From the IMG/VR virus record IMGVR_UViG_3300024346_000003: a stretch of DNA of 64,000 nucleotides. One strand, 5' to 3'. The notes beneath the pieces were generated by a model, which worked only from the letters and a program-made list of their open reading frames with translations, was not told the origin of the DNA and ran no database searches. The stretch is from a virus. Its lineage: Duplodnaviria > Caudoviricetes. Position numbers and translations under genes: made by a program. Position 1 is the stretch's first letter; each line of letters starts with the position of its first letter. Positions 1 to 64,000 of this stretch are shown here, piece after piece.

Positions 1-92
1 TATTTCACCGCTTGTTAGCATAGGTTTTTATTAATAAATATGTGAAAACACGCAAAAACAAAAAAGGATGACTTTCGCCACCCTTTTATAAA

Positions 93-1232
93 TTAGAATA
101 AATCCTCTATCTCAAATAAATCATCACCCATTGATTCATTATATTCATCTTCTTTTATTTCTCGTTTTATTTCATTTAATAATTCTGAAATAATTTCTTT
201 ACCTCTTTTAGTACCCCCTAGTATCTCTCTCATCGTATGAGCATATTCCTTAGGTTCCAATTGTGAAATATCAGCATATACATGATGCTTTAAATTAAAA
301 TCACCAGCTGGTATCATAGCACAGAATTTACCCCATAAACCAGGACCAATTCTCATATCCCATGGTTCAGCTTGTACAAAATCTGATTTGTTAATAACAT
401 ACTCAGCTATATTTTTTTTATTTGGTAAACCAGGTGCTGATAGAATTTCCATACAACCTTTAACCAATTCATGTATTAATACTGGGAAAACCATTGCTTT
501 AGCATTTAATGTTGTTGGTTTGTTTTTTTCTTTTGAACCAAACTCAACTTCACATTTACCAGCATTTGTTGAACTCTCTAAAGTTGGCTGCAAATAATAC
601 ATGTAATCAGCGGCAGTCATCATTTTTTTATAATTGTTAATCAATTTAGGATTCATATTAGTTAATTCAGCATCAGCTAAATGATACATATGATTAACTT
701 TTTTTGCAGCACCTTGATTCATTGCATTTACAAATCTTCTTTTATATACACTATCATTTGCATACTCCATTTCATCGTGGTCATCAAATTCAGTGATGGT
801 TTCTTGGTCAGGTACTAAATTTGTACCATTTAAATCAATATAAGGTGTTAATTCAGCATTTATAATAACTTCTTCTGGTATATCGAATTCTTCTCTAACC
901 ATTTTAACAGCTAATTCTACTAATTCTTTTTTGTGTTTTTCTTCTAAAGACATTGTATCATTAACTAAAGGCATCATTTCCATCATTAAAGACATATTAT
1001 CTATCTCCTCAACATTAAATGCTTTTTTAACTTCATTAACAACATCTTTAAATCTTTCACCAACAATTGCTGTTGCAAAATTTCGTTCATTACCAACTGG
1101 AAAACAAGGACTTTCACCTAAAGAAGTTTTATTACTTAATAAATCTTCCTCAAGTTTTGGGTGCATTCTTTCTTTTAAATCTTTTGGGTAAATAAGACTT
1201 TCAGCTAATATGTTTTTAGTTCTTCTACTCAT
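93..1232 (-). CDS. hypothetical protein (late module)
   Basis: 379-aa ORF, stop/start-coupled to upstream ORFs; no recognisable catalytic motif. Confidence 0.8.
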   Translation of the reverse strand: MSRRTKNILAESLIYPKDLKERMHPKLEEDLLSNKTSLGESPCFPVGNERNFATAIVGERFKDVVNEVKKAFNVEEIDNMSLMMEMMPLVNDTMSLEEKHKKELVELAVKMVREEFDIPEEVIINAELTPYIDLNGTNLVPDQETITEFDDHDEMEYANDSVYKRRFVNAMNQGAAKKVNHMYHLADAELTNMNPKLINNYKKMMTAADYMYYLQPTLESSTNAGKCEVEFGSKEKNKPTTLNAKAMVFPVLIHELVKGCMEILSAPGLPNKKNIAEYVINKSDFVQAEPWDMRIGPGLWGKFCAMIPAGDFNLKHHVYADISQLEPKEYAHTMREILGGTKRGKEIISELLNEIKREIKEDEYNESMGDDLFEIEDLF

Positions 1233-1678
1233 TATTTTAAATCTTTAACTTTTATTGTTTTTATAACTTTTCTTTTATTTTTTACAGATTCATCTATAGA
1301 ACCTAATTTAGACATATAATCTTGACCTTCAGGTGAATTTAACCAGTCATTATAGTCTTCTCTATTTCTATCATCTCTATCCGCAAGATTCTCAATATCT
1401 GAAGGACCTAAATCACCAAAATCTTCACCAGTTCCAGGATGATTATTTTCACTCACACCATCACCCTTTATAAATGTACCCATTGGTCCGTCTATAATAT
1501 CTTTATTTGTTTTAGCCACTTTCTTATCCAAATCCTCAAGTGCTTTTTTAGATTTTTCAATATCTTCAGGCTTTATTAATTTTGATTTATCATTTTGTTG
1601 GTTAACATCAGTTGTATTGCTAGTATTTACAACAGCATTTGCAGCTGCTTCAAGTATACTTATTTTTTTAATTCTCAT
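1232..1678 (-). CDS. hypothetical acidic protein
   Basis: 148-aa ORF in co-oriented operon. Confidence 0.75.
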   Translation of the reverse strand: MRIKKISILEAAANAVVNTSNTTDVNQQNDKSKLIKPEDIEKSKKALEDLDKKVAKTNKDIIDGPMGTFIKGDGVSENNHPGTGEDFGDLGPSDIENLADRDDRNREDYNDWLNSPEGQDYMSKLGSIDESVKNKRKVIKTIKVKDLK

Positions 1679-1679
1679 A

Positions 1680-2078
1680 TTACTTAACTTTTTTTTCTTT
1701 GTTATATTCTAAAACTAAATCACGTTCATAAAGTTTATCATTAACTTCAGCTATGTCTAAACCAAATGAGAACCAAAGTCTAGATTCTGGATATTCTTCA
1801 TAACCATCAATATCTTCCCAAGCCAATGCAACAATTTTATCAACCGCATCCCAAACAGCAAACGTATCACTATCTTGAACTAAATTGAATTTTATATCGG
1901 TACTTAATTTACCAACTGATTTAACAAATTCAGAATGTGGTGGCTCTGGTCTACCAGAAGCTGGAACCGCATCCCAATTATCACCATCAACATTATCAAT
2001 ATCAGATGAGAAGAGAAATTCATAAATGAAATCACCTTCCCAACCTTTACCAACTTTATTTATGTAAATTAATTTCAT
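1680..2078 (-). CDS. hypothetical protein
   Basis: 132-aa ORF in co-oriented operon. Confidence 0.8.
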   Translation of the reverse strand: MKLIYINKVGKGWEGDFIYEFLFSSDIDNVDGDNWDAVPASGRPEPPHSEFVKSVGKLSTDIKFNLVQDSDTFAVWDAVDKIVALAWEDIDGYEEYPESRLWFSFGLDIAEVNDKLYERDLVLEYNKEKKVK

Positions 2079-3886
2079 TAATAGTCCATTTTAGGTTTTG
2101 GTGCATGTGCTGGCTCAGCTTCCCAAATTCTTTTTCTTCTTGGTGAAGGTTGTGCTGGTTTTGTTTCTGGAATTACCACAGGTTCTTTAACTGGGTTATT
2201 CAATGTAATAGAATCTAACATATCTTGCATTTCGTTTAATTTTTCAATTATAACATCGTTATTTGCAAATATACTATTTTTTTTCAAATTATCCAAAGAT
2301 TCACTTATTTTAACACATTTATCTTTACCATTTTCAGTACCAGCGTACTTATAACCTTTCCAACATGCTTTACCATCAACACCTTTTATTTTATCTTCAC
2401 CAACTATTTTAGATACTGGTGTTCTAGACCACATTTTACATGACCAATATTTAGGTGTAGTTCTATCTTTTGCTTGAGCACATTTGTGTCTAGCTCTGAA
2501 TGATTTTCTTCTTTTTGGGTCATCTCTTTTAATTTCCATATTTGGGTCACCAAAATTAACTTTAACCACATTACCTTTTTTATTTTTAACGTAAACTTTA
2601 AATTTCTTAACATCACCCTTTGTCGGTTTACCTAATGTAACTTTTCTACCTTGGTATTCAGCTTCATTAATCCCATTCCCAACAAATAATTGCGCAATAT
2701 CACTTTCTGGCGATTCAACTGAACCATGATTATCTTCATATCCAGCTTCAGTATCACCGTCATAACCAAGTTGACCAGTTAAAAAATGATAAACTTCTTC
2801 AATATCATCTTTTGAAGTTGCTGCTAGATTTGAAATCCATTCACCATGGTTTAAAATCTCATTATCAACCATAAACACATCCATATTTAATATTTCATGT
2901 GTTGCATGTTTTATCGTTTTCAAATTTTGAAATAACATATAATTATTAGATTCAGACTCTTCAGTCATTCTTTCTTGACCTTCTAAATAATGGTAAATGT
3001 GCTCAATATCATGAGTTGCTGTTGCAACATGGTCTAAAGCCCAACCATGACCATTATCTAATAAAGCACTAACTTCATTCATATCCATACTCAATAATTC
3101 ACAAGCATCTTCATATATTGAATAGATATCATTAAAAAACATTCCATTTTTTAATTCTTCACCACCTTGATTATCGTTATTTTCATGTACTTCAAAATCA
3201 TCACCAAATGCGACAACATTATCACTTAATAAATCATCAGACTCCCACATTTGATTTTCAGCACCTGGTGCAAATCTAGCATCATTTGCAAAATATGATT
3301 TGTCAGCATTACCAGGTTGAAAACCTAAATCACCAGCTTCATCTAAAGGCTCTTCAGTTTCAGAATCAACATCTACTTCATCATCACCCATATTTGCTTC
3401 TTCATCATCACCAGTATCAACATTAACATCAACATTAACATCTTTACCTTCATCACCAGAAGATTTAATTTTTTTGATTATATCTTTTTGGTCTTCTTCA
3501 TCCATTTCAGCAGTATGAGTCGCTGAAATTACAGAATTAATTGCAAATTTTTCTAAATCAAAATCAGGTTGACCTTTATCTTCACTATATTTTCTAAGTG
3601 TAGTACCTAATTTACCAGCAAGTTGCTGTATATATTTTTCTGGGTCCTCAGTTTCATCAGCTTCAATACCAGCATCGAAAGGTGTATCATCAAATGGTTT
3701 ATCATCACCAGGTGCAGCTTCAGGTACCTCAGCATCCAAACCCATATCAGCTTCCTCACCACCAGTTACAGGAGGTGTAGAAACGTCCAAAGCTGGCGTA
3801 CTAGGTGCAGCCAGCTTTAGTTTATATTTTACTTCTTCTTCTAGATTATACCCTTCCTCTTCATCAGCGAAAAGACCAGTAGACAT
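2078..3886 (-). CDS. modular acidic protein, probable C-terminal part of a -1 frameshift fusion with 3907-4692
   Basis: 602-aa ORF; frame stays open upstream to the A10 run at 3913-3922; acidic linker, internal duplicated helical module, basic Cys module, Pro-rich tail. Confidence 0.8.
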   Translation of the reverse strand: MSTGLFADEEEGYNLEEEVKYKLKLAAPSTPALDVSTPPVTGGEEADMGLDAEVPEAAPGDDKPFDDTPFDAGIEADETEDPEKYIQQLAGKLGTTLRKYSEDKGQPDFDLEKFAINSVISATHTAEMDEEDQKDIIKKIKSSGDEGKDVNVDVNVDTGDDEEANMGDDEVDVDSETEEPLDEAGDLGFQPGNADKSYFANDARFAPGAENQMWESDDLLSDNVVAFGDDFEVHENNDNQGGEELKNGMFFNDIYSIYEDACELLSMDMNEVSALLDNGHGWALDHVATATHDIEHIYHYLEGQERMTEESESNNYMLFQNLKTIKHATHEILNMDVFMVDNEILNHGEWISNLAATSKDDIEEVYHFLTGQLGYDGDTEAGYEDNHGSVESPESDIAQLFVGNGINEAEYQGRKVTLGKPTKGDVKKFKVYVKNKKGNVVKVNFGDPNMEIKRDDPKRRKSFRARHKCAQAKDRTTPKYWSCKMWSRTPVSKIVGEDKIKGVDGKACWKGYKYAGTENGKDKCVKISESLDNLKKNSIFANNDVIIEKLNEMQDMLDSITLNNPVKEPVVIPETKPAQPSPRRKRIWEAEPAHAPKPKMDY

Positions 3887-3906
3887 CCCATCTACTTTAG
3901 TTTCAA

Positions 3907-4692
3907 TTAAGCTTTTTTTTTTAAAGTATTTAACAATGCTTCTTTTTCAGATTCAGTTAATGAATTTAAAATACCACTTACTTTATCAGAAGTATCTTCA
4001 CCAATAATTGAATCCATTCTAGCCATTGCAGTTTCAATACTAAAACCTTTTTTAGATTCAGGTATATTTATTTCTTTTGGTGGGTTAGGTAGTTGATTAG
4101 GGTCATCTTCATTTCCCATAGTGTAATCAACATCATCTAACATTTCATCGATAGCCATTTCATTTTCAGATAATTTAACAGCTTCAAATTCATCATCAGC
4201 ATCTTTGTTAGCAAGATTATCACCAAATTGACCTTCTTCCTTACCTTCTTTAGAATCGTAAGATAATTTTTCACCAGATTTATCTAAAATATCTTTAGAT
4301 GCATCATTTTCAGCTAACAAATTGTCATCTACAAATGCATTGTAGCTACTAATTTTACCATGAGCTTCATTTAAACTCATTAATTTTAAATTCAAATGTT
4401 TAATAGCTTTTGCGTATGATGGGTATACTTCAGATGTCTTATTCATCAAACCACCAATGTAATTGAAATCTTCAGTTACTAAATTTGATTGTTTGTCAGT
4501 TATTTTAATAAAATAATTGTGACCTTCTCTAACCACACCATAAACCTTACCATCAGGTCCTAATTTAGTCAATTCAACAACAGAATTTTTAACGTCTTCA
4601 TTTAATTGGGATTGACCCATTAATTCTCGCATTCTGTTAAGCTTATCATTACCTTTTAACCCTGTAGGTTTAACTATAAATGGATTCTTCAT
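3907..4692 (-). CDS. hypothetical protein ending in slippery LKKKA
   Basis: 261-aa ORF ending TTA AAA AAA AAA GCT TAA. Confidence 0.8.
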   Translation of the reverse strand: MKNPFIVKPTGLKGNDKLNRMRELMGQSQLNEDVKNSVVELTKLGPDGKVYGVVREGHNYFIKITDKQSNLVTEDFNYIGGLMNKTSEVYPSYAKAIKHLNLKLMSLNEAHGKISSYNAFVDDNLLAENDASKDILDKSGEKLSYDSKEGKEEGQFGDNLANKDADDEFEAVKLSENEMAIDEMLDDVDYTMGNEDDPNQLPNPPKEINIPESKKGFSIETAMARMDSIIGEDTSDKVSGILNSLTESEKEALLNTLKKKA

Positions 4693-4718
4693 TTTATATT
4701 GTTTTTTTAATTTTTTAT

Positions 4719-4976
4719 TTATAAGCTAATTGACCCCAAATATGGGCTACCATTAGTGACATCTTTATTAACACCAAGTACATAACAACCAACACCACCA
4801 GATAGTGTATTAATACCTATGAATATACTAGAACTACTACCCATATCAATGCTATACCCATTAACAGTAATGGTGCAACCTGTTGGTCCACCATATATTT
4901 CATTATAAGTGTATGCTGTTAAGTTAGCATCAGCAATTGTATGACATACTGCACTTACTTCATTTATTTTTGCCAT
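4719..4976 (-). CDS. small hypothetical protein
   Basis: 85-aa ORF downstream of two overlapping ATATTTAT motifs (4992-5005). Confidence 0.7.
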   Translation of the reverse strand: MAKINEVSAVCHTIADANLTAYTYNEIYGGPTGCTITVNGYSIDMGSSSSIFIGINTLSGGVGCYVLGVNKDVTNGSPYLGSISL

Positions 4977-5042
4977 AATATATTATAGTTTATAAATATA
5001 AATATGCGAAAAGTCTAAAAAAGATATTTTTATAAAATAAAA

Positions 5043-5066
5043 ATGGGATACTTTCATACCCCATTT
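5043..5066 (-). terminator. intrinsic terminator
   Basis: ATGGG(A)...CCCAT hairpin flanked by A/T tracts, directly after the thioesterase stop. Confidence 0.55.
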
Positions 5067-5071
5067 ATTTT

Positions 5072-5482
5072 TTATTTTGATTGACTGTCGGCAATTAACT
5101 TATTAATTCTATTTCTACCTTTCTCTCCGATTGGTATTGGATTACCTTCTTCATCAATTTGTACAAATTTTATATGTGTTTTTAAAACTAAAACTTGTTT
5201 CCCAGTATAAACATTATGGGCCCTGGCTTCCATGTATAACGTTACAGATGAATTACCAACTTGCGTTGGGTAACCATAGATTTTAAGTAACTGACTTTCT
5301 CTAGCTGGCTTCTCAAAGATACATTTATCAATTGATACAGTCACCATTCTAGGTGTATCACACAATTGCATTGAATATGCAGCAGCTGCCGCATCAATCC
5401 AAGCCAATAGTTTACCACCGAACAAATTACCATGGAAACCTAAGTCTGATTTTTTAATTGGGTGTTGGTTTAATTGTTCCAT
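5072..5482 (-). CDS. acyl-CoA thioesterase (hotdog fold, YciA-like)
   Basis: DLGFHGNLFGGKLLAWID motif and VTVSIDKCIF strand typical of hotdog thioesterases. Confidence 0.8.
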   Translation of the reverse strand: MEQLNQHPIKKSDLGFHGNLFGGKLLAWIDAAAAAYSMQLCDTPRMVTVSIDKCIFEKPARESQLLKIYGYPTQVGNSSVTLYMEARAHNVYTGKQVLVLKTHIKFVQIDEEGNPIPIGEKGRNRINKLIADSQSK

Positions 5483-5985
5483 TATTTTAACACTTGTTTT
5501 ATTTTATTAACATACCCCTCTAGTAATACAATCTTTCTTCTAATACTAATCTTATCCATATCCGCCAACATTCTTAAGTAATCGTTTAATTCATCTAATT
5601 GGTTAAATTCTTCTTTTAAAAGTTTAGATGCTTCACTTTCCATTAATTCTGCCATATTGAGTTTATCTGAAATGTTTAATTTTTTATCCCATTTTTCAAC
5701 AACTTCAGGAAATGTGTTTTTAATTGCGTTCTGTTGTCTGATTGGTATATCACTTTCCATTAATCCTGATAAATTTACCTTTTGTGTTTTGAAAGTCATA
5801 TCTTTATCTAACCCATCTAATAACCCAGTAGCTTCCCATTTTTTTATGGTTTTCTCTCGTTCCCATATTTTTATAAATGACTCAATTGTGGGTGTATATA
5901 TTCTTCTCTCCCACTCTTCAAAACTTATATGTGGTTCTTGATTTACAAATAAGTAATTTTCATATTGTGTTCTTAATGTTGCCAT
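5482..5985 (-). CDS. hypothetical protein with capsid-N-terminus-like segments
   Basis: 167-aa ORF; KKWEATGLLDGL and NMAELMESEASKLLKE segments. Confidence 0.65.
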   Translation of the reverse strand: MATLRTQYENYLFVNQEPHISFEEWERRIYTPTIESFIKIWEREKTIKKWEATGLLDGLDKDMTFKTQKVNLSGLMESDIPIRQQNAIKNTFPEVVEKWDKKLNISDKLNMAELMESEASKLLKEEFNQLDELNDYLRMLADMDKISIRRKIVLLEGYVNKIKQVLK

Positions 5986-5988
5986 AAT

Positions 5989-6186
5989 TTATTTTTTATT
6001 TTGATTGACTGTCAATTGTTGGGGTCTTTCCACCCATTCTTTATATGAATAATCATATATAGAACCGTCACTAGATTCTAGTATAAATCTAGTACTAGAT
6101 TTAAATCTTTCAATATCTGTCCAATCAGATATTTCAATATCTTTAAGGATATCACCTACTGGGTTTAATAATTTTAATTTAATCAT
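5989..6186 (-). CDS. small hypothetical protein
   Basis: 65-aa ORF in operon. Confidence 0.65.
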   Translation of the reverse strand: MIKLKLLNPVGDILKDIEISDWTDIERFKSSTRFILESSDGSIYDYSYKEWVERPQQLTVNQNKK

Positions 6187-6189
6187 AAT

Positions 6190-7443
6190 TTAATTGCTTA
6201 GTGGTGCTTTAATTGTTGGGTGTGATTGGTAGTCTTTTAAGATAAATCCATCTAACTCGTAATTATCAATATATGTTTCTTTTTCATATTTGAAAAATAA
6301 TTTTGGTAGTGTATATGGTTCTCTTGTTCGTGTTGGTATATTCCATTGGTCAATTTCAGAATGCGATAATGTACTACTGTCTCCACCGTTATAAATTTGA
6401 TTAAACATTTCTTGATTAACCATCGCTCTTCGTTCATCTAAAGTTAACTCTCTACCAATCTGTTCCTTTGCTTGTTCAACATGATTCAAATACAAATGTG
6501 TATCACCCAAGTTACCAATCAATTCATCAGGAACCATATTGACTTCCTTAGCAATGATTTCTAATAACAAACCATAAGATGCAATATTGAATGGTAAACC
6601 TAAGAATGTATCTACTGAACGTTGATTCCACATTAAAGAGATTGCTCGTTTAGGAATGTTAAATGAGTTTAGTTTTTTATGACCTTCATAACTTTCTACA
6701 TAATCAATCTCCCACATTCCTCGTTTGCCTGTTTCATTTTGATTTTGTTGATACCATAGTTCAATACGTTCTTCCAAACTCAACACTCTTGTAAAAAACT
6801 GAAAATCTGTATGACAAGGGGGTAATACCATTTCATTTAATTCACCAACATTCCAAGCAGAAACTCTATTGCGTCTGGAGTCTGGGTCTGTTTTAAGTAA
6901 ATTGATTGCGTTTTGTATTTGGTCTGTTCCTTTAATACCGTAACCTCTTTCTTCAGTTTGAGGCTCATAACCCCAATTTCTCCATTGTTTACCATACACT
7001 GGACCTAATTCACCCCACTTGTTAGCAAACTCATCATTAGTTTTTATTTTATTAATAAATTCTTCTTGTGTTAATAATCTTGAAGTTGCATTATAAATAG
7101 GTCCTTCTACAATAACTATATCTTTATTAATTTCTAAATTAAGATTTATGTTTTGATTTTTGTTAATAAAATTTTTATACGCATCACCATCCCAAATGTG
7201 ACAATTATTATCAATAAGATATTTAATGTTTGTATCACCACGTAAAAACCACAACAATTCTGTTACAATTCCTTTGAAATACATCTTTTTTGATGTAATC
7301 AGTGGAAAACCATCTGACATCTTGTGTCTGATTTGCCTTCCGAATACAGATATCGTACCTGTTCCAGTACGGTCTTGCTTGGTTACTCCGTTATCTAGGA
7401 TATCTTGGAGTAGGTCTGTGTATTGTTTATCTAGTTTGTTCAT
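6190..7443 (-). CDS. thyA: thymidylate synthase with insertions
   Basis: DRTGTGT, ELLWFLRG, LGPVYGKQWR, catalytic LPPCH, QRSVDTFLGLPFNIASY, GDTHLY, YQSHPTIKAPLS. Confidence 0.97.
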   Translation of the reverse strand: MNKLDKQYTDLLQDILDNGVTKQDRTGTGTISVFGRQIRHKMSDGFPLITSKKMYFKGIVTELLWFLRGDTNIKYLIDNNCHIWDGDAYKNFINKNQNINLNLEINKDIVIVEGPIYNATSRLLTQEEFINKIKTNDEFANKWGELGPVYGKQWRNWGYEPQTEERGYGIKGTDQIQNAINLLKTDPDSRRNRVSAWNVGELNEMVLPPCHTDFQFFTRVLSLEERIELWYQQNQNETGKRGMWEIDYVESYEGHKKLNSFNIPKRAISLMWNQRSVDTFLGLPFNIASYGLLLEIIAKEVNMVPDELIGNLGDTHLYLNHVEQAKEQIGRELTLDERRAMVNQEMFNQIYNGGDSSTLSHSEIDQWNIPTRTREPYTLPKLFFKYEKETYIDNYELDGFILKDYQSHPTIKAPLSN

Positions 7444-7586
7444 TTTAAATATTTTGTTTTATAGTCTAGCACTATTAATATTGCTTCTCTTATTTTTTCA
7501 TCATGTGTTGATTCATGTAGTAATTTTAACGTCTTATCAAAATCATCTATAAGATATGTATCGTATTGTTTATCTAGGCTGTTCAT
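7440..7586 (-). CDS. 48-aa protein not in ORF track; paralog of the C-terminus of 63651-63932
   Basis: hand translation MNSLDKQYDTYLIDDFDKTLKLLHESTHDEKIREAILIVLDYKTKYLK; ATGA overlap with thyA start. Confidence 0.7.
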   Translation of the reverse strand: MNSLDKQYDTYLIDDFDKTLKLLHESTHDEKIREAILIVLDYKTKYLK

Positions 7587-7803
7587 TGTATTTTTTTATA
7601 AACCATTTAATTCCTGTTATTTTATGAAGGTAGTATAAAACAATCTTTTTCTTATTTTTAGTCCATATTTTTCTTGTTCCATTCTTATCTGAAAATATCA
7701 TATATGGTGTTTCAATTAGGATATAAGGTGTATAGACTATTTTAGATTCGACAATCCTTTCCTCCATCGTAATATTAATAGTCGGTATTTCTTCTTTATT
7801 CAT
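7570..7803 (-). CDS. hypothetical protein
   Basis: 77-aa ORF overlapping neighbours. Confidence 0.6.
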   Translation of the reverse strand: MNKEEIPTINITMEERIVESKIVYTPYILIETPYMIFSDKNGTRKIWTKNKKKIVLYYLHKITGIKWFIKKYNEQPR

Positions 7804-8227
7804 TAGTTGGGTTAAAATATTTTTCTATTTTATTAACTAAATTCATTAGTTTTGTTTCTTTGAATTCAGAATTGGTGTCAAAATCAGTAATGATTAATTC
7901 CATATCATCGATTATGGATTGTTGTTTTAATCTAAGTTCTTCTTGTTTAAGTTTATCAATTTCTTCTTCAATAACTTTAGCATCAACAACATCACCTTTT
8001 TCAACTGAGTGTAATTTTATATGTGAATTTAGAATAATACCCTGACTTTCTGCGGTTTCAAATCGTAAATAATCAGATGGTGAAACATCCATGTAGGTAT
8101 ATTGTGCACCACGCTTGAATGTAATTGTTAATCTTTTAGATTCTTTATCATACTTTGATGATAAAATATTTGATGAGTCATAAGTTGCCTCAATCAAATT
8201 TTCAGTTTGTTTTCTTTTTAATAGCAT
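7796..8227 (-). CDS. KTSC-domain protein
   Basis: SSNILSSKYD..LTITFKRGAQYTY.DV...F.TAESQG pattern plus C-terminal coiled coil. Confidence 0.75.
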   Translation of the reverse strand: MLLKRKQTENLIEATYDSSNILSSKYDKESKRLTITFKRGAQYTYMDVSPSDYLRFETAESQGIILNSHIKLHSVEKGDVVDAKVIEEEIDKLKQEELRLKQQSIIDDMELIITDFDTNSEFKETKLMNLVNKIEKYFNPTNE

Positions 8228-8442
8228 AATTTATTACTTGTTTTATAAGCTTTTATTTCTGATAAATTAAATACGTTATGGACATTATCTCCGTCAGCAG
8301 TAATAATTACAATTAAAAATCCATTACTTAAAAATATTCTAGCATCATAATATTTGATATTCGTTATCGATACCCTCTGACTATCATTATATTTTAAAAT
8401 TTCAACTGATTTGTAATACACTCCATTTTCCATAATTATCAT
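8218..8442 (-). CDS. hypothetical protein
   Basis: 74-aa ORF after a TATATTTG promoter element. Confidence 0.65.
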   Translation of the reverse strand: MIIMENGVYYKSVEILKYNDSQRVSITNIKYYDARIFLSNGFLIVIITADGDNVHNVFNLSEIKAYKTSNKLCY

Positions 8443-8540
8443 TTAAACTTTACTTACGTGCAAATATACTGATATTTATTTAAAAAAACAATAGTTGATT
8501 TTTACAAAAAAAATAAGTACTTTTAACAAAATTTTTTAAT

Positions 8541-11060
8541 ATGAATAGAGAGATTATACCAAAATTAAAAATCATTATCGGTGAAGCTGTTAAAGAAGCT
8601 CGATTGATGGATGATACACTAGTAAAGCCAGAACACATACTAATTTCAATAATTAATGACAATGATAATGCGTGTTCAGATACATTAAAAAGTCTAGGAC
8701 TTAATTTAGTATTACTTAATGATTGTTTAATTCTTGAAGTTAGAAATTCAAATCTAACACCTAGAATTGATAATAGCACTAAAGTAACCGTACCTTTTAG
8801 TAAAGAAAGTAAATTATTATTTAAAGCTGTTGATTTTGAATCTAAAAGTTTAGGTGATAACCACATAGACACAACACACATCATGATGGCTATGTTAAAT
8901 ACAAATAACAAATTAAATATTAGAAAATTATTAAATAGTACTGGGATTTATTATGATAAATTTATAAGCGCAGTTAAACAAATACGAGATATGTTGAATG
9001 AAGAAAATAATTCATCAGATGATGAAAGTGAATTTGATTATTCTAATAGTGAGAATGATAGAAAAGATAAAAAACCAAAAAGAAGTGCACCTAGTAAAAC
9101 ACCAGTTCTAGATAATTTCTGTACCGATATTACAAAATTAGTTGATGAAAATAAAATTGACCCAGTTGTTGGTAGAAATAAAGAAATTAAAAGAGTTACT
9201 CAGATTTTATCAAGGAGAAAGAAAAATAATCCAGTATTAATCGGTGAAGCTGGTGTTGGTAAAAGTAGTATTGTTGAGGGTATCGCATTATTAATTAAAA
9301 GTGGGTCAGTACCCAGAACATTAATGGGTAAAAAAATCTATTCATTAGATTTGGCATCAGTTGTTGCTGGTACTAAATACCGAGGTCAATTTGAAGAGCG
9401 AATTATAGCTATTTTAGATGAACTAAAAGTTAATACTGATATAATCTTATTCATTGACGAATTACACACCTTTATAGGTGCTGGAAATGCATCAGGTTCG
9501 CTAGATGCATCAAACATATTCAAACCAGCATTGGCTAGAGGTGAAATTCAAGTAATTGGTGCAACAACATTAGATGAATTTAGAGAGCACATCGAAAAAG
9601 ATAGTGCATTAACTAGAAGATTCCAACAAGTATTGGTCGAAGCAACTACCGTAGAAGAAACTAAAATTATCTTAAATAATATTAAAGATAAATATGAAAA
9701 ATACCATAAAGTAACTTATACACCTGAAGCTATTGACGAATGTGTTAAAATGGCTGATAGATATATTACCGATAGAGCTATGCCAGATAAAGCAATTGAT
9801 GTTTTAGATGAAGCTGGTGCAAGTACAAATATTGCACATGAACTTCCAGAAAATATTAAAAAACTAGAACTTAAAAAAGATGACATATTAAAAAAGAAAT
9901 TAGAGGTTGTCCAAAAACAAAAATACGAAGAAGCTGCTGAACTTAGAGATGAGGAAAGAAAGGTGAATGAAGATTTAGACAAAGCTAAAAAGAATTGGAT
10001 AGAATCTTTAGATAAAAAAAGAACAATAATTGATGTTAATTTAATTGCTGAAACAGTATCAACAATGACTGGAATTCCATTAAGTAAAATCTCCTCACAA
10101 GAGAATAAAAAACTTATGTCAATGGATAAGGATTTGATGGGTAAAGTAATTGGTCAAGATGATGCAGTACTTAAAGTGATTAAAGCTATCAAAAGAAATC
10201 GTTTAGGTATTAGAAATAGAAATAAACCAATCGGTTCATTTATTTTCTTAGGACCAACTGGTGTTGGTAAAACACATTTAAGTAAATTATTAACTGAAGA
10301 GATATTTGGTGATTCAGATGCATTAATTCGTATTGATATGAGTGAATACATGGAAAAACATTCAGTATCTAAATTAATTGGTTCACCTCCAGGATATGTT
10401 GGGTTTGAACAAGGTGGTCAATTAACTGAAAAAGTTAGAAGAAAACCATATTCAGTTATTTTATTTGATGAAATTGAAAAGGCACATGATGATGTATTCA
10501 ATATCTTACTACAATTACTAGATGAAGGTCAATTAACTGATAGTTTTGGTAGAAAAATAAACTTCAAAAATTGTCTAATAATACTTACATCAAATGTTGG
10601 TGCTAAAGAATTGACTAGCTTTGGTAAATCTATGGGGTTCCAAACTGATTCTGTTATTTCTAATGAAGAAGAAAGAACTCGTTCAATTATTGAAAAAGCA
10701 CTTAAAAAGAAATTCAAACCAGAATTCTTAAATAGACTTGATGAAATTATAGTCTTTAATAGCTTAAAAGAGGAAGATATTCATAAAATAATCTATAACG
10801 AACTTGATAAATTAAAAGAACGTGTATTAGAAATGGGTTATAATATTAAAATAAATAAATCAGCTATAGAATTTGTTGCTAAAAATGGGTATGATGAAGC
10901 TTATGGTGCCAGACCATTAAATAGAGCAATCCAAAGATACATTGAGGACCCAATTGCTGATGAAATTTTAAGTGGTAATTTCAAGGAAGGTGAAACTATA
11001 AACATAACCTTAGATAAAACCAAAAACGAAATAGTAATCAAAGGAGATAAAACTAAATAA
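8541..11060 (+). CDS. clpC: ClpC/ClpB-family AAA+ ATPase (ClpC-like with UVR middle domain)
   Basis: Clp N-domain, Walker A GEAGVGKS and GPTGVGKT, FIDELH, RRFQ, QKYEEAAELRDEE, RIDMSEYMEKHSVSKLIGSPPGYVG, YGARPLNRAIQ. Confidence 0.93.
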   Translation: MNREIIPKLKIIIGEAVKEARLMDDTLVKPEHILISIINDNDNACSDTLKSLGLNLVLLNDCLILEVRNSNLTPRIDNSTKVTVPFSKESKLLFKAVDFESKSLGDNHIDTTHIMMAMLNTNNKLNIRKLLNSTGIYYDKFISAVKQIRDMLNEENNSSDDESEFDYSNSENDRKDKKPKRSAPSKTPVLDNFCTDITKLVDENKIDPVVGRNKEIKRVTQILSRRKKNNPVLIGEAGVGKSSIVEGIALLIKSGSVPRTLMGKKIYSLDLASVVAGTKYRGQFEERIIAILDELKVNTDIILFIDELHTFIGAGNASGSLDASNIFKPALARGEIQVIGATTLDEFREHIEKDSALTRRFQQVLVEATTVEETKIILNNIKDKYEKYHKVTYTPEAIDECVKMADRYITDRAMPDKAIDVLDEAGASTNIAHELPENIKKLELKKDDILKKKLEVVQKQKYEEAAELRDEERKVNEDLDKAKKNWIESLDKKRTIIDVNLIAETVSTMTGIPLSKISSQENKKLMSMDKDLMGKVIGQDDAVLKVIKAIKRNRLGIRNRNKPIGSFIFLGPTGVGKTHLSKLLTEEIFGDSDALIRIDMSEYMEKHSVSKLIGSPPGYVGFEQGGQLTEKVRRKPYSVILFDEIEKAHDDVFNILLQLLDEGQLTDSFGRKINFKNCLIILTSNVGAKELTSFGKSMGFQTDSVISNEEERTRSIIEKALKKKFKPEFLNRLDEIIVFNSLKEEDIHKIIYNELDKLKERVLEMGYNIKINKSAIEFVAKNGYDEAYGARPLNRAIQRYIEDPIADEILSGNFKEGETINITLDKTKNEIVIKGDKTK

Positions 11061-11063
11061 TTA

Positions 11064-11087
11064 AAAACCCACAATTGTGGGTTTTTT
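11064..11087 (+). terminator. intrinsic terminator
   Basis: AAAAACCCACAATTGTGGGTTTTT perfect hairpin with T tract. Confidence 0.8.
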
Positions 11088-11090
11088 TAT

Positions 11091-11098
11091 ATATTTAT
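11091..11098 (+). promoter_or_regulatory. putative late promoter ATATTTAT (example copy)
   Basis: same octamer just upstream of about ten genes (4992, 12540, 14973, 15705, 18051, 18608, 27331, 27365, 36647, 46049). Confidence 0.6.
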
Positions 11099-11102
11099 AA
11101 TT

Positions 11103-11492
11103 ATGATTGAAGAAATTCTAAATAATAAGTTTTCAGACTATTTAACAGGTCTAGATATATACGAAGATGGTAAGAGTATAAAACTAGCTAGAATCGTAAT
11201 TAAAGATGAATTTAGAGGTAGTGGTGTTGGGTCAGATATAATGAGTGACTTAATAAATTACGCTGATAATAATAAAAAGATTATAACCTTAACACCATCA
11301 TCTGATTTTGGTGGTAATAAAAATCGACTTATTCAATTTTATAAAAGATTCGGATTTAAACCGAATAAAGGTGTTCATAAAAGTTATGAATATATGGATG
11401 TGATGATTAGGTGGCCTAAAATAAACGAAGGGTCCCCAACGAAGACCCTTATCAAAGATTTACTTAGAGAAAGTTTAATTAATTTTAGATAA
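11103..11492 (+). CDS. GNAT-fold acetyltransferase-like protein
   Basis: acetyl-CoA motif EFRGSGVGSDIM and LIQFYKRFGF; C-terminal IKDLLRES motif. Confidence 0.7.
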   Translation: MIEEILNNKFSDYLTGLDIYEDGKSIKLARIVIKDEFRGSGVGSDIMSDLINYADNNKKIITLTPSSDFGGNKNRLIQFYKRFGFKPNKGVHKSYEYMDVMIRWPKINEGSPTKTLIKDLLRESLINFR

Positions 11493-12170
11493 TTTATTTT
11501 TAATACCCACTATATAATGGTGATTACTAATTTTATGACCAGAATTGATGTAACTTTGATACCCACCTGGCCCAGCATTATATTTAACTAGTGCATTTTC
11601 AGGTAAACCAGATTTCATATTTCTATTCATCATATAACCCCAAAACACTAAATTATTATTTTTATTTGATAACCATTTAACTGATTGTGAATATGTAGTA
11701 GGTTTAACTAAGGTTGAATCACCACTCAAATATCTAAATACTTTGATATCATTATCAGTAACTAATTTAGTCATTATTGCTAGACCAGATTTAGGTGATA
11801 TTTGAGCAATACCAATATGACCACCACTACCAACATTTACCACACCATTTTTATAATGCTTTGAACCAGACTCAATGATTATTTGACCGACAAATAATTT
11901 AAATCCTATCTGAGTGGTATCCAGATTATAAAATTCACAAACCTTTATAAATTGTGTTACAGTTTGCGAATCAATTTCTGGATTGTAATGACTAAATGCT
12001 TTATATGCAAAAGTATAATTAGGGTCAATTGTGATAATACTATCTTTTGATTCTTTAGTACTATCAAAATCATAACTTTTATTAGTTAAAATTGTTGGCT
12101 TACCATTAGGTATAATTAAACTTGTTGATACAAAAATCGCTAAAAATAATAGTTTATTTAAATTTTTCAT
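11475..12170 (-). CDS. secreted lytic transglycosylase (SLT-like)
   Basis: N-terminal signal/TM segment; IIIESG catalytic Glu, GIAQI, ALVKYNAGPG motifs. Confidence 0.75.
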   Translation of the reverse strand: MKNLNKLLFLAIFVSTSLIIPNGKPTILTNKSYDFDSTKESKDSIITIDPNYTFAYKAFSHYNPEIDSQTVTQFIKVCEFYNLDTTQIGFKLFVGQIIIESGSKHYKNGVVNVGSGGHIGIAQISPKSGLAIMTKLVTDNDIKVFRYLSGDSTLVKPTTYSQSVKWLSNKNNNLVFWGYMMNRNMKSGLPENALVKYNAGPGGYQSYINSGHKISNHHYIVGIKNKLSKIN

Positions 12171-12298
12171 ATATTTTTTTTTACAAATATACTAATTAAT
12201 TATCATATTTGCAAATATATCAGATACTTGAGGTATATACAATAAAATAGCCGTGGATATAAATACCCACAGCTATAGTTTTAATTTAAAATTAAATA

Positions 12299-12499
12299 TT
12301 ACTTATTACCTTTAGCGATTTCTGAAATCGTTTTTTCTAATTTAGCGATTTTAGATTCTAACAAACTAGCTTTTTTAGCTTCTTGCTCAGCAATCCATTC
12401 ACCTTTCTTTTTCTCAACCGCTTCTTTTACGATGTTATCGATTAAATCAACTAACGCTGATTCTTTGATTTGTACTGTTTTGTTTGTGTTTTTTGACAT
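12299..12499 (-). CDS. small coiled-coil late protein
   Basis: 66-aa ORF after ATATTTAT. Confidence 0.7.
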   Translation of the reverse strand: MSKNTNKTVQIKESALVDLIDNIVKEAVEKKKGEWIAEQEAKKASLLESKIAKLEKTISEIAKGNK

Positions 12500-12583
12500 G
12501 TCTTAAAGTTTATAAAAATTTTTATTACTCTTGTATATTATAAATATAACATTTTTAACAAAAAGACAAAATAAAAATAAAAA

Positions 12584-13108
12584 TTAGCACAATTTATCAG
12601 CACCCTTGGTTGCAGCCCACGCATCAGGTTTAACTTTAAAATCATACCCCATACCTAACATATAACCAACCGCTTCACTTAACGCTTTATTAGAATCAAA
12701 TCTAACATCTGGATTTATATCAGCATGTATCTCAAGTTTAATATCATATAAATCTAATAACGGTGAAATTTCACAAGCAATCTCAATTGTTTTAGCAACT
12801 TCCTTCATCATTCGTTCCTTAACACCTTCTTTACCTTTCTTTTGTGTTGCATCAAAATATGCACCACCGATTACCATACCACCTTTACCTTGGTGAATAT
12901 CTCTACCAAATTTATCTTTACCAATATTTTCAGTTAATGCAACAACTATAGCTGTCGCAAATTGGTATCCAACACCTCTTCTTTTTGAGTCAGTACCAAT
13001 ACATACTTTTATCCCATAACCTTTTGCCATTTCTTCTTCAAATATTTTTTCTAAATATTCAACTATTGGTTCATTAATAAACCCTTTTGAAACTCTCTTC
13101 CATTTCAT
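12584..13108 (-). CDS. RNase H-like YkuK/DUF458 family protein
   Basis: VCIGTDS, LEIHADIN, VKPDAWAATKGAD motifs. Confidence 0.8.
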   Translation of the reverse strand: MKWKRVSKGFINEPIVEYLEKIFEEEMAKGYGIKVCIGTDSKRRGVGYQFATAIVVALTENIGKDKFGRDIHQGKGGMVIGGAYFDATQKKGKEGVKERMMKEVAKTIEIACEISPLLDLYDIKLEIHADINPDVRFDSNKALSEAVGYMLGMGYDFKVKPDAWAATKGADKLC

Positions 13109-13152
13109 AACTTTTAATTTTTAATTTTTTTATCAATAAAAAACCCCCAGTG

Positions 13153-14553
13153 TTATTGGGGGTTCGTTATAATTGTATTCGGTAGTAACCGCCTCAATTT
13201 ATTATAATTCTCATCCCCTATATCTTTTATGCTAACCGCAACTCTATGTAACTTCCCACCATTCGACTTATCTAAATATTTAATCGTATCTGGAATATCA
13301 ATAATTCTATTACCCAAAATATTTAAAAATATTAAATTTTTAAGATTACCAATCTCTCTGGGTATCGTGGTTAGTTTATTATCTCTAACCACCATGACCT
13401 CAAGATTTGGTAATGAACACACCGATGGGTGTATAGATACCAAATTGGTATTATGCATCTCCAGTGTCTCCAAATTTTTAAATCTACTTAAATCTCCCAT
13501 TTTAGGTACTTCTCTATCTCTAAATATTATTATAGGTGTAGTATCTTCGATTACCTCAAATAAACTATCACTAAATCCAAATTTAATTAAATGGTTTAAA
13601 TATGTATTATTACCGATAGACCTAACCATCTTTGACAAGTTAATTAACTCATCATGGAAATAATTACTTAAACCATCACTATGCATCAAAACAGAATCAA
13701 ATATTCCACTATTTTGAATTGTGTTTTTTCTATTCTTAACCTGGTTACTTTCAAAATGTATCTGATACAATGTATCATCATTTAATTCACCATTAAAAAA
13801 CTCATTGTTAATAATTATGTAGATTTTCGATTTTTTACCATTTGGTGTCTTATAATTTGTTGTATAATTCTGAAACATACCATTCCCAGATTTACACGTA
13901 CACCAATTGGCAAATGAATCAAATACTACACTAGCATCCCTAGTTAAAGGGATATAAACTGTGTATTTCCTATCTCTAACACCTATTTCAGCTTGACCAG
14001 AGTCAACAAATTTATATAATAATCGTTCAATACCAGAAGCATCCCTAACAATAAATGGGTCAACAGCATCAAATAATTGACTTAATGATTTATACTGATT
14101 TATATCAGTTGGGTCACTTAAATCTTTTAATATATAACTACCACTACATAAATTTTTAAATTTTTGTTTTCTTTTATTCCCTTCAAATATTTCTAAATAT
14201 TCTTTAGCCAATGGCAAATCTTCAACAACAAATCTAATAGCCTCAATTATTTTATCTGATTTTAATAACCTATTAAAAGTTGTTAACATCCATTGAGTAT
14301 ACATCTTGTTTAGTGTTGGGTCTGAATCAATCATAACATCAAAAATGTGTTTTGATATGCTAAAATTCTTCTTTACCTTATCACCAACCTCAATAGAAGA
14401 TATCAATGCTAAACAGATTTCATCATCAGACTTAACTTTAGTAACATCATAACCATTACCATTAAGTTTCACAATCTTTGTCTCTAAAATTTTAGTGTCA
14501 AAAATGTCAAACTTATCTGATAAAAATTGTAACCTATCTGTTATTGATGTCAT
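13153..14553 (-). CDS. leucine-rich-repeat protein
   Basis: C-terminal LxxLxLxxN repeats (LETLEMHNTNL, LEVMVVRDNKL, LIFLNILGNRI); N-terminal region with NWCT motif. Confidence 0.8.
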   Translation of the reverse strand: MTSITDRLQFLSDKFDIFDTKILETKIVKLNGNGYDVTKVKSDDEICLALISSIEVGDKVKKNFSISKHIFDVMIDSDPTLNKMYTQWMLTTFNRLLKSDKIIEAIRFVVEDLPLAKEYLEIFEGNKRKQKFKNLCSGSYILKDLSDPTDINQYKSLSQLFDAVDPFIVRDASGIERLLYKFVDSGQAEIGVRDRKYTVYIPLTRDASVVFDSFANWCTCKSGNGMFQNYTTNYKTPNGKKSKIYIIINNEFFNGELNDDTLYQIHFESNQVKNRKNTIQNSGIFDSVLMHSDGLSNYFHDELINLSKMVRSIGNNTYLNHLIKFGFSDSLFEVIEDTTPIIIFRDREVPKMGDLSRFKNLETLEMHNTNLVSIHPSVCSLPNLEVMVVRDNKLTTIPREIGNLKNLIFLNILGNRIIDIPDTIKYLDKSNGGKLHRVAVSIKDIGDENYNKLRRLLPNTIITNPQ

Positions 14554-14605
14554 TTATTTAAATTTAAAAACAAATATACTAAATCTAAAGTAAAATATCA
14601 AGTAA

Positions 14606-14941
14606 TTATATAAATCTATTTATTAAATCTTCCTCCAGAAAAGTTTCAATCTGTGGTTTAATTACCCAAAATAGGTGATTATCTGTACAAAACTTATCGA
14701 TTATATCAAGCATAACTAAATTAGGATTTTCACCATCAGTAATTCTATATTTAACTTCCTCAAAAGAATTATATTTTCCAATACTAACCAAACCATTCAT
14801 AATTATATTGTATATTTCCCATCTATCCATATCTTTCTCATTCGAGTCCCACATGGAGTTTATTGCAAAATTTCTATATAGCTTGTCAAGCCTACTAAAT
14901 TTGCCAGAACTAGTTTTAATTGTTAAATTAAATTCTTTCAT
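14606..14941 (-). CDS. hypothetical protein
   Basis: 111-aa ORF after ATATTTAT; weak similarity to 15023-15343 (KYRITD vs QYKLTD). Confidence 0.7.
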   Translation of the reverse strand: MKEFNLTIKTSSGKFSRLDKLYRNFAINSMWDSNEKDMDRWEIYNIIMNGLVSIGKYNSFEEVKYRITDGENPNLVMLDIIDKFCTDNHLFWVIKPQIETFLEEDLINRFI

Positions 14942-15022
14942 CTGTCTACTATTTTAGTGTTTGTTATTAATGATAAATATCAACACACACTAGCTAAATC
15001 TATAAAATTGATTATATTTTCT

Positions 15023-15343
15023 TTAGAAATTGTTAATTTTATTATACAATCTATAAAGTTCTGGACTTAAGTTTTTTAACTCATTTAAAACCTGGATACA
15101 TGCCTCATTTGGTGGGATATTATCGGTTAATTTATATTGCAATTCCTTAACCTTAAGGGCATCTTTTATATTATATTTTAATTCTAAAATAACTTGATTG
15201 TAAGTGGCCCATTCATTTTTGGTTTTTAAATCACCATTGAATAAATTTTCAGTTATTTTATCTTCATATGCATGCTCTAAATAAGTATCAAATGGGCCAT
15301 ATACTTCCCTTAATTTTTCCCTTATTTTGGCGTTAATGTTCAC
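15023..15343 (-). CDS. hypothetical protein
   Basis: 106-aa ORF. Confidence 0.7.
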   Translation of the reverse strand: MNINAKIREKLREVYGPFDTYLEHAYEDKITENLFNGDLKTKNEWATYNQVILELKYNIKDALKVKELQYKLTDNIPPNEACIQVLNELKNLSPELYRLYNKINNF

Positions 15344-15353
15344 AACATCTATC

Positions 15354-15698
15354 TTACTTTAGTGTTATATTTTTAGATAACATACCATCTTTAATTTCAT
15401 CACGGTACCAATCATCAATTACTTGCTTAAGAAATTCTTCACCACAAATTCCATGGTAGGTATACTTAAAATAATCTAAAAGGTCTTTAGCGTTAATTAT
15501 GCTATCATCAGCTTTGACTTTAAATCTAGGTTGTTCATTATAGTCATGATAATCTTTCACTATAGCAGTTACCTTTTCGTAGTTGTTATTTAAGTTATCT
15601 AAAACTTCATCCAATACAATATGATAATCCCCTTCCTTAATCAAGGGTTTTATAATTTTATTATACTGCGATTCCGTTATTATAATTTTCTTTATCAT
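15354..15698 (-). CDS. hypothetical late protein
   Basis: MIKKIIITESQY leader; ATATTTAT 7 nt upstream. Confidence 0.7.
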   Translation of the reverse strand: MIKKIIITESQYNKIIKPLIKEGDYHIVLDEVLDNLNNNYEKVTAIVKDYHDYNEQPRFKVKADDSIINAKDLLDYFKYTYHGICGEEFLKQVIDDWYRDEIKDGMLSKNITLK

Positions 15699-15750
15699 TA
15701 TAATATAAATATCAGTATAAAACAAAAAAAGCGGGAAAACCCGCTTTAAA

Positions 15751-16059
15751 TTATTCTATAAAAATCCTTAAACCCTCAAGGGTTTGTGAACCAGATATTC
15801 GTCTATCAACATTACCACCCTTAAATAATACTAATGTTGGGATACTCCTAATTTGATACTGTAATGCTAATGAGTTATTATCATCAACGTTAAGCTTTAC
15901 GACCACAACTGAGTCAGTTTCATTTGCTAGGTCTTCTAATAATGGACCAATCGTTTTACAAGGTCCACACCATGGGGCCCAAAAATCTACTAAAACTGGT
16001 TTAGCTGATTTCAACACTAATTCTTCAAAATTAGTTAAATTTACTTCTTGTACTTTCAT
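15751..16059 (-). CDS. trxA: thioredoxin
   Basis: VLVDFWAPWCGPCK, IRSIPTLVLFKGG. Confidence 0.95.
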   Translation of the reverse strand: MKVQEVNLTNFEELVLKSAKPVLVDFWAPWCGPCKTIGPLLEDLANETDSVVVVKLNVDDNNSLALQYQIRSIPTLVLFKGGNVDRRISGSQTLEGLRIFIE

Positions 16060-16072
16060 AACTTTTTATTTA

Positions 16073-16420
16073 TTAAATATTTTTAGATGCACTAAAAACT
16101 GTATTTACTAAAGATATTGATTCATAAGATTTTTCCCAAACCTTATCATTTAAAAAATCATACATATAATTTGCTGATTCTTCATTTGTCAAACCAAAAA
16201 AAATTGATAACCTACCCAAAACCTTATTTAATATTAAATTATCAGTTTTACTAAATGGTAAACTAAATATCATTTTATCAGATAATGATTTACACATATT
16301 TCTAAATGTTTGGTAACCCAAAGCACGAGTAGACCTGTTAATCGATGTTGAACTAAATCTAAACTCATCGTATAAAAAATCACAAATATGGTATAAAACA
16401 ATCTTGTCAAACTTATTCAT
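16073..16420 (-). CDS. hypothetical protein
   Basis: 115-aa ORF. Confidence 0.65.
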   Translation of the reverse strand: MNKFDKIVLYHICDFLYDEFRFSSTSINRSTRALGYQTFRNMCKSLSDKMIFSLPFSKTDNLILNKVLGRLSIFFGLTNEESANYMYDFLNDKVWEKSYESISLVNTVFSASKNI

Positions 16421-16506
16421 TAGGTTGATATTTTTATTTTTTTAAAATTACTATTTAAAATTTAAAAAAACATATTTATTTAAGTAAAATGTTATAATTA
16501 AAATGG

Positions 16507-16818
16507 ATGAGGAAGTTAAGACCACAGAAAAAGACGAATGGGAAGAGTTTGGTGACCATACCATCACTAGTTTCTGATAATATAATAAATAATCTGGTAT
16601 TTAAATACCTGAAAAATGTTTATCCAATATTACGAATAAAAATAGATGGAAAGTTTAAAAGAGCTATAATGGTTAACAGTATTTGTTATTCAGTATCCCA
16701 ACATAAAAATAGTTTTATCCCAACGATAGTTAACGACATATCTAGAACATTCGATTTAGAACATATCGATTCCAAATCAGTTGTATTCGATTACTTCAAA
16801 TTTAAAACTTACCTGTAG
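16507..16818 (+). CDS. hypothetical protein
   Basis: 103-aa ORF. Confidence 0.55.
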   Translation: MRKLRPQKKTNGKSLVTIPSLVSDNIINNLVFKYLKNVYPILRIKIDGKFKRAIMVNSICYSVSQHKNSFIPTIVNDISRTFDLEHIDSKSVVFDYFKFKTYL

Positions 16819-16953
16819 TGTTATAAAGGTATAAAGACCTTAAATAATATAGGAAGAATAAAATTCCAGCCATAAAGGAAAACGTTGTTTTAGCTGAATA
16901 GATAACATATAATGATATTATTATCATCGTGTGGTAAAATAATTTGTTCATAA

Positions 16954-17529
16954 TCACCAAGATTCTATTTTTTTAAATTTTAACTCTGAAATGTATGTGT
17001 AATTTTGGTTGTCTATTGACGTATAACCCTCTTGAATATAGAAATACACAGTCGAATCAGAATAGTCGCATATAGTGGCTGTAATTGGCCTAGAAGAACC
17101 ACCCATTTGCATATTAGCAGATGTTGATTGTGGATTTTCCATAATTGTCCAGTTATTATTAGTTACATAAAAACCATATGGGTTTTGAGTGTCACCATTC
17201 AATACAAAATCACCATAACCTGGAACACTTGGTGGTTGATAAAAAGACCAAGTAGTTACATTAATCTCAATAGCTTCAATGTCAAATAATGAACCATCAT
17301 AATTTAAACTACTTGTGGTTTTACCTGGACCAAAATGGTCATATTTTGTTTTTTGACCAGTTTCCATGTTTTCAACGTACATAGAACCACCAACTAATAC
17401 CCATTTTCCATATATACCAATTTCTTGATTAACTTCAGTTGGTACTTGAGAGTTTGGTTGAATATCTTCCTTCTTACAAGAAGTTAAAACCAAAAATGAT
17501 GCGATAATTAAATAAATTAAACTTTTCAT
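16954..17529 (-). CDS. lipoprotein (Bacteroidota-type signal, lipocalin-like start)
   Basis: MKSLIYLIIASFLVLTS-C-KKED lipobox; IYGKWVLVG motif. Confidence 0.75.
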   Translation of the reverse strand: MKSLIYLIIASFLVLTSCKKEDIQPNSQVPTEVNQEIGIYGKWVLVGGSMYVENMETGQKTKYDHFGPGKTTSSLNYDGSLFDIEAIEINVTTWSFYQPPSVPGYGDFVLNGDTQNPYGFYVTNNNWTIMENPQSTSANMQMGGSSRPITATICDYSDSTVYFYIQEGYTSIDNQNYTYISELKFKKIESW

Positions 17530-17591
17530 ATTATGTATTTTTTAATGTTTATATTACAAATATAAGTATAATTTATTAATCTACCAAATTT

Positions 17592-18035
17592 TTAATCTAA
17601 ATTTATTGATTCAATATCTGAAAACACTTCTTTAGTCTTTTCATTATCGTCAACAAAATTACCTAAATCATTTATTATTGTTAATAACACATTTATTTTA
17701 TCCATATTTTTGTAGTATACTTTCTCTAAAGCATTATGCGTTGGTTCCCACTTATCATAATAAGTATCCTCATCAAATGATTTAAAATATTGCTCAAATT
17801 CAGCAGATATTTTTGAATTTTGAGCATCTAACGAATAAACCATATTATAAACAGGGTTAATTTCAACCTCACCATTTATTAGTTCAGCAACGTTAATAAA
17901 ACTAATACTATTATATGTCTTATTTAATTGATTTGTTATATTAACTAATCTACTATTATAATCAGCAATAGTATTTTCACCTTCCTTTAATAATTCCAGC
18001 ATCTTAAGTTGTGCTTCAGTAATAATAATCTTCAT
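17592..18035 (-). CDS. hypothetical late protein
   Basis: MKIIITEAQL leader; ATATTTAT upstream. Confidence 0.7.
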   Translation of the reverse strand: MKIIITEAQLKMLELLKEGENTIADYNSRLVNITNQLNKTYNSISFINVAELINGEVEINPVYNMVYSLDAQNSKISAEFEQYFKSFDEDTYYDKWEPTHNALEKVYYKNMDKINVLLTIINDLGNFVDDNEKTKEVFSDIESINLD

Positions 18036-18082
18036 AAAAATATTTTATTGATAAATATCAAGCAATTATCATATGTTTAAAT

Positions 18083-18571
18083 TTATTTTGTTAAACTTTT
18101 AGGAATCACCCTAACCTTAAAATATTTTTTAAATTGATATCTAGGTATTAAATACCCTTTTGTATTACTACCTAAATCACCACTATCATTGTGCACTTTA
18201 AATTCATTTTCAGAAATTAACTCACGTAACTTGTCTGATTTAATATACCACATCTCACGAAAGTGCTTAAAATATGTTACAAACCATTCAGCTTTTGTTA
18301 CAGTAATACCACTATCCTTACCCCTAGATGCAAATTCAATGAATATATTACCAGTATCAAAATCAGGTCTACAAAATACATCAGTTTTAATTTCATAACT
18401 AACTAATTTATAAGTTGATGAGCCCCTAATGGGCATTTTCATTATTAAATCATGTGAATTATCTTTATTATCTTCAACAAACTCACCACCAACTGATTCC
18501 AAGTCTAATCTAACTCGATATTCACCTTCTTCACCCAGTTCAATATCTTTTTCAAAATTATAATTTGCCAT
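18083..18571 (-). CDS. putative PD-(D/E)xK nuclease-like protein
   Basis: D..(x)n..EIKTD followed by NIFIEF pattern. Confidence 0.5.
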   Translation of the reverse strand: MANYNFEKDIELGEEGEYRVRLDLESVGGEFVEDNKDNSHDLIMKMPIRGSSTYKLVSYEIKTDVFCRPDFDTGNIFIEFASRGKDSGITVTKAEWFVTYFKHFREMWYIKSDKLRELISENEFKVHNDSGDLGSNTKGYLIPRYQFKKYFKVRVIPKSLTK

Positions 18572-18624
18572 AAATGCAAAGATATGTGAATTTTATTAAT
18601 AAAGCAAATATTTATTGATGTATT

Positions 18625-19380
18625 ATGAAAGATTTTATTCAAAATAGATTAAGAATATTAATAGAAGATGTATCTGATAGAGATAGTGACTTAAATGTAC
18701 CACCAATTATTAAATATGGTGGCCCTTCCCATGGGTATGAAGCTGAAGATATATATTTTATGTTAAATGCTGCAACTCAACTAGCTAATCAAATGCCACC
18801 AGAAACTATAGCAATTACATATGGTAATGGTGGATATGAATATATGCTATCACAAACCAGAGATGGTAATTTTATATTTAGAGGTAAACCAACAACAAAA
18901 TATTTTGAACCTGGTGATTTTAAATTATCAGATAATGGTAAAACATTATACATGTATACTATGGCATGTTCAAAATATTCAGATACACCATGTACAACAA
19001 TATACAATCCAATGGTTGATTCAAAAATAAAAGTATTAGTTGACCCAAGTATGAAACAAGCTATTATTGATTTCGTTAAAGGCGGTTCTAGTTATTTAGA
19101 TGATAAAGGTGTTGAAATACAAGCAGCTAAAATGTCACCAGATGAATTAGAAAGATTAGCTGGTAAAGAAGATTTATATGCAAAACGAGGTCAACAACAA
19201 AAAAGCTTCGATGATACTGAACTTGAACTTAGGGAAAAACTGAATGATTTGAAACTAGCTAGACTAAATTCAAAAGACCAATCAGAAGTTAAAAAAATTA
19301 GAGGTATTGAAGGTCAGTTAATGGTTCAATTAAAAGCAATTGAAAAAGAAAAAAATAAAAGAAGAAGCAGTAATATATGA
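18625..19380 (+). CDS. hypothetical late protein
   Basis: 251-aa ORF after ATATTTAT (18608-18615). Confidence 0.7.
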   Translation: MKDFIQNRLRILIEDVSDRDSDLNVPPIIKYGGPSHGYEAEDIYFMLNAATQLANQMPPETIAITYGNGGYEYMLSQTRDGNFIFRGKPTTKYFEPGDFKLSDNGKTLYMYTMACSKYSDTPCTTIYNPMVDSKIKVLVDPSMKQAIIDFVKGGSSYLDDKGVEIQAAKMSPDELERLAGKEDLYAKRGQQQKSFDDTELELREKLNDLKLARLNSKDQSEVKKIRGIEGQLMVQLKAIEKEKNKRRSSNI

Positions 19381-19775
19381 AATCATTTATAAAACAATTA
19401 CTTAATGAAGAATTTGAAACAATGCCAAAAAAAGCAATTGTCCAAAAATTCATGGATTTTGTTATTGACCATCTAGGTATTAATGATAAGGTAAATGCTA
19501 TTCTAACAAATGAAAAAGATGGTATCAAAACTACCGCAGTTTACGATAGTTCAGATGGTTCCATAAAAATCTATATTAAAAATAGAGCAATTGTTGATAT
19601 ATTAAGGTCACTAGCACATGAAATGGTTCACCATAAACAAAGACAACGTGGTGACCTTGAAAATAACCCAACAGCTGGTGATGACGGTTCGCCAGAAGAA
19701 AATGAAGCAAACGCTAAAGCTGGTGAATTAATTAGAATATTTGGTAAACAAAATCCTGAAATTTACGAATCTTAA
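19377..19775 (+). CDS. HExxH zincin-like protein
   Basis: RSLAHEMVHHKQ with downstream ENEANAKAG. Confidence 0.7.
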   Translation: MKSFIKQLLNEEFETMPKKAIVQKFMDFVIDHLGINDKVNAILTNEKDGIKTTAVYDSSDGSIKIYIKNRAIVDILRSLAHEMVHHKQRQRGDLENNPTAGDDGSPEENEANAKAGELIRIFGKQNPEIYES

Positions 19776-20917
19776 AAGATATCATTTAAATTAAAAATGT
19801 CATCTAACATTACACTATTAGATAGTTCACCTAAATCTTTATATACACTCTTATTACATTTATCTAGTTCAGATATTACTAAATCATACAACTCTTTAGG
19901 TGCTTCACAATTTTTATAACCCCTAAATTGTCCTATAATTAACTCTAAATTACCCTTAACCCACTTGTGTCTTAATTCTAACGTGTAACCATCGATATGA
20001 TATATAGCACAGCTACCGTTTTCAACCTTACTTATGTATGTGGCAACACAATGGTTATTAACCCTACCTTCATGAGCCATTTCTTTAGATGTTTTTAAAA
20101 TTTTAAATCCACTTTTTTCTGAAAAATCCAAATATTTCTCAGAAATGCTAAGCTCCCTATCACCATCAATAAAAACAACATCAGTTATCTCCCTGGCCCA
20201 AGTATCATGCTCTAATTTCAAACGCTTTGCTGACCAAGAACAATTAACTTTCTTATTTAATGTTTTGGCCATTTTAACTGTATCGTAAAATAACCCAAAA
20301 TCATATTTAGGTAATGTGTTATGTAAGTTATCAATATTAATCATATATTCAACGTAAAATCTTAAATAAATTACACGACTATCACTTTTAGTCAACTCAT
20401 ATAAAATTTTAGCACAAGGTAATGGAACTTTATACTGATATCTTAGTGCTTTATCAAGTGAAAATAGTTTTTTACTATATATAGTACTTAATGAAGTGCT
20501 ATGAATAACATTATGTTCAGTTAAATACCTAAGCCATGGTAATCGCTTAATCATTTCGGTTATTACAATATTACTATTTTGACAACTTAATAGATTTGCG
20601 AAAACTAAAGGTTTTATATTCTTACCACTTTTGTAATAAAACTTATTAGCCCTTTTCATAATAGAAAATTCACGACTTTCTCTATTATACATTTTATCAG
20701 TTTTACTAATACCATACTTCCTTACAAATTGTACAATATCAAAATCACCATTTGGTTCATCAAAAACTACTAATCTGGTACTTTTAAAAATATGTGAATC
20801 GTCATTCATATAGTAAACCCTAGCCTTAAATTTATCCTTCGCATAAATCCTAAACAATGTATCAACAACTGGTGATTGATGCGAATATAATTCTGTATAA
20901 ACAAATTCTTTACTCAT
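19772..20917 (-). CDS. PcfJ-like domain protein
   Basis: C-terminal EMAHEG..NNHCVATY...GQFRGYKN motif. Confidence 0.7.
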   Translation of the reverse strand: MSKEFVYTELYSHQSPVVDTLFRIYAKDKFKARVYYMNDDSHIFKSTRLVVFDEPNGDFDIVQFVRKYGISKTDKMYNRESREFSIMKRANKFYYKSGKNIKPLVFANLLSCQNSNIVITEMIKRLPWLRYLTEHNVIHSTSLSTIYSKKLFSLDKALRYQYKVPLPCAKILYELTKSDSRVIYLRFYVEYMINIDNLHNTLPKYDFGLFYDTVKMAKTLNKKVNCSWSAKRLKLEHDTWAREITDVVFIDGDRELSISEKYLDFSEKSGFKILKTSKEMAHEGRVNNHCVATYISKVENGSCAIYHIDGYTLELRHKWVKGNLELIIGQFRGYKNCEAPKELYDLVISELDKCNKSVYKDLGELSNSVMLDDIFNLNDIF

Positions 20918-21033
20918 AATAATAATTTTTAGTCTTGCAAATATACAAATAATTTATTCATAAACAAAATTATTTTTATTTTTTTTGCATAATTGAAAAA
21001 TAAATACTATATTTGTATCCTAAATTAAATGTT

Positions 21034-21291
21034 ATGCCAGATTTTTATGTAGATAGTCTTGATATAAGCCCATCAGATTTTATCGAGGAGTGCTCAAGTA
21101 GTGAAATTACCCAATTAATTGAAATATTAATTGAAGACGGTTATATTGATACTAAAACAGTTATCAAAGGTGATAACCAAAACCCTGATGATGAATTATT
21201 TGCACAATCATTACTCAAAATATCAGAATATAAATACCGATTAACTAATGAGGAAGAAGAACTTATTAATAAAATTGCAAATAGACTATGA
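21034..21291 (+). CDS. hypothetical protein
   Basis: first ATG after a TATATTTG promoter. Confidence 0.65.
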   Translation: MPDFYVDSLDISPSDFIEECSSSEITQLIEILIEDGYIDTKTVIKGDNQNPDDELFAQSLLKISEYKYRLTNEEEELINKIANRL

Positions 21292-21635
21292 AAATATCAT
21301 TTGACTTTGATTCAACCCTTACTGAGGAAAACAATCAGAAATTAGCAAAGAAATTTATTGATGATGGTCATGAAGTGTGGATTACAACATCCAGATTATC
21401 ATCAGACCATGGTAGGTCAAAAGGGTGGCCATGGATTATCACCCAAAATGATAAATTATTTGCAATTGCTAAAGACTTAGGAATTCCAGAAGATAAAATT
21501 AAATTCACAGAAGGTGATGATAAATGGAAATCTTTATATACCTTTGACATTCACTTTGATGATGATGATGTGGAAATTGAACTAATCAATGAAAACCTAC
21601 CTGATTGTTGTGGTATATTATTGTATAAAAAATAA
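21288..21635 (+). CDS. HAD-superfamily protein
   Basis: ISFDFDSTL motif I and HFDDD motif. Confidence 0.7.
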   Translation: MKISFDFDSTLTEENNQKLAKKFIDDGHEVWITTSRLSSDHGRSKGWPWIITQNDKLFAIAKDLGIPEDKIKFTEGDDKWKSLYTFDIHFDDDDVEIELINENLPDCCGILLYKK

Positions 21636-21642
21636 ATTAACT

Positions 21643-21855
21643 ATGAGGGATACAAAATATAAAACAATAACGATTACGGTGGAATTATCTGAATTTGCGT
21701 ATACACATAGGCATGAAATCGATGAATTAACTACAAGATTAATTAGAGAGACTAGTAGAAAAATAAATAGAACTATCAAATCACATAATAGATTTAAAGA
21801 TTATAAAATTAATGCTGATAGTATAACAATTAAAACATTTCCAAATAATATATAG
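21643..21855 (+). CDS. hypothetical protein
   Basis: 70-aa ORF in operon. Confidence 0.55.
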   Translation: MRDTKYKTITITVELSEFAYTHRHEIDELTTRLIRETSRKINRTIKSHNRFKDYKINADSITIKTFPNNI

Positions 21856-21856
21856 T

Positions 21857-22723
21857 ATGTTAGAATTAAATTTAGTAAATCAAGAAGCAAGTGATATTAA
21901 ATATAAAATATCCAAATTCCCAGATGGTCAACAAGATGTTACCATCATAAACTTAGGTATCACAAATGAAGTTATGATTAAATCAGAATTCAATAACTTT
22001 AAAGATTTGGAGTTAATCTTATGTGCAACAAAAGCACTTAAAAATATGCAAGTTGAAAGAATTCACTTATATATCCCATATATTCTTGGGGCTAGAAGTG
22101 ATAGACAATTTGTTCATGGTGGCACATCCTACTTAAGAGATATAATCGCACCAATATTAAATGCTCAAAATTATATAACAGTTACATGCATAGATGCACA
22201 TAGTGATGTTGCAGCAGCTTGTATCAATAATTTAACAGTTAATGATAATTCTTGGTTCGTTAAAACAGCATTAAATAAAAATGGTAAAAATATTAATGAA
22301 TTTACATTAGTATCACCAGATGCTGGAGCCCTTAAAAAAATCTATAATTTAGGTGAAAAATTAGATTATAAAAAAGAGATGTTAATAGCATCTAAACATA
22401 GGGATATTGAAAGTGGTCAAATCATTAGTACATATGTACCACTTAAAGCTGGTGAACACACACATAATAATTTCTTAATCGTTGACGATATCTGTGACGG
22501 TGGTAGAACATTTATTGAAATTGCAAAAGCAATCCACGAAATGAGACCAGATGCTAAAGTATCACTAGCAGTAACACATGGCATCTTCTCAAAAAACCTT
22601 TTGGAATTAAGTCACCATATTGAACATATCTATTGTACAGACTCAGTTAAAGAGATTAATGTTGATTCATATTCTGACTATACTGTTGATAATAGTTTCA
22701 TGACTCAAATTAACGTATATTAA
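21857..22723 (+). CDS. ribose-phosphate pyrophosphokinase-like protein (Adps-like)
   Basis: KFPDGQ, IPYILGARSDR, DAHS, VSPDAGA, IVDDICDGGRTF, VTHGIFS. Confidence 0.9.
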   Translation: MLELNLVNQEASDIKYKISKFPDGQQDVTIINLGITNEVMIKSEFNNFKDLELILCATKALKNMQVERIHLYIPYILGARSDRQFVHGGTSYLRDIIAPILNAQNYITVTCIDAHSDVAAACINNLTVNDNSWFVKTALNKNGKNINEFTLVSPDAGALKKIYNLGEKLDYKKEMLIASKHRDIESGQIISTYVPLKAGEHTHNNFLIVDDICDGGRTFIEIAKAIHEMRPDAKVSLAVTHGIFSKNLLELSHHIEHIYCTDSVKEINVDSYSDYTVDNSFMTQINVY

Positions 22724-22724
22724 T

Positions 22725-23204
22725 ATGAAGGAAATTAAACCACCACACTCAATAATGAAAAACTCAGAAAAAAATTATACAAAGATTTTTTTAGCTGGGA
22801 CTATTGAGATGGGTAATTCTGAAGATTGGCAAACCAAAATATCGGAACTGTTATCCGATAAACCCTTCACAATACTAAACCCAAGACGTGTTGATTGGGA
22901 CTCATCATGGTCTCAAGAATTTGAGAACCCACAGTTCTACCAACAAGTTACCTGGGAATTAAATGCCCTAGATAAAGCTGATATTATTATCTTATACCTA
23001 TTGCCAGACTCAAAATCACCAATATCATTACTAGAACTAGGCCTATATGCCGCTAGTGGTAAATTATTAGTGTGTTGCCCTAAAGGATTCTGGAGAAAAG
23101 GTAATGTAGACATCGTTTGTGAACGATTTAATATACCAATTTACGATAATATCGGCGAATTGTTGCATAATAACTTTTTTATTACTAACTTTGAAGAAAA
23201 ATAA
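22725..23204 (+). CDS. nucleoside 2-deoxyribosyltransferase-like protein
   Basis: IFLAGTI, ILNPRR, QVTWELNALDKAD, SPISLLELG. Confidence 0.75.
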   Translation: MKEIKPPHSIMKNSEKNYTKIFLAGTIEMGNSEDWQTKISELLSDKPFTILNPRRVDWDSSWSQEFENPQFYQQVTWELNALDKADIIILYLLPDSKSPISLLELGLYAASGKLLVCCPKGFWRKGNVDIVCERFNIPIYDNIGELLHNNFFITNFEEK

Positions 23205-23210
23205 ATAAAT

Positions 23211-24719
23211 ATGAGAATTAATCCTTTATTACTTACTGATGGGTATAAAACTGCACATCATAATATGTACCCAAAAGGTACAACACTAGTTTATTCAAAC
23301 TTTACACCAAGAACCAATAAATACGCACCAAAAGGTTGTGACCAAGTTATGTCATTTGGTCAACAAATGATTATGAAAATTATCCATGAAGCATTTCAAG
23401 ATGATTTCTTCTCACAACCAAAAGATGTGGTATGCGGTGAAATGAAACGTGAATTATCAATGTATTTAAATACAGATTATGATGTATCACACTTTGAAGA
23501 CCTTTGGGACTTGCAATACTTACCAATTAATGTAAAATCAATCGAAGAAGGTACTTTAGTGGGTATTAAAATTCCAGTATTGACAATTTATAATACACAT
23601 CCAGATTTTTATTGGATTACAAATTACTTGGAAACAATAATATCAAATCTATTGTGGAAACCAATAACTTCAGCATCAATTGCACATACATACCGTAAAG
23701 TGTTAACCAAATGGCAAGAAAAAACCGATTCTGAAAAATCATGGTTCATTGATTGGCAAGGACACGATTTCTCAATGAGAGGTATGGACTCAATCGATGC
23801 AACAATCTCATCTGGCCTTGGACACCTAACATCATTCTCAGGTTCCGATAGCTTACCAGCAATCTATGGTGCAAGAAAATACTATAATGAAACTGGATTT
23901 ATCTCTGGCTCAGTTAATGCAACAGAACACTCCGTAATGTGCGCTGGAACTAAAGATGATGAAATTGGAACATTCCGCAACCTTATGGAAACTTACCCAA
24001 CTGGTATCCTATCTATAGTATCAGATACTTGGGACTTGTGGAAAGTATGTACAGAACATATTGTTACTTTAAAAGAAGAAATTTTGGCTCGTGACGGTAA
24101 ATTAGTTATTCGTCCTGACTCTGGTGACCCAGTGGATATTCTTTGTGGTTGGGGCATACCTAATCAAACGTATAGTTTTACACCAGGTGAAAAAGTAGAC
24201 CCAGCATTTAAAGGAGTTATCGAATTGCTTTGGGATGTATTCGGTGGAACAATCAACGAACAAGGTTATAAAGTTCTTGACCCACACATTGGTGCAATCT
24301 ATGGTGATTCAATCACAATCGATAGAGCAGATGAAATCTGTGCTAGATTAGAAGCAAAAGGTTTCGCATCAACAAACGTAGTATTAGGTATCGGTTCATT
24401 CACTTATCAATACAACACTAGAGATACTTTCGGATTTGCAATGAAAGCAACATACGTTGAAGTTAATAAACCTAAGTTTGATGGTGACTTTAACCCTGAA
24501 GGTAGAGAAATCTTCAAAGACCCAATCACAGATGATGGAACCAAGAAATCAGCAACTGGATTATTGTACGTTACAAAAATATTGAATGAGTATTTTTTAG
24601 TTGATAGAGTAACTTGGGGCGAAGAAGAAGGTGGTGAATTACAAACAATCTACAAAGATGGTGAATTCTTAAATCAAACAACACTTACCGAAATTAGAAA
24701 TAGAACCAAAAACTTATGA
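23211..24719 (+). CDS. nicotinamide phosphoribosyltransferase-like protein (NAMPT/Namat-like)
   Basis: LTDGYK, HDFSMRG, ATEHSVM, SIVSDTWD, VIRPDSGDP, IYGDSIT, TRDTFGFAMKAT, KKSATG. Confidence 0.92.
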   Translation: MRINPLLLTDGYKTAHHNMYPKGTTLVYSNFTPRTNKYAPKGCDQVMSFGQQMIMKIIHEAFQDDFFSQPKDVVCGEMKRELSMYLNTDYDVSHFEDLWDLQYLPINVKSIEEGTLVGIKIPVLTIYNTHPDFYWITNYLETIISNLLWKPITSASIAHTYRKVLTKWQEKTDSEKSWFIDWQGHDFSMRGMDSIDATISSGLGHLTSFSGSDSLPAIYGARKYYNETGFISGSVNATEHSVMCAGTKDDEIGTFRNLMETYPTGILSIVSDTWDLWKVCTEHIVTLKEEILARDGKLVIRPDSGDPVDILCGWGIPNQTYSFTPGEKVDPAFKGVIELLWDVFGGTINEQGYKVLDPHIGAIYGDSITIDRADEICARLEAKGFASTNVVLGIGSFTYQYNTRDTFGFAMKATYVEVNKPKFDGDFNPEGREIFKDPITDDGTKKSATGLLYVTKILNEYFLVDRVTWGEEEGGELQTIYKDGEFLNQTTLTEIRNRTKNL

Positions 24720-24910
24720 AAAAATATTATCTACAAGTGATAGGTGGTGGTGTATATAAGTATGAAGTTTATGCAACATCATTTCACACACAAACAGCTG
24801 GCTCAACATCATTAGGGTATTATGCATTTTATGATGGTAAGAGCTTGGTGGCATGCTACCCAATTGATAGAACACTAATTGTAAGAATAGATGAAGACGC
24901 TGAAGTTTAA
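24716..24910 (+). CDS. hypothetical protein
   Basis: 64-aa ORF, ATGA-coupled. Confidence 0.6.
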   Translation: MKKYYLQVIGGGVYKYEVYATSFHTQTAGSTSLGYYAFYDGKSLVACYPIDRTLIVRIDEDAEV

Positions 24911-25235
24911 TAAAGAAAATGATAACCGTTGGTATGTGGACCTCCCAGAATGGGAAGGTCCCAAAGCCGACCTGGAAATGGTTAGCGGTGCTGACACCAT
25001 GCTAGATATTATCGCACAAGGTGAAGGTACAACAACACTATACATGGACACCGAATATCATGACGGTTTCGAAACACTACAGCTAAATAGATTAGCAACC
25101 GAATTAGGTAATGGTGCATACTACACAATGGAAAAATATCAAGGGATTGACTTTGACCTGGAAATGTGGCTATGCGATGTAACCAAATTTGTATTTGATG
25201 AATTCCCAACTAAAATATATTTTGTAAAATTATGA
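24891..25235 (+). CDS. hypothetical phage protein
   Basis: 114-aa ORF; WYVDLPEW..LEMVSGADTMLD motif. Confidence 0.7.
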   Translation: MKTLKFNKENDNRWYVDLPEWEGPKADLEMVSGADTMLDIIAQGEGTTTLYMDTEYHDGFETLQLNRLATELGNGAYYTMEKYQGIDFDLEMWLCDVTKFVFDEFPTKIYFVKL

Positions 25236-25432
25236 AAGATTTAATAGAAGCACTTACAATATTCCTTAAATATAAGGATGAAGAACGACCAACACACTGC
25301 GAACATGATACCCTATATATTATGGGTGTCGAAGAAGATGAAGTGTCAGAAGAAGATAAAAAAAGACTAGATGAACTTGGATTTTACTTTGGTGATGATT
25401 GCTGGGTATCATATAAATACGGCTCAGCCTAA
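25232..25432 (+). CDS. hypothetical phage protein
   Basis: 66-aa ORF with PTHCEHD motif. Confidence 0.7.
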   Translation: MKDLIEALTIFLKYKDEERPTHCEHDTLYIMGVEEDEVSEEDKKRLDELGFYFGDDCWVSYKYGSA

Positions 25433-25447
25433 ACTAAAATAAAAATT

Positions 25448-25840
25448 ATGGGATTAATAATAAACGCAGATAAAATAGAAAAAATATATATCACCAAAAC
25501 TAGACAGTCACCTTATGTTAGGTTTTATAAAGCAACACCAGATAAATATATTTTTTTTGGTCTAATAAAAAGTGAAAGTGCTGAAAGTGAATATTGGAGA
25601 TTAAATTGGGAAGGAAGATTCGAAACAAGACAAGATTTGGTAAATAATAACCCAAAAAAGTTTTATATAAATGATGACGCATTATTTCACTGCTCAATAT
25701 GGGAAAAACCAAATCTATATATCATAATGTCAAAAAGTGATAATGTCACAAGATACTATGACACAATTGAAGAACTAAATAAATCAGTAGATGATATTAT
25801 TAGGGCATCAAAAAACAACCTGATAGTTATAGAAGATTAA
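25448..25840 (+). CDS. hypothetical protein
   Basis: 130-aa ORF. Confidence 0.65.
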   Translation: MGLIINADKIEKIYITKTRQSPYVRFYKATPDKYIFFGLIKSESAESEYWRLNWEGRFETRQDLVNNNPKKFYINDDALFHCSIWEKPNLYIIMSKSDNVTRYYDTIEELNKSVDDIIRASKNNLIVIED

Positions 25841-25857
25841 TTATCGACCATTATATA

Positions 25858-25884
25858 AAAAACCCAGATTAAGTCTGGGTTTTT
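25858..25884. terminator. bidirectional terminator
   Basis: AAAAACCCAGA-TTAAG-TCTGGGTTTTT between convergent genes. Confidence 0.8.
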
Positions 25885-25889
25885 TATTA

Positions 25890-26705
25890 TTACTTCAACG
25901 TATCCAATAAACTTATAATGGTGTCGTAATACTCAAAATCATTATTATTCCTGGCACCATAGTACATCTCATTGGCCAATTTATACGCACCACCAAAATC
26001 TTCAATCTTAGGATTAGCCTGGAAAAATCCCCTCAATAAATCATACTTAGAATCATCAGGTATAGAATCAAATATCGAAAACTTAACCTCCTTCTTCTCC
26101 TCACCATGGAAACTAGGAACATCATACCCAACAACCTTAACATACCTAGTATTACTTATCCTAAACTCCAACCCATAATTACCATTCCAAACAATATTTA
26201 ACTTGTTGTTCAAATCAGCTGGTATCAAACTAAATACAAACGTCCTCTGATTACCCTCACTATTATTATCCTCAATGTTTTTTAATATTCCCCTTAACTT
26301 ATCTTCAGTCATACTAGGATTGGCCTTCTTAACCTCCTCAAAGAATGTAACAAAACCACCATAGAAATAATTCTCAACCTGAGTCTCCAAATGATAATCA
26401 TTACCCAAAACAGATTTTGCAATATCCATATTCAAATATAAAAACCTATCAACACTGGTAATGTAAAACTTAATAATGATTGGGTCATTCACTTCACCCT
26501 TTCTAGCATACCTAAACGCATGGTCATAATCGTAAAAACCATATAACCCCTTCCCTTGCATTGACCTTGAACCAATATTCAAACCACTCTGCTTTATAGA
26601 CTCCAAATTTGACATAGAGGTAACATGATACCCAAATAATGAACTACCATCGTACTCCTCACCCAATAAACTCTCCCTTAATAACTTTTTAATGTGATGC
26701 TTCAT
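25890..26705 (-). CDS. ADP-ribosyltransferase-fold-like protein
   Basis: GYHVTS..NLESIKQSGL...GKGLYG...A.RYA pattern; MKHHIKKLLRE leader. Confidence 0.55.
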   Translation of the reverse strand: MKHHIKKLLRESLLGEEYDGSSLFGYHVTSMSNLESIKQSGLNIGSRSMQGKGLYGFYDYDHAFRYARKGEVNDPIIIKFYITSVDRFLYLNMDIAKSVLGNDYHLETQVENYFYGGFVTFFEEVKKANPSMTEDKLRGILKNIEDNNSEGNQRTFVFSLIPADLNNKLNIVWNGNYGLEFRISNTRYVKVVGYDVPSFHGEEKKEVKFSIFDSIPDDSKYDLLRGFFQANPKIEDFGGAYKLANEMYYGARNNNDFEYYDTIISLLDTLK

Positions 26706-26707
26706 AA

Positions 26708-27325
26708 TTATTTTATATTATATATAACACTACCATATCTGGCATTGTCTAAATCTGTTCCCCTAACATCAACACCATCAAAGCCAATATACCTCATAAG
26801 CGTTGTTGATGGTGAATCATTATTATTTGAGTGAATTTTATTAATGATGTCTTTAATAATATTTTTATTATATGAACTAATTTTAATATTATCATTAAAC
26901 TCATCATTAAATTTTATCTTATCCTCATCACTTAAATTATTATAAGCATCGTTATTTCTAATATGACCAAAATTATCAACCGATTTCTTTAATTTACCAA
27001 AATGACGCAAAACACTTTCAATTGAATAGTCTAAATCACTATCCGATGAAAAATTATTAACCCCAGATAATAAATCATGTAATTTATAATCACCCTTGGC
27101 TAAATTATACCCATCTAAATTAATAACACTAACACCCCTGTTGCCAGTAATTTTACTATACTCCTTAGCATCACCCTCATTACCAAAAAAATAAAACCCA
27201 GTCCCAAAATGACCCGTACTCCTAATAGTATTACTAAACATTGATTTAACCTCAGCCTTATTAATTAAATCACCAGCCCTATAACCAAAATTCTCCCTTA
27301 ATAACTTTTTAATGTGATGCTTCAT
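26708..27325 (-). CDS. ADP-ribosyltransferase-fold-like protein
   Basis: GYRAG...GHFGTGFYF..AKEYS...GFDGV pattern; identical MKHHIKKLLRE leader. Confidence 0.5.
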   Translation of the reverse strand: MKHHIKKLLRENFGYRAGDLINKAEVKSMFSNTIRSTGHFGTGFYFFGNEGDAKEYSKITGNRGVSVINLDGYNLAKGDYKLHDLLSGVNNFSSDSDLDYSIESVLRHFGKLKKSVDNFGHIRNNDAYNNLSDEDKIKFNDEFNDNIKISSYNKNIIKDIINKIHSNNNDSPSTTLMRYIGFDGVDVRGTDLDNARYGSVIYNIK

Positions 27326-27386
27326 ATAAGATAAATATATTAAAGAGTGTAAAAATTTTTTTTAATATTTATATATAAAAATAGTT

Positions 27387-27791
27387 ATGATTGAAAAAAA
27401 ATTTATAAGTTACGAACCTAAAACAAAAAATAGATTCGTTGTCGAATTCCCAACAGAATGTAATATACAAGAATTTACCGTAAAGACAATTACAAACCCT
27501 AAATACATTAATGGCGAATGGCAAGATATTCATATCACATTTTGTGACCCATTAGCGGCATCAACAACACTAGGGTTATATAAATTAATAGAATATGTCC
27601 GCACCAATAATCAAAGATTCACAATCAAAATAAAATCATTGGACCCAACTGGTGTAAATGTTGAAACCTGGTTAATTATTGGTGGAGATACTTTCACAAT
27701 AGACTTTGGAAACCTAGATTATTCAAGTGATGAAGTTCAAATAATAAAAATGAGTTTAACACCCATACATTGTCGTATAGAATCTAAATAA
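27387..27791 (+). CDS. tail tube (T4 gp19-like) paralog
   Basis: YEPKTKNRF, WQDIHITFCDP, LDPTGVNVETW, FGNLDYSSDE pattern of myovirus tube proteins. Confidence 0.7.
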   Translation: MIEKKFISYEPKTKNRFVVEFPTECNIQEFTVKTITNPKYINGEWQDIHITFCDPLAASTTLGLYKLIEYVRTNNQRFTIKIKSLDPTGVNVETWLIIGGDTFTIDFGNLDYSSDEVQIIKMSLTPIHCRIESK

Positions 27792-27808
27792 TATAAGACC
27801 TTAATTTT

Positions 27809-28038
27809 TAACCCAAAATTTACCCAAAAAATTTTTTACATATAAGGGGGTCAAATATTACTGAGAGAAATTTGCCCAAAAAATTTTAGAGAGATATAAG
27901 AGACCTAAACATAGATGAAAAAATTTGCCAAAAAAATTTGCTTACAAATCCGAGTGCCCATATAGCACTCCGAACGGGGGGGGTGCAAAGAGGGTTCACG
28001 GAGGGGGGGCTATGGGGGGTATTTGCACCCCCTCCCCT
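27809..28038. repeat. A-tract direct repeats plus G-rich inverted repeat
   Basis: three AATTT(A/G)CC(C)AAAAA(A)TTT units; 11-bp stem GGGGGTGCAAA (27979-27989)/TTTGCACCCCC (28022-28032) around G-runs. Confidence 0.8.
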
Positions 28039-28041
28039 ATG

Positions 28042-28257
28042 TTATACCTTAGCTTCGTTCTCAAGCACTTTCAAGCATTCAGGGCATCCTACTTCTTCTA
28101 TACCTGAATAACTAGCGTGGTTGCTGCTTAATGCGGGTGTACCACATAAATTTCCAACTCCTGACTTGTAAGCGTGTGCCGTGTTTGACCATACGTTACC
28201 TTTATTTCCAAAAATTGAAAATTCGCTACCTAGTGTGTTGATGTTTACCTTTTCCAT
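28042..28257 (-). CDS. early hypothetical protein
   Basis: ATG directly after promoter module. Confidence 0.7.
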   Translation of the reverse strand: MEKVNINTLGSEFSIFGNKGNVWSNTAHAYKSGVGNLCGTPALSSNHASYSGIEEVGCPECLKVLENEAKV

Positions 28258-28386
28258 AATTTCAATTGTTTTAATTAGACAATACAAATATACAAATATT
28301 ATTCTATATAAACAAATTATTTAGCAATAAAGTTATTAACAAAAAAAAGTCCCATTTAGGGACTTTCTAATTTGATTAGTTTCTAA

Positions 28387-28941
28387 TCAACCAAAGATTA
28401 ATTCTTCGCCATTCATTTTGATAGCTAAAGTACTTGAAAGTTTGTATTGTGTAAACTTGTTTGACTTCAAATCTTTTTTAAGTTGATTTTTAGCCAATGT
28501 AAGCGCACGAGAATTAACGATTGGGTAAACACCTTGCTCGATAACAGTTTTGCTGTTACGTAAGCCGAAAATGTAAATTTCGCCAGTTTCGTTGTGTACC
28601 TTAATACCTTTCGCTACGATAGTGTAAGCGTCAATTTGTCCGTTAGAACGATTTTCGTTAGGGTTAACAAAAGAATTGATTAATTCAACTCTAGCTTTCT
28701 CTAATAAGATAGAATTACCGCCTAAGGTAGTAACGTCTAAAGATTGTAACGTTTCAATATCTTTCAACTTTGCGTTAGAAAGACTTGCACCAACGTTAAC
28801 AAGGTTGTTAGATACTTCACCGAAAGAATTTGTATATCCTTTGATAGATACGAAAGAAACGCCCGTAGGGGATTTAGCTAATACTTTAGTAAGATTAGTA
28901 ATAACTTGAAGTGCGATTGTTGACTTGTTGATAGTTTCCAT
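28387..28941 (-). CDS. early hypothetical protein
   Basis: 184-aa ORF with own promoter and terminator. Confidence 0.8.
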   Translation of the reverse strand: METINKSTIALQVITNLTKVLAKSPTGVSFVSIKGYTNSFGEVSNNLVNVGASLSNAKLKDIETLQSLDVTTLGGNSILLEKARVELINSFVNPNENRSNGQIDAYTIVAKGIKVHNETGEIYIFGLRNSKTVIEQGVYPIVNSRALTLAKNQLKKDLKSNKFTQYKLSSTLAIKMNGEELIFG

Positions 28942-29134
28942 AATTAAAAATTTTAAGTTGTTTTAAATAGACAATACAAATATAGGTATTTTATTTTGAT
29001 TGTGCAAATTTTTGTGTAATTATTTTCGTGTAGTTATTAACATTTTTTTGTTGAAAAGTATATGTTAAATAATTAGGATATGTTAAATATTATTTGTACC
29101 TTTGCAAAATTTTTCATATATGTATTTTTTTTTT

Positions 29135-29181
29135 ATAAGGTAGGTCGGAGTCTACTCTCCTATTACTTTCGTACTAGCCCC
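29135..29181 (-). ncRNA. structured small RNA family copy 1
   Basis: GGGGCTAG-TAC-GAAA-GTA-ATAGG-AGAGTAGACTCC-GACCTACC after own promoter. Confidence 0.65.
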
Positions 29182-29249
29182 TTTCTTTGTTATAACAAAT
29201 ATAGGAATAAAAAATGGTACTACCAAATTATAGTACCATTATTTTTAAT

Positions 29250-29483
29250 TTATTTTGATAAAGTTTTTAGCTCAGCTTTTATGCGTTTTGCCGTTTCACC
29301 TTTCCAAGTGTTAGCGTTACATAGGAAGTAAATAACGATACTTTTACCACTGTCCCAGCCGTACTTATCGTTAACCGATGTTAAGCTTTCCATAGCTTCT
29401 AAATAAGGTTTTGCGGCGTAATTAGGTTTAACCCAATCTTTTTTAATTTCACTTGCGATTTGATAAAGAGGTCTTGCGTTCAT
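29250..29483 (-). CDS. early hypothetical phage protein
   Basis: own promoter; AAKPYLEAM..YG.DSGKSIV.YFL.NANTWKGE motif. Confidence 0.75.
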   Translation of the reverse strand: MNARPLYQIASEIKKDWVKPNYAAKPYLEAMESLTSVNDKYGWDSGKSIVIYFLCNANTWKGETAKRIKAELKTLSK

Positions 29484-29546
29484 AATATACATTGTTTTAA
29501 ATTAGACAATACAAATATAAGTAATTTATTTCATATTTCCAAATAA

Positions 29547-29801
29547 TTACACAATTACTTTATTGTTATTTTCCCAAGCCCCCATATCTTTTGATTTATA
29601 GATTTTAAACCAATCGATATTTTGAATATCTTTTGAATCAACTAATTTACATGATAGATTAAATAATGAATGTGGCATTCTCCAATTAAGGGCATACCTA
29701 GATTTAATTGAATCTGATGCATTTTTAATCCATGTATGAAACAATTCTGTTCTTGTTTCAATATCATTAGCACCATTGAATATTTCCTCTGCGTTAAACA
29801 T
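29547..29801 (-). CDS. early hypothetical protein
   Basis: ATG after promoter module. Confidence 0.7.
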   Translation of the reverse strand: MFNAEEIFNGANDIETRTELFHTWIKNASDSIKSRYALNWRMPHSLFNLSCKLVDSKDIQNIDWFKIYKSKDMGAWENNNKVIV

Positions 29802-29900
29802 AATATATTGTTTTAAATTAGACAATACAAATATAAGAATACTATTTCAATTATCCTAATTATTTAACAAAAAAAAAGGGACTTTTTGTCCCCTTTAATT

Positions 29901-30176
29901 TTAGCTTTGTCCTTGTCGATAATTGTTACAATGGTTTCTATCAAATAGTTTATTTAATGTTTTGGTATGTTTTGTTTTTTTATGGTGTTTTTTATAGTTA
30001 AACCCATTTTTAGGTTTATCTTTTTTGATTTTAAAATTCTCAAAGATAATTGGTTTATCCTTTATTGAAATTTTGGTCACTATTGAATTTTCGATTTTTG
30101 TAACGTTTAGCATTTCAGTTGCTAACAATTGTGTAGTAAAAAACGACACTAACAAGAACATAATTAAATTTTTCAT
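29901..30176 (-). CDS. secreted/basic hypothetical protein
   Basis: signal-peptide-like N-terminus, Lys/His-rich tail. Confidence 0.65.
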   Translation of the reverse strand: MKNLIMFLLVSFFTTQLLATEMLNVTKIENSIVTKISIKDKPIIFENFKIKKDKPKNGFNYKKHHKKTKHTKTLNKLFDRNHCNNYRQGQS

Positions 30177-30239
30177 TTTTAAACGATTTAAATTAGACAT
30201 GAAACAAAGATAAGTAATTTATTTTAATCTACCAAACTT

Positions 30240-30410
30240 TTAGTAAGTTTTTTTTGATTTATTTTGACAATAAAAAGCATCAATAAATGTAGTTAAACCT
30301 ACAAGCATTCCAAATACTGAAATTGCACCAAGAATTGGTTCGTTAACATAAGCGCACAATGTGAACAAAGTTGTTGATAATACTAAAGTAATTAAAGAGA
30401 TAGTTTTCAT
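30240..30410 (-). CDS. 56-aa membrane protein (not in ORF track)
   Basis: hand translation MKTISLITLVLSTTLF..., two hydrophobic segments, own promoter. Confidence 0.65.
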   Translation of the reverse strand: MKTISLITLVLSTTLFTLCAYVNEPILGAISVFGMLVGLTTFIDAFYCQNKSKKTY

Positions 30411-30510
30411 AATGTATGTATTTTAATTAGACAATACAAATATAAGTAATTTATTTCAATCCACCAAATAAAATAGGATAATTATTTTATTTATTTTAAT
30501 CTTTTTTTTT

Positions 30511-30562
30511 ATAAGGTAGGTCGGAGTCTACTCTTCTGCTACCTTTTTGAAGTATCAGCCCC
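30511..30562 (-). ncRNA. structured small RNA family copy 2
   Basis: GGGGCTGA-TAC..GTA-GCAGA-AGAGTAGACTCC-GACCTACC after own promoter. Confidence 0.65.
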
Positions 30563-30630
30563 TTTTGTTAAAACAAAGATAAGGATAAGTTTTCACTTAT
30601 CCAAATCTTTTTTGATTTATTTTTGATTTT

Positions 30631-30900
30631 TTATTCAGCCACTAAAGTTAGTCTGTACTGCTCTAACTTTTCAGCGATGACATCAGCGCCACCCTTAACC
30701 CCGAAGTAACGTTTAACGTCTGTTATCTTCCAAAATCTGTGAGGTTTGATACCTTTGCTATATAACTTGCAATCTCTAATTGAAAGGATTAAGTTCCAAT
30801 ATGCTCTGCTAGTTTCAGCACCATTAACACTCAAACCATTTCCGAAGTCAGCTTCGAATTGCGTTCCTTTGATTTCCTTTAAAAATGTTTCCTTTTTCAT
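30631..30900 (-). CDS. early hypothetical protein
   Basis: ATG after promoter module. Confidence 0.7.
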   Translation of the reverse strand: MKKETFLKEIKGTQFEADFGNGLSVNGAETSRAYWNLILSIRDCKLYSKGIKPHRFWKITDVKRYFGVKGGADVIAEKLEQYRLTLVAE

Positions 30901-31050
30901 AATACGTTGTTTTAAATAGACAATACAAATATAAGTAATCTTTTTCAATATTCCAAATAAAATAGGATAATTATTTTATTTATTTTTTTTACTTAAAAAT
31001 TAGGTTATATCATTTATTATTCTTATCTTTGTTATGTACCAATAAGGTAA

Positions 31051-31096
31051 GGGGCTGAGCCGAGAGGAACAGAAGAGTAGACTCCGTCACGTCTAT
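31051..31096 (+). ncRNA. structured small RNA family copy 3
   Basis: GGGGCTGAG-CC-GAGA-GG-AACAGA-AGAGTAGACTCC-GTCACGTC after TATCTTTG promoter. Confidence 0.65.
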
Positions 31097-31183
31097 ACTT
31101 TTCCTTTGGATAAAAATGTTAAATAATTAGGATATCTTATTTATTATTATTATATTTGTAGTATCAATTTAAAATCAACAATT

Positions 31184-31402
31184 ATGAAAGTATTAAGAGA
31201 AGTTGGTGATGTTAAACTTAATGAAGGTCAACTAATGGCTAAAGGTTTAAATAATCTATACAACGAAAAAACAGGTCAATTATCATTATGGTTTGATAAT
31301 GAAGTTAAGGACTCCTTAATGAAATTACCCGATGATATATTTTTAGAAGTGGTTAGGGTTCATTTTGAACATGCCGAAGTTGGGCAATATAATCCAAACT
31401 AA
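31184..31402 (+). CDS. early hypothetical protein
   Basis: 72-aa ORF after TTAGGA..TATATTTG promoter. Confidence 0.7.
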   Translation: MKVLREVGDVKLNEGQLMAKGLNNLYNEKTGQLSLWFDNEVKDSLMKLPDDIFLEVVRVHFEHAEVGQYNPN

Positions 31403-31456
31403 TATAAAAGTAGATTAAATAAATAAGGGGGCTAAATTGCCCCCTTTCTTTCGTGC

Positions 31457-31476
31457 GTATACACGAATGTGTACAT
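31457..31476. repeat. palindromic (G/A)TATACAC-N4-GTGTA(C/T)AT element, copy 1 of 6
   Basis: also at 36692, 44355, 56542, 57067, 57529. Confidence 0.8.
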
Positions 31477-31488
31477 AGTGGGTGTATG

Positions 31489-31776
31489 CTATTGAGCACA
31501 CAACCCCCAAGGTTCAATCTTATCAATGTTTCGCCCATTCAAATTAAGTTCCTTGCAAATGAATTTAGCAAGTTTCTTATTTCCTGGTGTTCCTTCTGAA
31601 ATTTCACCCGTTTTAATTTGTTGGACAACGTATGACGGTTCCATACCCAATACTCTTGAACAAAACTTAACGTCTTGCCCTAAATAAAAAGACTTAGTTT
31701 TTGTCTTTGTTGATACAACCAACGACCAATTGTGGTCGAATCCGTAATTGCTAGTAATCTTAATTTCTGCGTTCAT
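31489..31776 (-). CDS. early hypothetical protein
   Basis: ATG after promoter module. Confidence 0.7.
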   Translation of the reverse strand: MNAEIKITSNYGFDHNWSLVVSTKTKTKSFYLGQDVKFCSRVLGMEPSYVVQQIKTGEISEGTPGNKKLAKFICKELNLNGRNIDKIEPWGLCAQ

Positions 31777-31850
31777 AATACTTTGTTTTAAAGTGACAAT
31801 ACAAATATAAGAAATAAAAACGACACTACCAAATGATAGTGCCATTATTT

Positions 31851-32081
31851 TTAAATTTCACAAATTCTTATTCCGAATTCCGTTTCAACATAAACTAGTT
31901 CTTCAATAGAACCACCTTTAACTTCATTAATAACGTAATCGAGTTCGTCTATTGGATAATCCCAAAGTGTTACATCTAAAATTTCTTCTGCAAATTCTTG
32001 TATGTCTTCAAGTTTTAGGTTTTTGGTTTCTTCATAACCTATTCGCTTTGCATACTCTTGTAATGAAATAGTTTCTAACAT
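31851..32081 (-). CDS. early hypothetical acidic protein
   Basis: own promoter. Confidence 0.7.
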   Translation of the reverse strand: MLETISLQEYAKRIGYEETKNLKLEDIQEFAEEILDVTLWDYPIDELDYVINEVKGGSIEELVYVETEFGIRICEI

Positions 32082-32339
32082 ACTTTCTAAGTTTTAAAGT
32101 GACAATACAAAGATACAAATATAAAATGGTATTTCCTAATTTAATTCCACTTTTTTTGTTTATGTTTATCTTTTCTTGTATAAGCTTTTTTTGACTTATG
32201 AACAGAATGACGCATTGCTTGTTGCAATTCGTGTTGAGTAATTTCGATAGTTTGAAGTTTCATAACTTATATTGTTTTAATTAGACAATACAAAGATAAG
32301 GATAACTTTTCAATTATCCAAATCTTTTGTTAATTATTT

Positions 32340-32657
32340 TTACATTGTATGAACATCATCTGTTATACTAAACGATATATCTCCATTTGCATCAACCTTG
32401 TTAGACACTAAACGAACAAGTGAGCTTTGCAAGTTACTTAATGAATTATACTTTTCGTATTTAATTCCTTTTGGTGTTCGTGCCCAAAGATTAGCACCCC
32501 ATGAAGAAATTTTGCAATCAGGTTTACCACTTCTATCTGCCAATACAACGTGAAACGTGTAAGGCTTATCAGATAAGTGAATGATAATTTGTTTTGCACC
32601 ATTATATAATTGGTCCAAAGTTACCTCTAATGATTTTAATGTGTTTAACGTTTTCAT
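32340..32657 (-). CDS. early hypothetical protein
   Basis: own promoter. Confidence 0.7.
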   Translation of the reverse strand: MKTLNTLKSLEVTLDQLYNGAKQIIIHLSDKPYTFHVVLADRSGKPDCKISSWGANLWARTPKGIKYEKYNSLSNLQSSLVRLVSNKVDANGDISFSITDDVHTM

Positions 32658-32745
32658 ATCTTATTGTTTTAAAGTGACAATACAAATATACAAAATAAAA
32701 ATGACACTACCAAATGATAGTGCCACTTTTTTTGTCAATCTAAAA

Positions 32746-33138
32746 CTAATCTAAGGTATTAAAGTAATCGTGTTTCATATTTGAAAGTGCTGAATATATG
32801 GTTTGGGAACCAATATCTTTACCTTCTTCATTTTTAATGGGTGTATTTCGTTTCAATATTTCCTTATATTCTTTATCATCGTAAATAAAACTTAAAAAGT
32901 CTATAATATGTCGTTTGCGATAATATTCAATTTGACTTGAAATGAATTTTTCAATAACTCTAGCAATTTGATAACTAGCTACTGTTGAAATAACACCAAT
33001 AATAATAACTAAACTTAACATAGCAAAAGTTGAGCTAAGTTCTATAAAAATTGGTGCGAACGATACTATTGTAATCGTTGTTGAAAATACAGCGATTATC
33101 GCTTTAAGTAATTTTGATTTTTCTACAAAGTTTAACAT
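32746..33138 (-). CDS. early membrane protein
   Basis: two N-terminal hydrophobic helices; own promoter. Confidence 0.7.
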   Translation of the reverse strand: MLNFVEKSKLLKAIIAVFSTTITIVSFAPIFIELSSTFAMLSLVIIIGVISTVASYQIARVIEKFISSQIEYYRKRHIIDFLSFIYDDKEYKEILKRNTPIKNEEGKDIGSQTIYSALSNMKHDYFNTLD

Positions 33139-33209
33139 AATTTTCTGTTTTAATTGGTTAAGACAAATATACAAATATAAAATGATATTTCCTAATTTAT
33201 TTTAAAGTA

Positions 33210-33287
33210 TTATTCATTTCCGTAGCCAGTTATTGATGCAATAATAAAAACCAACCCCATTACGATATAATCAAGTGCTTTTTTCAT
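33210..33287 (-). CDS. 25-aa single-TM micropeptide
   Basis: hand translation MKKALDYIVMGLVFIIASITGYGNE. Confidence 0.55.
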   Translation of the reverse strand: MKKALDYIVMGLVFIIASITGYGNE

Positions 33288-33289
33288 AA

Positions 33290-33373
33290 TTATCTTTTTA
33301 ATTCAATTATTAATGCTCCCACCAATACTGCAATAACTACTATTACTATTGCTGCAATAAAACCTACTACCAT
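33290..33373 (-). CDS. 27-aa single-TM micropeptide
   Basis: hand translation MVVGFIAAIVIVVIAVLVGALIIELKR. Confidence 0.55.
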   Translation of the reverse strand: MVVGFIAAIVIVVIAVLVGALIIELKR

Positions 33374-33376
33374 AAC

Positions 33377-33448
33377 TTAAGATTTTCTAATTTTAGTATC
33401 AAATGCTAAAACCACTGCGAATAAAAATATAACTGCTAATGCGCTCAT
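33377..33448 (-). CDS. 23-aa single-TM micropeptide
   Basis: hand translation MSALAVIFLFAVVLAFDTKIRKS; first ORF after promoter module. Confidence 0.6.
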   Translation of the reverse strand: MSALAVIFLFAVVLAFDTKIRKS

Positions 33449-33492
33449 AACTTTTTGTTTTAAAGTGACAATACAAATATAGGTAAAATATT

Positions 33493-33969
33493 CTACACTT
33501 CCAAATGTTTTACCAATATTTTTTTAATTTGTTTATTGTCACTTCTATCAAACGTATTATTCCATCTACCTTTGTATTTTGACTTAAGCATACTATCTAA
33601 AATAGTAAACGGCATATCAACAGAATGACAATGACTAAAAATTGGGTGCATTGTTAAATCATCGAAAAATCCTTTGCTATCAATATAAAACACTTTCTTT
33701 GATGTTTTAATTGTTACCATTACGTGTGACCAATCTGTTTTGAACAAATCAATTATAGCCTTATTTGCAATATGTCTGTTACTTTCGTAAACGCTATGTT
33801 CACGAACTAATAAAACCAATTCAGGTTTAAACCCTTTCTTAGTCAATACATTGTAAATGTGTTTTGCAACGAAACCACAACCACCACTATTAACATATCT
33901 AACTGAATTATCAATCTCATCGAATGATGATAATAAAGACTTTTTAATTTTAGCATTTAAGAATCCCAT
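33493..33969 (-). CDS. early hypothetical protein
   Basis: NSGGCG and SHVMV motifs, possibly papain-like Cys/His; own promoter. Confidence 0.7.
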   Translation of the reverse strand: MGFLNAKIKKSLLSSFDEIDNSVRYVNSGGCGFVAKHIYNVLTKKGFKPELVLLVREHSVYESNRHIANKAIIDLFKTDWSHVMVTIKTSKKVFYIDSKGFFDDLTMHPIFSHCHSVDMPFTILDSMLKSKYKGRWNNTFDRSDNKQIKKILVKHLEV

Positions 33970-34098
33970 AACTATTTGTTTTAAAGTGACAATACAAATA
34001 TAAGAATATAAAACGATATAACCTAATTTTTAATTAAAATAATTTATCTTATTTTATTAGGATATATCAAATATTTTCCTTACCTTTGTTTTGTCGAT

Positions 34099-34149
34099 GG
34101 GGCTGACACGAGAGTGGTAGTAGAGTAGACTCCTTGGGATACCTACTAC
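34099..34149 (+). ncRNA. structured small RNA family copy 4
   Basis: GGGGCTGA-CAC-GAGA-GTG-GTAGT-AGAGTAGACTCC after TACCTTTG promoter. Confidence 0.65.
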
Positions 34150-34218
34150 AAATTTGAGCCAACAAATAAAAAAGAGGGATTTCTCCCTCTTCTCATCAAC
34201 CAACTTAAAACAACAACT

Positions 34219-34476
34219 TTATACTGCGATAACCCAATCAGTAACCTCCCAATTCACGCTTGATGATACGCTATACCCTTTCTCTCTCAATCTTTGAGCA
34301 ACAATAGGCATATACATATACTCTTCAACACTCCAACCATAGCTTGGTGCACATTGTGCCGTTTCAAACTTGGTAGTTAAATACTCACCCCCTAATCGGC
34401 TTTCAATTCGAGCCATTAATTCATTAATGAATAACTCTTTTCTTTCTTGCGGTGTTAATGTTTTTGTTTCTGACAT
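34219..34476 (-). CDS. early hypothetical protein
   Basis: own promoter. Confidence 0.7.
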   Translation of the reverse strand: MSETKTLTPQERKELFINELMARIESRLGGEYLTTKFETAQCAPSYGWSVEEYMYMPIVAQRLREKGYSVSSSVNWEVTDWVIAV

Positions 34477-34684
34477 AATACTTTGTTTTAATTAGACAAT
34501 ACAAATATAAGAATATAAAACGATATAACCTAATTTTTATTTATCTTTTTCAAGTGAAACATTAAAAATAGTTCCAAATATGTTTTCAAATATTGATTTA
34601 ACATATAAGGTCTCTTTAATAGTTGTCTCATTATAGCACAACTCACCCTCATTATTGATATATAGATTTGAATTTTCCATTTTA

Positions 34685-35002
34685 TTAATTGTTATAAGTT
34701 ACCATTACTGAATCACTACAAAGAAAAACACTACAAGCAGTCAATTTCTCCATTGCCGTTTTAATAACGTATGTTCTAACTAGAAAATAAGATTTGTCTT
34801 GCTCAACTTGGAATTGTGTTCTACCAACGAAGTCAAATAAGCCCTCCTCAATGATTGTATCCATTTTCTTAATGGAATTCATTCCAAACAAATAATAAGC
34901 CATTAGGTTTGGGAAATCGTAGTTCTCTACTAATTGTCCGATTGAATACTGTCTTGAATAAAATTCAATTTCAGATTTTGGATAAGAATAATTTGCTTTC
35001 AT
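34685..35002 (-). CDS. early hypothetical protein
   Basis: own promoter. Confidence 0.7.
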   Translation of the reverse strand: MKANYSYPKSEIEFYSRQYSIGQLVENYDFPNLMAYYLFGMNSIKKMDTIIEEGLFDFVGRTQFQVEQDKSYFLVRTYVIKTAMEKLTACSVFLCSDSVMVTYNN

Positions 35003-35076
35003 AATGTATGTGTTTTAAATAGACAATACAAATATAAGTAATTTATTTCAATCTACCAAATATAAAACGATATTTT

Positions 35077-35301
35077 TTATATTGGTGAAATTTGATGTCC
35101 CTTTGCCCAATGACCATTATCAAGGTCAACGACAATTCTATCTGTATATTTCCAAAAAACTTGGTCTACAGGTTCCCCATACTTTTCACCAGCTTTGCAT
35201 AGTTCAATACCCGTCACTTTCGCTTTGAGTGGTGCAGCACCACCAAATCCACCTCGCCACATTACTTGGTCACCAACCTTAAGTGTAATTTTATTTGCCA
35301 T
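35077..35301 (-). CDS. early hypothetical protein (SH3-like beta barrel possible)
   Basis: LKVGDQVMWRGGFG motif; own promoter. Confidence 0.7.
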   Translation of the reverse strand: MANKITLKVGDQVMWRGGFGGAAPLKAKVTGIELCKAGEKYGEPVDQVFWKYTDRIVVDLDNGHWAKGHQISPI

Positions 35302-35386
35302 TTCGTTTCGTTTTAAATTAGACAATACAAATATAAAACAAAAAAATGACACTACCAAATTGTAGTGCCACTTTTTTTAATTATTT

Positions 35387-36154
35387 TTACTTTACTGAAA
35401 ATTCAGCTTTGTAAATTTTAACCAAGTGGTCATAAAACTCACCCTCATTTTCACTGAATTTCATGTGGGCAATTTTAAGTGCTTCTGACGTTTTTAAAAT
35501 TGCTTCTGACATTCTATTGTAATCTTTACAAAGTCGCATAATTTTGTATAAACTTCTGCGAACAAATGCCTTGTCAGGTATTGCATTTTTAACTAACATA
35601 ACCGCATCCAATAATTCCATGCTATCAGCCTCATTAACAAAAGTCATCTCACCACTAGTGAATACTTTACGGTTATTTGAACCAATAAAGATAAATAACA
35701 AGTCAGTCATAGTTAAACCTGTTTTTGTTTTTAATTCACTCATGATTATATATTCACGAATACCATTTGATTGGTATGAATCCATGTAGATTTTTGGTGA
35801 CCAACCCGCAGATGTATTATTTAATGTAGCAATGTACTTTGTTAAATTCAATTTTGAGTCAGATAACAACTCAACAATCAAAACATGAATAGGTAGTTCA
35901 AGTCGTTGTGCTGCTAAAAATCGATGTTGACCGTCAGCAATATAGTATTCAATTTTACCACTAATTGATTTAGTTTTAACTACTGTAATAACCACAGAAC
36001 CCGAACCAAACTTTTTAAAACTATCAACAAGTTTATTTACGTGTGATTCACGTGTGTTTCTGTTTGTACCTTTAAGTAGTTTGTACTTTGAAAAGTCAGT
36101 ACAATTTGAAATAAATTCAACAAATACCGATAATGGAAGATTTTTGTTACTCAT
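35387..36154 (-). CDS. ParB/Srx N-terminal-like (DGQHR) domain protein
   Basis: NRNTRESHVNKLVDSF...YIADGQHRFLAA..LELPI. Confidence 0.7.
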   Translation of the reverse strand: MSNKNLPLSVFVEFISNCTDFSKYKLLKGTNRNTRESHVNKLVDSFKKFGSGSVVITVVKTKSISGKIEYYIADGQHRFLAAQRLELPIHVLIVELLSDSKLNLTKYIATLNNTSAGWSPKIYMDSYQSNGIREYIIMSELKTKTGLTMTDLLFIFIGSNNRKVFTSGEMTFVNEADSMELLDAVMLVKNAIPDKAFVRRSLYKIMRLCKDYNRMSEAILKTSEALKIAHMKFSENEGEFYDHLVKIYKAEFSVK

Positions 36155-36306
36155 AACGTTTATGTTTTAATAATTAGACAATACAAATATAAGTAAACTA
36201 TTTCAATCTACCAAATAAAATAGGATAATTATTTATTTATTTTTTTGTATAAAAATTAGGATATATCATTTATTATCCTTACCTTTGTTATGTACCCGAT
36301 AGGTAT

Positions 36307-36355
36307 GGGCTGACACTCACAAGGTGGTAGTAGAGTAGACTCCGTCACGTCTATA
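36307..36355 (+). ncRNA. structured small RNA family copy 5
   Basis: GGGCTGA-CAC-TCACAAG-GTG-GTAGT-AGAGTAGACTCC-GTCACGTC. Confidence 0.65.
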
Positions 36356-36430
36356 TATGACCTGGACCAAAAAATACATTACAGTAAACTATTTAGTGTA
36401 AACTAAATTAGGAAATATGGTTTTATATTA

Positions 36431-36628
36431 TTATCTTTGTGACAATCTAATAAGTTGGCGTTGTATGAAATCAACATCTTTCTGACCATCATCAACCGAT
36501 TGTTCATCTTTTCGCTTATAAGCATTGAATAGTTTAGTCTGTGCTTTTTTAAGCATACTTAACCAACCTTCATACTCACTCATTCCTGAGTTTTGTAGTC
36601 CAACATTTTTATCTATTAATTTATCCAT
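36431..36628 (-). CDS. small hypothetical protein
   Basis: 65-aa ORF after ATATTTAT. Confidence 0.6.
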   Translation of the reverse strand: MDKLIDKNVGLQNSGMSEYEGWLSMLKKAQTKLFNAYKRKDEQSVDDGQKDVDFIQRQLIRLSQR

Positions 36629-36791
36629 CTTAAATAATAATATAATATAAATATACGAATAATATATTAAATATGCAAATTATACACGCACGTATACACG
36701 AATGTGTACATAACAACAAAGGAGATATCTCTATCTCCCTTGCTGTTCTTTGTCTGTCTATTAAAACAACCTTACACGTTGTATCTTTGTC

Positions 36792-37241
36792 TTATTCGAC
36801 CAAATCAAAGATTAATTCTGTATATCCTTTTGGAATGTCAGCTTTTCTACTTTCAATTGAAATAGTATCTCTAGCCCAACTTCCAACTAAATCACTTTCA
36901 CCTCTAAAGTCACCACCACCTCGACCATTACCCTCGCAAGTTAACAATGGTAGTGGGTGAATTTTCCAACCGTCACCATCTGCTGGTACCTTTGTTTTAT
37001 CAACAAATTGTTTTTTGTCGTGGTTAACAATGTACTTCGCTTTTGCAATTGGTAATATTTTAAAGTCTCTAGTGTTTGGACTTAACTTTGGCGCTGAACA
37101 TTCAGCAATACTTTGTGTATTCGCACCCGATTTTTCCAAATCTTCCAAACTGAAACCTTGCTCAACTAGCATAGGGATTACTTCTTTAGGTATGTTTTCA
37201 AACGGTTCCTCATCTGCTTTATTCCAACTAAAACTTCCCAT
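36792..37241 (-). CDS. early hypothetical protein
   Basis: IHPLPLLTCEGNGRGGGD motif; own promoter. Confidence 0.7.
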   Translation of the reverse strand: MGSFSWNKADEEPFENIPKEVIPMLVEQGFSLEDLEKSGANTQSIAECSAPKLSPNTRDFKILPIAKAKYIVNHDKKQFVDKTKVPADGDGWKIHPLPLLTCEGNGRGGGDFRGESDLVGSWARDTISIESRKADIPKGYTELIFDLVE

Positions 37242-37316
37242 AGGATATATTTTTTGTTTGTTTTAACAAAGATAAGGATAATATTTCAATTATCCAAATC
37301 TTTTGTTAATTATTTT

Positions 37317-37616
37317 TTACCACTGAAATTCAGTTTTAAACGATACCTTTGACTCAATCCAATCCAATACCTCACCAGCATAGTAAGACGTTGTTAAATC
37401 GAATAAAAACCAATCAACTTTGCTTCTAGCATCAGGTTCGTCAGTCATCACTTCCAAACGTGTAAATTCTTTTGCTTTACTTTGGTCGCTACCTTTAGTA
37501 CTACCTTTTGAATAGTCCCATACTTTACCAATAACTGTTACTTTCTTTGCAGTCGTTTCAACGGTAATAATACCTCCTTTGCAGTATTCACCAATCTTAA
37601 ATGTTTTTGTTGCCAT
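37317..37616 (-). CDS. early hypothetical protein
   Basis: own promoter. Confidence 0.7.
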   Translation of the reverse strand: MATKTFKIGEYCKGGIITVETTAKKVTVIGKVWDYSKGSTKGSDQSKAKEFTRLEVMTDEPDARSKVDWFLFDLTTSYYAGEVLDWIESKVSFKTEFQW

Positions 37617-37689
37617 GTTATATGTTTTTAAATTAGACAATACAAATATAAAACAATATAATGATATATCCTAATTATTCTTTAAATAA

Positions 37690-37953
37690 TTATTTTTCGT
37701 TGGTGCAAATAGTATCACCATTACCGTTGTATAACTCAACTGTTGATTGATTACCATTTTCTTCAATTGTCATTTGTTCGGAAGTTTCAAGTAATAATTC
37801 ACTATCATGTGCAATTCTATCTTCAAATTCTGTAAACATATCCTCAGAACTAGATACTATACCATTCTTTATTTTTTCGGAAACCTTATCAATATTTTCA
37901 TCATCGAAATATACTCGTTCCCAAATCGTAACTTTAAAATCTACATAAGCCAT
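37690..37953 (-). CDS. early hypothetical protein
   Basis: own promoter. Confidence 0.7.
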   Translation of the reverse strand: MAYVDFKVTIWERVYFDDENIDKVSEKIKNGIVSSSEDMFTEFEDRIAHDSELLLETSEQMTIEENGNQSTVELYNGNGDTICTNEK

Positions 37954-37993
37954 AATAATACGTTTTTAAATTAGACAATACAAATATAAGAAT

Positions 37994-38254
37994 TTAATTT
38001 GGCAAATCCAAATTTATATGAATATAAGACATAAAATAATCATGAGCGTTAATAAATTGGTTATTATATTCGTCCATAAAATCACTCAAACGTAATATCG
38101 TTATTTTATCATAAAGTGAAATATTATCGTTCAATTTTTGATTAATAGTTTCTACAACCCCAACTCTGCTATCAAATTTTTGATTTTCAATTTCCTCACA
38201 AGTTTTTCTTGCTCTATAACATTTAACCGAAATAAGTACCACACAAGTTTCCAT
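37994..38254 (-). CDS. early hypothetical protein
   Basis: 86-aa ORF. Confidence 0.65.
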   Translation of the reverse strand: METCVVLISVKCYRARKTCEEIENQKFDSRVGVVETINQKLNDNISLYDKITILRLSDFMDEYNNQFINAHDYFMSYIHINLDLPN

Positions 38255-38266
38255 AATAATATCCTT

Positions 38267-38467
38267 TTAAATAATAGTTAAAATGTCTTGTGGAACAATA
38301 TCAATCAATCCACCTTCATATTGAACATAAACCAATTCTTCATCATCACTTGGTTCTGAACATACAATAGCAATTGAACTCATTTCACTACGGAAAGGTT
38401 CTGTACATTCGTCAGTTAAATAACATTCAGCTATCTCAACTTTAATACCCTCTTTAAACTCGCTCAT
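38267..38467 (-). CDS. early hypothetical protein
   Basis: own promoter. Confidence 0.65.
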   Translation of the reverse strand: MSEFKEGIKVEIAECYLTDECTEPFRSEMSSIAIVCSEPSDDEELVYVQYEGGLIDIVPQDILTII

Positions 38468-38525
38468 AATATTTTGTTTTAATTAGACAATACAAATATA
38501 ATAATATAAAATGATATATCCTAAT

Positions 38526-38825
38526 TTATTCTGAAATTTTATACAACATTAAAGTATATTCTTCTGTACTAGCATACCAACCTCTTTTGTTGCACCATTT
38601 GTCAAATTTGATATAAACATCAATATCGTAATTCTTGTTATTGTATATGCGATTATCCAATGCACTCAAAGGGTTTGTATCTTTGTCTGTGTATGGTACA
38701 CTAGAGCCATTACGCAACCATATAGATTGATTAGGTTTATAATCTTTACTAAACTCACTACCACATTTAATTTCTAAGGTAGGAAATCGTTTTTGTAATT
38801 CAAATATAATTTCAGTGAAGTTCAT
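38526..38825 (-). CDS. early hypothetical protein
   Basis: own promoter. Confidence 0.7.
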   Translation of the reverse strand: MNFTEIIFELQKRFPTLEIKCGSEFSKDYKPNQSIWLRNGSSVPYTDKDTNPLSALDNRIYNNKNYDIDVYIKFDKWCNKRGWYASTEEYTLMLYKISE

Positions 38826-39009
38826 AATACTTTGTTTTAATTAGACAATACAAATATAAAACAATATAATGATATATCCAAATTATTTAACAAAAAAAAA
38901 TGGAAACATTTCTGCTCCCATTTCTTTGTTCTTTGTTTGTCAACTTAAAACTCACCATTATGGTTTGCTTATCTTTAATTTCTATTATATAAATACTTTA
39001 GTAAAAGAA

Positions 39010-39445
39010 TATGGGAGGTGGTTGTACATCCACCCCCCATTACTCCTTGTTCCATACCAAGTGCGCACCCGATACTTTATTTTCCGCTGAACAAAGCGTT
39101 TCCATTTAAGTCCCATAATCGGCAACCAAGAGCACTCATCTTGTTAGAGTTACGCTTCAAGAGGTCATCTCGTTAGAGTTACGCATTGAGACTATCTCAT
39201 CTCGTTAGAGTTACGCATAACACTTATCATCTTACCCCACACAGAATGTGGTTACGAATCAATCCATTTCCTTTACTTACGTAAAACAGTGATGGGTGTG
39301 TCAGAGGCTGTATCTCGTCTTGTTAGGTCTAAGAGGCTGTATCTCGAACCTGTTACATTATCGCTAGGCTGTTCTCATCTTGTTAATGATTGAAGCTACC
39401 GAGGACTTAAACTTCTACTATAGTATGTTAAAGAACGTTTTCCTT
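39010..39445 (-). ncRNA. candidate ~400-nt repeat-rich non-coding RNA
   Basis: own promoter (TATCTTTG at ~39454-39461), no ORF, elevated GC, ~7 TAAC(A/G)AGA(T/C)GA-like motifs, 3' GGTGG..CCACC hairpin. Confidence 0.55.
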
Positions 39446-39516
39446 TTGTTTAACAAAGATAAGTAATTTATTTTAAACTACCAAATCTTTTTGCAATTAT
39501 TTTTAATTTTTTTTTG

Positions 39517-39619
39517 TAGTCAGGACAGGATTCGAACCTGTGAATCCTCGGACTAAATACTAGACTACCACCTGAGGACCTCTTTCTAGTTAGCGTTAAT
39601 CCATCTCCGCCACCTGACT
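39517..39619 (-). ncRNA. tRNA-like RNA with non-canonical expanded middle (copy A)
   Basis: acceptor AGTCAGG/CCTGACT-A, T arm ACAGG-TTCGAAT-CCTGT, D-like arm; no canonical anticodon arm; 103 nt. Confidence 0.7.
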
Positions 39620-39706
39620 ATTTGTTATTCAAAGAACTTTAACAAAGATAAGTAATTTATTTTAAACTACCAAATCTTTTTGCAATTATTTTTAATTTTT
39701 TTTTTG

Positions 39707-39781
39707 TAGTCAAAATAGGATTCGAACCTATGTAACGATGTCTCTAATAGGACATCTGCTTTGCCACTCGGCCACTTGACT
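39707..39781 (-). ncRNA. tRNA-like RNA with 6-bp stem/8-nt anticodon-like loop (copy B)
   Basis: AGTCAAG/TTTGACT-A acceptor, GATGTC-CTATTAGA-GACATC arm, ATAGG-TTCGAAT-CCTAT T arm. Confidence 0.7.
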
Positions 39782-39867
39782 ATTTGTTATTCAAAGAACT
39801 TTAACAAAGATAAGTATTTTATTTCAATCTACCAAATCTTTTTGCAATTATTTTTAATTTATTTTTT

Positions 39868-39926
39868 GTGAGCGTTATGGAATCGAACCATACCGTATGA
39901 CTCGCCATTGCTAACCCTAGACGCTC
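39868..39926 (-). pseudogene. degenerate minimal tRNA-like element
   Basis: T arm TATGG-TTCGATT-CCATA and GAGCGT/ACGCTC acceptor-like stem; D/anticodon arms not recognisable. Confidence 0.4.
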
Positions 39927-39949
39927 TAGGCGTGCACACCTATTTGTAG

Positions 39950-40070
39950 TAGTCAGGACAGGATTCGAACCTGTATCAACAGAATGTGTAACTACCTGTT
40001 ATATTAAGCATTGTAGATTCGAACCACTCACTCTCTAGGCCTGTTGACTTACCAATTTGTCCACCTGACT
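39950..40070 (-). ncRNA. tRNA-like RNA with long insert (copy C)
   Basis: same acceptor/T arms; TCAACAG..CTGTTGA stem encloses ~65 nt including a second GGTTCGAATC; 121 nt. Confidence 0.7.
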
Positions 40071-40156
40071 ATTTGTTATTCAAAGAACTTTAACAAAGAT
40101 AAGTAAACTTTTCCAATCTACCAAATATTTTTGTAATTATTTTTAATTTATTTTTG

Positions 40157-40228
40157 TGACCCGACCAAGATTCGAACTTGGAATAGAAGATTAGAAATCT
40201 TCTGTGATATCCCTTTCACCATCGGGCC
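40157..40228 (-). tRNA. tRNA-Arg (UCU)
   Basis: cloverleaf; anticodon arm GAAGA-TTTCTAA-TCTTC; T arm CCAAG-TTCGAAT-CTTGG. Confidence 0.9.
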
Positions 40229-40291
40229 AAATAAGGGTTGTTCGAACTCCCTAAAAACCTCACCTAAGTTTTTTCTATGGATATAGAAAAA

Positions 40292-40368
40292 TGGTGGTCC
40301 AACTTGGACTCGAACCAAGGACTTCAACATTATGAGTGTTGCACTCTAACCAACTGAGTTATAAGACC
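40292..40368 (-). tRNA. tRNA with CAU anticodon (elongator Met or Ile2)
   Basis: cloverleaf; CAACA-CTCATAA-TGTTG; encoded CCA end. Confidence 0.9.
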
Positions 40369-40474
40369 GTTTGAGTCTTACCCCTCTAAACATTGATGCA
40401 TTATCTAGAGGGGTTTTTATTAAGCGAAGACCACCGCTATACAAATATAGTAATAAATATTTAATCTTGCAAAT

Positions 40475-40990
40475 TTATTTAAACATAATTGTTGCAATTG
40501 TTAAAGGTGTTCTTGGAATTGGTGTTGAACCACAATTAAACCCAATGATTTCAAACTGTGCAATATCTTTACTTCCATTGCTAATCGGTTCAATTGGTGA
40601 ATCGTGGAAAGCAATATCAGCACAATTAGCCATTTCAATTACAGAAATTGTAATTCTTTTACCACCCTTTGTTCTAATCGAAATTGTTTCATTCGAATTC
40701 TCACATTGAATAAATTGGTGTGGAAATTCTCTATTGAATATTGCGAACCCTTTGAACGCATAAATGATTTGCATCATCTGTGGTAAGAATTTTTCACTAT
40801 TCACATCGTTTGACTTGTTAGTCACGATACCGAAATTTTCATCAGGGTTGCAGTTGTTGATTGCCCAAATGAATGAAGCTAAATCTCTAACTGTTGCGGT
40901 GTAATTGTTATTCATTTTTACATAATAACCATCAGACAAAATAATGTCCTTAACATTGCTTGGAATCTCGTACTCAAATTGCTTGTTCAT
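40475..40990 (-). CDS. early hypothetical protein
   Basis: own promoter. Confidence 0.7.
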   Translation of the reverse strand: MNKQFEYEIPSNVKDIILSDGYYVKMNNNYTATVRDLASFIWAINNCNPDENFGIVTNKSNDVNSEKFLPQMMQIIYAFKGFAIFNREFPHQFIQCENSNETISIRTKGGKRITISVIEMANCADIAFHDSPIEPISNGSKDIAQFEIIGFNCGSTPIPRTPLTIATIMFK

Positions 40991-41064
40991 AATGTATGTG
41001 TTTTAATTAGACAAAACAAAGATAAGGATAAGTTTTCACTTATCCAAATCTTTTTTCAACTTTT

Positions 41065-41274
41065 TTAAATTGCTCTTGATTGCTCAATAAGTTTCAAAAT
41101 TTCCTCAACTGATTCAGCAACCTGATAACCACCATTGTTATGTGAATCGTGCTTTAATCTCGTACTTATACCATCTTCAAGTGGATACATACCTTGAATA
41201 CCATTGACACTTAAAACCATTTTTGTTTTTTTACGGTAATTGTTGGTTACTGAGATAAATCTAATGTTGCTCAT
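41065..41274 (-). CDS. early hypothetical protein
   Basis: own promoter. Confidence 0.7.
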   Translation of the reverse strand: MSNIRFISVTNNYRKKTKMVLSVNGIQGMYPLEDGISTRLKHDSHNNGGYQVAESVEEILKLIEQSRAI

Positions 41275-41350
41275 AGTATATTGTTTTAATTATTAGACAA
41301 AACAAAGATAAGGATAACTTTCCAATTATCCAAATCTTTTTACAATTATT

Positions 41351-41818
41351 TTAAAACTTTTTTGAAACGTGTTCGTGGTCAAGTATTCTTGTAATATCTC
41401 TAATAATATCCATTAGGTTTGCACTAACTTCTGTAAAGTTAATTACTACCTCAATATGCCCATGACAATGGTTTGGATTTTCAATACTCATAAATGCTTT
41501 ATCTCCTTTGCAAGTATCGTACTTATCAGTTATCCAACCCAAGTTCCATTCGGGTCTTGCACCCTTTCTGTAACCCAACATTTTTGTTCTGAATCTACAA
41601 CCATTCTCATCAGCAGTAAAAAATATAGTATCAATGTAGTTACTTTGTTTTTTAATACGATAGGTTGTACTATTCTCATCATCACGATTAGATACATACA
41701 AAGTATATACTTGACCCAAATCATTGATAAGTCGTCTTAAGAACTCTTTGTTCTTTTTGATTCTGTTGATTTTTTCAACTTCTGTGTTCCCGATTGCTTG
41801 TAATACTAAATTTTCCAT
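41351..41818 (-). CDS. early hypothetical protein
   Basis: own promoter. Confidence 0.7.
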   Translation of the reverse strand: MENLVLQAIGNTEVEKINRIKKNKEFLRRLINDLGQVYTLYVSNRDDENSTTYRIKKQSNYIDTIFFTADENGCRFRTKMLGYRKGARPEWNLGWITDKYDTCKGDKAFMSIENPNHCHGHIEVVINFTEVSANLMDIIRDITRILDHEHVSKKF

Positions 41819-41906
41819 TTTCGTTTGTTTTAATTAGACAATACAAATATAAGAAAAAAAAATGACACTACCAAATGATAGTGCCACTTTTTTTTAAATT
41901 AATTTT

Positions 41907-42266
41907 TTAACATTCAGCTTCAAAACTACATTGTCCGTTTTCAATGATACAATCACGAATCTGTTTGCCCAAACCTAAATCTGCATAATCACGCAATTCA
42001 TCTTGAGTAATTCCAGCTTCTTCCAACATTTTGTCGTTGTAACCATTTCGTTCCTCAAAGAACTTATCAATTAGTTGCAACTTGTCACCCAAACTTTCCT
42101 CAATGTTTTTGATTTCTTCCTCAACACCCTCAAGGTCTTCCTCACCAAAATAATAAGTTATAATGTTTGGTTGTTCACCTGTAACACCAAATCTGTCTGC
42201 GGCATCACTATCTTGCAATGCAAACCAAAACTTTCCGTCAATGTCACCACTATAATAACGTCCCAT
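41907..42266 (-). CDS. early hypothetical phage protein
   Basis: MGRYYSGDIDGKFWFALQDS N-terminus; own promoter. Confidence 0.75.
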   Translation of the reverse strand: MGRYYSGDIDGKFWFALQDSDAADRFGVTGEQPNIITYYFGEEDLEGVEEEIKNIEESLGDKLQLIDKFFEERNGYNDKMLEEAGITQDELRDYADLGLGKQIRDCIIENGQCSFEAEC

Positions 42267-42324
42267 AATAATATGTTTTTAAATTAGATTACAAATATAA
42301 GTATTTTATTTCAATCTACCAAAT

Positions 42325-42570
42325 TTATTTTGAACAATCTTTACATAAATCTTGGTCATTTATATCAAATACCATTTCACCCTTGATAAAACCACCACCA
42401 CAATTATCACAACAATACTCATTCTCATATTGTACCCATTCCTCCTCAGGTAAATATCCTATAAGGTATTTTCTTGGTACAAATGATAATAGTTCGTCTA
42501 TTACAGTAAAATCACCACCATTAATATCGTTTTGTATTACCTCAATTACTCTATCAATTAATTTGCTCAT
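42325..42570 (-). CDS. early hypothetical protein with C-terminal CxxC..CxxC
   Basis: CDNC...CKDC; own promoter. Confidence 0.65.
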   Translation of the reverse strand: MSKLIDRVIEVIQNDINGGDFTVIDELLSFVPRKYLIGYLPEEEWVQYENEYCCDNCGGGFIKGEMVFDINDQDLCKDCSK

Positions 42571-42719
42571 AATATATTGTTTTAAAGTTATACCACAAAG
42601 ATAAGGATAACTAATTACCCACACAACATACTATAGTTAGCATTTAAAATAATATAAAATAATATTAAATAAATTAGGATATGTCATTTATTATCCCTAC
42701 ATTTGTTTTGTCGATGGAC

Positions 42720-42769
42720 GGGCTGACACTCACAAGGTGGTAGTAGAGTAGACTCCGACCTACCTTATA
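42720..42769 (+). ncRNA. structured small RNA family copy 6
   Basis: GGGCTGA-CAC-TCACAAG-GTG-GTAGT-AGAGTAGACTCC-GACCTACC. Confidence 0.65.
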
Positions 42770-42888
42770 TTTTTTTTTAAATATATAAAAAAAATTTGCA
42801 AAGGTACAAAATAAAATCGACCTATGCAAATTTTTAATGAAAAAGTTATTAACAAAATGGTGGGGGTATTTTTCAACCCCCTTTCCAT

Positions 42889-43776
42889 TTATGCCATTAC
42901 CAAGCCTAACTTGTCAAGGGCAAACTGTAACCCTTGTTCGTTAGTTCGGTAGTTAGTACCCGTCATCATGCTTTCCTCACGTCCATTCTCTCTACGTGGT
43001 GCTGACTTTTCGTGTGTAGTCCATGAAGTAACCCCACTAAACAAACCAAACAAGTTGTCACCCTTCTGATTTGTCTCCTTCTTAATGTGACCATACAACG
43101 TCTCCATTGCATTCAAAGAACGTGTTGACAATTCACTTTCCGTCTTGATAGACATAGTCTTGTCAAACCCTAAAATGTGACGTACCATTTCGTCCGCCAA
43201 ACCTTTTGTCAAAGGTGTTGATTGGAAATGCTTATACGTTTCAGTCAATTTAAGACTCTCTAACAACGCCATTTCAATAAGGTAAGGTATTTCCTTAATA
43301 CGTTGTGTTAAACTCGCTGTATGGCGAAGTTTTGACTGTCCACTTTTGTAGAACTTAAAGAACTGATTAGAACATGACATAACCAATTCACCAATACCAA
43401 CTGATAAACCCGTAGAACCGTCATTACTGTCGATAATAGTAACATATCTTTTGATACGTTCGTCACCAACTTTTGACATTCCGTCAATTCCCAATTGAAG
43501 GAACACTTTACGTCCTCCATTCAAAGCACCCGCTTTTGTTACAGATAACTCACCAAACCCTTTAATACCGTTAAGTACTAATTCCACAATCTCATCGTTT
43601 TGAGACACTGTATACCCTTCTTTAACAGAATTGATACACTCACCCGTCTTGTCATTGAACAAGCCGAAAAATGGCGTTTCTTTGCCCGTAGCAGAAAGCA
43701 ATCTTTCTTTCTCAATACGGAAATCCAAGTTGTGCGCTACTAAGATTTCATTCACTTTGTTGTTTACTTCGCTCAT
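42889..43776 (-). CDS. DUF932/TIGR03299-like phage/plasmid protein
   Basis: YTVSQNDEI, GALNGGRKVFLQL, SNDGSTGL, CSNQF, RHT, LFGLFSGVTSWTTH. Confidence 0.75.
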   Translation of the reverse strand: MSEVNNKVNEILVAHNLDFRIEKERLLSATGKETPFFGLFNDKTGECINSVKEGYTVSQNDEIVELVLNGIKGFGELSVTKAGALNGGRKVFLQLGIDGMSKVGDERIKRYVTIIDSNDGSTGLSVGIGELVMSCSNQFFKFYKSGQSKLRHTASLTQRIKEIPYLIEMALLESLKLTETYKHFQSTPLTKGLADEMVRHILGFDKTMSIKTESELSTRSLNAMETLYGHIKKETNQKGDNLFGLFSGVTSWTTHEKSAPRRENGREESMMTGTNYRTNEQGLQFALDKLGLVMA

Positions 43777-43961
43777 AATAAAAAGTTTTAAATGATTAAC
43801 AGTACAAATATAATAATACTATTCCATATAAACAAATAAAAAACAATATATTTTTAATTTTTTTTTCATACCTTAATAATTGCGCACGCATGTATACAAA
43901 ATAAAAATGATATATCCTAATTTTTTTTGTTAAATTATCGCATATCGCAATACGCAATAAT

Positions 43962-44010
43962 GGCCTACCAAGGAGTCTACTCTCTCACATGCTTGCGACA
44001 TGCGACCCGT
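43962..44010 (-). ncRNA. structured small RNA family copy 7 (divergent)
   Basis: GGGTCG-CATG..CATG-TGAG-AGAGTAGACTCC-TTGG after own promoter. Confidence 0.6.
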
Positions 44011-44097
44011 CTTATTGACAATACAAATATAAAACAAAAAAACCACATATCCTAATAATACATGGTTTTTTTATTAACTATTTTATTCGTATCTTTG

Positions 44098-44301
44098 TTA
44101 CTCAGATTCATCATCGAATGCTGGGTCATATGGACATTCTATATCATCCTCAATTTCTTCTAGATGTTCTGTTAACTCATGCTGAATCTTTTCAGCAAGT
44201 TTAATACCCGCTAATTCTAATATTTCGGTCTCACTTGCATTCTCATCGACAATCACTCTAGTCATTAAACTAACTGAAACTAATTTTGCTACCTTACCCA
44301 T
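44098..44301 (-). CDS. early hypothetical protein
   Basis: 67-aa ORF. Confidence 0.65.
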   Translation of the reverse strand: MGKVAKLVSVSLMTRVIVDENASETEILELAGIKLAEKIQHELTEHLEEIEDDIECPYDPAFDDESE

Positions 44302-44383
44302 AATAATATTGTTTTATATTGTTATCAATCACTCAGGCGCTCGCTCGCCCGCCCGTATACACGTTTGTGTACATAGTGGTATG

Positions 44384-44701
44384 TTACCACTCAATCTTAA
44401 CCTCAAAGTCAAATGGTAAAGGCTCTTCTGATATTAAATACCCTATACGATTTACTATGTGGTAACCACTAACGTAATACATATTTGGTGCATACTCTCC
44501 CTCATCATCATCTGATTCACCGTCACCCTCAATGATTGTTATCACTCTATTTTGCTTTACCATTTCAGTAACAAAGTTAACTTCCTCACCATATGTTTCA
44601 AACATATTTCCGTCAAATGACGCATTGTCATCAATGTGGTTAGGGATAAGAGTTACCAACTCATCAAAGGTATCCTCAGTAATTTGCTTGATTGTTTCCA
44701 T
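44384..44701 (-). CDS. early hypothetical acidic protein
   Basis: own promoter. Confidence 0.7.
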   Translation of the reverse strand: METIKQITEDTFDELVTLIPNHIDDNASFDGNMFETYGEEVNFVTEMVKQNRVITIIEGDGESDDDEGEYAPNMYYVSGYHIVNRIGYLISEEPLPFDFEVKIEW

Positions 44702-44757
44702 AATGTTTTATTTAATTAGACAATACAAATATAAGTATAATATTTGATATATCCAAA

Positions 44758-45054
44758 TTAATGTTTAACAAATCTATCCTCACTAACATAGAATGAAAAC
44801 ATATTCATATACGTTCCCGAAATTGTATTGTGAACATATACCTCAATGTTGATTAATCTATCAGGCATTATTGCTTTCAATGTGCGTGACAAACGTCTCA
44901 GATTGAATTCCATATTTTCAGTAAGCATTTCAACATTGTAAGATATGTTATCAATCTTATTGCCGTCCTCATTTAGAATCATGGCTCCATTTGAATCTCG
45001 AACTTCAATGTTAATTTTATAGTTCCCAAATTTGGATTTAATATTGTATTTCAT
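44758..45054 (-). CDS. early hypothetical protein
   Basis: own promoter. Confidence 0.7.
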   Translation of the reverse strand: MKYNIKSKFGNYKINIEVRDSNGAMILNEDGNKIDNISYNVEMLTENMEFNLRRLSRTLKAIMPDRLINIEVYVHNTISGTYMNMFSFYVSEDRFVKH

Positions 45055-45101
45055 ATTATTATGTTTTAATTATTAGACAATACAAAGATAAGAATAATAT
45101 T

Positions 45102-45413
45102 TTAATATACCAAATAATCATTCATAATTTTTTCCTCAGCCATCGCTTCAATATAGCAATCGCTCATACCTTCTTTAGTATTCTTTTCCCAATACCCATC
45201 ACGCTTAACTTCTTCACTTGCGTTTAAGAAACCTTGGATAATATTATTAAAGAAAATTTCTAATGCAATAGTAGGTATTGATTCATCAGCACTCTCAATA
45301 TTGTCTTGTGGCATTTCTTGGTATGGTTGTGCAATTCTAACTCGTTCCCAAGTTCTTGCCACATGTATTAAGATGGTGTTAAACATCCATCTGTCTTTCT
45401 TTTTGATTTTCAT
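45102..45413 (-). CDS. early hypothetical protein
   Basis: ATG after promoter module. Confidence 0.7.
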   Translation of the reverse strand: MKIKKKDRWMFNTILIHVARTWERVRIAQPYQEMPQDNIESADESIPTIALEIFFNNIIQGFLNASEEVKRDGYWEKNTKEGMSDCYIEAMAEEKIMNDYLVY

Positions 45414-45475
45414 AATATATGTTTTAATAATTAGACAATACAAATATACAAATATAAAATGATATATCCTAATTT

Positions 45476-45970
45476 TTATAAATAAGATTCACATTCAATA
45501 AATCTTCTGAATGCAATTAGAACATCAGCATTGTTCCAATCAATTGGGTCTGCTGTTTCACAAACATCCTCATAACAAAATTGAAGAATGTCCTCATAGT
45601 TACTGGGTGTTTGAATTCCTATTCTATCAAACATATCAATAAGAATAGTATTAATCTCATCTTTCTTTTCAACAGTCCAATTCATTATAACTCTTTCAAG
45701 ATATTTTCCATGAACAATTATGTCACCCAATCCAACACTATCAGTTGGTAATACGGTAGCTAAACAATAGTCTAAGATTTCTTGTCTATAATACTTTGCA
45801 ATGTTTTCTTCGGTGTCAACCAAACGATAAACAAACGTTCTTACTTCATCATCAGGAACATCATTCTCAAATGCGTGAATAAATTTTGTATTCACATCGT
45901 AGAATATATCAAACGTATTATCGTTTAATGTATTATCTTTCAATTCAATTTGTTCAAGTATTAAATTCAT
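45476..45970 (-). CDS. early hypothetical protein
   Basis: own promoter. Confidence 0.7.
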   Translation of the reverse strand: MNLILEQIELKDNTLNDNTFDIFYDVNTKFIHAFENDVPDDEVRTFVYRLVDTEENIAKYYRQEILDYCLATVLPTDSVGLGDIIVHGKYLERVIMNWTVEKKDEINTILIDMFDRIGIQTPSNYEDILQFCYEDVCETADPIDWNNADVLIAFRRFIECESYL

Positions 45971-46060
45971 AGCTTTATTATTTTAATTAGACAATACAAA
46001 TATAAGTCTTTTTATTTACATTTCCAAGCAATTTAATACTTTTTTAGCATATTTATTGCT

Positions 46061-46207
46061 ATGAATAGTGAAAATCGTAAGAAATACATGAAAGATTTCG
46101 ATAAACTTAAGAAAAAATACGACATTGAATCAAAACAACGTAGTCATGATAAGTTAATTAATGAAATCAAAAAAGATAATGAAAATGGATGTGGATGCAA
46201 AGGATGA
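46061..46207 (+). CDS. 48-aa basic peptide ending GCGCKG (not in ORF track)
   Basis: ATATTTAT at 46049-46056, 5 nt before ATG. Confidence 0.55.
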   Translation: MNSENRKKYMKDFDKLKKKYDIESKQRSHDKLINEIKKDNENGCGCKG

Positions 46208-46210
46208 GGA

Positions 46211-47077
46211 TTACTCCCCAACCTTTACACTATCTAACCCTTCTAACAAATTATTAATGTCAATTTTATTGTAAGGAAACTTAACTTTTGGTGTTGAAAA
46301 TATAACATCAACTAAATGGTTTTGGTAACCTTGAAATTCTAAGATAATACCATTGTCAAGTGTAACTGTAAATATATTATTCTCAAATGAATAGTTGTTA
46401 ACATACTTACTAAACTTAATTTTGAAATGGTCTTCAATTCTTTTGTTTTTTAAAACTTCTAACCTTTTGTATTCTATTTGTGCAAATTCATTAGCAACAA
46501 TTTCAATAATCTTTGTATGAACATTTCTTGGATTAGTCATTTGACCTTTCTTGGAATAAGAATCTATGTTTGTACCACGAACTAACATTTTGTATCCAAT
46601 AATTCTATTGTTCCATCTTGACATTGCGTATTGCTCAATTGGTTGAATATAATATTCATGACCTTCGGGTACTGTTCCCGTATAAACAATCTTAAAAGTA
46701 TAACTGTACGTATCAATTTCAACAATCTCATTTGGTGTTAACCATTCACGTTCACCGTCAATATCTGAATATCTAATTTCAGAACCATGTTCATCAATAT
46801 TGAATAACTCAATTTTAATAACTTCAACAATTTTATTACAATCGAATCTGAAATCATTTGATACATGAATCAATTTGTTAAATAGTGACTCATACAATTC
46901 TTTTTTCTCCTCAGAAACTTTTTCTCGGTTTATATATCGTTCTGCTTCAGCATGAACTTTATTCCCCTTGTAGTAATCGTAAGACTTAAGCAATTCATTG
47001 TGCTTTGCTTGTTCCTCTGCTCTTCTCTCTTCGATTAGTGCAATCTCTTCTGCTGATAATTTCATCGTTTGTGACAT
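46211..47077 (-). CDS. early hypothetical protein
   Basis: 288-aa ORF, own promoter. Confidence 0.75.
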   Translation of the reverse strand: MSQTMKLSAEEIALIEERRAEEQAKHNELLKSYDYYKGNKVHAEAERYINREKVSEEKKELYESLFNKLIHVSNDFRFDCNKIVEVIKIELFNIDEHGSEIRYSDIDGEREWLTPNEIVEIDTYSYTFKIVYTGTVPEGHEYYIQPIEQYAMSRWNNRIIGYKMLVRGTNIDSYSKKGQMTNPRNVHTKIIEIVANEFAQIEYKRLEVLKNKRIEDHFKIKFSKYVNNYSFENNIFTVTLDNGIILEFQGYQNHLVDVIFSTPKVKFPYNKIDINNLLEGLDSVKVGE

Positions 47078-47153
47078 AACTTATATTGTTTTAAAGTGAC
47101 AATACAAAGATAAGGATAACTTTTCAATTATCCAAATCTTTTTACAATTATTT

Positions 47154-47498
47154 TTAAATTGAACCTAAACTATCTGACGGATAAGATTTCTCATCAATGA
47201 ACGTTGATAGACTATCAGAAATACCACCGTCTTGGTCGATATATTCTTGCTTGGCTGACAATCTGTAACCTTTAACCATTGCAATTGCAGTCTTTTTGCT
47301 TTGCTGATTTCTCGCATCGGTGTATTGTTTACTAGCCATTTGTTCAATGAACAAACAAGCCAATCTCATTTTTGACTGTTGCAATGTTGGATGGTCTTGA
47401 GCCATTAACTCAACCAATTCTTTAACCTCATTCGAACTTGCACCATTAACGAAATCGCTAATCTCTCTTGCTAACTCATCTGCTTTCAATCTAGACAT
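47154..47498 (-). CDS. early hypothetical protein
   Basis: HPTLQQS..TDARN motif; own promoter. Confidence 0.7.
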   Translation of the reverse strand: MSRLKADELAREISDFVNGASSNEVKELVELMAQDHPTLQQSKMRLACLFIEQMASKQYTDARNQQSKKTAIAMVKGYRLSAKQEYIDQDGGISDSLSTFIDEKSYPSDSLGSI

Positions 47499-47559
47499 AA
47501 TATAAAGTTTTAATTATTAGACAATACAAATATAAGAATACTATTTCATATATCCTAAT

Positions 47560-47835
47560 TTATTCGAATATTTCTTCAATAAATTCCATTTCAACATCTA
47601 AATGGTTTTCACAAATTTCTTTTGCGTCCAAGTCAATAACCTTATCTTCCACATAAAAATATATAGTGCAATCAATATCATTTTCTTCTGTATCAAATAC
47701 CTCTTTATCGTCACCCAAAGCTTCATCTAAACTTTCTGTTGCAATCGTAAAGATTTGTTCATCATCAAATTCATCTGAGATTACTTTAAATGTACGTGTT
47801 GGATATTCTACCCCTTTAAAATTAATAACATTCAT
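47560..47835 (-). CDS. early hypothetical acidic protein
   Basis: own promoter. Confidence 0.7.
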   Translation of the reverse strand: MNVINFKGVEYPTRTFKVISDEFDDEQIFTIATESLDEALGDDKEVFDTEENDIDCTIYFYVEDKVIDLDAKEICENHLDVEMEFIEEIFE

Positions 47836-47919
47836 AACTTATTTTTTTAATTAGACAATACAAAGGTAAAACAAATAAACCACAACTCCAAATAAATTGT
47901 GGTTTATTTTTACTATTTT

Positions 47920-48393
47920 TTACACATTTTCCTCTAATTCTACAACAAATTGCTCAAAATCAGCAGGTTTCCCCTCAAATAATAACTTTTTTCCTTTACT
48001 ATATTTACCTTTGCTATTAATGTAACCATTCTCAAAACACTTCAAAGTTACCTCTTTTGTATCAAAGTCAACAATAACTTCGTACTCATATTCTTGTCCG
48101 CAATCCTTTGCAGTAATTGGCTCAATGTAAAACCCACCCGCACCGTATTTGAAATGTGCAATCATCTGCGCTGCTAAACATCCAGCACCATTAAATAGTC
48201 TTTCAGTCTCATTCGTTGACCCAATACCATTAACTACTTTCCCACTTTTTAGAAAGTCTGCTAACTCTGTACCATGTCCTGACGGATAACCGTCATACTG
48301 ACGATACATATTCACAAGTTGGATTTTTACTTGCTTATTTTTGTTTTCATTCTTGTAAGTGTTAAACACTCTAGTTAAGCTACGAGTTCCCAT
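47920..48393 (-). CDS. early hypothetical phage protein
   Basis: MGTRS...YRQYDGYPSGHG...NGAGCLAAQMIAHFK motif. Confidence 0.75.
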   Translation of the reverse strand: MGTRSLTRVFNTYKNENKNKQVKIQLVNMYRQYDGYPSGHGTELADFLKSGKVVNGIGSTNETERLFNGAGCLAAQMIAHFKYGAGGFYIEPITAKDCGQEYEYEVIVDFDTKEVTLKCFENGYINSKGKYSKGKKLLFEGKPADFEQFVVELEENV

Positions 48394-48638
48394 TTTTTTA
48401 TGTTTTAATTATTAGACAATACAAATATAATTAATTAAAATGATATATCCTAATTTTCTTTCAACATTTTATTAAAAATAATATTAAGTTCCTGTAACTC
48501 AGGAAGCAAAGCATGTGCTTCTTGATATCTTTGCTCCAGTAATAAATCATTACGTTTTTTTATTAACGCTTCACGTTTTGACCTAACGACATCAATTGAA
48601 ATATATTTTACCATAATAATAATAATATTGTTTTATAT

Positions 48639-48914
48639 TTACATCCAACCTTGTTTAACAATTGTTGGTTTACCATTAACTAACTCCCATTTCTCAAACC
48701 ATTCTCCCCATTCACCTCTACGACTTCTTGATACACAAACTTCATCACTACCAATATGGTTATGTAAGATATAATCCTTTAATGCTTTTTTCAATTCAGC
48801 ATAAGTATTAAATTGTTTTGTAACATAAGGTGAATGCACTCTATAACGGTCATAGTTGTAGTCATGTTGACTTTCACTAGTCATATACCTTACTTGCGGT
48901 TTAAAATTGCTCAT
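48639..48914 (-). CDS. early hypothetical protein
   Basis: 91-aa ORF. Confidence 0.7.
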   Translation of the reverse strand: MSNFKPQVRYMTSESQHDYNYDRYRVHSPYVTKQFNTYAELKKALKDYILHNHIGSDEVCVSRSRRGEWGEWFEKWELVNGKPTIVKQGWM

Positions 48915-48931
48915 AATAATATTGTTTTATA

Positions 48932-49180
48932 TTATAGGTGTCCACCGAAATCGTTTGTTGGGTCTTGGAATTCGTATGAATCATCATCTGCTGACAAAGA
49001 ATCTTCAAATAAACCCTCCTCAATCTCATTATCCAACGCTTCATTTTCAGTTAAGAAATCAATTAACTCATCATCTTGAATTTCTACGGGAACATCAACT
49101 TCAACAGTTGTTTGTTTTGAATAGTAACGTGTTGCAGTTACTGTAACTTTTCTTGTTTCAACTTTTCTTGTTTCTAACAT
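48932..49180 (-). CDS. early hypothetical acidic protein
   Basis: own promoter. Confidence 0.7.
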   Translation of the reverse strand: MLETRKVETRKVTVTATRYYSKQTTVEVDVPVEIQDDELIDFLTENEALDNEIEEGLFEDSLSADDDSYEFQDPTNDFGGHL

Positions 49181-49227
49181 AATATAATGTTTTAATTATT
49201 AGACAATACAAATATAAGTAAAATAAT

Positions 49228-49497
49228 TTACATTACCAAATAAACTTGATTAATTTTTTCATCTTTATCTAAATGAACTTCAAGTGTTCTATCTTGATAA
49301 TTGATAGCAATAATCTCATCATCAATTAACCCATGCTCATCATCCATTGCATAATCAGAACTTAATCTTTGAATGGTACTTAATCCATGTGGGATACGTT
49401 CAAATGGTTTTAATTGTTTAATATTATGTTTCTTTTTGAAACTTTTCATAACCTTAATTACTAGGTCGTCTGTCGCTATTGGTAAATGCCCCGCCAT
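49228..49497 (-). CDS. early hypothetical protein
   Basis: own promoter. Confidence 0.65.
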   Translation of the reverse strand: MAGHLPIATDDLVIKVMKSFKKKHNIKQLKPFERIPHGLSTIQRLSSDYAMDDEHGLIDDEIIAINYQDRTLEVHLDKDEKINQVYLVM

Positions 49498-49539
49498 ATT
49501 TTATGTTTTTAATTATTAGACAATACAAATATACAAAAA

Positions 49540-49857
49540 TTATTCGTTATCTCCAAATTCTTTTTTAAGTTTTAGATAACTTTCATATCTACGTTCTTTA
49601 GCCCATTTAGCATTAAGTTCATTACCAGCAATTCGTTTTGCAAATTGCTCATCAGTTTCTTCAACCATTCTAGTAATTTCACCATGCCAATATCCTTGAT
49701 ACTCATAGTTATCATCATCAACCCAACATGAATGAATTACATCATCATCTTCTAATTCAAGATGTTTGATATCTCCCCAAATCATCTGACGGTTTTTTCC
49801 ATGGTGAAAGATTTGTTTTTCTTTCTTAATCTTCTGTGGTGATTTTTTATCTAACAT
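49540..49857 (-). CDS. early hypothetical protein
   Basis: 105-aa ORF. Confidence 0.65.
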   Translation of the reverse strand: MLDKKSPQKIKKEKQIFHHGKNRQMIWGDIKHLELEDDDVIHSCWVDDDNYEYQGYWHGEITRMVEETDEQFAKRIAGNELNAKWAKERRYESYLKLKKEFGDNE

Positions 49858-49869
49858 AATAATATTGTT

Positions 49870-50094
49870 TTATATTTTAAATCCAAAACTCTCAATACCT
49901 AGTTTATAATCAATTACTTCATTTTCAATACAAAGTTCCTTTGCCCCTTTAAAGTTACCACTAGTCCCAACACGTTCTTGTTCTTCGGTATCTTGAAACA
50001 CAATATACTTTGATAACATTGGGTGATTTTGTTCTTGAATGAAACAACCTTTGTACCACCATTCTCCCACTTCAATTTGTTTTGGTTTTGCCAT
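49870..50094 (-). CDS. early hypothetical protein
   Basis: own promoter. Confidence 0.7.
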   Translation of the reverse strand: MAKPKQIEVGEWWYKGCFIQEQNHPMLSKYIVFQDTEEQERVGTSGNFKGAKELCIENEVIDYKLGIESFGFKI

Positions 50095-50156
50095 GATAAT
50101 AATGTTTTAAATAATTAGACAATACAAATATACATAAAAAAAAAGAAGCCACCAAA

Positions 50157-50378
50157 TTAATTGGTGACTTTTTTAAACATTTCTTCTAGAATTTTGAAGT
50201 CTTGGTCTCTATCTGATTCCGCCGTGCGTCCTTGATATAAATAACTGTCATACGCTATAGGATTATCAGTTTCAATTTCAATAGAATAACCTCCAACATT
50301 CCCCTTCTCAACATTAATCGCAGTACTTACTAAATTTTTGCACTCACGATTAAGTACTACATTTTTAAACCCATTCAT
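50157..50378 (-). CDS. early hypothetical protein
   Basis: ATG start chosen downstream of structured leader; ORF track extends to a GTG at 50477. Confidence 0.6.
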   Translation of the reverse strand: MNGFKNVVLNRECKNLVSTAINVEKGNVGGYSIEIETDNPIAYDSYLYQGRTAESDRDQDFKILEEMFKKVTN

Positions 50379-50394
50379 AATTAATTGATTTAAA

Positions 50395-50482
50395 TAAAAG
50401 GCTAGCACAATGGGTGGTCTTTTGTAGATTTCATGTGCTAGCCTCTCGGTGTCTAATCTAAAACATAAGCGTGCCACCCTAG
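50395..50482 (-). promoter_or_regulatory. structured leader / attenuator-like RNA
   Basis: 10-bp hairpin GGCTAGCACA/TGTGCTAGCC plus T tract; competing GGGTGG/CCACCC and TAGATT/AATCTA pairings. Confidence 0.5.
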
Positions 50483-50556
50483 TCTTTTTATTCGTGTAAG
50501 TATTCGCTTATTAATTAGACATTACAAAGATACAAATTGCTTTTCATTAAACCTAA

Positions 50557-50883
50557 TTATTTTTTACTTTTTTTTAAAATGGCCATGTATAACATAGTGA
50601 TATCTTCAATGGTCAATGAATCCTTCAACCTGTTCATTTTAAGTGAACATGCAACAACATTGTCATCCGTGTATCCCTTAGTATTGTCCAACCTGTCAAA
50701 CGTCAATTGATTGTCATCAAACTGAACCCTGTTTAAATTGGCACCACTGATATAACATTTTTTTGTTGATAACAATTGTCGGACCTTCTTAAGACTTAAG
50801 TCAAACTCAAGTTTTCTACTATCAGCTGATGTCTTAATTGAAATTAACTTCTTTGCCACTTCTAAATCTGTAACCCTTTCCAT
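50557..50883 (-). CDS. HNH-like nuclease-fold protein (degenerate)
   Basis: CYISG...LTFDRLDNTKGY..DNVVACS..MNRLK. Confidence 0.6.
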   Translation of the reverse strand: MERVTDLEVAKKLISIKTSADSRKLEFDLSLKKVRQLLSTKKCYISGANLNRVQFDDNQLTFDRLDNTKGYTDDNVVACSLKMNRLKDSLTIEDITMLYMAILKKSKK

Positions 50884-50895
50884 AATAATATTGTT

Positions 50896-51273
50896 TTATA
50901 TTTTGTAGATTCCATAATCTACGGTTACCAAAGTATCTACAGGTAACCCATCTGCATTCTCACCATTTAACATCCAATGTGGTGTGACCCGTGGATTGTA
51001 ACTAACTCGCTCCCCTGTTATATCAGCTTGTACAAAATTACTGCTCCATGCAATGGTTAGTTCTTTACAAAGAACCCATGCGCAAACTACCTTCTCCCCT
51101 CCATCAAATATCTTCTGAGCGGTCTTCTTTTGATTCTTAAGGATGCACTCATGCATCAATAACTGAACTTCAGATGGGAAATGGTATTCAATTTTACCAT
51201 CAGGATACTGAACCTTCCATTTCATGAAATTCTTACCCCTAGCTAAATTGAATCTTACTTTGAAACTTTTCAT
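50896..51273 (-). CDS. early hypothetical phage protein
   Basis: VRFNLARGKNFMKWKV, VSYNPR motifs. Confidence 0.7.
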   Translation of the reverse strand: MKSFKVRFNLARGKNFMKWKVQYPDGKIEYHFPSEVQLLMHECILKNQKKTAQKIFDGGEKVVCAWVLCKELTIAWSSNFVQADITGERVSYNPRVTPHWMLNGENADGLPVDTLVTVDYGIYKI

Positions 51274-51342
51274 AACTTATATGTTTTAATTAGACCTTAT
51301 AAAGATAAGAATAATAATCCACAACCCCAAATAAATCATGGA

Positions 51343-51624
51343 TTATTTTACAACGTATTTATCTAAATTAGTATTATAAATAAGTTTGAAATTATGACTT
51401 GTTGCAAACGAAGTTATTTCTTTTTTTATTTTCTTTAATTCAGAACATTTTTTAGCATATTCTTTTGCCAATTCATCACGATATTTTGGTGGTGCATCAA
51501 CCCAATATTCAGCTATTTTAAATTCGACAAAATATCTAGCATCACATATATCGTTACCCAAATAACCAAATGATTCTAATTTGACTTTAATTTTATCGTG
51601 TAATGTATTTAATGAATTTTCCAT
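51343..51624 (-). CDS. early hypothetical protein
   Basis: 93-aa ORF. Confidence 0.65.
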   Translation of the reverse strand: MENSLNTLHDKIKVKLESFGYLGNDICDARYFVEFKIAEYWVDAPPKYRDELAKEYAKKCSELKKIKKEITSFATSHNFKLIYNTNLDKYVVK

Positions 51625-51633
51625 AAGATTATT

Positions 51634-51990
51634 TTATACCAAAACAATTCCTAAATCATCAAGTGTAATACAGTCACTTTCAATTTGGTCGCCACTGTGC
51701 CATTTGTTTTGTGCATAATAGTATACACTATTATTATACACAACTAATCTTTCAACATCAATTTTCCAGCTTTCAATATCCTCATCATCATCGTTAAGGT
51801 ATTCAACACTACCGTCTAAATCAATATTAATACTATTAATGAATTTATTGTTGTTAACAAGTTCCATTGCGTTCTTAATGTTATCGACATCTGTTGGTGT
51901 TAAATTGATTTTTAACTTATCAATTTCCATAGAATCTGAATACTCCATTGAATGAAATGCGATACCTTTTTCAATTACTAAATTTTCCAT
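51634..51990 (-). CDS. early hypothetical protein
   Basis: 118-aa ORF. Confidence 0.65.
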   Translation of the reverse strand: MENLVIEKGIAFHSMEYSDSMEIDKLKINLTPTDVDNIKNAMELVNNNKFINSINIDLDGSVEYLNDDDEDIESWKIDVERLVVYNNSVYYYAQNKWHSGDQIESDCITLDDLGIVLV

Positions 51991-52008
51991 GATAATATAT
52001 TTTAATTG

Positions 52009-52203
52009 TTATTTATCTTTTGCTATTACAAAATAAGAATTTAATTCTTCTTCTTGGTCATCCTGTGTTCCATCTTCATTATGTAATACAGGAAATTTTA
52101 AATATAAAAACTCCCAACCATCCTCATAAGAATCAAACTCATGAGCATTGAAACAATGATTATCAAACTCATCAACAATAATAAATTTATTAGACTTTTT
52201 CAT
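52009..52203 (-). CDS. early hypothetical protein
   Basis: own promoter. Confidence 0.65.
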   Translation of the reverse strand: MKKSNKFIIVDEFDNHCFNAHEFDSYEDGWEFLYLKFPVLHNEDGTQDDQEEELNSYFVIAKDK

Positions 52204-52245
52204 AAGGATATGTTTTAATTATTAGACATTATAAAGATACAAAAA

Positions 52246-52788
52246 CTATTTCACTTTTCCAAATAAAGTTTCAACTAATTTTGATTTATCTGTATGGAAT
52301 AAGTTAATCGCATTCGCTATTGAAATAGCTACACTACTATCTTCCTCCACCTCATCCAAATGCCAATAGCAAACGTGTGTAGGTTCCTTGTCGTCACCAT
52401 TGTCAATGTAGATATTTACACTCTCATTATCGATGGCCAACTTCATTCTATTTAAATTGAGGCCAAACATAACAGACTCCAATTCATCGCCAACAATTTG
52501 AAACCCTTGCTCATTGATAGAAACTACACCAAAACTTTCAAGTGAATCACCAATGGTCAAGTTACCCTCATCATCAGATACCAATTCATATATGCATAAC
52601 TGAAATGAATTAACCCCATTGTAAAATTCGTCAAACCAAATATTAATATCGTATTCTATATTTGTTTCCTCATCTTTGAATGTATCCCAATGGTCACTTT
52701 CCATACCCGTAACATCGATAACATATTCTTTACCTAAAAAGGTAAATGATAATCGTTTGTTTCTAGTGTTTAAAATTGCTGTTTCCAT
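52246..52788 (-). CDS. early hypothetical acidic protein
   Basis: own promoter. Confidence 0.7.
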   Translation of the reverse strand: METAILNTRNKRLSFTFLGKEYVIDVTGMESDHWDTFKDEETNIEYDINIWFDEFYNGVNSFQLCIYELVSDDEGNLTIGDSLESFGVVSINEQGFQIVGDELESVMFGLNLNRMKLAIDNESVNIYIDNGDDKEPTHVCYWHLDEVEEDSSVAISIANAINLFHTDKSKLVETLFGKVK

Positions 52789-52874
52789 GATAATATTGTT
52801 TTAATTATTAGACAATACAAATATAATAAATAAAAGTGACACTACCAAATTATAATGTCACTTTTATTGTCTAA

Positions 52875-53612
52875 TTAAACAATAGCTTCTAATACGAAAC
52901 CACTAGTTAAAGCTTCTTTGTTTTTTTCAGCACCACCTTTGCCCGTAATGTTTTTGAATTTCAATCCAACAATTACATTCTTATCATCTAAGAAACGCAA
53001 GTCGTTATCATCACCATTGATAACCTTATAACCGTTATACGTTTCAGGTAACTTTGTAAATACCATTGCTACATTGTGACCCGCTTGTAATAAGCTTAAA
53101 GATATTTCATGATTTTCCTCGGAACGTGAAAATGTTAAATGATAATTCTTTGGTAACTCCTTTGCAAATCTAGTGTAATTCTTTGTGTAGTCATAGAATT
53201 GAACATTAGGAAACGTATCAAAGATTGTTTTACCATTGGACGTTTTTTGCTTCTCAAATGAAATATCACTTGTACCATTCAAACGTATTGCCAGGATAAA
53301 ATCAGTATCAGCAACTTTCTTTTCTAATTTGCCAATTTCAACTACCAACTTATCTAAAAATGCAATTCTATCTGAAAGATAAAATTCTGTTTTTTCAGTT
53401 CTACCATTCTTAACACTTTGGTAAATTCCACCAAAACCACTTTCGAATAAACATGCACTAGCACAACCTTTACTCGCCATGGGACAAATGTTTACCCCCT
53501 TAGAATTTTGTGTAAATGGTGACATGTACAAAATGAAAGTCTTGTAACCTTTCTTTTCACCTTTAATCGTTTTAGCATTGTTAAACGATAATAAACTTTT
53601 CTTGTAACTCAT
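52875..53612 (-). CDS. phage Gp88-like protein (CxxxxxxCxxxC)
   Basis: ICPMASKGCASACL, RLNGTSDI, FYDYTK, LTFSRSE, GDDNDLRFLD. Confidence 0.75.
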   Translation of the reverse strand: MSYKKSLLSFNNAKTIKGEKKGYKTFILYMSPFTQNSKGVNICPMASKGCASACLFESGFGGIYQSVKNGRTEKTEFYLSDRIAFLDKLVVEIGKLEKKVADTDFILAIRLNGTSDISFEKQKTSNGKTIFDTFPNVQFYDYTKNYTRFAKELPKNYHLTFSRSEENHEISLSLLQAGHNVAMVFTKLPETYNGYKVINGDDNDLRFLDDKNVIVGLKFKNITGKGGAEKNKEALTSGFVLEAIV

Positions 53613-53715
53613 AATAATATGTTTTAATTAATTAGACAATACAAATATAAAACAAAAAAGTGAGACTTCCAAATAAAATCTCACTTTTTTTAAAATTAAT
53701 TATATACTATACTAT

Positions 53716-54792
53716 TTAACCCTTTCCATTTCTTACATCATGCAAATAATCAATCTCATCATTTGTACTTTGAGCAAACAATTGCTTTAACATTTGCTCC
53801 TCCATACCAACTTGTCGTAAAATGTATTCCATGGTTTCACCGTCAACCTCAATCACTTTCAACTTACCAATAATATCCCTTACCAAATCATGTGTATGTT
53901 GTGTTTGACATAATACTGTTGGTGCATCAGCAAACGTATTTTTTCGCCAATCCATATCAGCCTCTTCATAGGTACCATCTTTTTTCCAAAAACCTACTAC
54001 CAAAATATCATCACATCCACCCATGGTAATATTTATTGATTCACAAAACTTACCATACTCTACCAAATCAAATTTAACAATATCGAATAAGTAATTCTCA
54101 TCGTCAATAACTTCACCTTCACCATAACCAATTACCTCAATTACATTTCCGTCCTTGTCGCAACTAATATGCCCCCATGAACTTTCAAATGACATGAATT
54201 CCTCTCTAATAATTGGAACCTTGCTCAAATCAATTTGTTTCTTTTTCACAATTGAAATAAACTTATTATCCAATACTATATAATTTGTCTTACCAAATGG
54301 AAAACCATTGTCATTTTCAGTAATAATAACCCCCAAATCAAGCAACTCATGAAATTCACTTTCATAAACATCACCAATGATTTCTGTATTATCAGCATTA
54401 CCAATTGTATAAACTTCTTCGGGAAAATCATATTCTATATTTCCAACTACAATTGGTTTAAGTTCTTCTTTTGGGAACAAATTATACCAATTATCAACTA
54501 TGGCCATATCATCATTCAACCCCAATGCAATTCTAACATCGTCAGAACAATTCTGAATTAAATCATGGTCATTAACACTCATGTTAATTGGTAGTGACTT
54601 ATCAACGTCCTCAGTGTATTTAGAAATTGACGTATTAATCTCTTTCGCACTACGAACCGCACATTCAATGCGTTTCTCGACCTCATCAATTTTAGCACCC
54701 AAATCATTCAATGCTATATCAACTTCATCATCCTTTTGGAATAAATCCCAACGCTTCATTGTTTCAACCAATTCATTAAATTGCTTTTTCAT
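53716..54792 (-). CDS. early hypothetical protein
   Basis: ATG after promoter module. Confidence 0.75.
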   Translation of the reverse strand: MKKQFNELVETMKRWDLFQKDDEVDIALNDLGAKIDEVEKRIECAVRSAKEINTSISKYTEDVDKSLPINMSVNDHDLIQNCSDDVRIALGLNDDMAIVDNWYNLFPKEELKPIVVGNIEYDFPEEVYTIGNADNTEIIGDVYESEFHELLDLGVIITENDNGFPFGKTNYIVLDNKFISIVKKKQIDLSKVPIIREEFMSFESSWGHISCDKDGNVIEVIGYGEGEVIDDENYLFDIVKFDLVEYGKFCESINITMGGCDDILVVGFWKKDGTYEEADMDWRKNTFADAPTVLCQTQHTHDLVRDIIGKLKVIEVDGETMEYILRQVGMEEQMLKQLFAQSTNDEIDYLHDVRNGKG

Positions 54793-54842
54793 AATATATG
54801 TTTTAATAATTAGACAATACAAATGTAAGTAAAAGAATTCAC

Positions 54843-55097
54843 TTATCCTAATTCTTCAACATTTTTATTTGTTGCGTCATAAGATACAATTCTGAAATCA
54901 CCAAATAAGATACCTTTATAGTATACAGCACTATTGTTAAATCTTATCAAATCAACCTCACCACCATCTACTACCAATCGCAAATGACCATATGTCCATT
55001 GGAAACTATCTATCGGGCCAACCACAATAAATGTGTCATCAATGTGATTCTCTTTTGTCTCAGGATTTAACCTATTGAAAAATTCTATCTGTAACAT
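54843..55097 (-). CDS. early hypothetical protein
   Basis: 84-aa ORF. Confidence 0.6.
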   Translation of the reverse strand: MLQIEFFNRLNPETKENHIDDTFIVVGPIDSFQWTYGHLRLVVDGGEVDLIRFNNSAVYYKGILFGDFRIVSYDATNKNVEELG

Positions 55098-55115
55098 AAT
55101 AATATAGTTTTATAT

Positions 55116-55343
55116 TTAATCATTAATATTTTCCCAACCTTCCAACTCAGTTAATTCCATACCAATTGGTCTTAACCCATAAGGCTCGGCATTCAAATAG
55201 TAATCAAAGGTATAACCCAAAGGCTCTAACTCATCTAACAATCTACCTAACTCATGGTAATCATCAGCATCCTCATCAAATGTTACCAATACGTCTTGAA
55301 CTTCACTAGGAATCAATTCGGGTGTTTCAAATAAATCTTTCAT
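55116..55343 (-). CDS. early hypothetical protein
   Basis: LGYTFDYYL..EPYGL motif; own promoter. Confidence 0.7.
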   Translation of the reverse strand: MKDLFETPELIPSEVQDVLVTFDEDADDYHELGRLLDELEPLGYTFDYYLNAEPYGLRPIGMELTELEGWENIND

Positions 55344-55402
55344 AATATATGTTTTAATAATTAGACAATACAAATATAAGAATATAAAATGATATATCCT
55401 AA

Positions 55403-55939
55403 TTAATTTTCAACAAATTTTAAAAGAAATTTATCACTAAACTTACCCCCATTATGTGCCTTGCAACATTTAGCACACGCATACGTTCTTGATACCTTTC
55501 TATGCTTCGGACTTTCATGCCCACAATTATCACATGTAAGACTATATTTCGCTTTAGGTAAATTAACAGTTTCACCATCATAACATCTATTACCATCACA
55601 ACCAATCTGCTTTGCAATAGATTTCCAATTATGACCATGACCCCTACCATTTTTAATTCCATAAACCTCAACAGAAAATGCATGTGCCATTTCATGTAAT
55701 ATAGTATTCTGTATTCTACTATCTATCTTATCCAAATTCTCACTACATAAAGGTAATGATAAACTAATCTTCTTTTGAATATAATGACAAGTACCAAATG
55801 CACGTTTCCTATTGTTAAACTCAAATCGATAACCCAAACCTTTAGCACTCACACTATGTGTACCACTATATGTAGTAAACGTAAATTCTTTTGACATCAA
55901 CTCATCAACCAATACTCTTACATCATTTAACGTTCCCAT
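55403..55939 (-). CDS. SprT-like metalloprotease
   Basis: TILHEMAHA, GHGHNWK, C-terminal CDNC/CAKC zinc ribbon. Confidence 0.85.
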   Translation of the reverse strand: MGTLNDVRVLVDELMSKEFTFTTYSGTHSVSAKGLGYRFEFNNRKRAFGTCHYIQKKISLSLPLCSENLDKIDSRIQNTILHEMAHAFSVEVYGIKNGRGHGHNWKSIAKQIGCDGNRCYDGETVNLPKAKYSLTCDNCGHESPKHRKVSRTYACAKCCKAHNGGKFSDKFLLKFVEN

Positions 55940-56091
55940 AACTTATATTGTTTTAATTAGACATTACAAATATAATAATACTATTCCATATATCCTAATT
56001 TTTATACAAAAAAAATTTAAAATTATTTTACAAAATAATTAGGTTATCTCATTTATTATCCCTACCTTTGTTATGTACCCGATAGGGATAC

Positions 56092-56140
56092 GGGCTGATA
56101 CTCAAAAGGTATCTGGAGCGTAGACTCCAACCTACCTATA
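56092..56140 (+). ncRNA. structured small RNA family copy 8
   Basis: GGGCTGA-TAC-TCAAAAG-GTA-TCTGGAGCGTAGACTCC-AACCTACC after TACCTTTG promoter. Confidence 0.6.
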
Positions 56141-56586
56141 TAAATTATTTCTACTATAAACCACCCCAACCTACAAAGATAATAAAAATTTTCCACAATA
56201 CCAAACTTTTTGACAAATATTTTCCACTATAATATAATACACGAATCTATAATAATGATACAACACCAATCTATAATAATCGTGCAGCAGCAATCAATAA
56301 GATTAACACATCAACAATTAATAAGATTAACACAGGGTAATACTATACAGGATACAAATATTATATTCCTGTTGCACCTAAACAATTAATATCGTATCTT
56401 TGTAGTCACCAAGTCCTGGAGATTATAACCAGGCAATACAATTTAGATAATCAAACGGCTCGCCCTTAACCAGCGGGCCATTTGATGCTATTAACGATAA
56501 TAATATAATACACCATACACATACACCCCTCACACGAGGCCGTATACACGTTTGTGTACATATCGTATAGTACAATATTGAATAAT

Positions 56587-57051
56587 ATGAAACAGGATTA
56601 TAAACTTACAATAGAACTGGTGCCACAAACTTGCTGGTATACCAATGTTCGCAGCAACGTAACCAAAACTGAATGGGATACCATTAGAAATATATGCTAT
56701 GATAGAGCAAATCACCTATGTGAAATATGTAAAGACTCTGGAAAGAACCAAGGATATAAACATAATGTGGAATGCCACGAAATTTGGCACTATGATGACG
56801 TAAATAAAATTCAGACCTTAACAGGTCTAATAGCACTATGCCCATACTGCCATAAATGTAAACACCCAGGTCTAGCACAAATTAATGGTGAAACTAATAT
56901 CGTAATTAATCAACTAACCAAAGTTAATAATATCTCAAAAGAAAATGCTGAACAATATTTAATGCAAACATTTCAAATATGGAAACAAAGAAGTAAATAT
57001 AATTGGACCCTCGATATTTCACTAATTAATGACTACTGGTGGAAATCTTAA
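56587..57051 (+). CDS. HNH endonuclease
   Basis: CEIC..VECHEIWHYDD..LIALCPYCHKCKH. Confidence 0.85.
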   Translation: MKQDYKLTIELVPQTCWYTNVRSNVTKTEWDTIRNICYDRANHLCEICKDSGKNQGYKHNVECHEIWHYDDVNKIQTLTGLIALCPYCHKCKHPGLAQINGETNIVINQLTKVNNISKENAEQYLMQTFQIWKQRSKYNWTLDISLINDYWWKS

Positions 57052-57121
57052 ACCCCAAATAAATCGATATACACAATTGTGTACATATACCTAACACTAA
57101 TTGTTAGACTAACCTAACTTA

Positions 57122-57137
57122 TGTTTCACGTGGAACA
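57122..57137. promoter_or_regulatory. parS-like ParB binding site
   Basis: minus strand TGTTCCACGTGAAACA matches the consensus TGTTNCACGTGAAACA exactly. Confidence 0.75.
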
Positions 57138-57155
57138 TTTAGGTACCATTTAATC

Positions 57156-57339
57156 GGTGGTAATTTGTGGGGGAAATGCCGTTCTATATTTAAATTTCTT
57201 AAAATTTTGTGGAAAAATTATATAAAATCTCTTTAGCAGTCAGACTTTAAAGTACTAAATCCTTATAAATAATAGTTATTTAATTATTCCATAACATTTA
57301 TGTACCGAGTATCACATCATAATCCCACAAATTACCACC
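57156..57339. repeat. 16-bp perfect inverted repeat
   Basis: GGTGGTAATTTGTGGG (57156-57171) / CCCACAAATTACCACC (57324-57339). Confidence 0.85.
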
Positions 57340-57561
57340 AATTCCCACAAAACAACTAAATGTCCCTAAAAAGGTGTAACGTGCGATATACGGTACAAAT
57401 AGTACATCATTCTTCTGGGAATAGGGTACACATAATATAGTGTCTGTATGGGCTTAAAAAGTGCATATAAATAAATCCCCATAGAGTTATTTTCCTATGG
57501 GGATATATGGTATTGTTTATTATTTTCCGTATACACAAATGTGTATATGTGGGTATGTTAA

Positions 57562-57813
57562 TTACCCCAATTCAAATTCTTCAAACATTATAGTTAGGTC
57601 ACCTAGGTCTCTCCATTCTGATATTGTTTCTTCTAAATTTTCAGCTTTTAGGTATTCTATATAATATCCATGTATATCATCAATATTATGGATAAAATAA
57701 TTACCTTTTTCTGTACGGTAGATATCGCTATCACCATACTCACAATTTTTCAATGACACGATTAACGTAGATGTTTCTGTGTCAAAAACTAAACCATTAC
57801 TAATTCCTTTCAT
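57562..57813 (-). CDS. hypothetical protein
   Basis: 83-aa ORF after TATATTTG promoter. Confidence 0.65.
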   Translation of the reverse strand: MKGISNGLVFDTETSTLIVSLKNCEYGDSDIYRTEKGNYFIHNIDDIHGYYIEYLKAENLEETISEWRDLGDLTIMFEEFELG

Positions 57814-57846
57814 ATTTTTATTTTTTAAATTTATATTACAAATATA

Positions 57847-58542
57847 CTAATAATTTTTTATATGTGCAATTTTTTTATTTTGTTTTATTGCTATATATTT
57901 TTGGTATGTATTTGGTTGGGTATATTCTTTTCCAGTGATTGTTTTATAACCTAGTTTATTTAGTTCTTCTGCAATTTGTTTGAATGTCCAATTCTTTTTA
58001 TCTTTTTTATTTTTGATTAGTTTAATTACTTCTTTAGATTCGAATAGTCCACCTTTATGTCTATTAATAATTTGTGGGTATCTTCTTATATTATTTTTTG
58101 TATTGATTCTATATATTGAATCCACTGAAGTAAGATGTGTTGGTGATATAAGAATTGGTTCAGTTTTATTGGTAATTATTTTTGCTGTGTTTCCGTTAAT
58201 GAATTGTGATATTATTTCATTATTTCTTTTATTCATAATGAATGTGTTCAATGATTCATTTTGAATTGATTTAAATAAATCTGATAGTTTTGATTGCGGC
58301 AGATTATATTTTTTAATAATATCTTTATATTGTATATCATTATTAATATCGTTTAGGATATTTTGGTGCATTGTTTTTTTGTTGGTTCTAATTTTGTTCC
58401 AGATTGATATATTATTCTTTTTAGCTATTTGGTAGACTCTTTGTTTTGTTATATTGAATTTGGTTGCAATGGTTGTTAGAGTCCAATTGTTATCAATTAG
58501 ATTAATAATTTCTTTTTCTCTTTCTATATTTCTTTTTGACAT
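57847..58542 (-). CDS. multi-HTH DNA-binding protein
   Basis: WTLTTIATKFNITKQRVYQI HTH; WTFKQIAEELNKLGYKTITGK recombinase-like DNA-binding motif. Confidence 0.65.
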   Translation of the reverse strand: MSKRNIEREKEIINLIDNNWTLTTIATKFNITKQRVYQIAKKNNISIWNKIRTNKKTMHQNILNDINNDIQYKDIIKKYNLPQSKLSDLFKSIQNESLNTFIMNKRNNEIISQFINGNTAKIITNKTEPILISPTHLTSVDSIYRINTKNNIRRYPQIINRHKGGLFESKEVIKLIKNKKDKKNWTFKQIAEELNKLGYKTITGKEYTQPNTYQKYIAIKQNKKIAHIKNY

Positions 58543-58597
58543 GTTATTTCTTTTTATACAAAGATAGTAATAATATTTTAGTTATCCAAATTTATTT

Positions 58598-58927
58598 TTA
58601 TGACCATTTTTTTAATAGTTCTTCTAGGTGTTTAACTCTATCTTCTTTGCCTTGGACATTGCGTATTTCGTTTAGTTCTTTGTTCATTATTTCTAGTGCG
58701 TGATTAAATACTGATTGATACATTTCATCCATTCTTCTTGGCATATCTTCTGTTGGTATTCCTTGAATGCTATCACTGACTAATACTGGTTGTATATTTT
58801 TAACTTTTGGGAATTGTAAGTCTTCCCACTTTGTTTTTTCTTCCAGTTGTTTTTTAACTTGTTCATCAATTTCTGGGTTATTGTGTATATTTAACCAATC
58901 TGATATTATTGTATTTTTCTTTTTCAT
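58598..58927 (-). CDS. hypothetical protein
   Basis: ORF coupled to upstream gene. Confidence 0.6.
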   Translation of the reverse strand: MKKKNTIISDWLNIHNNPEIDEQVKKQLEEKTKWEDLQFPKVKNIQPVLVSDSIQGIPTEDMPRRMDEMYQSVFNHALEIMNKELNEIRNVQGKEDRVKHLEELLKKWS

Positions 58928-58928
58928 A

Positions 58929-59219
58929 TTACATTGATATAAAATGTTTATCACATTTAGTACATTTATATGGTAGTGGTGTTATTCTTGGGTTATCTGA
59001 CACTTTATCATTAGTTATGATATTATGTTGACAATCCCATTGAAACATAAAGTTAATAGCATTCTCTAATGATTCGCATGTAATACCATAACCTGTGCCG
59101 TCCATTCTTTTGGGTGTATAGTTCATATCATATGATGAATCATAGTCTGGTGATATGATTACTTTTCTTGGTTGTCCATTAGGTAGTGTAACTTCTACTG
59201 TGGTAAACTTTCTTTTCAT
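58929..59219 (-). CDS. hypothetical protein
   Basis: 96-aa ORF. Confidence 0.6.
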   Translation of the reverse strand: MKRKFTTVEVTLPNGQPRKVIISPDYDSSYDMNYTPKRMDGTGYGITCESLENAINFMFQWDCQHNIITNDKVSDNPRITPLPYKCTKCDKHFISM

Positions 59220-59397
59220 ATTAGGTTGATATAATAGTTTTATTATTTTTGATTTAATCTTTTTAATTCCTTTATTGGTTTTTTAATAAACCATTTTTTA
59301 TAGAATGGTAAATTATTCCATGATTCAATCTCCTCCCAATTGACTAATACATATGCGTGGTCTTCGGTGATAATAAAATGTTTTATAAATTCTTCAC

Positions 59398-59682
59398 TCA
59401 TATTTGTTTCGGTTTTTTATTCCAATTCATTACTATAAAAACATTTTCAAATGAACGTAAATCGTCTATTAATCTATTATAGCCAATATTGTAGTGAATC
59501 ATTTTACTTCTTGGGTAAGGGTATTCTGTCTCCAATCTTTTAAGTAACTCGGCATACTTTTCTTGAAGTGGGTTTTCCCAAATTGGTTTCTCATCTTTTT
59601 TAACTTTTTGTTTCTTAGATGGTGTTCCACTTTCTTCTATTTCTCTCCATAAACGTTCTGGGTCCATGTTAATATTACTCAT
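59398..59682 (-). CDS. hypothetical protein
   Basis: ATG overlapping stop of 59675-60043. Confidence 0.55.
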   Translation of the reverse strand: MSNINMDPERLWREIEESGTPSKKQKVKKDEKPIWENPLQEKYAELLKRLETEYPYPRSKMIHYNIGYNRLIDDLRSFENVFIVMNWNKKPKQI

Positions 59683-60043
59683 ATTTGTCTTCATATTTAT
59701 AATCAACATATAACAATACACCTGAAGGTTTCCAGGGGCCTTCATCATATTTCCATCTAACAAATTCTGAATAAGTTTCATATCCATGAACTTTAGCTTC
59801 ATAATCAAAGTAATCTCTGATAGTTCTTGCCATAGGCATATTTGGAAATTGAGGATGGTCAGCTGGAAATCTCTTAAATGACATATCATAGTCAACAAAT
59901 ATTTGAACATACTTCTCATATTCTTCATCTGTGATTATGGAAGGTTTTCCTGTATTATGAGATTGAAACTTTAGTTTATCAAACCAATGTTGGTATAGGG
60001 TGGTACGGTCTCTATTCTCTGATGCTTTATTGTAATCACTCAT
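59675..60043 (-). CDS. hypothetical protein
   Basis: 122-aa ORF, ATGA-coupled. Confidence 0.65.
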   Translation of the reverse strand: MSDYNKASENRDRTTLYQHWFDKLKFQSHNTGKPSIITDEEYEKYVQIFVDYDMSFKRFPADHPQFPNMPMARTIRDYFDYEAKVHGYETYSEFVRWKYDEGPWKPSGVLLYVDYKYEDKYE

Positions 60044-60501
60044 CTTTGTTTTTTATAATTTAAACATATTGCTAATTGCATTTTAAACCATCTGAGGTGG
60101 ATAGTATATGTAATGGTAGCACTGTTAATTCCCCCTTCATTTTCCATTATAAGTCTCCAATCTAATTTTTGAAAAATAATTGTGGGTATTATTACGACCA
60201 AATCACTTGGTCCTTTTGAATACGTTGGTTTTCTTAATTTAATCATACGTATTTGTTTTGGTTTAATTAAAACAGCTATATTATCACCTACTTGATGAAA
60301 AGCTTTTTCAAATCTTTCTATCCCTGTAACTTCATATAGGGCATTGTCTGTTTCACCATCTCTTATTCTTACAAGTTCTGTGATTGTGTCCCCCACCTTT
60401 ATATCACCACAATTGTTGTCTCGCCATCTAACGGTGATAATCTCACCTCTATTTCTAAGGGTGAACTTATCTTCATATATTAACTTGTATTCTTTACTCA
60501 T
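60040..60501 (-). CDS. protein with EF-Tu domain II-like N-terminus
   Basis: IYEDKFTLRNRGEIITVR..IKVGDTI..VTGIERFEK..VGDNIAVLI resembles EF-Tu barrel II. Confidence 0.6.
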   Translation of the reverse strand: MSKEYKLIYEDKFTLRNRGEIITVRWRDNNCGDIKVGDTITELVRIRDGETDNALYEVTGIERFEKAFHQVGDNIAVLIKPKQIRMIKLRKPTYSKGPSDLVVIIPTIIFQKLDWRLIMENEGGINSATITYTIHLRWFKMQLAICLNYKKQR

Positions 60502-60515
60502 CTTTTTGTATTTAG

Positions 60516-60722
60516 TTATCTTACAACTTCTATTTCATTATCATAATAATCAAGCCTGAATCCTTTGTAATAACATATATCCCATATGTCTTCTGGTAAA
60601 TCACCTCTAAGATTATCAAACATTATCATAAATTCACCATCATCAGTCACTTCCCAATATATGTCTGTAAATACCAAGCCATATTTAGTCTTGAGATATT
60701 GAGTCATTTCTTCTTTACTCAT
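60516..60722 (-). CDS. hypothetical protein
   Basis: 68-aa ORF. Confidence 0.6.
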   Translation of the reverse strand: MSKEEMTQYLKTKYGLVFTDIYWEVTDDGEFMIMFDNLRGDLPEDIWDICYYKGFRLDYYDNEIEVVR

Positions 60723-60853
60723 ATTTGTTTTGGTTTAAAATATTAATGATAAAATATTAATGATAATACTATAGGTATGCCTAACACTATAAGCACCCAT
60801 ATTATAACTCCTATTTGGTCGTAGATATCTTCTTTATTCATCTTTGTTTTGAT

Positions 60854-61249
60854 TTAAAAACTAAAATTTAATTGCCCACCTATTTCTAATTTATCATCCC
60901 ATAACCCAATGATTTTAGATATAAGTTCAGACCCGACATCAATCATCATAGGGCTCATATCAATCGCAACTTGCTCACAAGTATTCTTGGAGACGGTAAT
61001 TTCCCCAATGTTATTATATTTATGGTCTATTAACTGACCATACTTACTTCTCATTTTATTAACATCAAGTCTCCAAGTTTCATCATAAATTTGTTTAATA
61101 GTCTTACCATTAACCAACTCATTTTTATAAAGTGGTTCCCTTATAAAAACATCATTCACTACTTCTCTGAGTCCCTGTAATATTTGATGGGCACAACCAC
61201 CATCAAGCATACTATAGTAAAACGCTTGTTTATCTACACTATCAATCAT
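60854..61249 (-). CDS. hypothetical protein
   Basis: 131-aa ORF. Confidence 0.6.
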   Translation of the reverse strand: MIDSVDKQAFYYSMLDGGCAHQILQGLREVVNDVFIREPLYKNELVNGKTIKQIYDETWRLDVNKMRSKYGQLIDHKYNNIGEITVSKNTCEQVAIDMSPMMIDVGSELISKIIGLWDDKLEIGGQLNFSF

Positions 61250-61509
61250 CTTTGTTTTATTTTGTATTCACCAAATTTTTTTAACCACACACTCATTTCT
61301 TCTGTCAACTCATCCCAATACCTCGGTACTATAAGAATATCACCCCTTGTAGTTTCAAAAGTTTTATCATCAATTCTGTCTAACGTTTGTACTGTATCCA
61401 TCCACTCATGTGAAGGTAATGCCATTCTATCCCATGGAATAATGGATTTACCCCAACATGTTTTTTTTAACCATTCCCACCGTTCTTCTATTGATAATTC
61501 TTTATTCAT
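61246..61509 (-). CDS. hypothetical protein
   Basis: 87-aa ORF, ATGA-coupled. Confidence 0.6.
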   Translation of the reverse strand: MNKELSIEERWEWLKKTCWGKSIIPWDRMALPSHEWMDTVQTLDRIDDKTFETTRGDILIVPRYWDELTEEMSVWLKKFGEYKIKQR

Positions 61510-61660
61510 GCGGTTCTGTTTACTTTAATATCACCAACTTTAATCATTGATATTCTAATTTCTTCAATTGCGTCTTTTACCATCTCAGACATTTGTTCTT
61601 CTGTATAATTTACCCAATCAGAAACAACTTCCACTTCAACTTTATAAACTGTTGCCATAT

Positions 61661-61891
61661 TTATTTGTATATTTCTTTATAATTTGATTTAATTGAATCA
61701 AACTCTTCCTTTGTCATAGACATCCAAGCACCATAATCATAAGTAGATGCTTTATAAGTGTCAATAATTTGTCTACCTTCAGTTTCATCAATTAATGTTA
61801 ATCTGTCTTTCCAATGGAAACTCTGTTCAAGAAACAATCTTTTATTCGTTTTATGTTTCCAAACTTTTTTCCCATAATCATCTAATTCCAT
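61661..61891 (-). CDS. hypothetical protein
   Basis: 76-aa ORF. Confidence 0.6.
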   Translation of the reverse strand: MELDDYGKKVWKHKTNKRLFLEQSFHWKDRLTLIDETEGRQIIDTYKASTYDYGAWMSMTKEEFDSIKSNYKEIYK

Positions 61892-61908
61892 ATTATTTAT
61901 TTTATTTG

Positions 61909-62021
61909 TAGTCAGGACAGGATTCGAACCTGTACTTCATATAGTATACAATATGGTGTGTTTATACTTCACACTCTGCTTTAACCATTAAGGTGTGTGT
62001 CTACCATTCCACCACCTGACT
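61909..62021 (-). ncRNA. tRNA-like RNA with expanded middle (copy D)
   Basis: identical AGTCAGG/CCTGACT-A acceptor and T arm; Leu-type D arm TGGTGGAATGGTAGACAC; 113 nt. Confidence 0.7.
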
Positions 62022-62140
62022 ATTTGAGGTTGAGAACCTCTGTATTGTCTGTACTGTTGAATCTATCCCAAAGGGACATACTATTCATACATAGCATCTG
62101 TTCAGTTTTCCTTTCTCAAGGGAACAACACGTATTATAAA

Positions 62141-62494
62141 TTATTTTGTTACAACTGTGATAGTTGAGAATTCTGAATCACCATCTTTAGATAAATAAAA
62201 ATATGATGTAAATTCATTCTCATAATAAATTATCCAATATGGGTCACTATCCGAATCAACATCTTTAGGAAATTCAATACTTTGGTCATCATCACCGAGT
62301 ATTCTTTTCAATTCTTCTCTAGCTTCATTATGTTTTGCATAATAAAAAGAATAATTATCAAAATCTTTTGTACCTATAACATACCATTGCATAACGGGTA
62401 CATTAGATTTTTTATTTTTCACAGTTATTATTCCTTGGGCATTTGCCGCTACTGATGTAATCATTAAGATTACTGTTAAAATTAAATTTTTCAT
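62141..62494 (-). CDS. secreted hypothetical protein
   Basis: signal peptide MKNLILTVILMITSVAANA-Q. Confidence 0.7.
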   Translation of the reverse strand: MKNLILTVILMITSVAANAQGIITVKNKKSNVPVMQWYVIGTKDFDNYSFYYAKHNEAREELKRILGDDDQSIEFPKDVDSDSDPYWIIYYENEFTSYFYLSKDGDSEFSTITVVTK

Positions 62495-62560
62495 GTTTTT
62501 ATTTTTAAATTATTTTATAATACAAATATAGTAATAATATTTTACTTATGCAACTTTATT

Positions 62561-62740
62561 TTAATATTTGGACCTGATGACACCTTCTTCAATCATAAAC
62601 AATTGTTTCCAAAGATACTGTGCTGTTTCGTTATCACCAGTTTCTTTTATTTTAGTTATTTCATTATCCATTTGTTTGAAATCTTCTTCGGTTTCACATT
62701 TGAATAATCTTTCCAATATTTCTTGTTGTTCTTTATTCAT
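62561..62740 (-). CDS. small MNKEQQE-family protein
   Basis: ATG overlaps stop of upstream gene; shared N-terminus. Confidence 0.6.
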   Translation of the reverse strand: MNKEQQEILERLFKCETEEDFKQMDNEITKIKETGDNETAQYLWKQLFMIEEGVIRSKY

Positions 62741-63161
62741 AACTCTCAATTGTTTTATCGTTGTATGTTAGTGTGATTAGTTTGGTTGGGATGTTTTTTT
62801 CATTTAATGTTTCAATCCAATTATCTTTTACATCATCTGAAATAGGAATTAACAATTTAGTTTTAGTTAAAATATAATGTCTCTCTTCCAAACTCAACTC
62901 TCGTTCTTCAATCTTTAATCCCCACCTTTCAGAGAATTCTGTATCGGTTTTACATTTGTTGATGAATTCTTCTTGGTTATATGTTCTATACCCATATGTA
63001 AAAGATGGATTTGTGAAATGTTCATAATATCCATCATACTCAACTAAACATCCATCTAAATACCCCTTAATTTTATCTAACCCTGTTTCAATTCCATTTA
63101 TAGTGTATTCAAGATATTTCTCATAAGCCTCATCCAATAATTCTTGTTGTTCTTTATTCAT
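62733..63161 (-). CDS. ThyA-insertion-like protein (paralog 2)
   Basis: NQEEFINKCKTDTEFSERWG and RELSLEER match ThyA insertion segments. Confidence 0.75.
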   Translation of the reverse strand: MNKEQQELLDEAYEKYLEYTINGIETGLDKIKGYLDGCLVEYDGYYEHFTNPSFTYGYRTYNQEEFINKCKTDTEFSERWGLKIEERELSLEERHYILTKTKLLIPISDDVKDNWIETLNEKNIPTKLITLTYNDKTIESYE

Positions 63162-63279
63162 AACTTTCTATTGTTTTGTTGTCCTTAACAATTCCATTAA
63201 CTTCTCATACTCGTCAGGTAATTCTTTTTTTATTACCTCTAATTGATAGCCGAGTGGTGTTGTATATTTTTTCTTTTTC

Positions 63280-63654
63280 TTATTCATAACTTTCAATTGT
63301 TTTATCGTTGTATGTTATTGTGATTAGTTTGGTTGGAATTTTATAATCATTGCAATTCCCTTCATCTCCTTCTCTACCCCCACCCATTAGCATATCCCAT
63401 TCAAACGAATCAACATATTTATAACCTAATTCACATCTCTCCTCCAAACTCAACTCTCGTTCTTCAATCTTTAGTCCCCACCTCTCAGAAAACTCATCAT
63501 CTGTTTTGATTTTGTTGATGAATTCTTCTTGAGTAAACGGTCTATATTGTAATGGGTCTGAATAATTAACAATACCTGGTGTTTTGCTAGGTTCATACTT
63601 TTTTAGATAATTTTTATAGGCCTCACCCACTAATTCTTGTTGTTCTTTATTCAT
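63280..63654 (-). CDS. ThyA-insertion-like protein (paralog 1)
   Basis: AYKNY, TQEEFINKIKTDDEFSERWG, RELSLEERCEL, IPTKLI match ThyA segments. Confidence 0.75.
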   Translation of the reverse strand: MNKEQQELVGEAYKNYLKKYEPSKTPGIVNYSDPLQYRPFTQEEFINKIKTDDEFSERWGLKIEERELSLEERCELGYKYVDSFEWDMLMGGGREGDEGNCNDYKIPTKLITITYNDKTIESYE

Positions 63655-63932
63655 CTTTGTTTTTTATTATCTAAGTATTCTGTTTTATATCTTTGTATTA
63701 ATAATATGGATTCTCTTATTTTTACATCGTGAGTAGATTCGTGCAACATTTTTAATGTCTTATCAAACTCATCCATTGTCGGGTCTAGTTCTTCGGTCCA
63801 ACATTTTTTATCAGAATCGAACGTCATTATTTTATAGTTTGAAAAATCCCAATCTTTTTTATATTGTTCTGCGAACTCTGGGTCTTTTAGTTTTTTGATT
63901 AAATCACAAAAATTATTAACTTCTTTATTCAT
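63651..63932 (-). CDS. hypothetical protein; C-terminus paralogous to 7440-7586
   Basis: DEFDKTLKMLHESTHDVKIRESIL vs DDFDKTLKLLHESTHDEKIREAIL. Confidence 0.75.
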   Translation of the reverse strand: MNKEVNNFCDLIKKLKDPEFAEQYKKDWDFSNYKIMTFDSDKKCWTEELDPTMDEFDKTLKMLHESTHDVKIRESILLIQRYKTEYLDNKKQR

Positions 63933-64000
63933 AATCTTATGTTTTTGGTGCAAAAAAATATTCTATCACTGTTTCATCACTTGTATAATCATGTAATTCA

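Follow-up and report, generated by a model that had tools for sequence, protein, structure and literature searches.

A structured non-coding RNA gene with two arrays of a shared motif in the tRNA gene cluster of a giant Bacteroidota phage

A folded, transcribed RNA of about 400 bases, for which no match was seen among described RNA families, is encoded inside the tRNA gene cluster of a giant freshwater phage of Bacteroidota. We analyzed it within a 64,000-nucleotide stretch of this phage's DNA (the window), and the element is almost certainly a stable, structured, non-coding RNA gene of large aquatic Bacteroidota phages: it is conserved, shows compensatory base changes, lacks a conserved ORF, has transcription signals of its own and turns up in RNA libraries. 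Once mature, at about 370-400 nt, the RNA is built from a long closing helix (P1), an inner helix (P2) with two hairpins and an almost invariant 3' domain, and between P1 and P2 run two opposed strands, each with two or three copies of a common core, which are not paired together. Since this is a real, conserved non-coding RNA gene, found in RNA libraries and with its repeats kept, multivalent binding is the most plausible reading of its function.

Gene layout, transcription signals and expression

The earlier note had placed a repeat-rich non-coding element with its own promoter and a terminal hairpin on the minus strand, and all of the features described there are present in the sequence. 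Read from 39461 to 39001 on that strand, the element comprises a promoter, an rrn-like boxA leader, three A repeats, three B repeats and an intrinsic terminator, with the following parts.

39454-39487, minus strand: Bacteroidota-type promoter, with a -33 TTTG within GATTTGG (39487-39481), a -7 element TATCTTTG (39461-39454) and a 20-nt spacer
39413-39447, minus strand: 5' leader with boxA-like GUUCUUUAA at 39436-39428, probably absent from the mature RNA
39392-39412, minus strand: 5' strand of P1, GUUUAAGUCCUCGGUAGCUUC, whose partner is 39127-39104 in six of six lineages, with compensatory changes
39302-39386, minus strand: A array, units 39386-39363, 39356-39331 and 39326-39302, conserved in all homologues; unit pattern [N]UAAC-N2-3-GAYGAG-AYACAGCCUCU
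39216-39303, minus strand: central domain, in which P2 (in the window UGACAC, 39303-39298, with GUGUUA within 39223-39216) closes hairpins H1 (39295-39264) and H2 (39252-39234)
39132-39216, minus strand: B array, units 39216-39193, 39184-39161 and 39155-39132; unit pattern GCG-NAA-CUCUAAY-N1-4-GAYGAG-YAC
39104-39127, minus strand: 3' strand of P1, GGUUGCCGAUUAUGGGACUUAAAU, assigned by alignment and covariation
39041-39103, minus strand: 3' domain, made of a 29-nt block GGAAACGCUUUGUUCAGCGGAAAAUAAAG (39103-39075, containing a CGCU/AGCG hairpin), hairpin H4 (39073-39054) and an invariant AUGGAAC (39055-39049)
39001-39040, minus strand: intrinsic terminator, a terminal hairpin of 11 pairs (39040-39011) followed by a T-rich tail

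The GC content, said to exceed that of the flanks, is indeed 0.40-0.44 within the element versus 0.22-0.31 around it. The absence of an ORF also holds, in that no ORF is conserved: most indels that separate the homologues have lengths not divisible by three, and a spurious 46-aa ORF used as a query for further copies retrieved no homologue. The terminal hairpin is the sole terminator-like site detected in 38800-39700.

The Bacteroidota promoter consensus is TTTG / TAnnTTTG, and the promoter cassette of the element, conserved in its homologues, also lies upstream of the adjacent tRNA-like genes. The word GTTCTTTRA occurs 8 times in the window versus 2.7 expected, with half of these sites (4/8) located just downstream of promoters, namely those of the repeat RNA and of three tRNA-like genes. 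An rrn-type boxA, a GUUCUUUGA/AA-like word, is found at 39436-39428, shortly past the promoter. The element leader has AAAACGUUCUUUAA, and its counterpart in Bacteroidota 16S leaders, similarly placed downstream of the promoter, is AAAAAGUUCUUUGAA or AAAGUUCUUUAGA; the phage tRNA-like genes carry the same boxA word. Among three Bacteroidota genomes sampled, the word is present in the 16S leaders of two (G216 and G168) and as a variant in the third (G048), and the leader of a relative of the element, L094, is identical to the G216 16S leader at 14 of 15 bases. This likeness is limited to the 5' leader, to the exclusion of the RNA body. Host RNA polymerase would read the gene from this housekeeping-type promoter, within an array of small promoter-plus-gene cassettes, and the rrn-like leader probably shields the untranslated transcript from premature termination before being cleaved off, probably at G39412.

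The transcription presumed in the earlier note is borne out by contigs from four RNA libraries (four studies), which are confined to 39043-39412 and reach 370 nt, the full length. In two studies the contigs run no further than 39412, where P1 begins. The RNA runs were chosen by a search with the element sequence itself, and the evidence consists of assembled contigs with a depth of about 3-4, from which strand, level and true ends are not readable. No RNA contigs fell on the neighboring protein genes within the 4 kb examined, an absence that is no proof of silence there.

Relatives and the covarying scaffold

Homologues about 73% identical over their full length, from promoter to terminator, were found in six further lineages from lake, estuary and marine metagenomes; the comparisons below rest on n = 6 independent sequences. 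Pattern scans of IMG/VR returned two contigs as the only true relatives (L093 and L094), the other matches to the A- or B-array patterns (L096-L103 and L117-L120) being coding repeats, and a metagenome scan matched 92 loci, among which seven were true relatives and most of the others were GTAACN hexamer repeats. A distant-mode blastn search of 50,697 GenBank phage records gave no match, a search of 185,579 species genomes did not turn up the 3'-domain word, the B-array pattern was found in none of a sample of 401 Bacteroidota genomes, and no such RNA came up in the literature searched. A lone match in a genome contig, where a Bacteroidales MAG has GC-rich coding sequence, was discarded as chance. 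The Rfam covariance-model search of the window and four homologues matched the flanking tRNAs only, with nothing inside the element at gathering scores or at E <= 10.

The element is flanked by tRNA genes in every lineage. In four relatives (L094, L031, L032 and L072) an 85-nt tRNA lacking its own promoter begins 2-20 nt past the terminal hairpin, and in these phages the 3' end of the RNA would be generated by processing of the abutting tRNA. The window has lost this tRNA and fully retains the RNA and its hairpin. The downstream 99-aa gene has four more distant homologues (60-87% identical) with no such RNA within 2.5 kb, and the RNA is therefore not tied to that gene. The ten neighboring proteins scanned are ORFans, none of them matching a Pfam family significantly, Cas families included.

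A scaffold composed of P1, P2, H1, H2, H4 and the terminator covaries among the homologues and encloses both arrays. Across its 60 pairs, 91.4% of the cells in the alignment are paired, compared with 33-51% when the partners are slid, and 15 of the 60 pairs change on both sides, a number reached in none of 500 shuffles. All lineages form P1, and compensatory changes are seen in it. The shape of P2, H1 and H2 is common to the folds of the individual sequences though the sequences themselves differ: P2 is CUGCCUU/GAGGuCGG in the relatives versus UGACAC/GUGUUA in the window, and both H1 and H2 covary. In H4, four pairs have changes on both sides. Conservation is highest in the 3' domain and not in the repeats: 28 of the 29 positions of the domain's 29-nt block are identical in six lineages, and L064 has a single U-to-C change.

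Two arrays of one shared core

Both unit types contain a core of about 16 nt, (C)UAAC-N1-4-GAYGAG-(A)YAC, to which AGCCUCU is appended on the 3' side in A units and GCGNAACU on the 5' side in B units. The units are 20-26 nt long and are separated by gaps of 5-12 nt, giving a period of 29-33 nt (start-to-start 32 and 29 nt among the B units); A1 is slightly degenerate. The shared core TAACRAGAYGAG occurs four times in the 64-kb window, always within the element, versus 0.02 expected, and CTAAYN{1,4}GAYGAG occurs three times versus 0.19 expected, with no occurrence in the window beyond the element. The gaps of the B array, described earlier as unrelated spacers of about 9-11 nt, turned out otherwise: their first bases are conserved (YAC or a CUCU-like stretch), and the last of them serves as the 3' strand of P1.

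Units compared inside one genome show an identity of 0.85, and those compared across genomes 0.81-0.84, regardless of position. Slippage, which had been considered as a source of the repeats, does not fit units that are 81-85% alike both within and between phages; from their sequences, the units appear to be equivalent, constrained sites. Whole units can be absent: L094 has 2+2 units and not 3+3, having lost one A unit and one B unit of 33 nt each, and an RNA contig of run X18 skips 32 nt, from 39164 to 39197, and lacks one B unit. The number of A units equals that of B units in six of six lineages, the 2+2 form included, a parity that the X18 contig may break. Within the core itself, GAYGAG is replaced by UGCAAG in A2 and A3 of L093.

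Judged by duplex energies, A units mostly pair more weakly with the real B units than with shuffled ones, and fold predictions for the arrays differ between lineages whereas those for the scaffold agree. On these predictions the units would be displayed and not paired, in arrays that have no conserved Watson-Crick fold. A pairing of A1 with the GAGGUCGGUAU stretch before B1, proposed by RNAalifold, was dropped because it is missing in the window lineage and competes with P2. Targets complementary to the A-specific and B-specific words showed no enrichment in the window, and pairing with the neighboring tRNA-like RNAs gave z-scores between -1.0 and +0.6. Inspection of the unit sequences by eye also led us to reject a hammerhead core (no CU before GANGA), a C/D box or kink-turn (D box not conserved), anticodon or D-arm mimicry (stems and U33 lost), TRAP-like GAG triplets and AUG-centered start-site mimicry (AUG not conserved).

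Readings of the repeats

The best explanation we can offer, held tentatively and with somewhat less than even confidence, is that the element makes an early RNA, both stable and processed, which serves one RNA-binding factor as a multivalent platform or sponge. Several copies of this factor would occupy four to six equivalent sites, possibly as dimers bridging an A site and a B site, and the factor could be either a host factor titrated by the phage during takeover or a phage protein organized by the RNA. The flexible copy number (the 2+2 form of L094 and the X18 contig) is that of sponge RNAs, but no known RNA-binding-protein motif was recognized and the neighboring genes are ORFans; moreover, this reading leaves the almost invariant 3' domain unexplained. 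As for the pairing of A and B through a dimer, with n = 6 sequences the single contrast between 3+3 and 2+2 is weak support.

Sponge RNAs of the CsrB/RsmZ type carry GGA (ANGGA) motifs, mostly in hairpin loops, that bind CsrA/RsmE dimers, and CrcZ of Pseudomonas is an RNA of about 400 nt with several A-rich motifs for Hfq/Crc. The phage element resembles them in size (350-430 nt), in having its own promoter and terminator, and in presenting a short motif in several copies between structured parts, with a copy number that varies among relatives; in RsmZ, dimers also clamp pairs of sites, which would explain the equal numbers of A and B units. It differs in being phage-encoded and in its long units (about 16-26 nt) of two flavors on opposite strands of one giant internal loop. 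Multivalent binding, the idea of the earlier note, is still the most plausible reading, but membership of the CsrB/RsmZ type fails, as the GGA or AANAANAA motif is missing from the units of five lineages (AUGGA occurs by chance in two L093 units) and no Rfam family matches. Among 61 genomes sampled from the phylum, 8 had CsrA (PF02599), which was missing in the Bacteroides thetaiotaomicron control.

A more specific and more doubtful version would have the RNA act as a phage-made dimer clamp, in which an A core and the facing B core hold one dimer of a host regulator or nuclease across the giant internal loop, each RNA removing two to three dimers. To our knowledge the best-studied Bacteroidota lack Hfq, ProQ and CsrA, and therefore such a clamp, if true, would point to a new global RNA-binding protein of these bacteria; among phages of Bacteroidota it would also be the first protein-sponge RNA to be known. 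Should the motif prove to be a protein site, the RNA offers a ready bait for finding a new RNA-binding factor, whether from Flavobacteria-like hosts or from giant phages. How Bacteroidota regulate through RNA is poorly mapped, and large structured RNAs without known relatives are rare; this one combines conservation, covariation and expression evidence with an unusual design, a rigid covarying frame holding two matched arrays of one motif in which whole units can be gained or lost. The tRNA-shaped RNAs, the Y-like RNAs and the rrn-style leaders on the RNA genes of this phage together suggest that giant Bacteroidota phages invest heavily in non-coding RNA during takeover.

Against a sponge or platform stands the possibility, which we regard as rather unlikely, of an architectural RNA whose repeats are three-dimensional modules (UAA/GAN-like loops, A-stacks), with the P1-P2 region stacked into a rod or several RNAs self-assembling as in ROOL/GOLLD cages, and with the invariant 3' domain or the assembly as the active part. 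Many ROOL and GOLLD genes adjoin tRNAs, as the phage element does, and their cages have been seen by cryo-EM. A further parallel is offered by the stable species 1 and 2 RNAs (rnaC, rnaD) from the tRNA cluster of phage T4; the function of these RNAs has at most been glimpsed recently. Like all of them, the element is phage-encoded, non-coding and highly structured, lies among tRNA genes and probably owes its maturation to tRNA-processing enzymes. In size it falls between the larger GOLLD and ROOL and the smaller T4 RNAs, none of which is known to have internal repeat arrays, and a kinship with GOLLD and ROOL finds no backing in sequence or covariance-model similarity. The UAA/GAN motif has the signature ccUAAg/uGAagg, in a helix-UAA-helix / helix-GAN-helix arrangement with Watson-Crick pairs flanking U and N (PMC2615604). 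The B core CUC-UAA-N2-5-GAY-GAG agrees with this signature, and the repeats could therefore be architectural modules and not binding sites. The A and B cores could also be aligned antiparallel with UAA facing GAY twice, and both the equal numbers of A and B units and the near-invariance of the 3' domain suit such a role. However, the flanking stems would be just 3 bp without covariation, the far side is a 2-5-nt loop, GAC variants are uncompensated, A units lack the upstream CUC of the 5' stem, and the UGCAAG replacement in L093 removes GAYGAG altogether; modules of a unique fold are, besides, rarely lost in pairs without harm. An unlikely alternative that keeps multivalent binding is a decoy for an RNA-cutting host defense, in which the units mimic the substrate or RNA antitoxin of an endoribonuclease (of a type III toxin-antitoxin system, of MazF/PIN type or tRNA-directed) and sequester the enzyme at an early stage of infection. 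Phage PhiTE reportedly uses its pseudo-ToxI repeats against a host toxin in this way, and these share with the element a phage-borne non-coding RNA, tandem units of about 30 nt, a changeable copy number and the neutralization of a protein that multivalent binding would bring. The 29-33-nt period is near the 34-45 nt of type III antitoxin repeats, and the promoter cassette is common to the neighboring RNA genes. Type III antitoxin arrays (ToxI, CptI, TenpI) are, however, exact head-to-tail repeats without scaffold helices, unlike the two unit types, variable gaps and covarying scaffold seen here. Furthermore, PhiTE copies a host array, whereas the B-array pattern and the 3'-domain word are missing from the genomes searched (0/401 and 0/185,579), and therefore no host template for mimicry was seen; no Rfam family appears inside the element at E <= 10, and the 370-nt contigs in RNA libraries imply that the RNA is not fully diced.

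The remaining explanations fare worse. The promoterless tRNA just past the hairpin in four relatives would suit a cis-acting leader or attenuator that senses a signal and controls read-through of the terminal hairpin, but this is improbable given that the window keeps the RNA and hairpin without that tRNA, that no alternative anti-terminator pairing is conserved and that 400 nt with six repeats far exceeds, as far as we know, any attenuator described. The earlier note had also raised a mini repeat-spacer guide array, and repeats do alternate with more variable stretches; yet CRISPR arrays have repeats of 23-50 nt and unique spacers of 26-72 nt, and the 20-26-nt units here are separated by gaps too short to guide (5-12 nt), with conserved first bases and one of them a P1 strand. 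Two repeat types within a single covarying fold, flanks of tRNA genes, neighbors without a Cas family and the lack of enriched complementary targets in the window make a CRISPR-like array, or a precursor of six guide RNAs of about 30 nt, very improbable. We give equally little credence to an rRNA mimic, particularly three copies of 23S helix 69 (CGUAACUCUAACG vs CGUAACUAUAACG), a hairpin in which a stem closes a 7-nt AACUAUA loop. Although helix 69 of two Bacteroidota 23S genes and of a metagenome 23S fragment is matched at 12 of 13 bases, the closing U-A pair and CG/CG stem are lost in relatives (GCGGAA, GCGCCA or GCGAAA), with the stem not kept in L093, L094, L032 and L064; the conserved part is ACUCUAAY plus GAYGAG, common to the A units, which have no helix-69 part, and the best local score against two complete Bacteroidota rrn operons (22.3 bits) is below the shuffled-query mean (23.5). 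Finally, direct repeats spaced at 29-33 bp in two clusters recall a DNA element in which two sets of iterons, the repeats spaced at about three helical turns, bind a replication or partition protein. As a main role this is scarcely credible for an element with a conserved promoter, leader and terminator to which the RNA-library contigs are confined, and the compensatory base-pair changes in six helices point to selection on the RNA fold.

A conserved RNA at the end of the tRNA cluster

The element, read on the minus strand from 39461 to 39001, encodes a structured RNA that is conserved and turns up in RNA libraries. It is the last member of a group of clustered tRNA and tRNA-like genes, in AT-rich phage DNA with promoters of the Bacteroidota type. 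All the features named in the earlier note, that is, a promoter, two sets of three short repeats (A and B units) and a terminal hairpin, were found on the minus strand.

Features of the window
39487-39481 (containing the -33 TTTG) and 39461-39454 (-7, TATCTTTG), minus: promoter cassette, by sequence reading
39436-39428, minus: boxA-like leader word GUUCUUUAA
39428-39436, 39629-39637, 39791-39799 and 40080-40088, minus: GUUCUUU(G/A)A in the cluster's four RNA genes, 15-25 nt after the -7 box
39412-39392 with 39127-39104, minus: P1, closing helix, found in all lineages with compensatory changes
39386-39363, 39356-39331 and 39326-39302, minus: A units, by sequence reading
39216-39193, 39184-39161 and 39155-39132, minus: B units, by sequence reading
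39040-39001, minus: 11-pair terminal hairpin and T-rich tail, by terminator scan
6190-7443, minus: thymidylate synthase gene
8541-11060, plus: ClpB-like ATPase gene
23211-24719, plus: nicotinamide phosphoribosyltransferase gene

The terminal hairpin is the sole terminator-like site between 38800 and 39700, and the 64-kb window contains four copies of the word common to the units, TAACRAGAYGAG, against 0.02 expected, all of them within the element. The GC content is indeed above that of the flanks (0.40-0.44 versus 0.22-0.31), and the earlier claim that there is no ORF also held, as only short ORFs were found, none of them conserved or kept in position between lineages; indels between lineages have lengths that are mostly not multiples of three.

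A metagenome scan with two B-type words returned 92 loci, mostly hexamer repeats, with seven true relatives among them: L013, almost identical in sequence to the window; L048, from a marine shotgun read set, with 93% identity over part of the element only; L031, L047 and L072, which form a single lineage; and L032 and L064, which represent two more. Two IMG/VR contigs (L093 and L094) were recovered with the invariant 3' word. Identity among relatives is about 73% over the full length from promoter through terminator, confirming that the element is conserved. Searches of GenBank phages for the element and of 401 Bacteroidota genomes for the B-array pattern gave no match, 185,579 prokaryote species (one genome each) yielded a single chance match in a coding region, and Rfam applied to the window and four relatives produced no family match to the element. 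We found no paper on this RNA in the literature, and Rfam is without such a family.

The ClpB-like ATPase is nearest to those of two uncultured phages of 630-640 kb (~59% identity), and the window's phage may belong to the "moraphages", a lineage of large aquatic Bacteroidota phages described in 2025 (PMC12619734). Matches to the tRNA model at 39950-40070, 39517-39619, 61909-62021 and 39707-39781 include ones with inserts of 30-55 nt in place of the anticodon loop and one with a four-base "anticodon" call.

Scaffold fold and repeat arrays

Covariation over six sequences gives good support, not proof, for an RNA scaffold fold. Across its 60 pairs, 91.4% of cells were paired versus 33-51% with partners slid by 1-3 columns, 15 pairs changed on both sides versus 2-7 in these controls, and 0 of 500 shuffles matched the observed values. 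Compensation in P1 is exemplified by the change from UUUAAG/CUUAAA to UUGUUUG/AAUCAAAC in L064. The inner helix P2 (UGACAC/GUGUUA in the window versus CUGCCUU/GAGGuCGG in relatives) encloses hairpins H1 and H2, which agree in shape across lineages and differ in sequence. The domain 3' of P1 comprises a 29-nt block (GGAAACGCUUUGUUCAGCGGAAAAUAAAG), identical at 28 of 29 positions in six lineages with one U-to-C change in L064, followed by the covarying hairpin H4 and an invariant AUGGAAC.

Both arrays lie inside the giant P1-P2 internal loop, the A units along its 5' strand, the B units along its 3' strand. Common to every unit is the core (C)UAAC-N1-4-GAYGAG-(A)YAC, to which A units add AGCCUCU after and B units GCG-NAA-CU before. 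Unit identity is 0.81-0.84 between phages versus 0.85 inside one phage, regardless of position, so all the copies are kept to a single consensus. A and B units are not complementary; most duplexes between them had weaker energies than those formed when the B units were shuffled (-4.7 to -6.8 versus -8.2 ± 2.9 kcal/mol in L031). The fold predicted for the arrays varies among lineages, and that of the scaffold is the same in each. One A and one B unit are missing from L094, each through a 33-nt deletion, and one RNA contig lacks a B unit. A rigid frame displays four to six equivalent, unpaired, strongly constrained copies of the motif, and their number is changeable.

Transcription, leader and downstream tRNA

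Six RNA libraries contain part of the stretch. When four libraries from four studies were compared with the 4 kb around the element, high-likeness contigs were confined to 39043-39412 (370 nt in run X15, 258 in X16, 2 x 151 in X17 and 212 in X18), and none fell on the flanking protein genes. The predicted transcription is thereby supported by contigs that are assembled at a depth of 3-4, show neither strand nor true ends, and come from runs picked using this same stretch. The X15 and X17 contigs both end at 39412, the base with which P1 begins, which hints that a 33-nt leader is cut from the RNA.

GTTCTTTRA occurs eight times in the window versus 2.7 expected, and four of the copies come directly after a promoter, one for this RNA and three for tRNA-like genes. 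Among three Bacteroidota genomes for which rrn loci were retrieved, two also have the word in a 16S leader, one such leader matching that of L094 at 14 of 15 bases. The boxA-type antitermination signal is known from rrn operons; by analogy, we read the element's leader word as a signal of this type, which would suit a long untranslated transcript, and the phage seems to equip both its tRNA-like genes and its non-coding RNA genes with boxA antitermination leaders of the rrn type. The 5' leaders of L064 (~2130-2210) and L094 (1190-1262) contain the same insert of ~72 nt, which begins directly after boxA and has another boxA-like word (GGUUUUUUAAGA) behind it. The two ends of the insert, AAACCAUA...UAUGGUUU, complement each other, making a hairpin fold probable, and the insert resembles a small leader element that is mobile or has been duplicated.

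Four relatives have a promoterless 85-nt class II tRNA starting 2-20 nt past the terminal hairpin (L094:1617-1701, L072:91-175 and L032:1452-1536 among them), identified in L094 as tRNA-Leu(UAA) by its anticodon loop CUUAAAA. This arrangement implies either read-through of the hairpin or one processed precursor, and in those relatives the RNA is probably co-transcribed with the tRNA and trimmed by tRNA-processing enzymes.

Possible roles of the RNA

Repeat-bearing multivalent RNAs and large phage RNAs beside tRNAs are already known kinds; what is new is the motif, the phage lineage and the placing of two arrays in one covarying frame. The reading we tentatively prefer is that of a multivalent platform or sponge for one RNA-binding factor, the motif copies being its putative binding sites. 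The equivalent, constrained repeats and their changeable number speak for the sponge proposed in the earlier note. Its CsrB/RsmZ type was not upheld, since the units lack the GGA motif and no Rfam model matched; CsrA turned up in no more than 8 of the 61 genomes sampled from the phylum. Kinship with GOLLD or ROOL was likewise not upheld, with no Rfam match in the window. Dimers bridging the A and B strands would fit the equal numbers of A and B units; RsmE dimers bridge in this manner on RsmZ, and the matched counts here would allow the same. The factor may be a host factor titrated during takeover, as suggested by the host-type promoter and the position in the phage's cassette array, or equally possibly a phage protein.

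Other explanations are less likely. The repeats might be UAA/GAN-like modules (motif signature from PMC2615604) of an architectural or self-assembling RNA, which we consider unlikely. Somewhat less probable again, the unpaired copies could act as a decoy for RNA-cutting host defence. Attenuation of the downstream tRNA is improbable, and the window's lineage has lost that tRNA and kept the RNA intact. There is very little in favour of the mini repeat-spacer guide array also suggested earlier: gaps are 5-12 nt, one of them is a P1 strand, and a scan of ten neighbouring proteins revealed no Cas or other Pfam family match. Words complementary to those specific to the A or B units are not enriched in the window, and the RNA showed no pairing with the tRNA-like RNAs next to it. 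Mimicry of rRNA has an equally slim chance, because the 12/13-base match to 23S helix 69 is real but its stem is lost in relatives, and two whole Bacteroidota rrn operons matched no better than shuffled sequence. Least probable of all, for copies carried in a covarying RNA frame, are DNA iterons. The near-invariant 3' domain is accounted for by neither the sponge reading nor any of these rivals.

Three unrelated metagenome contigs (L024:7721-7775, L030:1153-1207 and L033:5113-5166) each have the word CACGC(C/A)UAAA(G/U)GCGUAACUCUAAC, half of it identical to the B unit, in two copies at a distance of 42 nt. Just downstream of the RNA, on the minus strand of the window at 38889-38978, a conserved stretch (CCAUAAUGGU...UUGACAAACAAAGAA), which in L094 also occurs after the tRNA, is followed by another hairpin and its T-run (GGGAGCAGAAAUGUUUCCAUUUUUUUUU); this region might form one more small transcription unit.

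Follow-up and report, generated by a model that had tools for sequence, protein, structure and literature searches.

Small proteins of aquatic phages that derive from thymidylate synthase and share variable cassettes with it

In the pilE/pilS and vlsE/vls systems, diverse partial copies lie beside an expressed gene, with which they undergo segmental gene conversion at conserved flanks; the donors are silent. Phage Gp38 adhesins are mosaics of glycine-rich motifs. In T-even-like phages, these adhesins have hypervariable segments between conserved motifs (PMC12032242). Target-recognition domains of type I restriction-modification hsdS genes move between two gene positions via conserved flanking repeats (PMC3077401). 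In the polymorphic toxins Rhs and CdiA, the main gene lies beside shorter orphan cassettes that share a short conserved block with it, and the variable tips can therefore be exchanged by recombination (PMC3482391). Aeh1 nrdA/mobE is a "gene in pieces" split by an endonuclease (PMC2988022). Two further points of reference are thymidylate synthases (TS) themselves: the long-form enzymes of L. casei and E. faecalis, which contain a small domain of ~50 residues (PDB 1lca, 3uwl), and T4 td, with its exon 1, group I intron and I-TevI.

Here, we describe a phage locus that resembles each of these systems in part. Judging from sequence comparisons, its two small ORFs, o124 and o142, encode members of a large and as yet undescribed family of "mini-ThyA" proteins, which are catalytically dead and occur in aquatic phages.

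The small-gene array and its surroundings

The window analyzed is the whole 64,000-nucleotide stretch of IMG/VR record IMGVR_UViG_3300024346_000003. The carrier of o124 and o142 is a freshwater phage of roughly 300 kb. The features considered are as follows.

63651..63932, minus strand: o100, the gene that precedes the array; 93 aa if translated from the ATG at 63932 and 100 aa if started at the alternative TTG at 63953, to which the frame is open
63280..63654, minus strand: o124, ThyA-derived mini-protein with a C1-V1-C2-V2-C3 plan
63607-63654, minus strand: o124 C1
63535-63606, minus strand: o124 V1
63436-63534, minus strand: o124 C2
63340-63435, minus strand: o124 V2
63283-63339, minus strand: o124 C3, followed by the stop at 63280-63282
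63276..63294, minus strand: junction repeat, copy 1, GAAAGTTATGAATAA
63168..63287, minus strand: 39-aa filler ORF (MNKKKKKY...), flanked by two copies of the junction repeat
63150..63168, minus strand: junction repeat, copy 2, exact, preceding o142
62733..63161, minus strand: o142, second mini-protein
63114-63161, minus strand: o142 C1
62979-63113, minus strand: o142 V1, of the cassette type found as V1 in the ThyA genes of L003/L004
62880-62978, minus strand: o142 C2
62793-62879, minus strand: o142 V2
62736-62792, minus strand: o142 C3
62729..62747, minus strand: junction repeat, copy 3, spanning the stop codon of o142 and the start of the following ORF
62561..62740, minus strand: 59-aa ORF with N-terminus MNKEQQEILERLF
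7440..7586, minus strand: o48, chimeric 48-aa gene upstream of thyA, with an ATGA overlap with thyA
6190..7443, minus strand: thyA, 417 aa, catalytic motifs present
7012-7188, minus strand: thyA insert 1 (residues 86-144), the small domain with a hypervariable middle
6643-6789, minus strand: thyA V2 module (residues 219-267)
6322-6450, minus strand: thyA V3 module (residues 332-374)

The junction repeat encodes the end of one gene (..ESYE-stop) and, one frame over, the ATG AAT AAA of the next, and has four matches in the window compared to 0.3 expected by chance. The 59-aa ORF has only the junction and start module in common with the mini-proteins. Neither Pfam nor PHROGs gave a match for o124, o142, o100, o48, or the 39-aa and 59-aa ORFs; a weak match of o100 to CdiI_N (E 0.012) was below the cut-off and was set aside. 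Sites found in a promoter and terminator scan were no more numerous than expected by chance.

The initial annotation read the array as a duplicated thyA-like locus, with o100 as a paralog of o48. The paralogy holds: the C-terminal 35 aa of o100 are 71% identical to o48 (E 6e-17), and the o100/o124 and o48/thyA pairs have the same ATGA overlap. o48 is a chimera, however, in which the first 24 nt match those of thyA (its own first 8 codons) at 22 of 24 positions and the remainder matches the 3' part of o100 with 78% identity over 105 nt. The array lies 55 kb from thyA and is syntenic with that of L013, but without thyA; relatives of o100 are found directly 5' of small genes in L013 and L052. The site is better read as a usual small-gene array locus than as a duplication of the thyA locus.

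In related phages, arrays consist of 1-8 members on one strand. In 45 or more of the 84 loci, thyA follows the array at a distance of 0.1-2.5 kb; the spacing is 30 kb in G002. GIY-YIG endonuclease homologues are present at 30 of the 84 loci; L003 and L048 each have such an enzyme. Endonuclease genes abut thyA. Several thyA genes are divided into separate ORFs at different positions with endonuclease genes between them (L014, L057, L076), and others are also split (L024, L037, L042, L085). The C-terminal fragments of split thyA genes start with a second copy of block C2a. The true fragments in L014, L057 and L076 are unlike o124 and o142, which carry identical sets of parts, both without the core, and together do not make a whole enzyme.

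Relationship of the mini-proteins to ThyA

In BLASTP searches with composition correction, o124 is 44% identical to ThyA residues 86-144 (E 1e-10) and o142 is 50% identical to residues 115-144 (E 2e-7). A second segment is weak by itself (E 0.2-0.7 for o124 and o142 against ThyA in BLASTP). By tblastn, residues 66-123 of o124 match the ThyA codons at 6789-6604 (E 1e-3); this match follows the first in the same order and includes a 19-nt stretch, at LSLEER, that is 89-95% identical. o124 and o142 are 47% identical to each other (E 1e-23). The proposal that both ORFs join two segments of the phage's own ThyA is thus upheld, also after composition correction. The weak second segment might favor a chance resemblance between AT-rich, low-complexity sequences, but the probability of this is negligible: it is refuted by the composition-corrected E value, the collinear matches with identity at the nucleotide level, the thousands of relatives with the same plan, the cassettes that recur in ThyA with as much as 100% identity, and a 125-nt tract described below.

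The mini-proteins had been described as built only from the insertion segments, yet they also retain a remnant of the N-terminal helix of ThyA and both beta-strands around insert 2, in polar-recoded form. The ThyA strand FQFFTR corresponds to LKIEER and AISLMWNQRSVDTF to LITITYNDKTIESY; NQRSVD corresponds to NDKTIE, with a stop 4 codons later. (The sequence pairs quoted in support of the original description were swapped, the strings introduced by "vs" being those of the small ORF.) The catalytic core had been considered absent. This is correct for the PPCH motif with the catalytic Cys, where the stretch equivalent to ThyA residues 145-212 is deleted, and for GDTHLY; the dUMP-binding Arg/Ser of QRS and the C-terminal GDxHxY/folate-binding part are also missing. 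It is not correct for the QRSVD strand, which persists in degenerate form, since the mini-proteins keep AISLMWNQRSVDTF as LITITYNDKTIESY. ThyA matches the PF00303 profile at E 2.7e-89, compared to no Pfam family at E <= 1 for o124 or o142. Residues buried in ThyA (FQVYTR, AISLMWNQRSVDTF) have become amphipathic polar strands (LKIEER, LITITYNDKTIESY), as would fit a free-standing protein.

Insert 1 can be aligned without interruption to the small domain of the E. faecalis and L. casei enzymes, and therefore so can the C1b-V1-C2a part of the mini-proteins. On the basis of this alignment, the insert is identified as the small domain already described in long-form TS, an ancestral element of ThyA that is not confined to this phage. 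Because of this ancestry, and because intermediates with ThyA-type blocks exist (P0061/65/108), a direction from ThyA to the small gene is supported. Chimeras joining ThyA residues 1-92 to a small-type C2-V2-C3 were also found. The suggestion that the inserts were excised and amplified stands as far as a ThyA-derived small gene has been hugely amplified. It fails as an account of recent excision from the phage's own thyA, which is only 80% identical over 62 nt, whereas in Flavobacterium phage immuto the identity of thyA to the same block is 90%.

The AF2 model of o124 is compact (pLDDT 87.8, pTM 0.74). In the ESM Atlas, the shapes closest to it are those of viral thymidylate synthases (TM 0.50 over 99-107 of its 124 residues), and the next unrelated entry scores 0.37. 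These results agree with the earlier idea of a separable domain. Foldseek gave no match below E 0.29 in the PDB, and the best VIA-align hits among 48,161 chains (Z 3.7) were three-helix fragments only, so the domain of the whole mini-protein has no solved analogue. Taken together, the BLASTP match at E 1e-10, the intermediates and the viral TS shape matches show that o124 and o142 descend from ThyA, although neither is itself a thymidylate synthase. The model of ThyA itself has a pLDDT of just 66, and a predicted complex of ThyA with o124 scored 0.01, a value that speaks neither for nor against binding.

The family comprises about 5,256 small proteins (90% clusters) with the C1-V1-C2-V2-C3 plan, in which the constant blocks are nearly invariant and V1 and V2 are hypervariable. 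At 50% identity it forms 675 clusters, and the top 150 are all 88-205 aa. None of the 5,256 members matched Pfam, and neither Pfam nor PHROGs has an entry for the family. Of eight small relatives that have long cassettes or are extended at the N- or C-terminus, seven were without a match in Pfam or PHROGs; the exception, P0268, contains ThyA residues 1-86. A tblastn search of 50,697 GenBank phage records with o124 matched only thyA genes and no free-standing o124-like copy, and a full-text literature search found no account of a mini-ThyA family. Flavobacterium phages of the immuto type carry a thyA with the insert but lack an array. The family is abundant in lake and brackish-water metagenomes, and is therefore a sizeable part of the viral "dark matter", one to which a name can now be given.

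Cassette exchange, selection and competing explanations

V1 and V2 combine freely. The 67 V1 types and 63 V2 types occur in 141 combinations in 166 proteins, only 8% of pairs with the same V1 type also have the same V2 type, and in 24 quartets all four combinations are seen; this argues against one joint binding surface. Metagenome contigs contain the constant blocks joined with differing letters in between. Cassettes are also shared with ThyA, in 77 V1 pairs and 81 V2 pairs with up to 100% amino acid identity, and ThyA V3 is linked to small-gene V2 in a further 56 pairs. The RELSLEER...NIPTK module is common to the V2 and V3 sites of ThyA (200 V2-V3 pairs). It was considered as a general in-frame mobile element of the RPE/MITE type and rejected, as it occurred in 0 of ~5,500 other ORFs at 86 loci; in the window, it is confined to thyA and the small ORFs. 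A thyA and a small gene whose flanks are unrelated have in common a tract of 125 nt with 97.6% identity, and an identical tract with discordant flanks also occurs within a single genome, L015. Rare codons are kept at the cassette boundaries, which indicates conservation at the DNA level, although related sequences are counted as independent in these statistics: GAG/TTG/AGT at the left boundary of V2, with frequencies of 90-92% among the small genes and 71-73% among thyA genes (background 17-27%), Thr ACC at the right boundary of V2, with 86% and 63% (background 15%), and TTC/ATC/AAC for FINK in 85-95% (background 26-31%).

Within cassette types, dN/dS is 0.13-0.21 for non-independent pairs picked at >=65% amino acid identity, a choice that biases dN downward. 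Cassettes and scaffold are under purifying selection, and the neutral decay that was once considered for these ORFs does not describe them. Every small-gene copy has its own stop and its own ATG, which often overlaps the preceding stop (translational coupling). A DNA-level check of 84 loci found an intact ORF context for 145 of 147 C2 blocks and 135 of 147 C3 blocks, and 92-98% of copies are intact. Synonymous divergence (pS) is lower in the constant blocks (0.27-0.52) than in the ThyA core (0.62-0.69), a difference that is suggestive only because the two differ in amino acid composition. RNA-library contigs, which can derive from DNA, span V1 of o142 and V2 of o124.

The best overall explanation, to which we give about an even chance, is a family of mini-ThyA scaffolds that trades cassettes with ThyA. 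A long-form phage TS would have lost residues ~13-85, residues ~145-212 and everything past the QRSVD strand, and the remaining pieces would fold as one small alpha/beta domain in which the scaffold C1, C2 and C3 holds two hypervariable cassettes: V1, which in ThyA is the variable center of the small domain, and V2, a beta-hairpin insert. The same cassettes are present in ThyA, at sites V1 and V2 and additionally at V3, and would be exchanged among the mini-genes and thyA through homologous recombination (gene conversion) inside very short boundary blocks conserved at the nucleotide level. The tandem arrays usually lie just upstream of thyA, where the common homing endonucleases would be expected to break DNA often; in this phage, the array appears to have become separated from thyA. 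We infer that the proteins are made. Our best guess of their function is a non-catalytic scaffold that displays the variable surface modules of ThyA, perhaps as a competitor or decoy for whatever binds the shared modules, combined with a cassette reservoir for replacing thyA inserts.

Alternatively, the small genes may matter mainly as DNA, providing donor cassettes that replace ThyA inserts by gene conversion, for example after endonuclease breaks, as in pilS/vls or orphan toxin modules, with the proteins being incidental. The arrays' position directly upstream of thyA on the same strand, the endonuclease genes adjoining thyA, the identical cassettes with discordant flanks and the nucleotide-conserved boundaries in both gene classes are consistent with this explanation. 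So are the differing ThyA cassettes of the closely related genomes L003/L004/L005 and the fact that no cassette was seen in two members of one array. We nonetheless consider it unlikely. Nearly all copies are intact genes with starts and stops, and their scaffold has diverged to a distinct, strongly conserved polar form, which cuts the homology arms to ~12-24 nt, the opposite of what is expected of a dedicated donor. Furthermore, thyA and a neighboring small gene have a cassette in common in only 1 of 31 loci, the array in the window is far from thyA, and the small genes end before the I-TevI-type cleavage region and so cannot bridge a break there. We also regard as improbable a further reading, in which arrays and thyA together accomplish templated diversification of the surface of an essential enzyme, allowing escape from a ThyA-recognizing host factor (an immune sensor or inhibitor), with the mini-proteins as alternative-epitope decoys. 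Endonuclease breaks or ordinary recombination would drive segmental conversion at the conserved boundary motifs, and a pool of >100 cassette types would be re-assorted among ThyA V1, V2 and V3 and the mini-scaffolds. If true, this would be antigenic variation in a bacterial virus, centered on a metabolic enzyme.

The small genes could instead be selfish or near-neutral debris of endonuclease-driven thyA fragmentation, exon-1-like or fragment-fusion remnants regenerated and spread by recombination. The many split thyA genes point in this direction, as do the chimeras and the orphan C3 remnants that exist. Recombination between two C2a copies would give exactly the 145-212 deletion, and the mini-protein stop lies one codon before the T4 td intron position, near which the unspliced T4 frame also stops (just after ..QRSVDVFLG). 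Debris would not be expected, however, to have a uniform architecture over 675 clusters, purifying selection, a coherent polar recoding of former core residues, a confident monomer model and very few broken copies, although such copies are under-sampled in protein databases because gene callers give only open frames. As an account of the whole family it therefore seems improbable, too; it may explain the origin of the family, though not its maintenance. We think it very unlikely that the mini-proteins bind ThyA, whether as a dominant-negative or regulatory subunit acting through a retained dimer-interface hairpin or as an aid to split-ThyA assembly. The TS beta-sheet that includes strands iii and iv forms the dimer interface, and peptides from this interface are reported to inhibit human TS; the mini-proteins keep both strands, and in most loci their genes lie together with thyA and probably share a transcript with it. 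However, the strand residues are recoded to polar T/E/K, and arrays also adjoin unsplit thyA genes and occur in records in which thyA was not found.

Comparison with known systems

If the description of a cassette-trading scaffold family is right, large aquatic phages have a housekeeping enzyme with three to four hypervariable surface modules on which purifying selection acts, and this enzyme has spawned thousands of non-catalytic mini-copies that trade modules with it. This would be a new case of modular protein evolution, from enzyme fragment to free-standing scaffold, with natural cassette exchange via homology arms of only 12-24 nt, and would point to an interaction partner of phage ThyA, possibly in host defense. 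For studies of how endonuclease-split enzymes reassemble, the locus provides numerous natural examples of split thyA, whose fragments bear recurring tags.

C1b-V1-C2a aligns with the small domain of long-form TS, and the o124 model superposes best on models of viral TS. Compared to long-form TS, the mini-proteins are missing two thirds of the fold, together with the catalytic Cys and the sites for dUMP and folate, and inserts V2 and V3 are without counterpart in solved TS structures. As in T4 td, thyA is a GIY-YIG hot spot with stops near the equivalent position. However, no intron is shown in the present loci, where the endonuclease genes either stand alone or separate the ORFs of a split gene, and the mini-genes have two internal deletions and are independent and multi-copy. 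The thyA genes split by endonuclease genes in many related loci are similar to Aeh1 nrdA/mobE, but the mini-proteins are not complementary halves and do not restore the core.

The mini-gene array beside a main gene, with short shared blocks, is similar to Rhs/CdiA, where, in contrast, orphan cassettes usually lack a start and swap a C-terminal tip; the mini-genes are complete ORFs with two internal cassettes, and their main gene encodes a metabolic enzyme. Gp38 has the same alternation of constant and hypervariable segments, shuffled by recombination in the constant blocks, but is a receptor-binding protein for which the source of selection is obvious, and nothing like the mini-copy arrays or the trading with an enzyme has been described for it. 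The shift of the RELSLEER...NIPTK module between ThyA V2 and V3 parallels that of the hsdS target-recognition domains, in a different protein whose modules are without a known recognition function. Finally, as in pilS/vls, flanks are shared with the expressed gene and identical variable tracts are found in both, but whereas those donors are silent, the mini-genes are intact, with starts and stops, and show signs of adaptation at the protein level.

Homology of the small genes to thyA

The initial annotation held that two small ORFs, o124 and o142, join two segments of the phage's own ThyA, and composition-corrected BLASTP bears this out: o124 is 44% identical to ThyA over residues 86-144 (E 1e-10), and o142 matches residues 115-144 (E 2e-7). 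Taken by itself, the match to the second segment (ThyA 219-280) is weak (E 1e-3, tblastn inside the window); it is collinear with the first and contains a match of 19 nt over LSLEER that is 89-95% identical. Between o124 and o142 themselves, identity is 47% (E 1e-23).

Features in the window
6190-7443, minus strand: thyA, 417 aa (PF00303, E 2.7e-89)
7440-7586, minus strand: o48, the 48-aa gene upstream of thyA
8541-11060, plus strand: ClpB/ClpA-like AAA+ chaperone ORF (assigned from its Walker motifs), 839 aa, ~1 kb from the thyA cluster
62141-62494, minus strand: o117, 117 aa, directly downstream of the array
62733-63161, minus strand: o142, small ORF
63280-63654, minus strand: o124, small ORF
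63651-63932, minus strand: o100, the gene upstream of o124
62729-62747, 63150-63168 and 63276-63294: junction repeat, ..ESYE-stop overlapped by ATGAATAAAGAACAACAAGA

The paralogy proposed for o100 and o48 was also confirmed (71% identity across 35 aa, 78% across 105 nt), as was the ATGA overlap of each with its next gene. The ORFs had been described as built only from insertion segments; they additionally preserve part of the ThyA N-terminus, as a remnant, together with both beta-strands flanking insert 2, FQFFTR having become LKIEER and AISLMWNQRSVDTF having become LITITYNDKTIESY. The sequence pairs quoted in that description were swapped. V2 (219-268) and V3 (333-375) are the only breaks in the alignment of ThyA to solved thymidylate synthases (TS). 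Insert 1, which holds V1, is not specific to this phage: because ThyA residues 6-219 align unbroken with the E. faecalis and L. casei enzymes, both long-form TS, insert 1 is their known small domain.

Modular architecture and cassette exchange

All of these mini-proteins follow one plan, C1 (MNKEQQELLDEAYKNY)-V1-C2-V2-C3 (NIPTKLITITYNDKTIESYE-stop), with C2 reading TQEEFINKCKTDxEFSEKWGLKIEERELSLEER. The C blocks are near-invariant, and the types of V1 (10-66 aa) and V2 (18-68 aa) bear no relation to one another. Among 166 distinct mini-proteins typed, 67 V1 and 63 V2 types form 141 combinations; V2 is also common to just 40 of the 477 pairs with the same V1, and all four V1/V2 combinations are present in 24 quartets. 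This free combining shows rampant recombination within C2. In a few members ThyA-type blocks persist (MNNLDKQYTDLL.., WGFQVYTRELS.., IPTRAISLTYNNQTIEIYE), and others are chimeras that join ThyA residues 1-92 to small-type C2-V2-C3. Because such members exist and insert 1 is ancestral, descent runs from ThyA to mini-protein. The tandem double V2 of some mini-proteins (P0241, P0254, P0036; ..PTKLITVT-RELSLEER..) resembles the V2 + V3 layout of ThyA.

In the thyA genes of this clade, V1, V1b, V2 and frequently V3 are hypervariable. V3 ends resemble V2 ends (RELSLEER ... NIPTK), and V3 is missing in some alleles, such as those of loci L003-L005. Cassettes were extracted and compared all-against-all by BLAST, which paired ThyA V1 with small-gene V1 (77 pairs), ThyA V2 with small-gene V2 (81), ThyA V3 with small-gene V2 (56) and ThyA V2 with V3 (200), at identities up to 100%; V1 was never paired with V2. 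Both gene classes contain 14 of 103 V1 types and 21 of 137 V2/V3 types, and V1 of o142 is a type present in ThyA of L003 and L004. At the DNA level, the thyA of L015 shares with a small gene a 125-nt tract, 97.6% identical between unrelated flanks, that spans exactly RELSL..V2..NIPT, and likewise shares a near-identical tract with its own neighbouring small gene, again between unrelated flanks. Metagenome contigs aligned to the window show the constant blocks joined by differing letters, with a depth at C2a (part of C2) that is 10-30x that at V regions. The cassette module occurs in 0 of ~5,500 other ORFs and is thus restricted to thyA and the mini-genes.

In 90-92% of small genes and 71-73% of thyA genes, E-L-S at the left boundary of V2 is encoded by GAG/TTG/AGT, compared to background uses of 21%, 17% and 27%. 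For the Thr at the right boundary, the codon is ACC in 86% of small genes and 63% of thyA genes (background 15%), and F-I-N in the right flank of V1 is TTC/ATC/AAC in 85-95% of small genes vs 26-31% in the background. Synonymous sites elsewhere in these genes are far more divergent. Because the sequences are related, binomial P values for these codons exaggerate the case. Even so, fixation of rare codons precisely at the exchange points fits homology-dependent exchange.

Arrays, endonucleases and origin

Small genes form same-strand arrays of 1-8 members in 84 related loci (8 in L026), and no cassette is repeated between members of one array. In at least 45 of the 84 loci, thyA lies 0.1-2.5 kb after the array; the distance is 1.7 kb, 8 kb and 30 kb in the complete jumbo genomes G005, G004 and G002, and 55 kb in the window. 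The window order o100-o124-o39-o142-o59-o117, in which o39 and o59 are ORFs of 39 and 59 aa, is syntenic with L013 (o48-like gene, small gene, ThyA, o117-like gene), with thyA missing. o48 is a chimera of the first 24 nt of thyA (22/24 identical) and the 3' part of an o100-type gene, and the 5' end of thyA seems to be a recombination junction. The chimera and the synteny argue that thyA was relocated or replaced via recombination at this end. In L006, the thyA-upstream gene (11603-11779) likewise starts MNKLDKDY. o117, with a signal-peptide-like N-terminus (MKNLILTVILMITSVAANAQ), has no match in Pfam or PHROG, and its relatives come after thyA or arrays in L013, L042, L052 and L066.

Array genes are linked by a repeat, GAAAGTTATGAATAA, that encodes ESYE-stop with the next ATG one frame over (4 matches in the window vs 0.3 expected by chance). 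The repeat resembles a whole-gene shuffling module, in the manner of the promoter-early stem-loop cassettes found in T4-type phages. Unrelated small ORFs of the arrays carry it too, ending ESYE or ESHE and starting MNKEQ.

Features in related loci
L024:5811-6008, L024:6395-6682, L006:10386-10676: junction repeat
L014:1997-4248, L057:659-2858, L076:7292-9385, L024:6675-8814; also L037, L042, L085: split thyA
L003:12219-12953, L048:5013-5747, L038:2007-2747, L060:7021-7854, L015:2376-3116, L031:1151-2011, L071:7059-7778: I-TevI-like endonuclease genes

Homologues of I-TevI-like GIY-YIG endonucleases adjoin thyA or sit inside it in 30 of the 84 loci. Those listed are free-standing genes (GIY-YIG, I-TevI zinc finger and NUMOD3) that either overlap the start of thyA or follow immediately downstream of it. 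Although their flanks are identical, L003 and L004 differ in endonuclease presence, ThyA cassettes and the ThyA 3' part, as expected from homing with co-conversion. In L034/L035:8156-10042, a single thyA ORF of 628 aa carries an in-frame insertion of ~230 aa near window-ThyA residues 173-194, which may be an intein or in-frame endonuclease domain.

In many related phages thyA is split into separate ORFs; the break lies within V1, at V1b or just before PPCH (MVLPPCH), and a GIY-YIG or other endonuclease ORF often separates the parts, in agreement with the 'genes in pieces' known to be produced by homing endonucleases (PMC2988022). N-terminal fragments finish with the tag ..DEKLYEDYLKK.., and C-terminal fragments open with ..HEDGTPF[ST]KEEFLxKLKTDKEFN..FG, a second C2a copy. 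These tags recur regardless of split position and may be reassembly tags borne by a mobile element. Recombination between the two C2a copies would delete ThyA 145-212. The family's stop is one codon before the T4 td intron position, and the unspliced T4 frame ends at the same place (..QRSVDVFLG-stop). We infer that disruption of thyA by an endonuclease left a rearranged fragment, from which the family started, and that adaptation came afterwards.

Function and novelty

The rival explanations that the small genes act purely as DNA donors or are endonuclease debris must be weighed against signs that they encode real proteins. An intact ORF of 95 aa or longer encloses C2 in 145 and C3 in 135 of 147 cases, and dN/dS inside cassette types is 0.13-0.21, a range biased by the 65% identity cut-off of pairs. 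On the scaffold strands, buried-type residues have been replaced by alternating polar residues. An AF2 model with 70 relatives (pLDDT 87.8, pTM 0.74) is disordered in V1 only, and its secondary-structure elements correspond one to one with those of the ThyA model. No similar solved structure was found among those searched; the two best ESM Atlas rows are viral thymidylate synthases (TM 0.50 and 0.49, 99-107 residues aligned), and the next unrelated row has TM 0.37. V1 of o142 and V2 of o124 are covered by RNA-library contigs, which is only suggestive of expression. A third rival is that the mini-proteins are a ThyA-binding regulator. The best reading is that they are putative non-catalytic scaffolds showing ThyA's own modules, with the arrays as a cassette reservoir, because this protein-level evidence is combined with cassette exchange and boundary codons.

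The family is large. When only proteins of similar length were searched, 5,256 small ones passed E <= 0.01, all without a Pfam domain. Exhaustive searching of 1.84 billion cluster representatives with a profile yielded 675 clusters at the E <= 1e-3 cut-off, 450 of which also passed E <= 1e-10; the 150 best hits are all 88-205 aa long. PHROGs contains no family for the mini-proteins, and o124 matches only thyA genes among 50,697 GenBank phage records. Judged by ThyA, the closest relatives in culture are Flavobacterium phages (genus Immutovirus; 58% identity, same three inserts). The contig containing the window is 303,820 bp, and its stretch was found in sequencing runs from lake, freshwater and marine metagenomes.

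A full-text literature search found no description of the mini-protein family. Cassette shuffling through conserved flanks is known from gp38 and antigenic variation. The same principle is established for polymorphic toxins (PMC3482391) and hsdS domain movement (PMC3077401). What is new here is an enzyme-derived mini-protein family that exchanges internal modules with its parent enzyme, a variant of this known shuffling principle.
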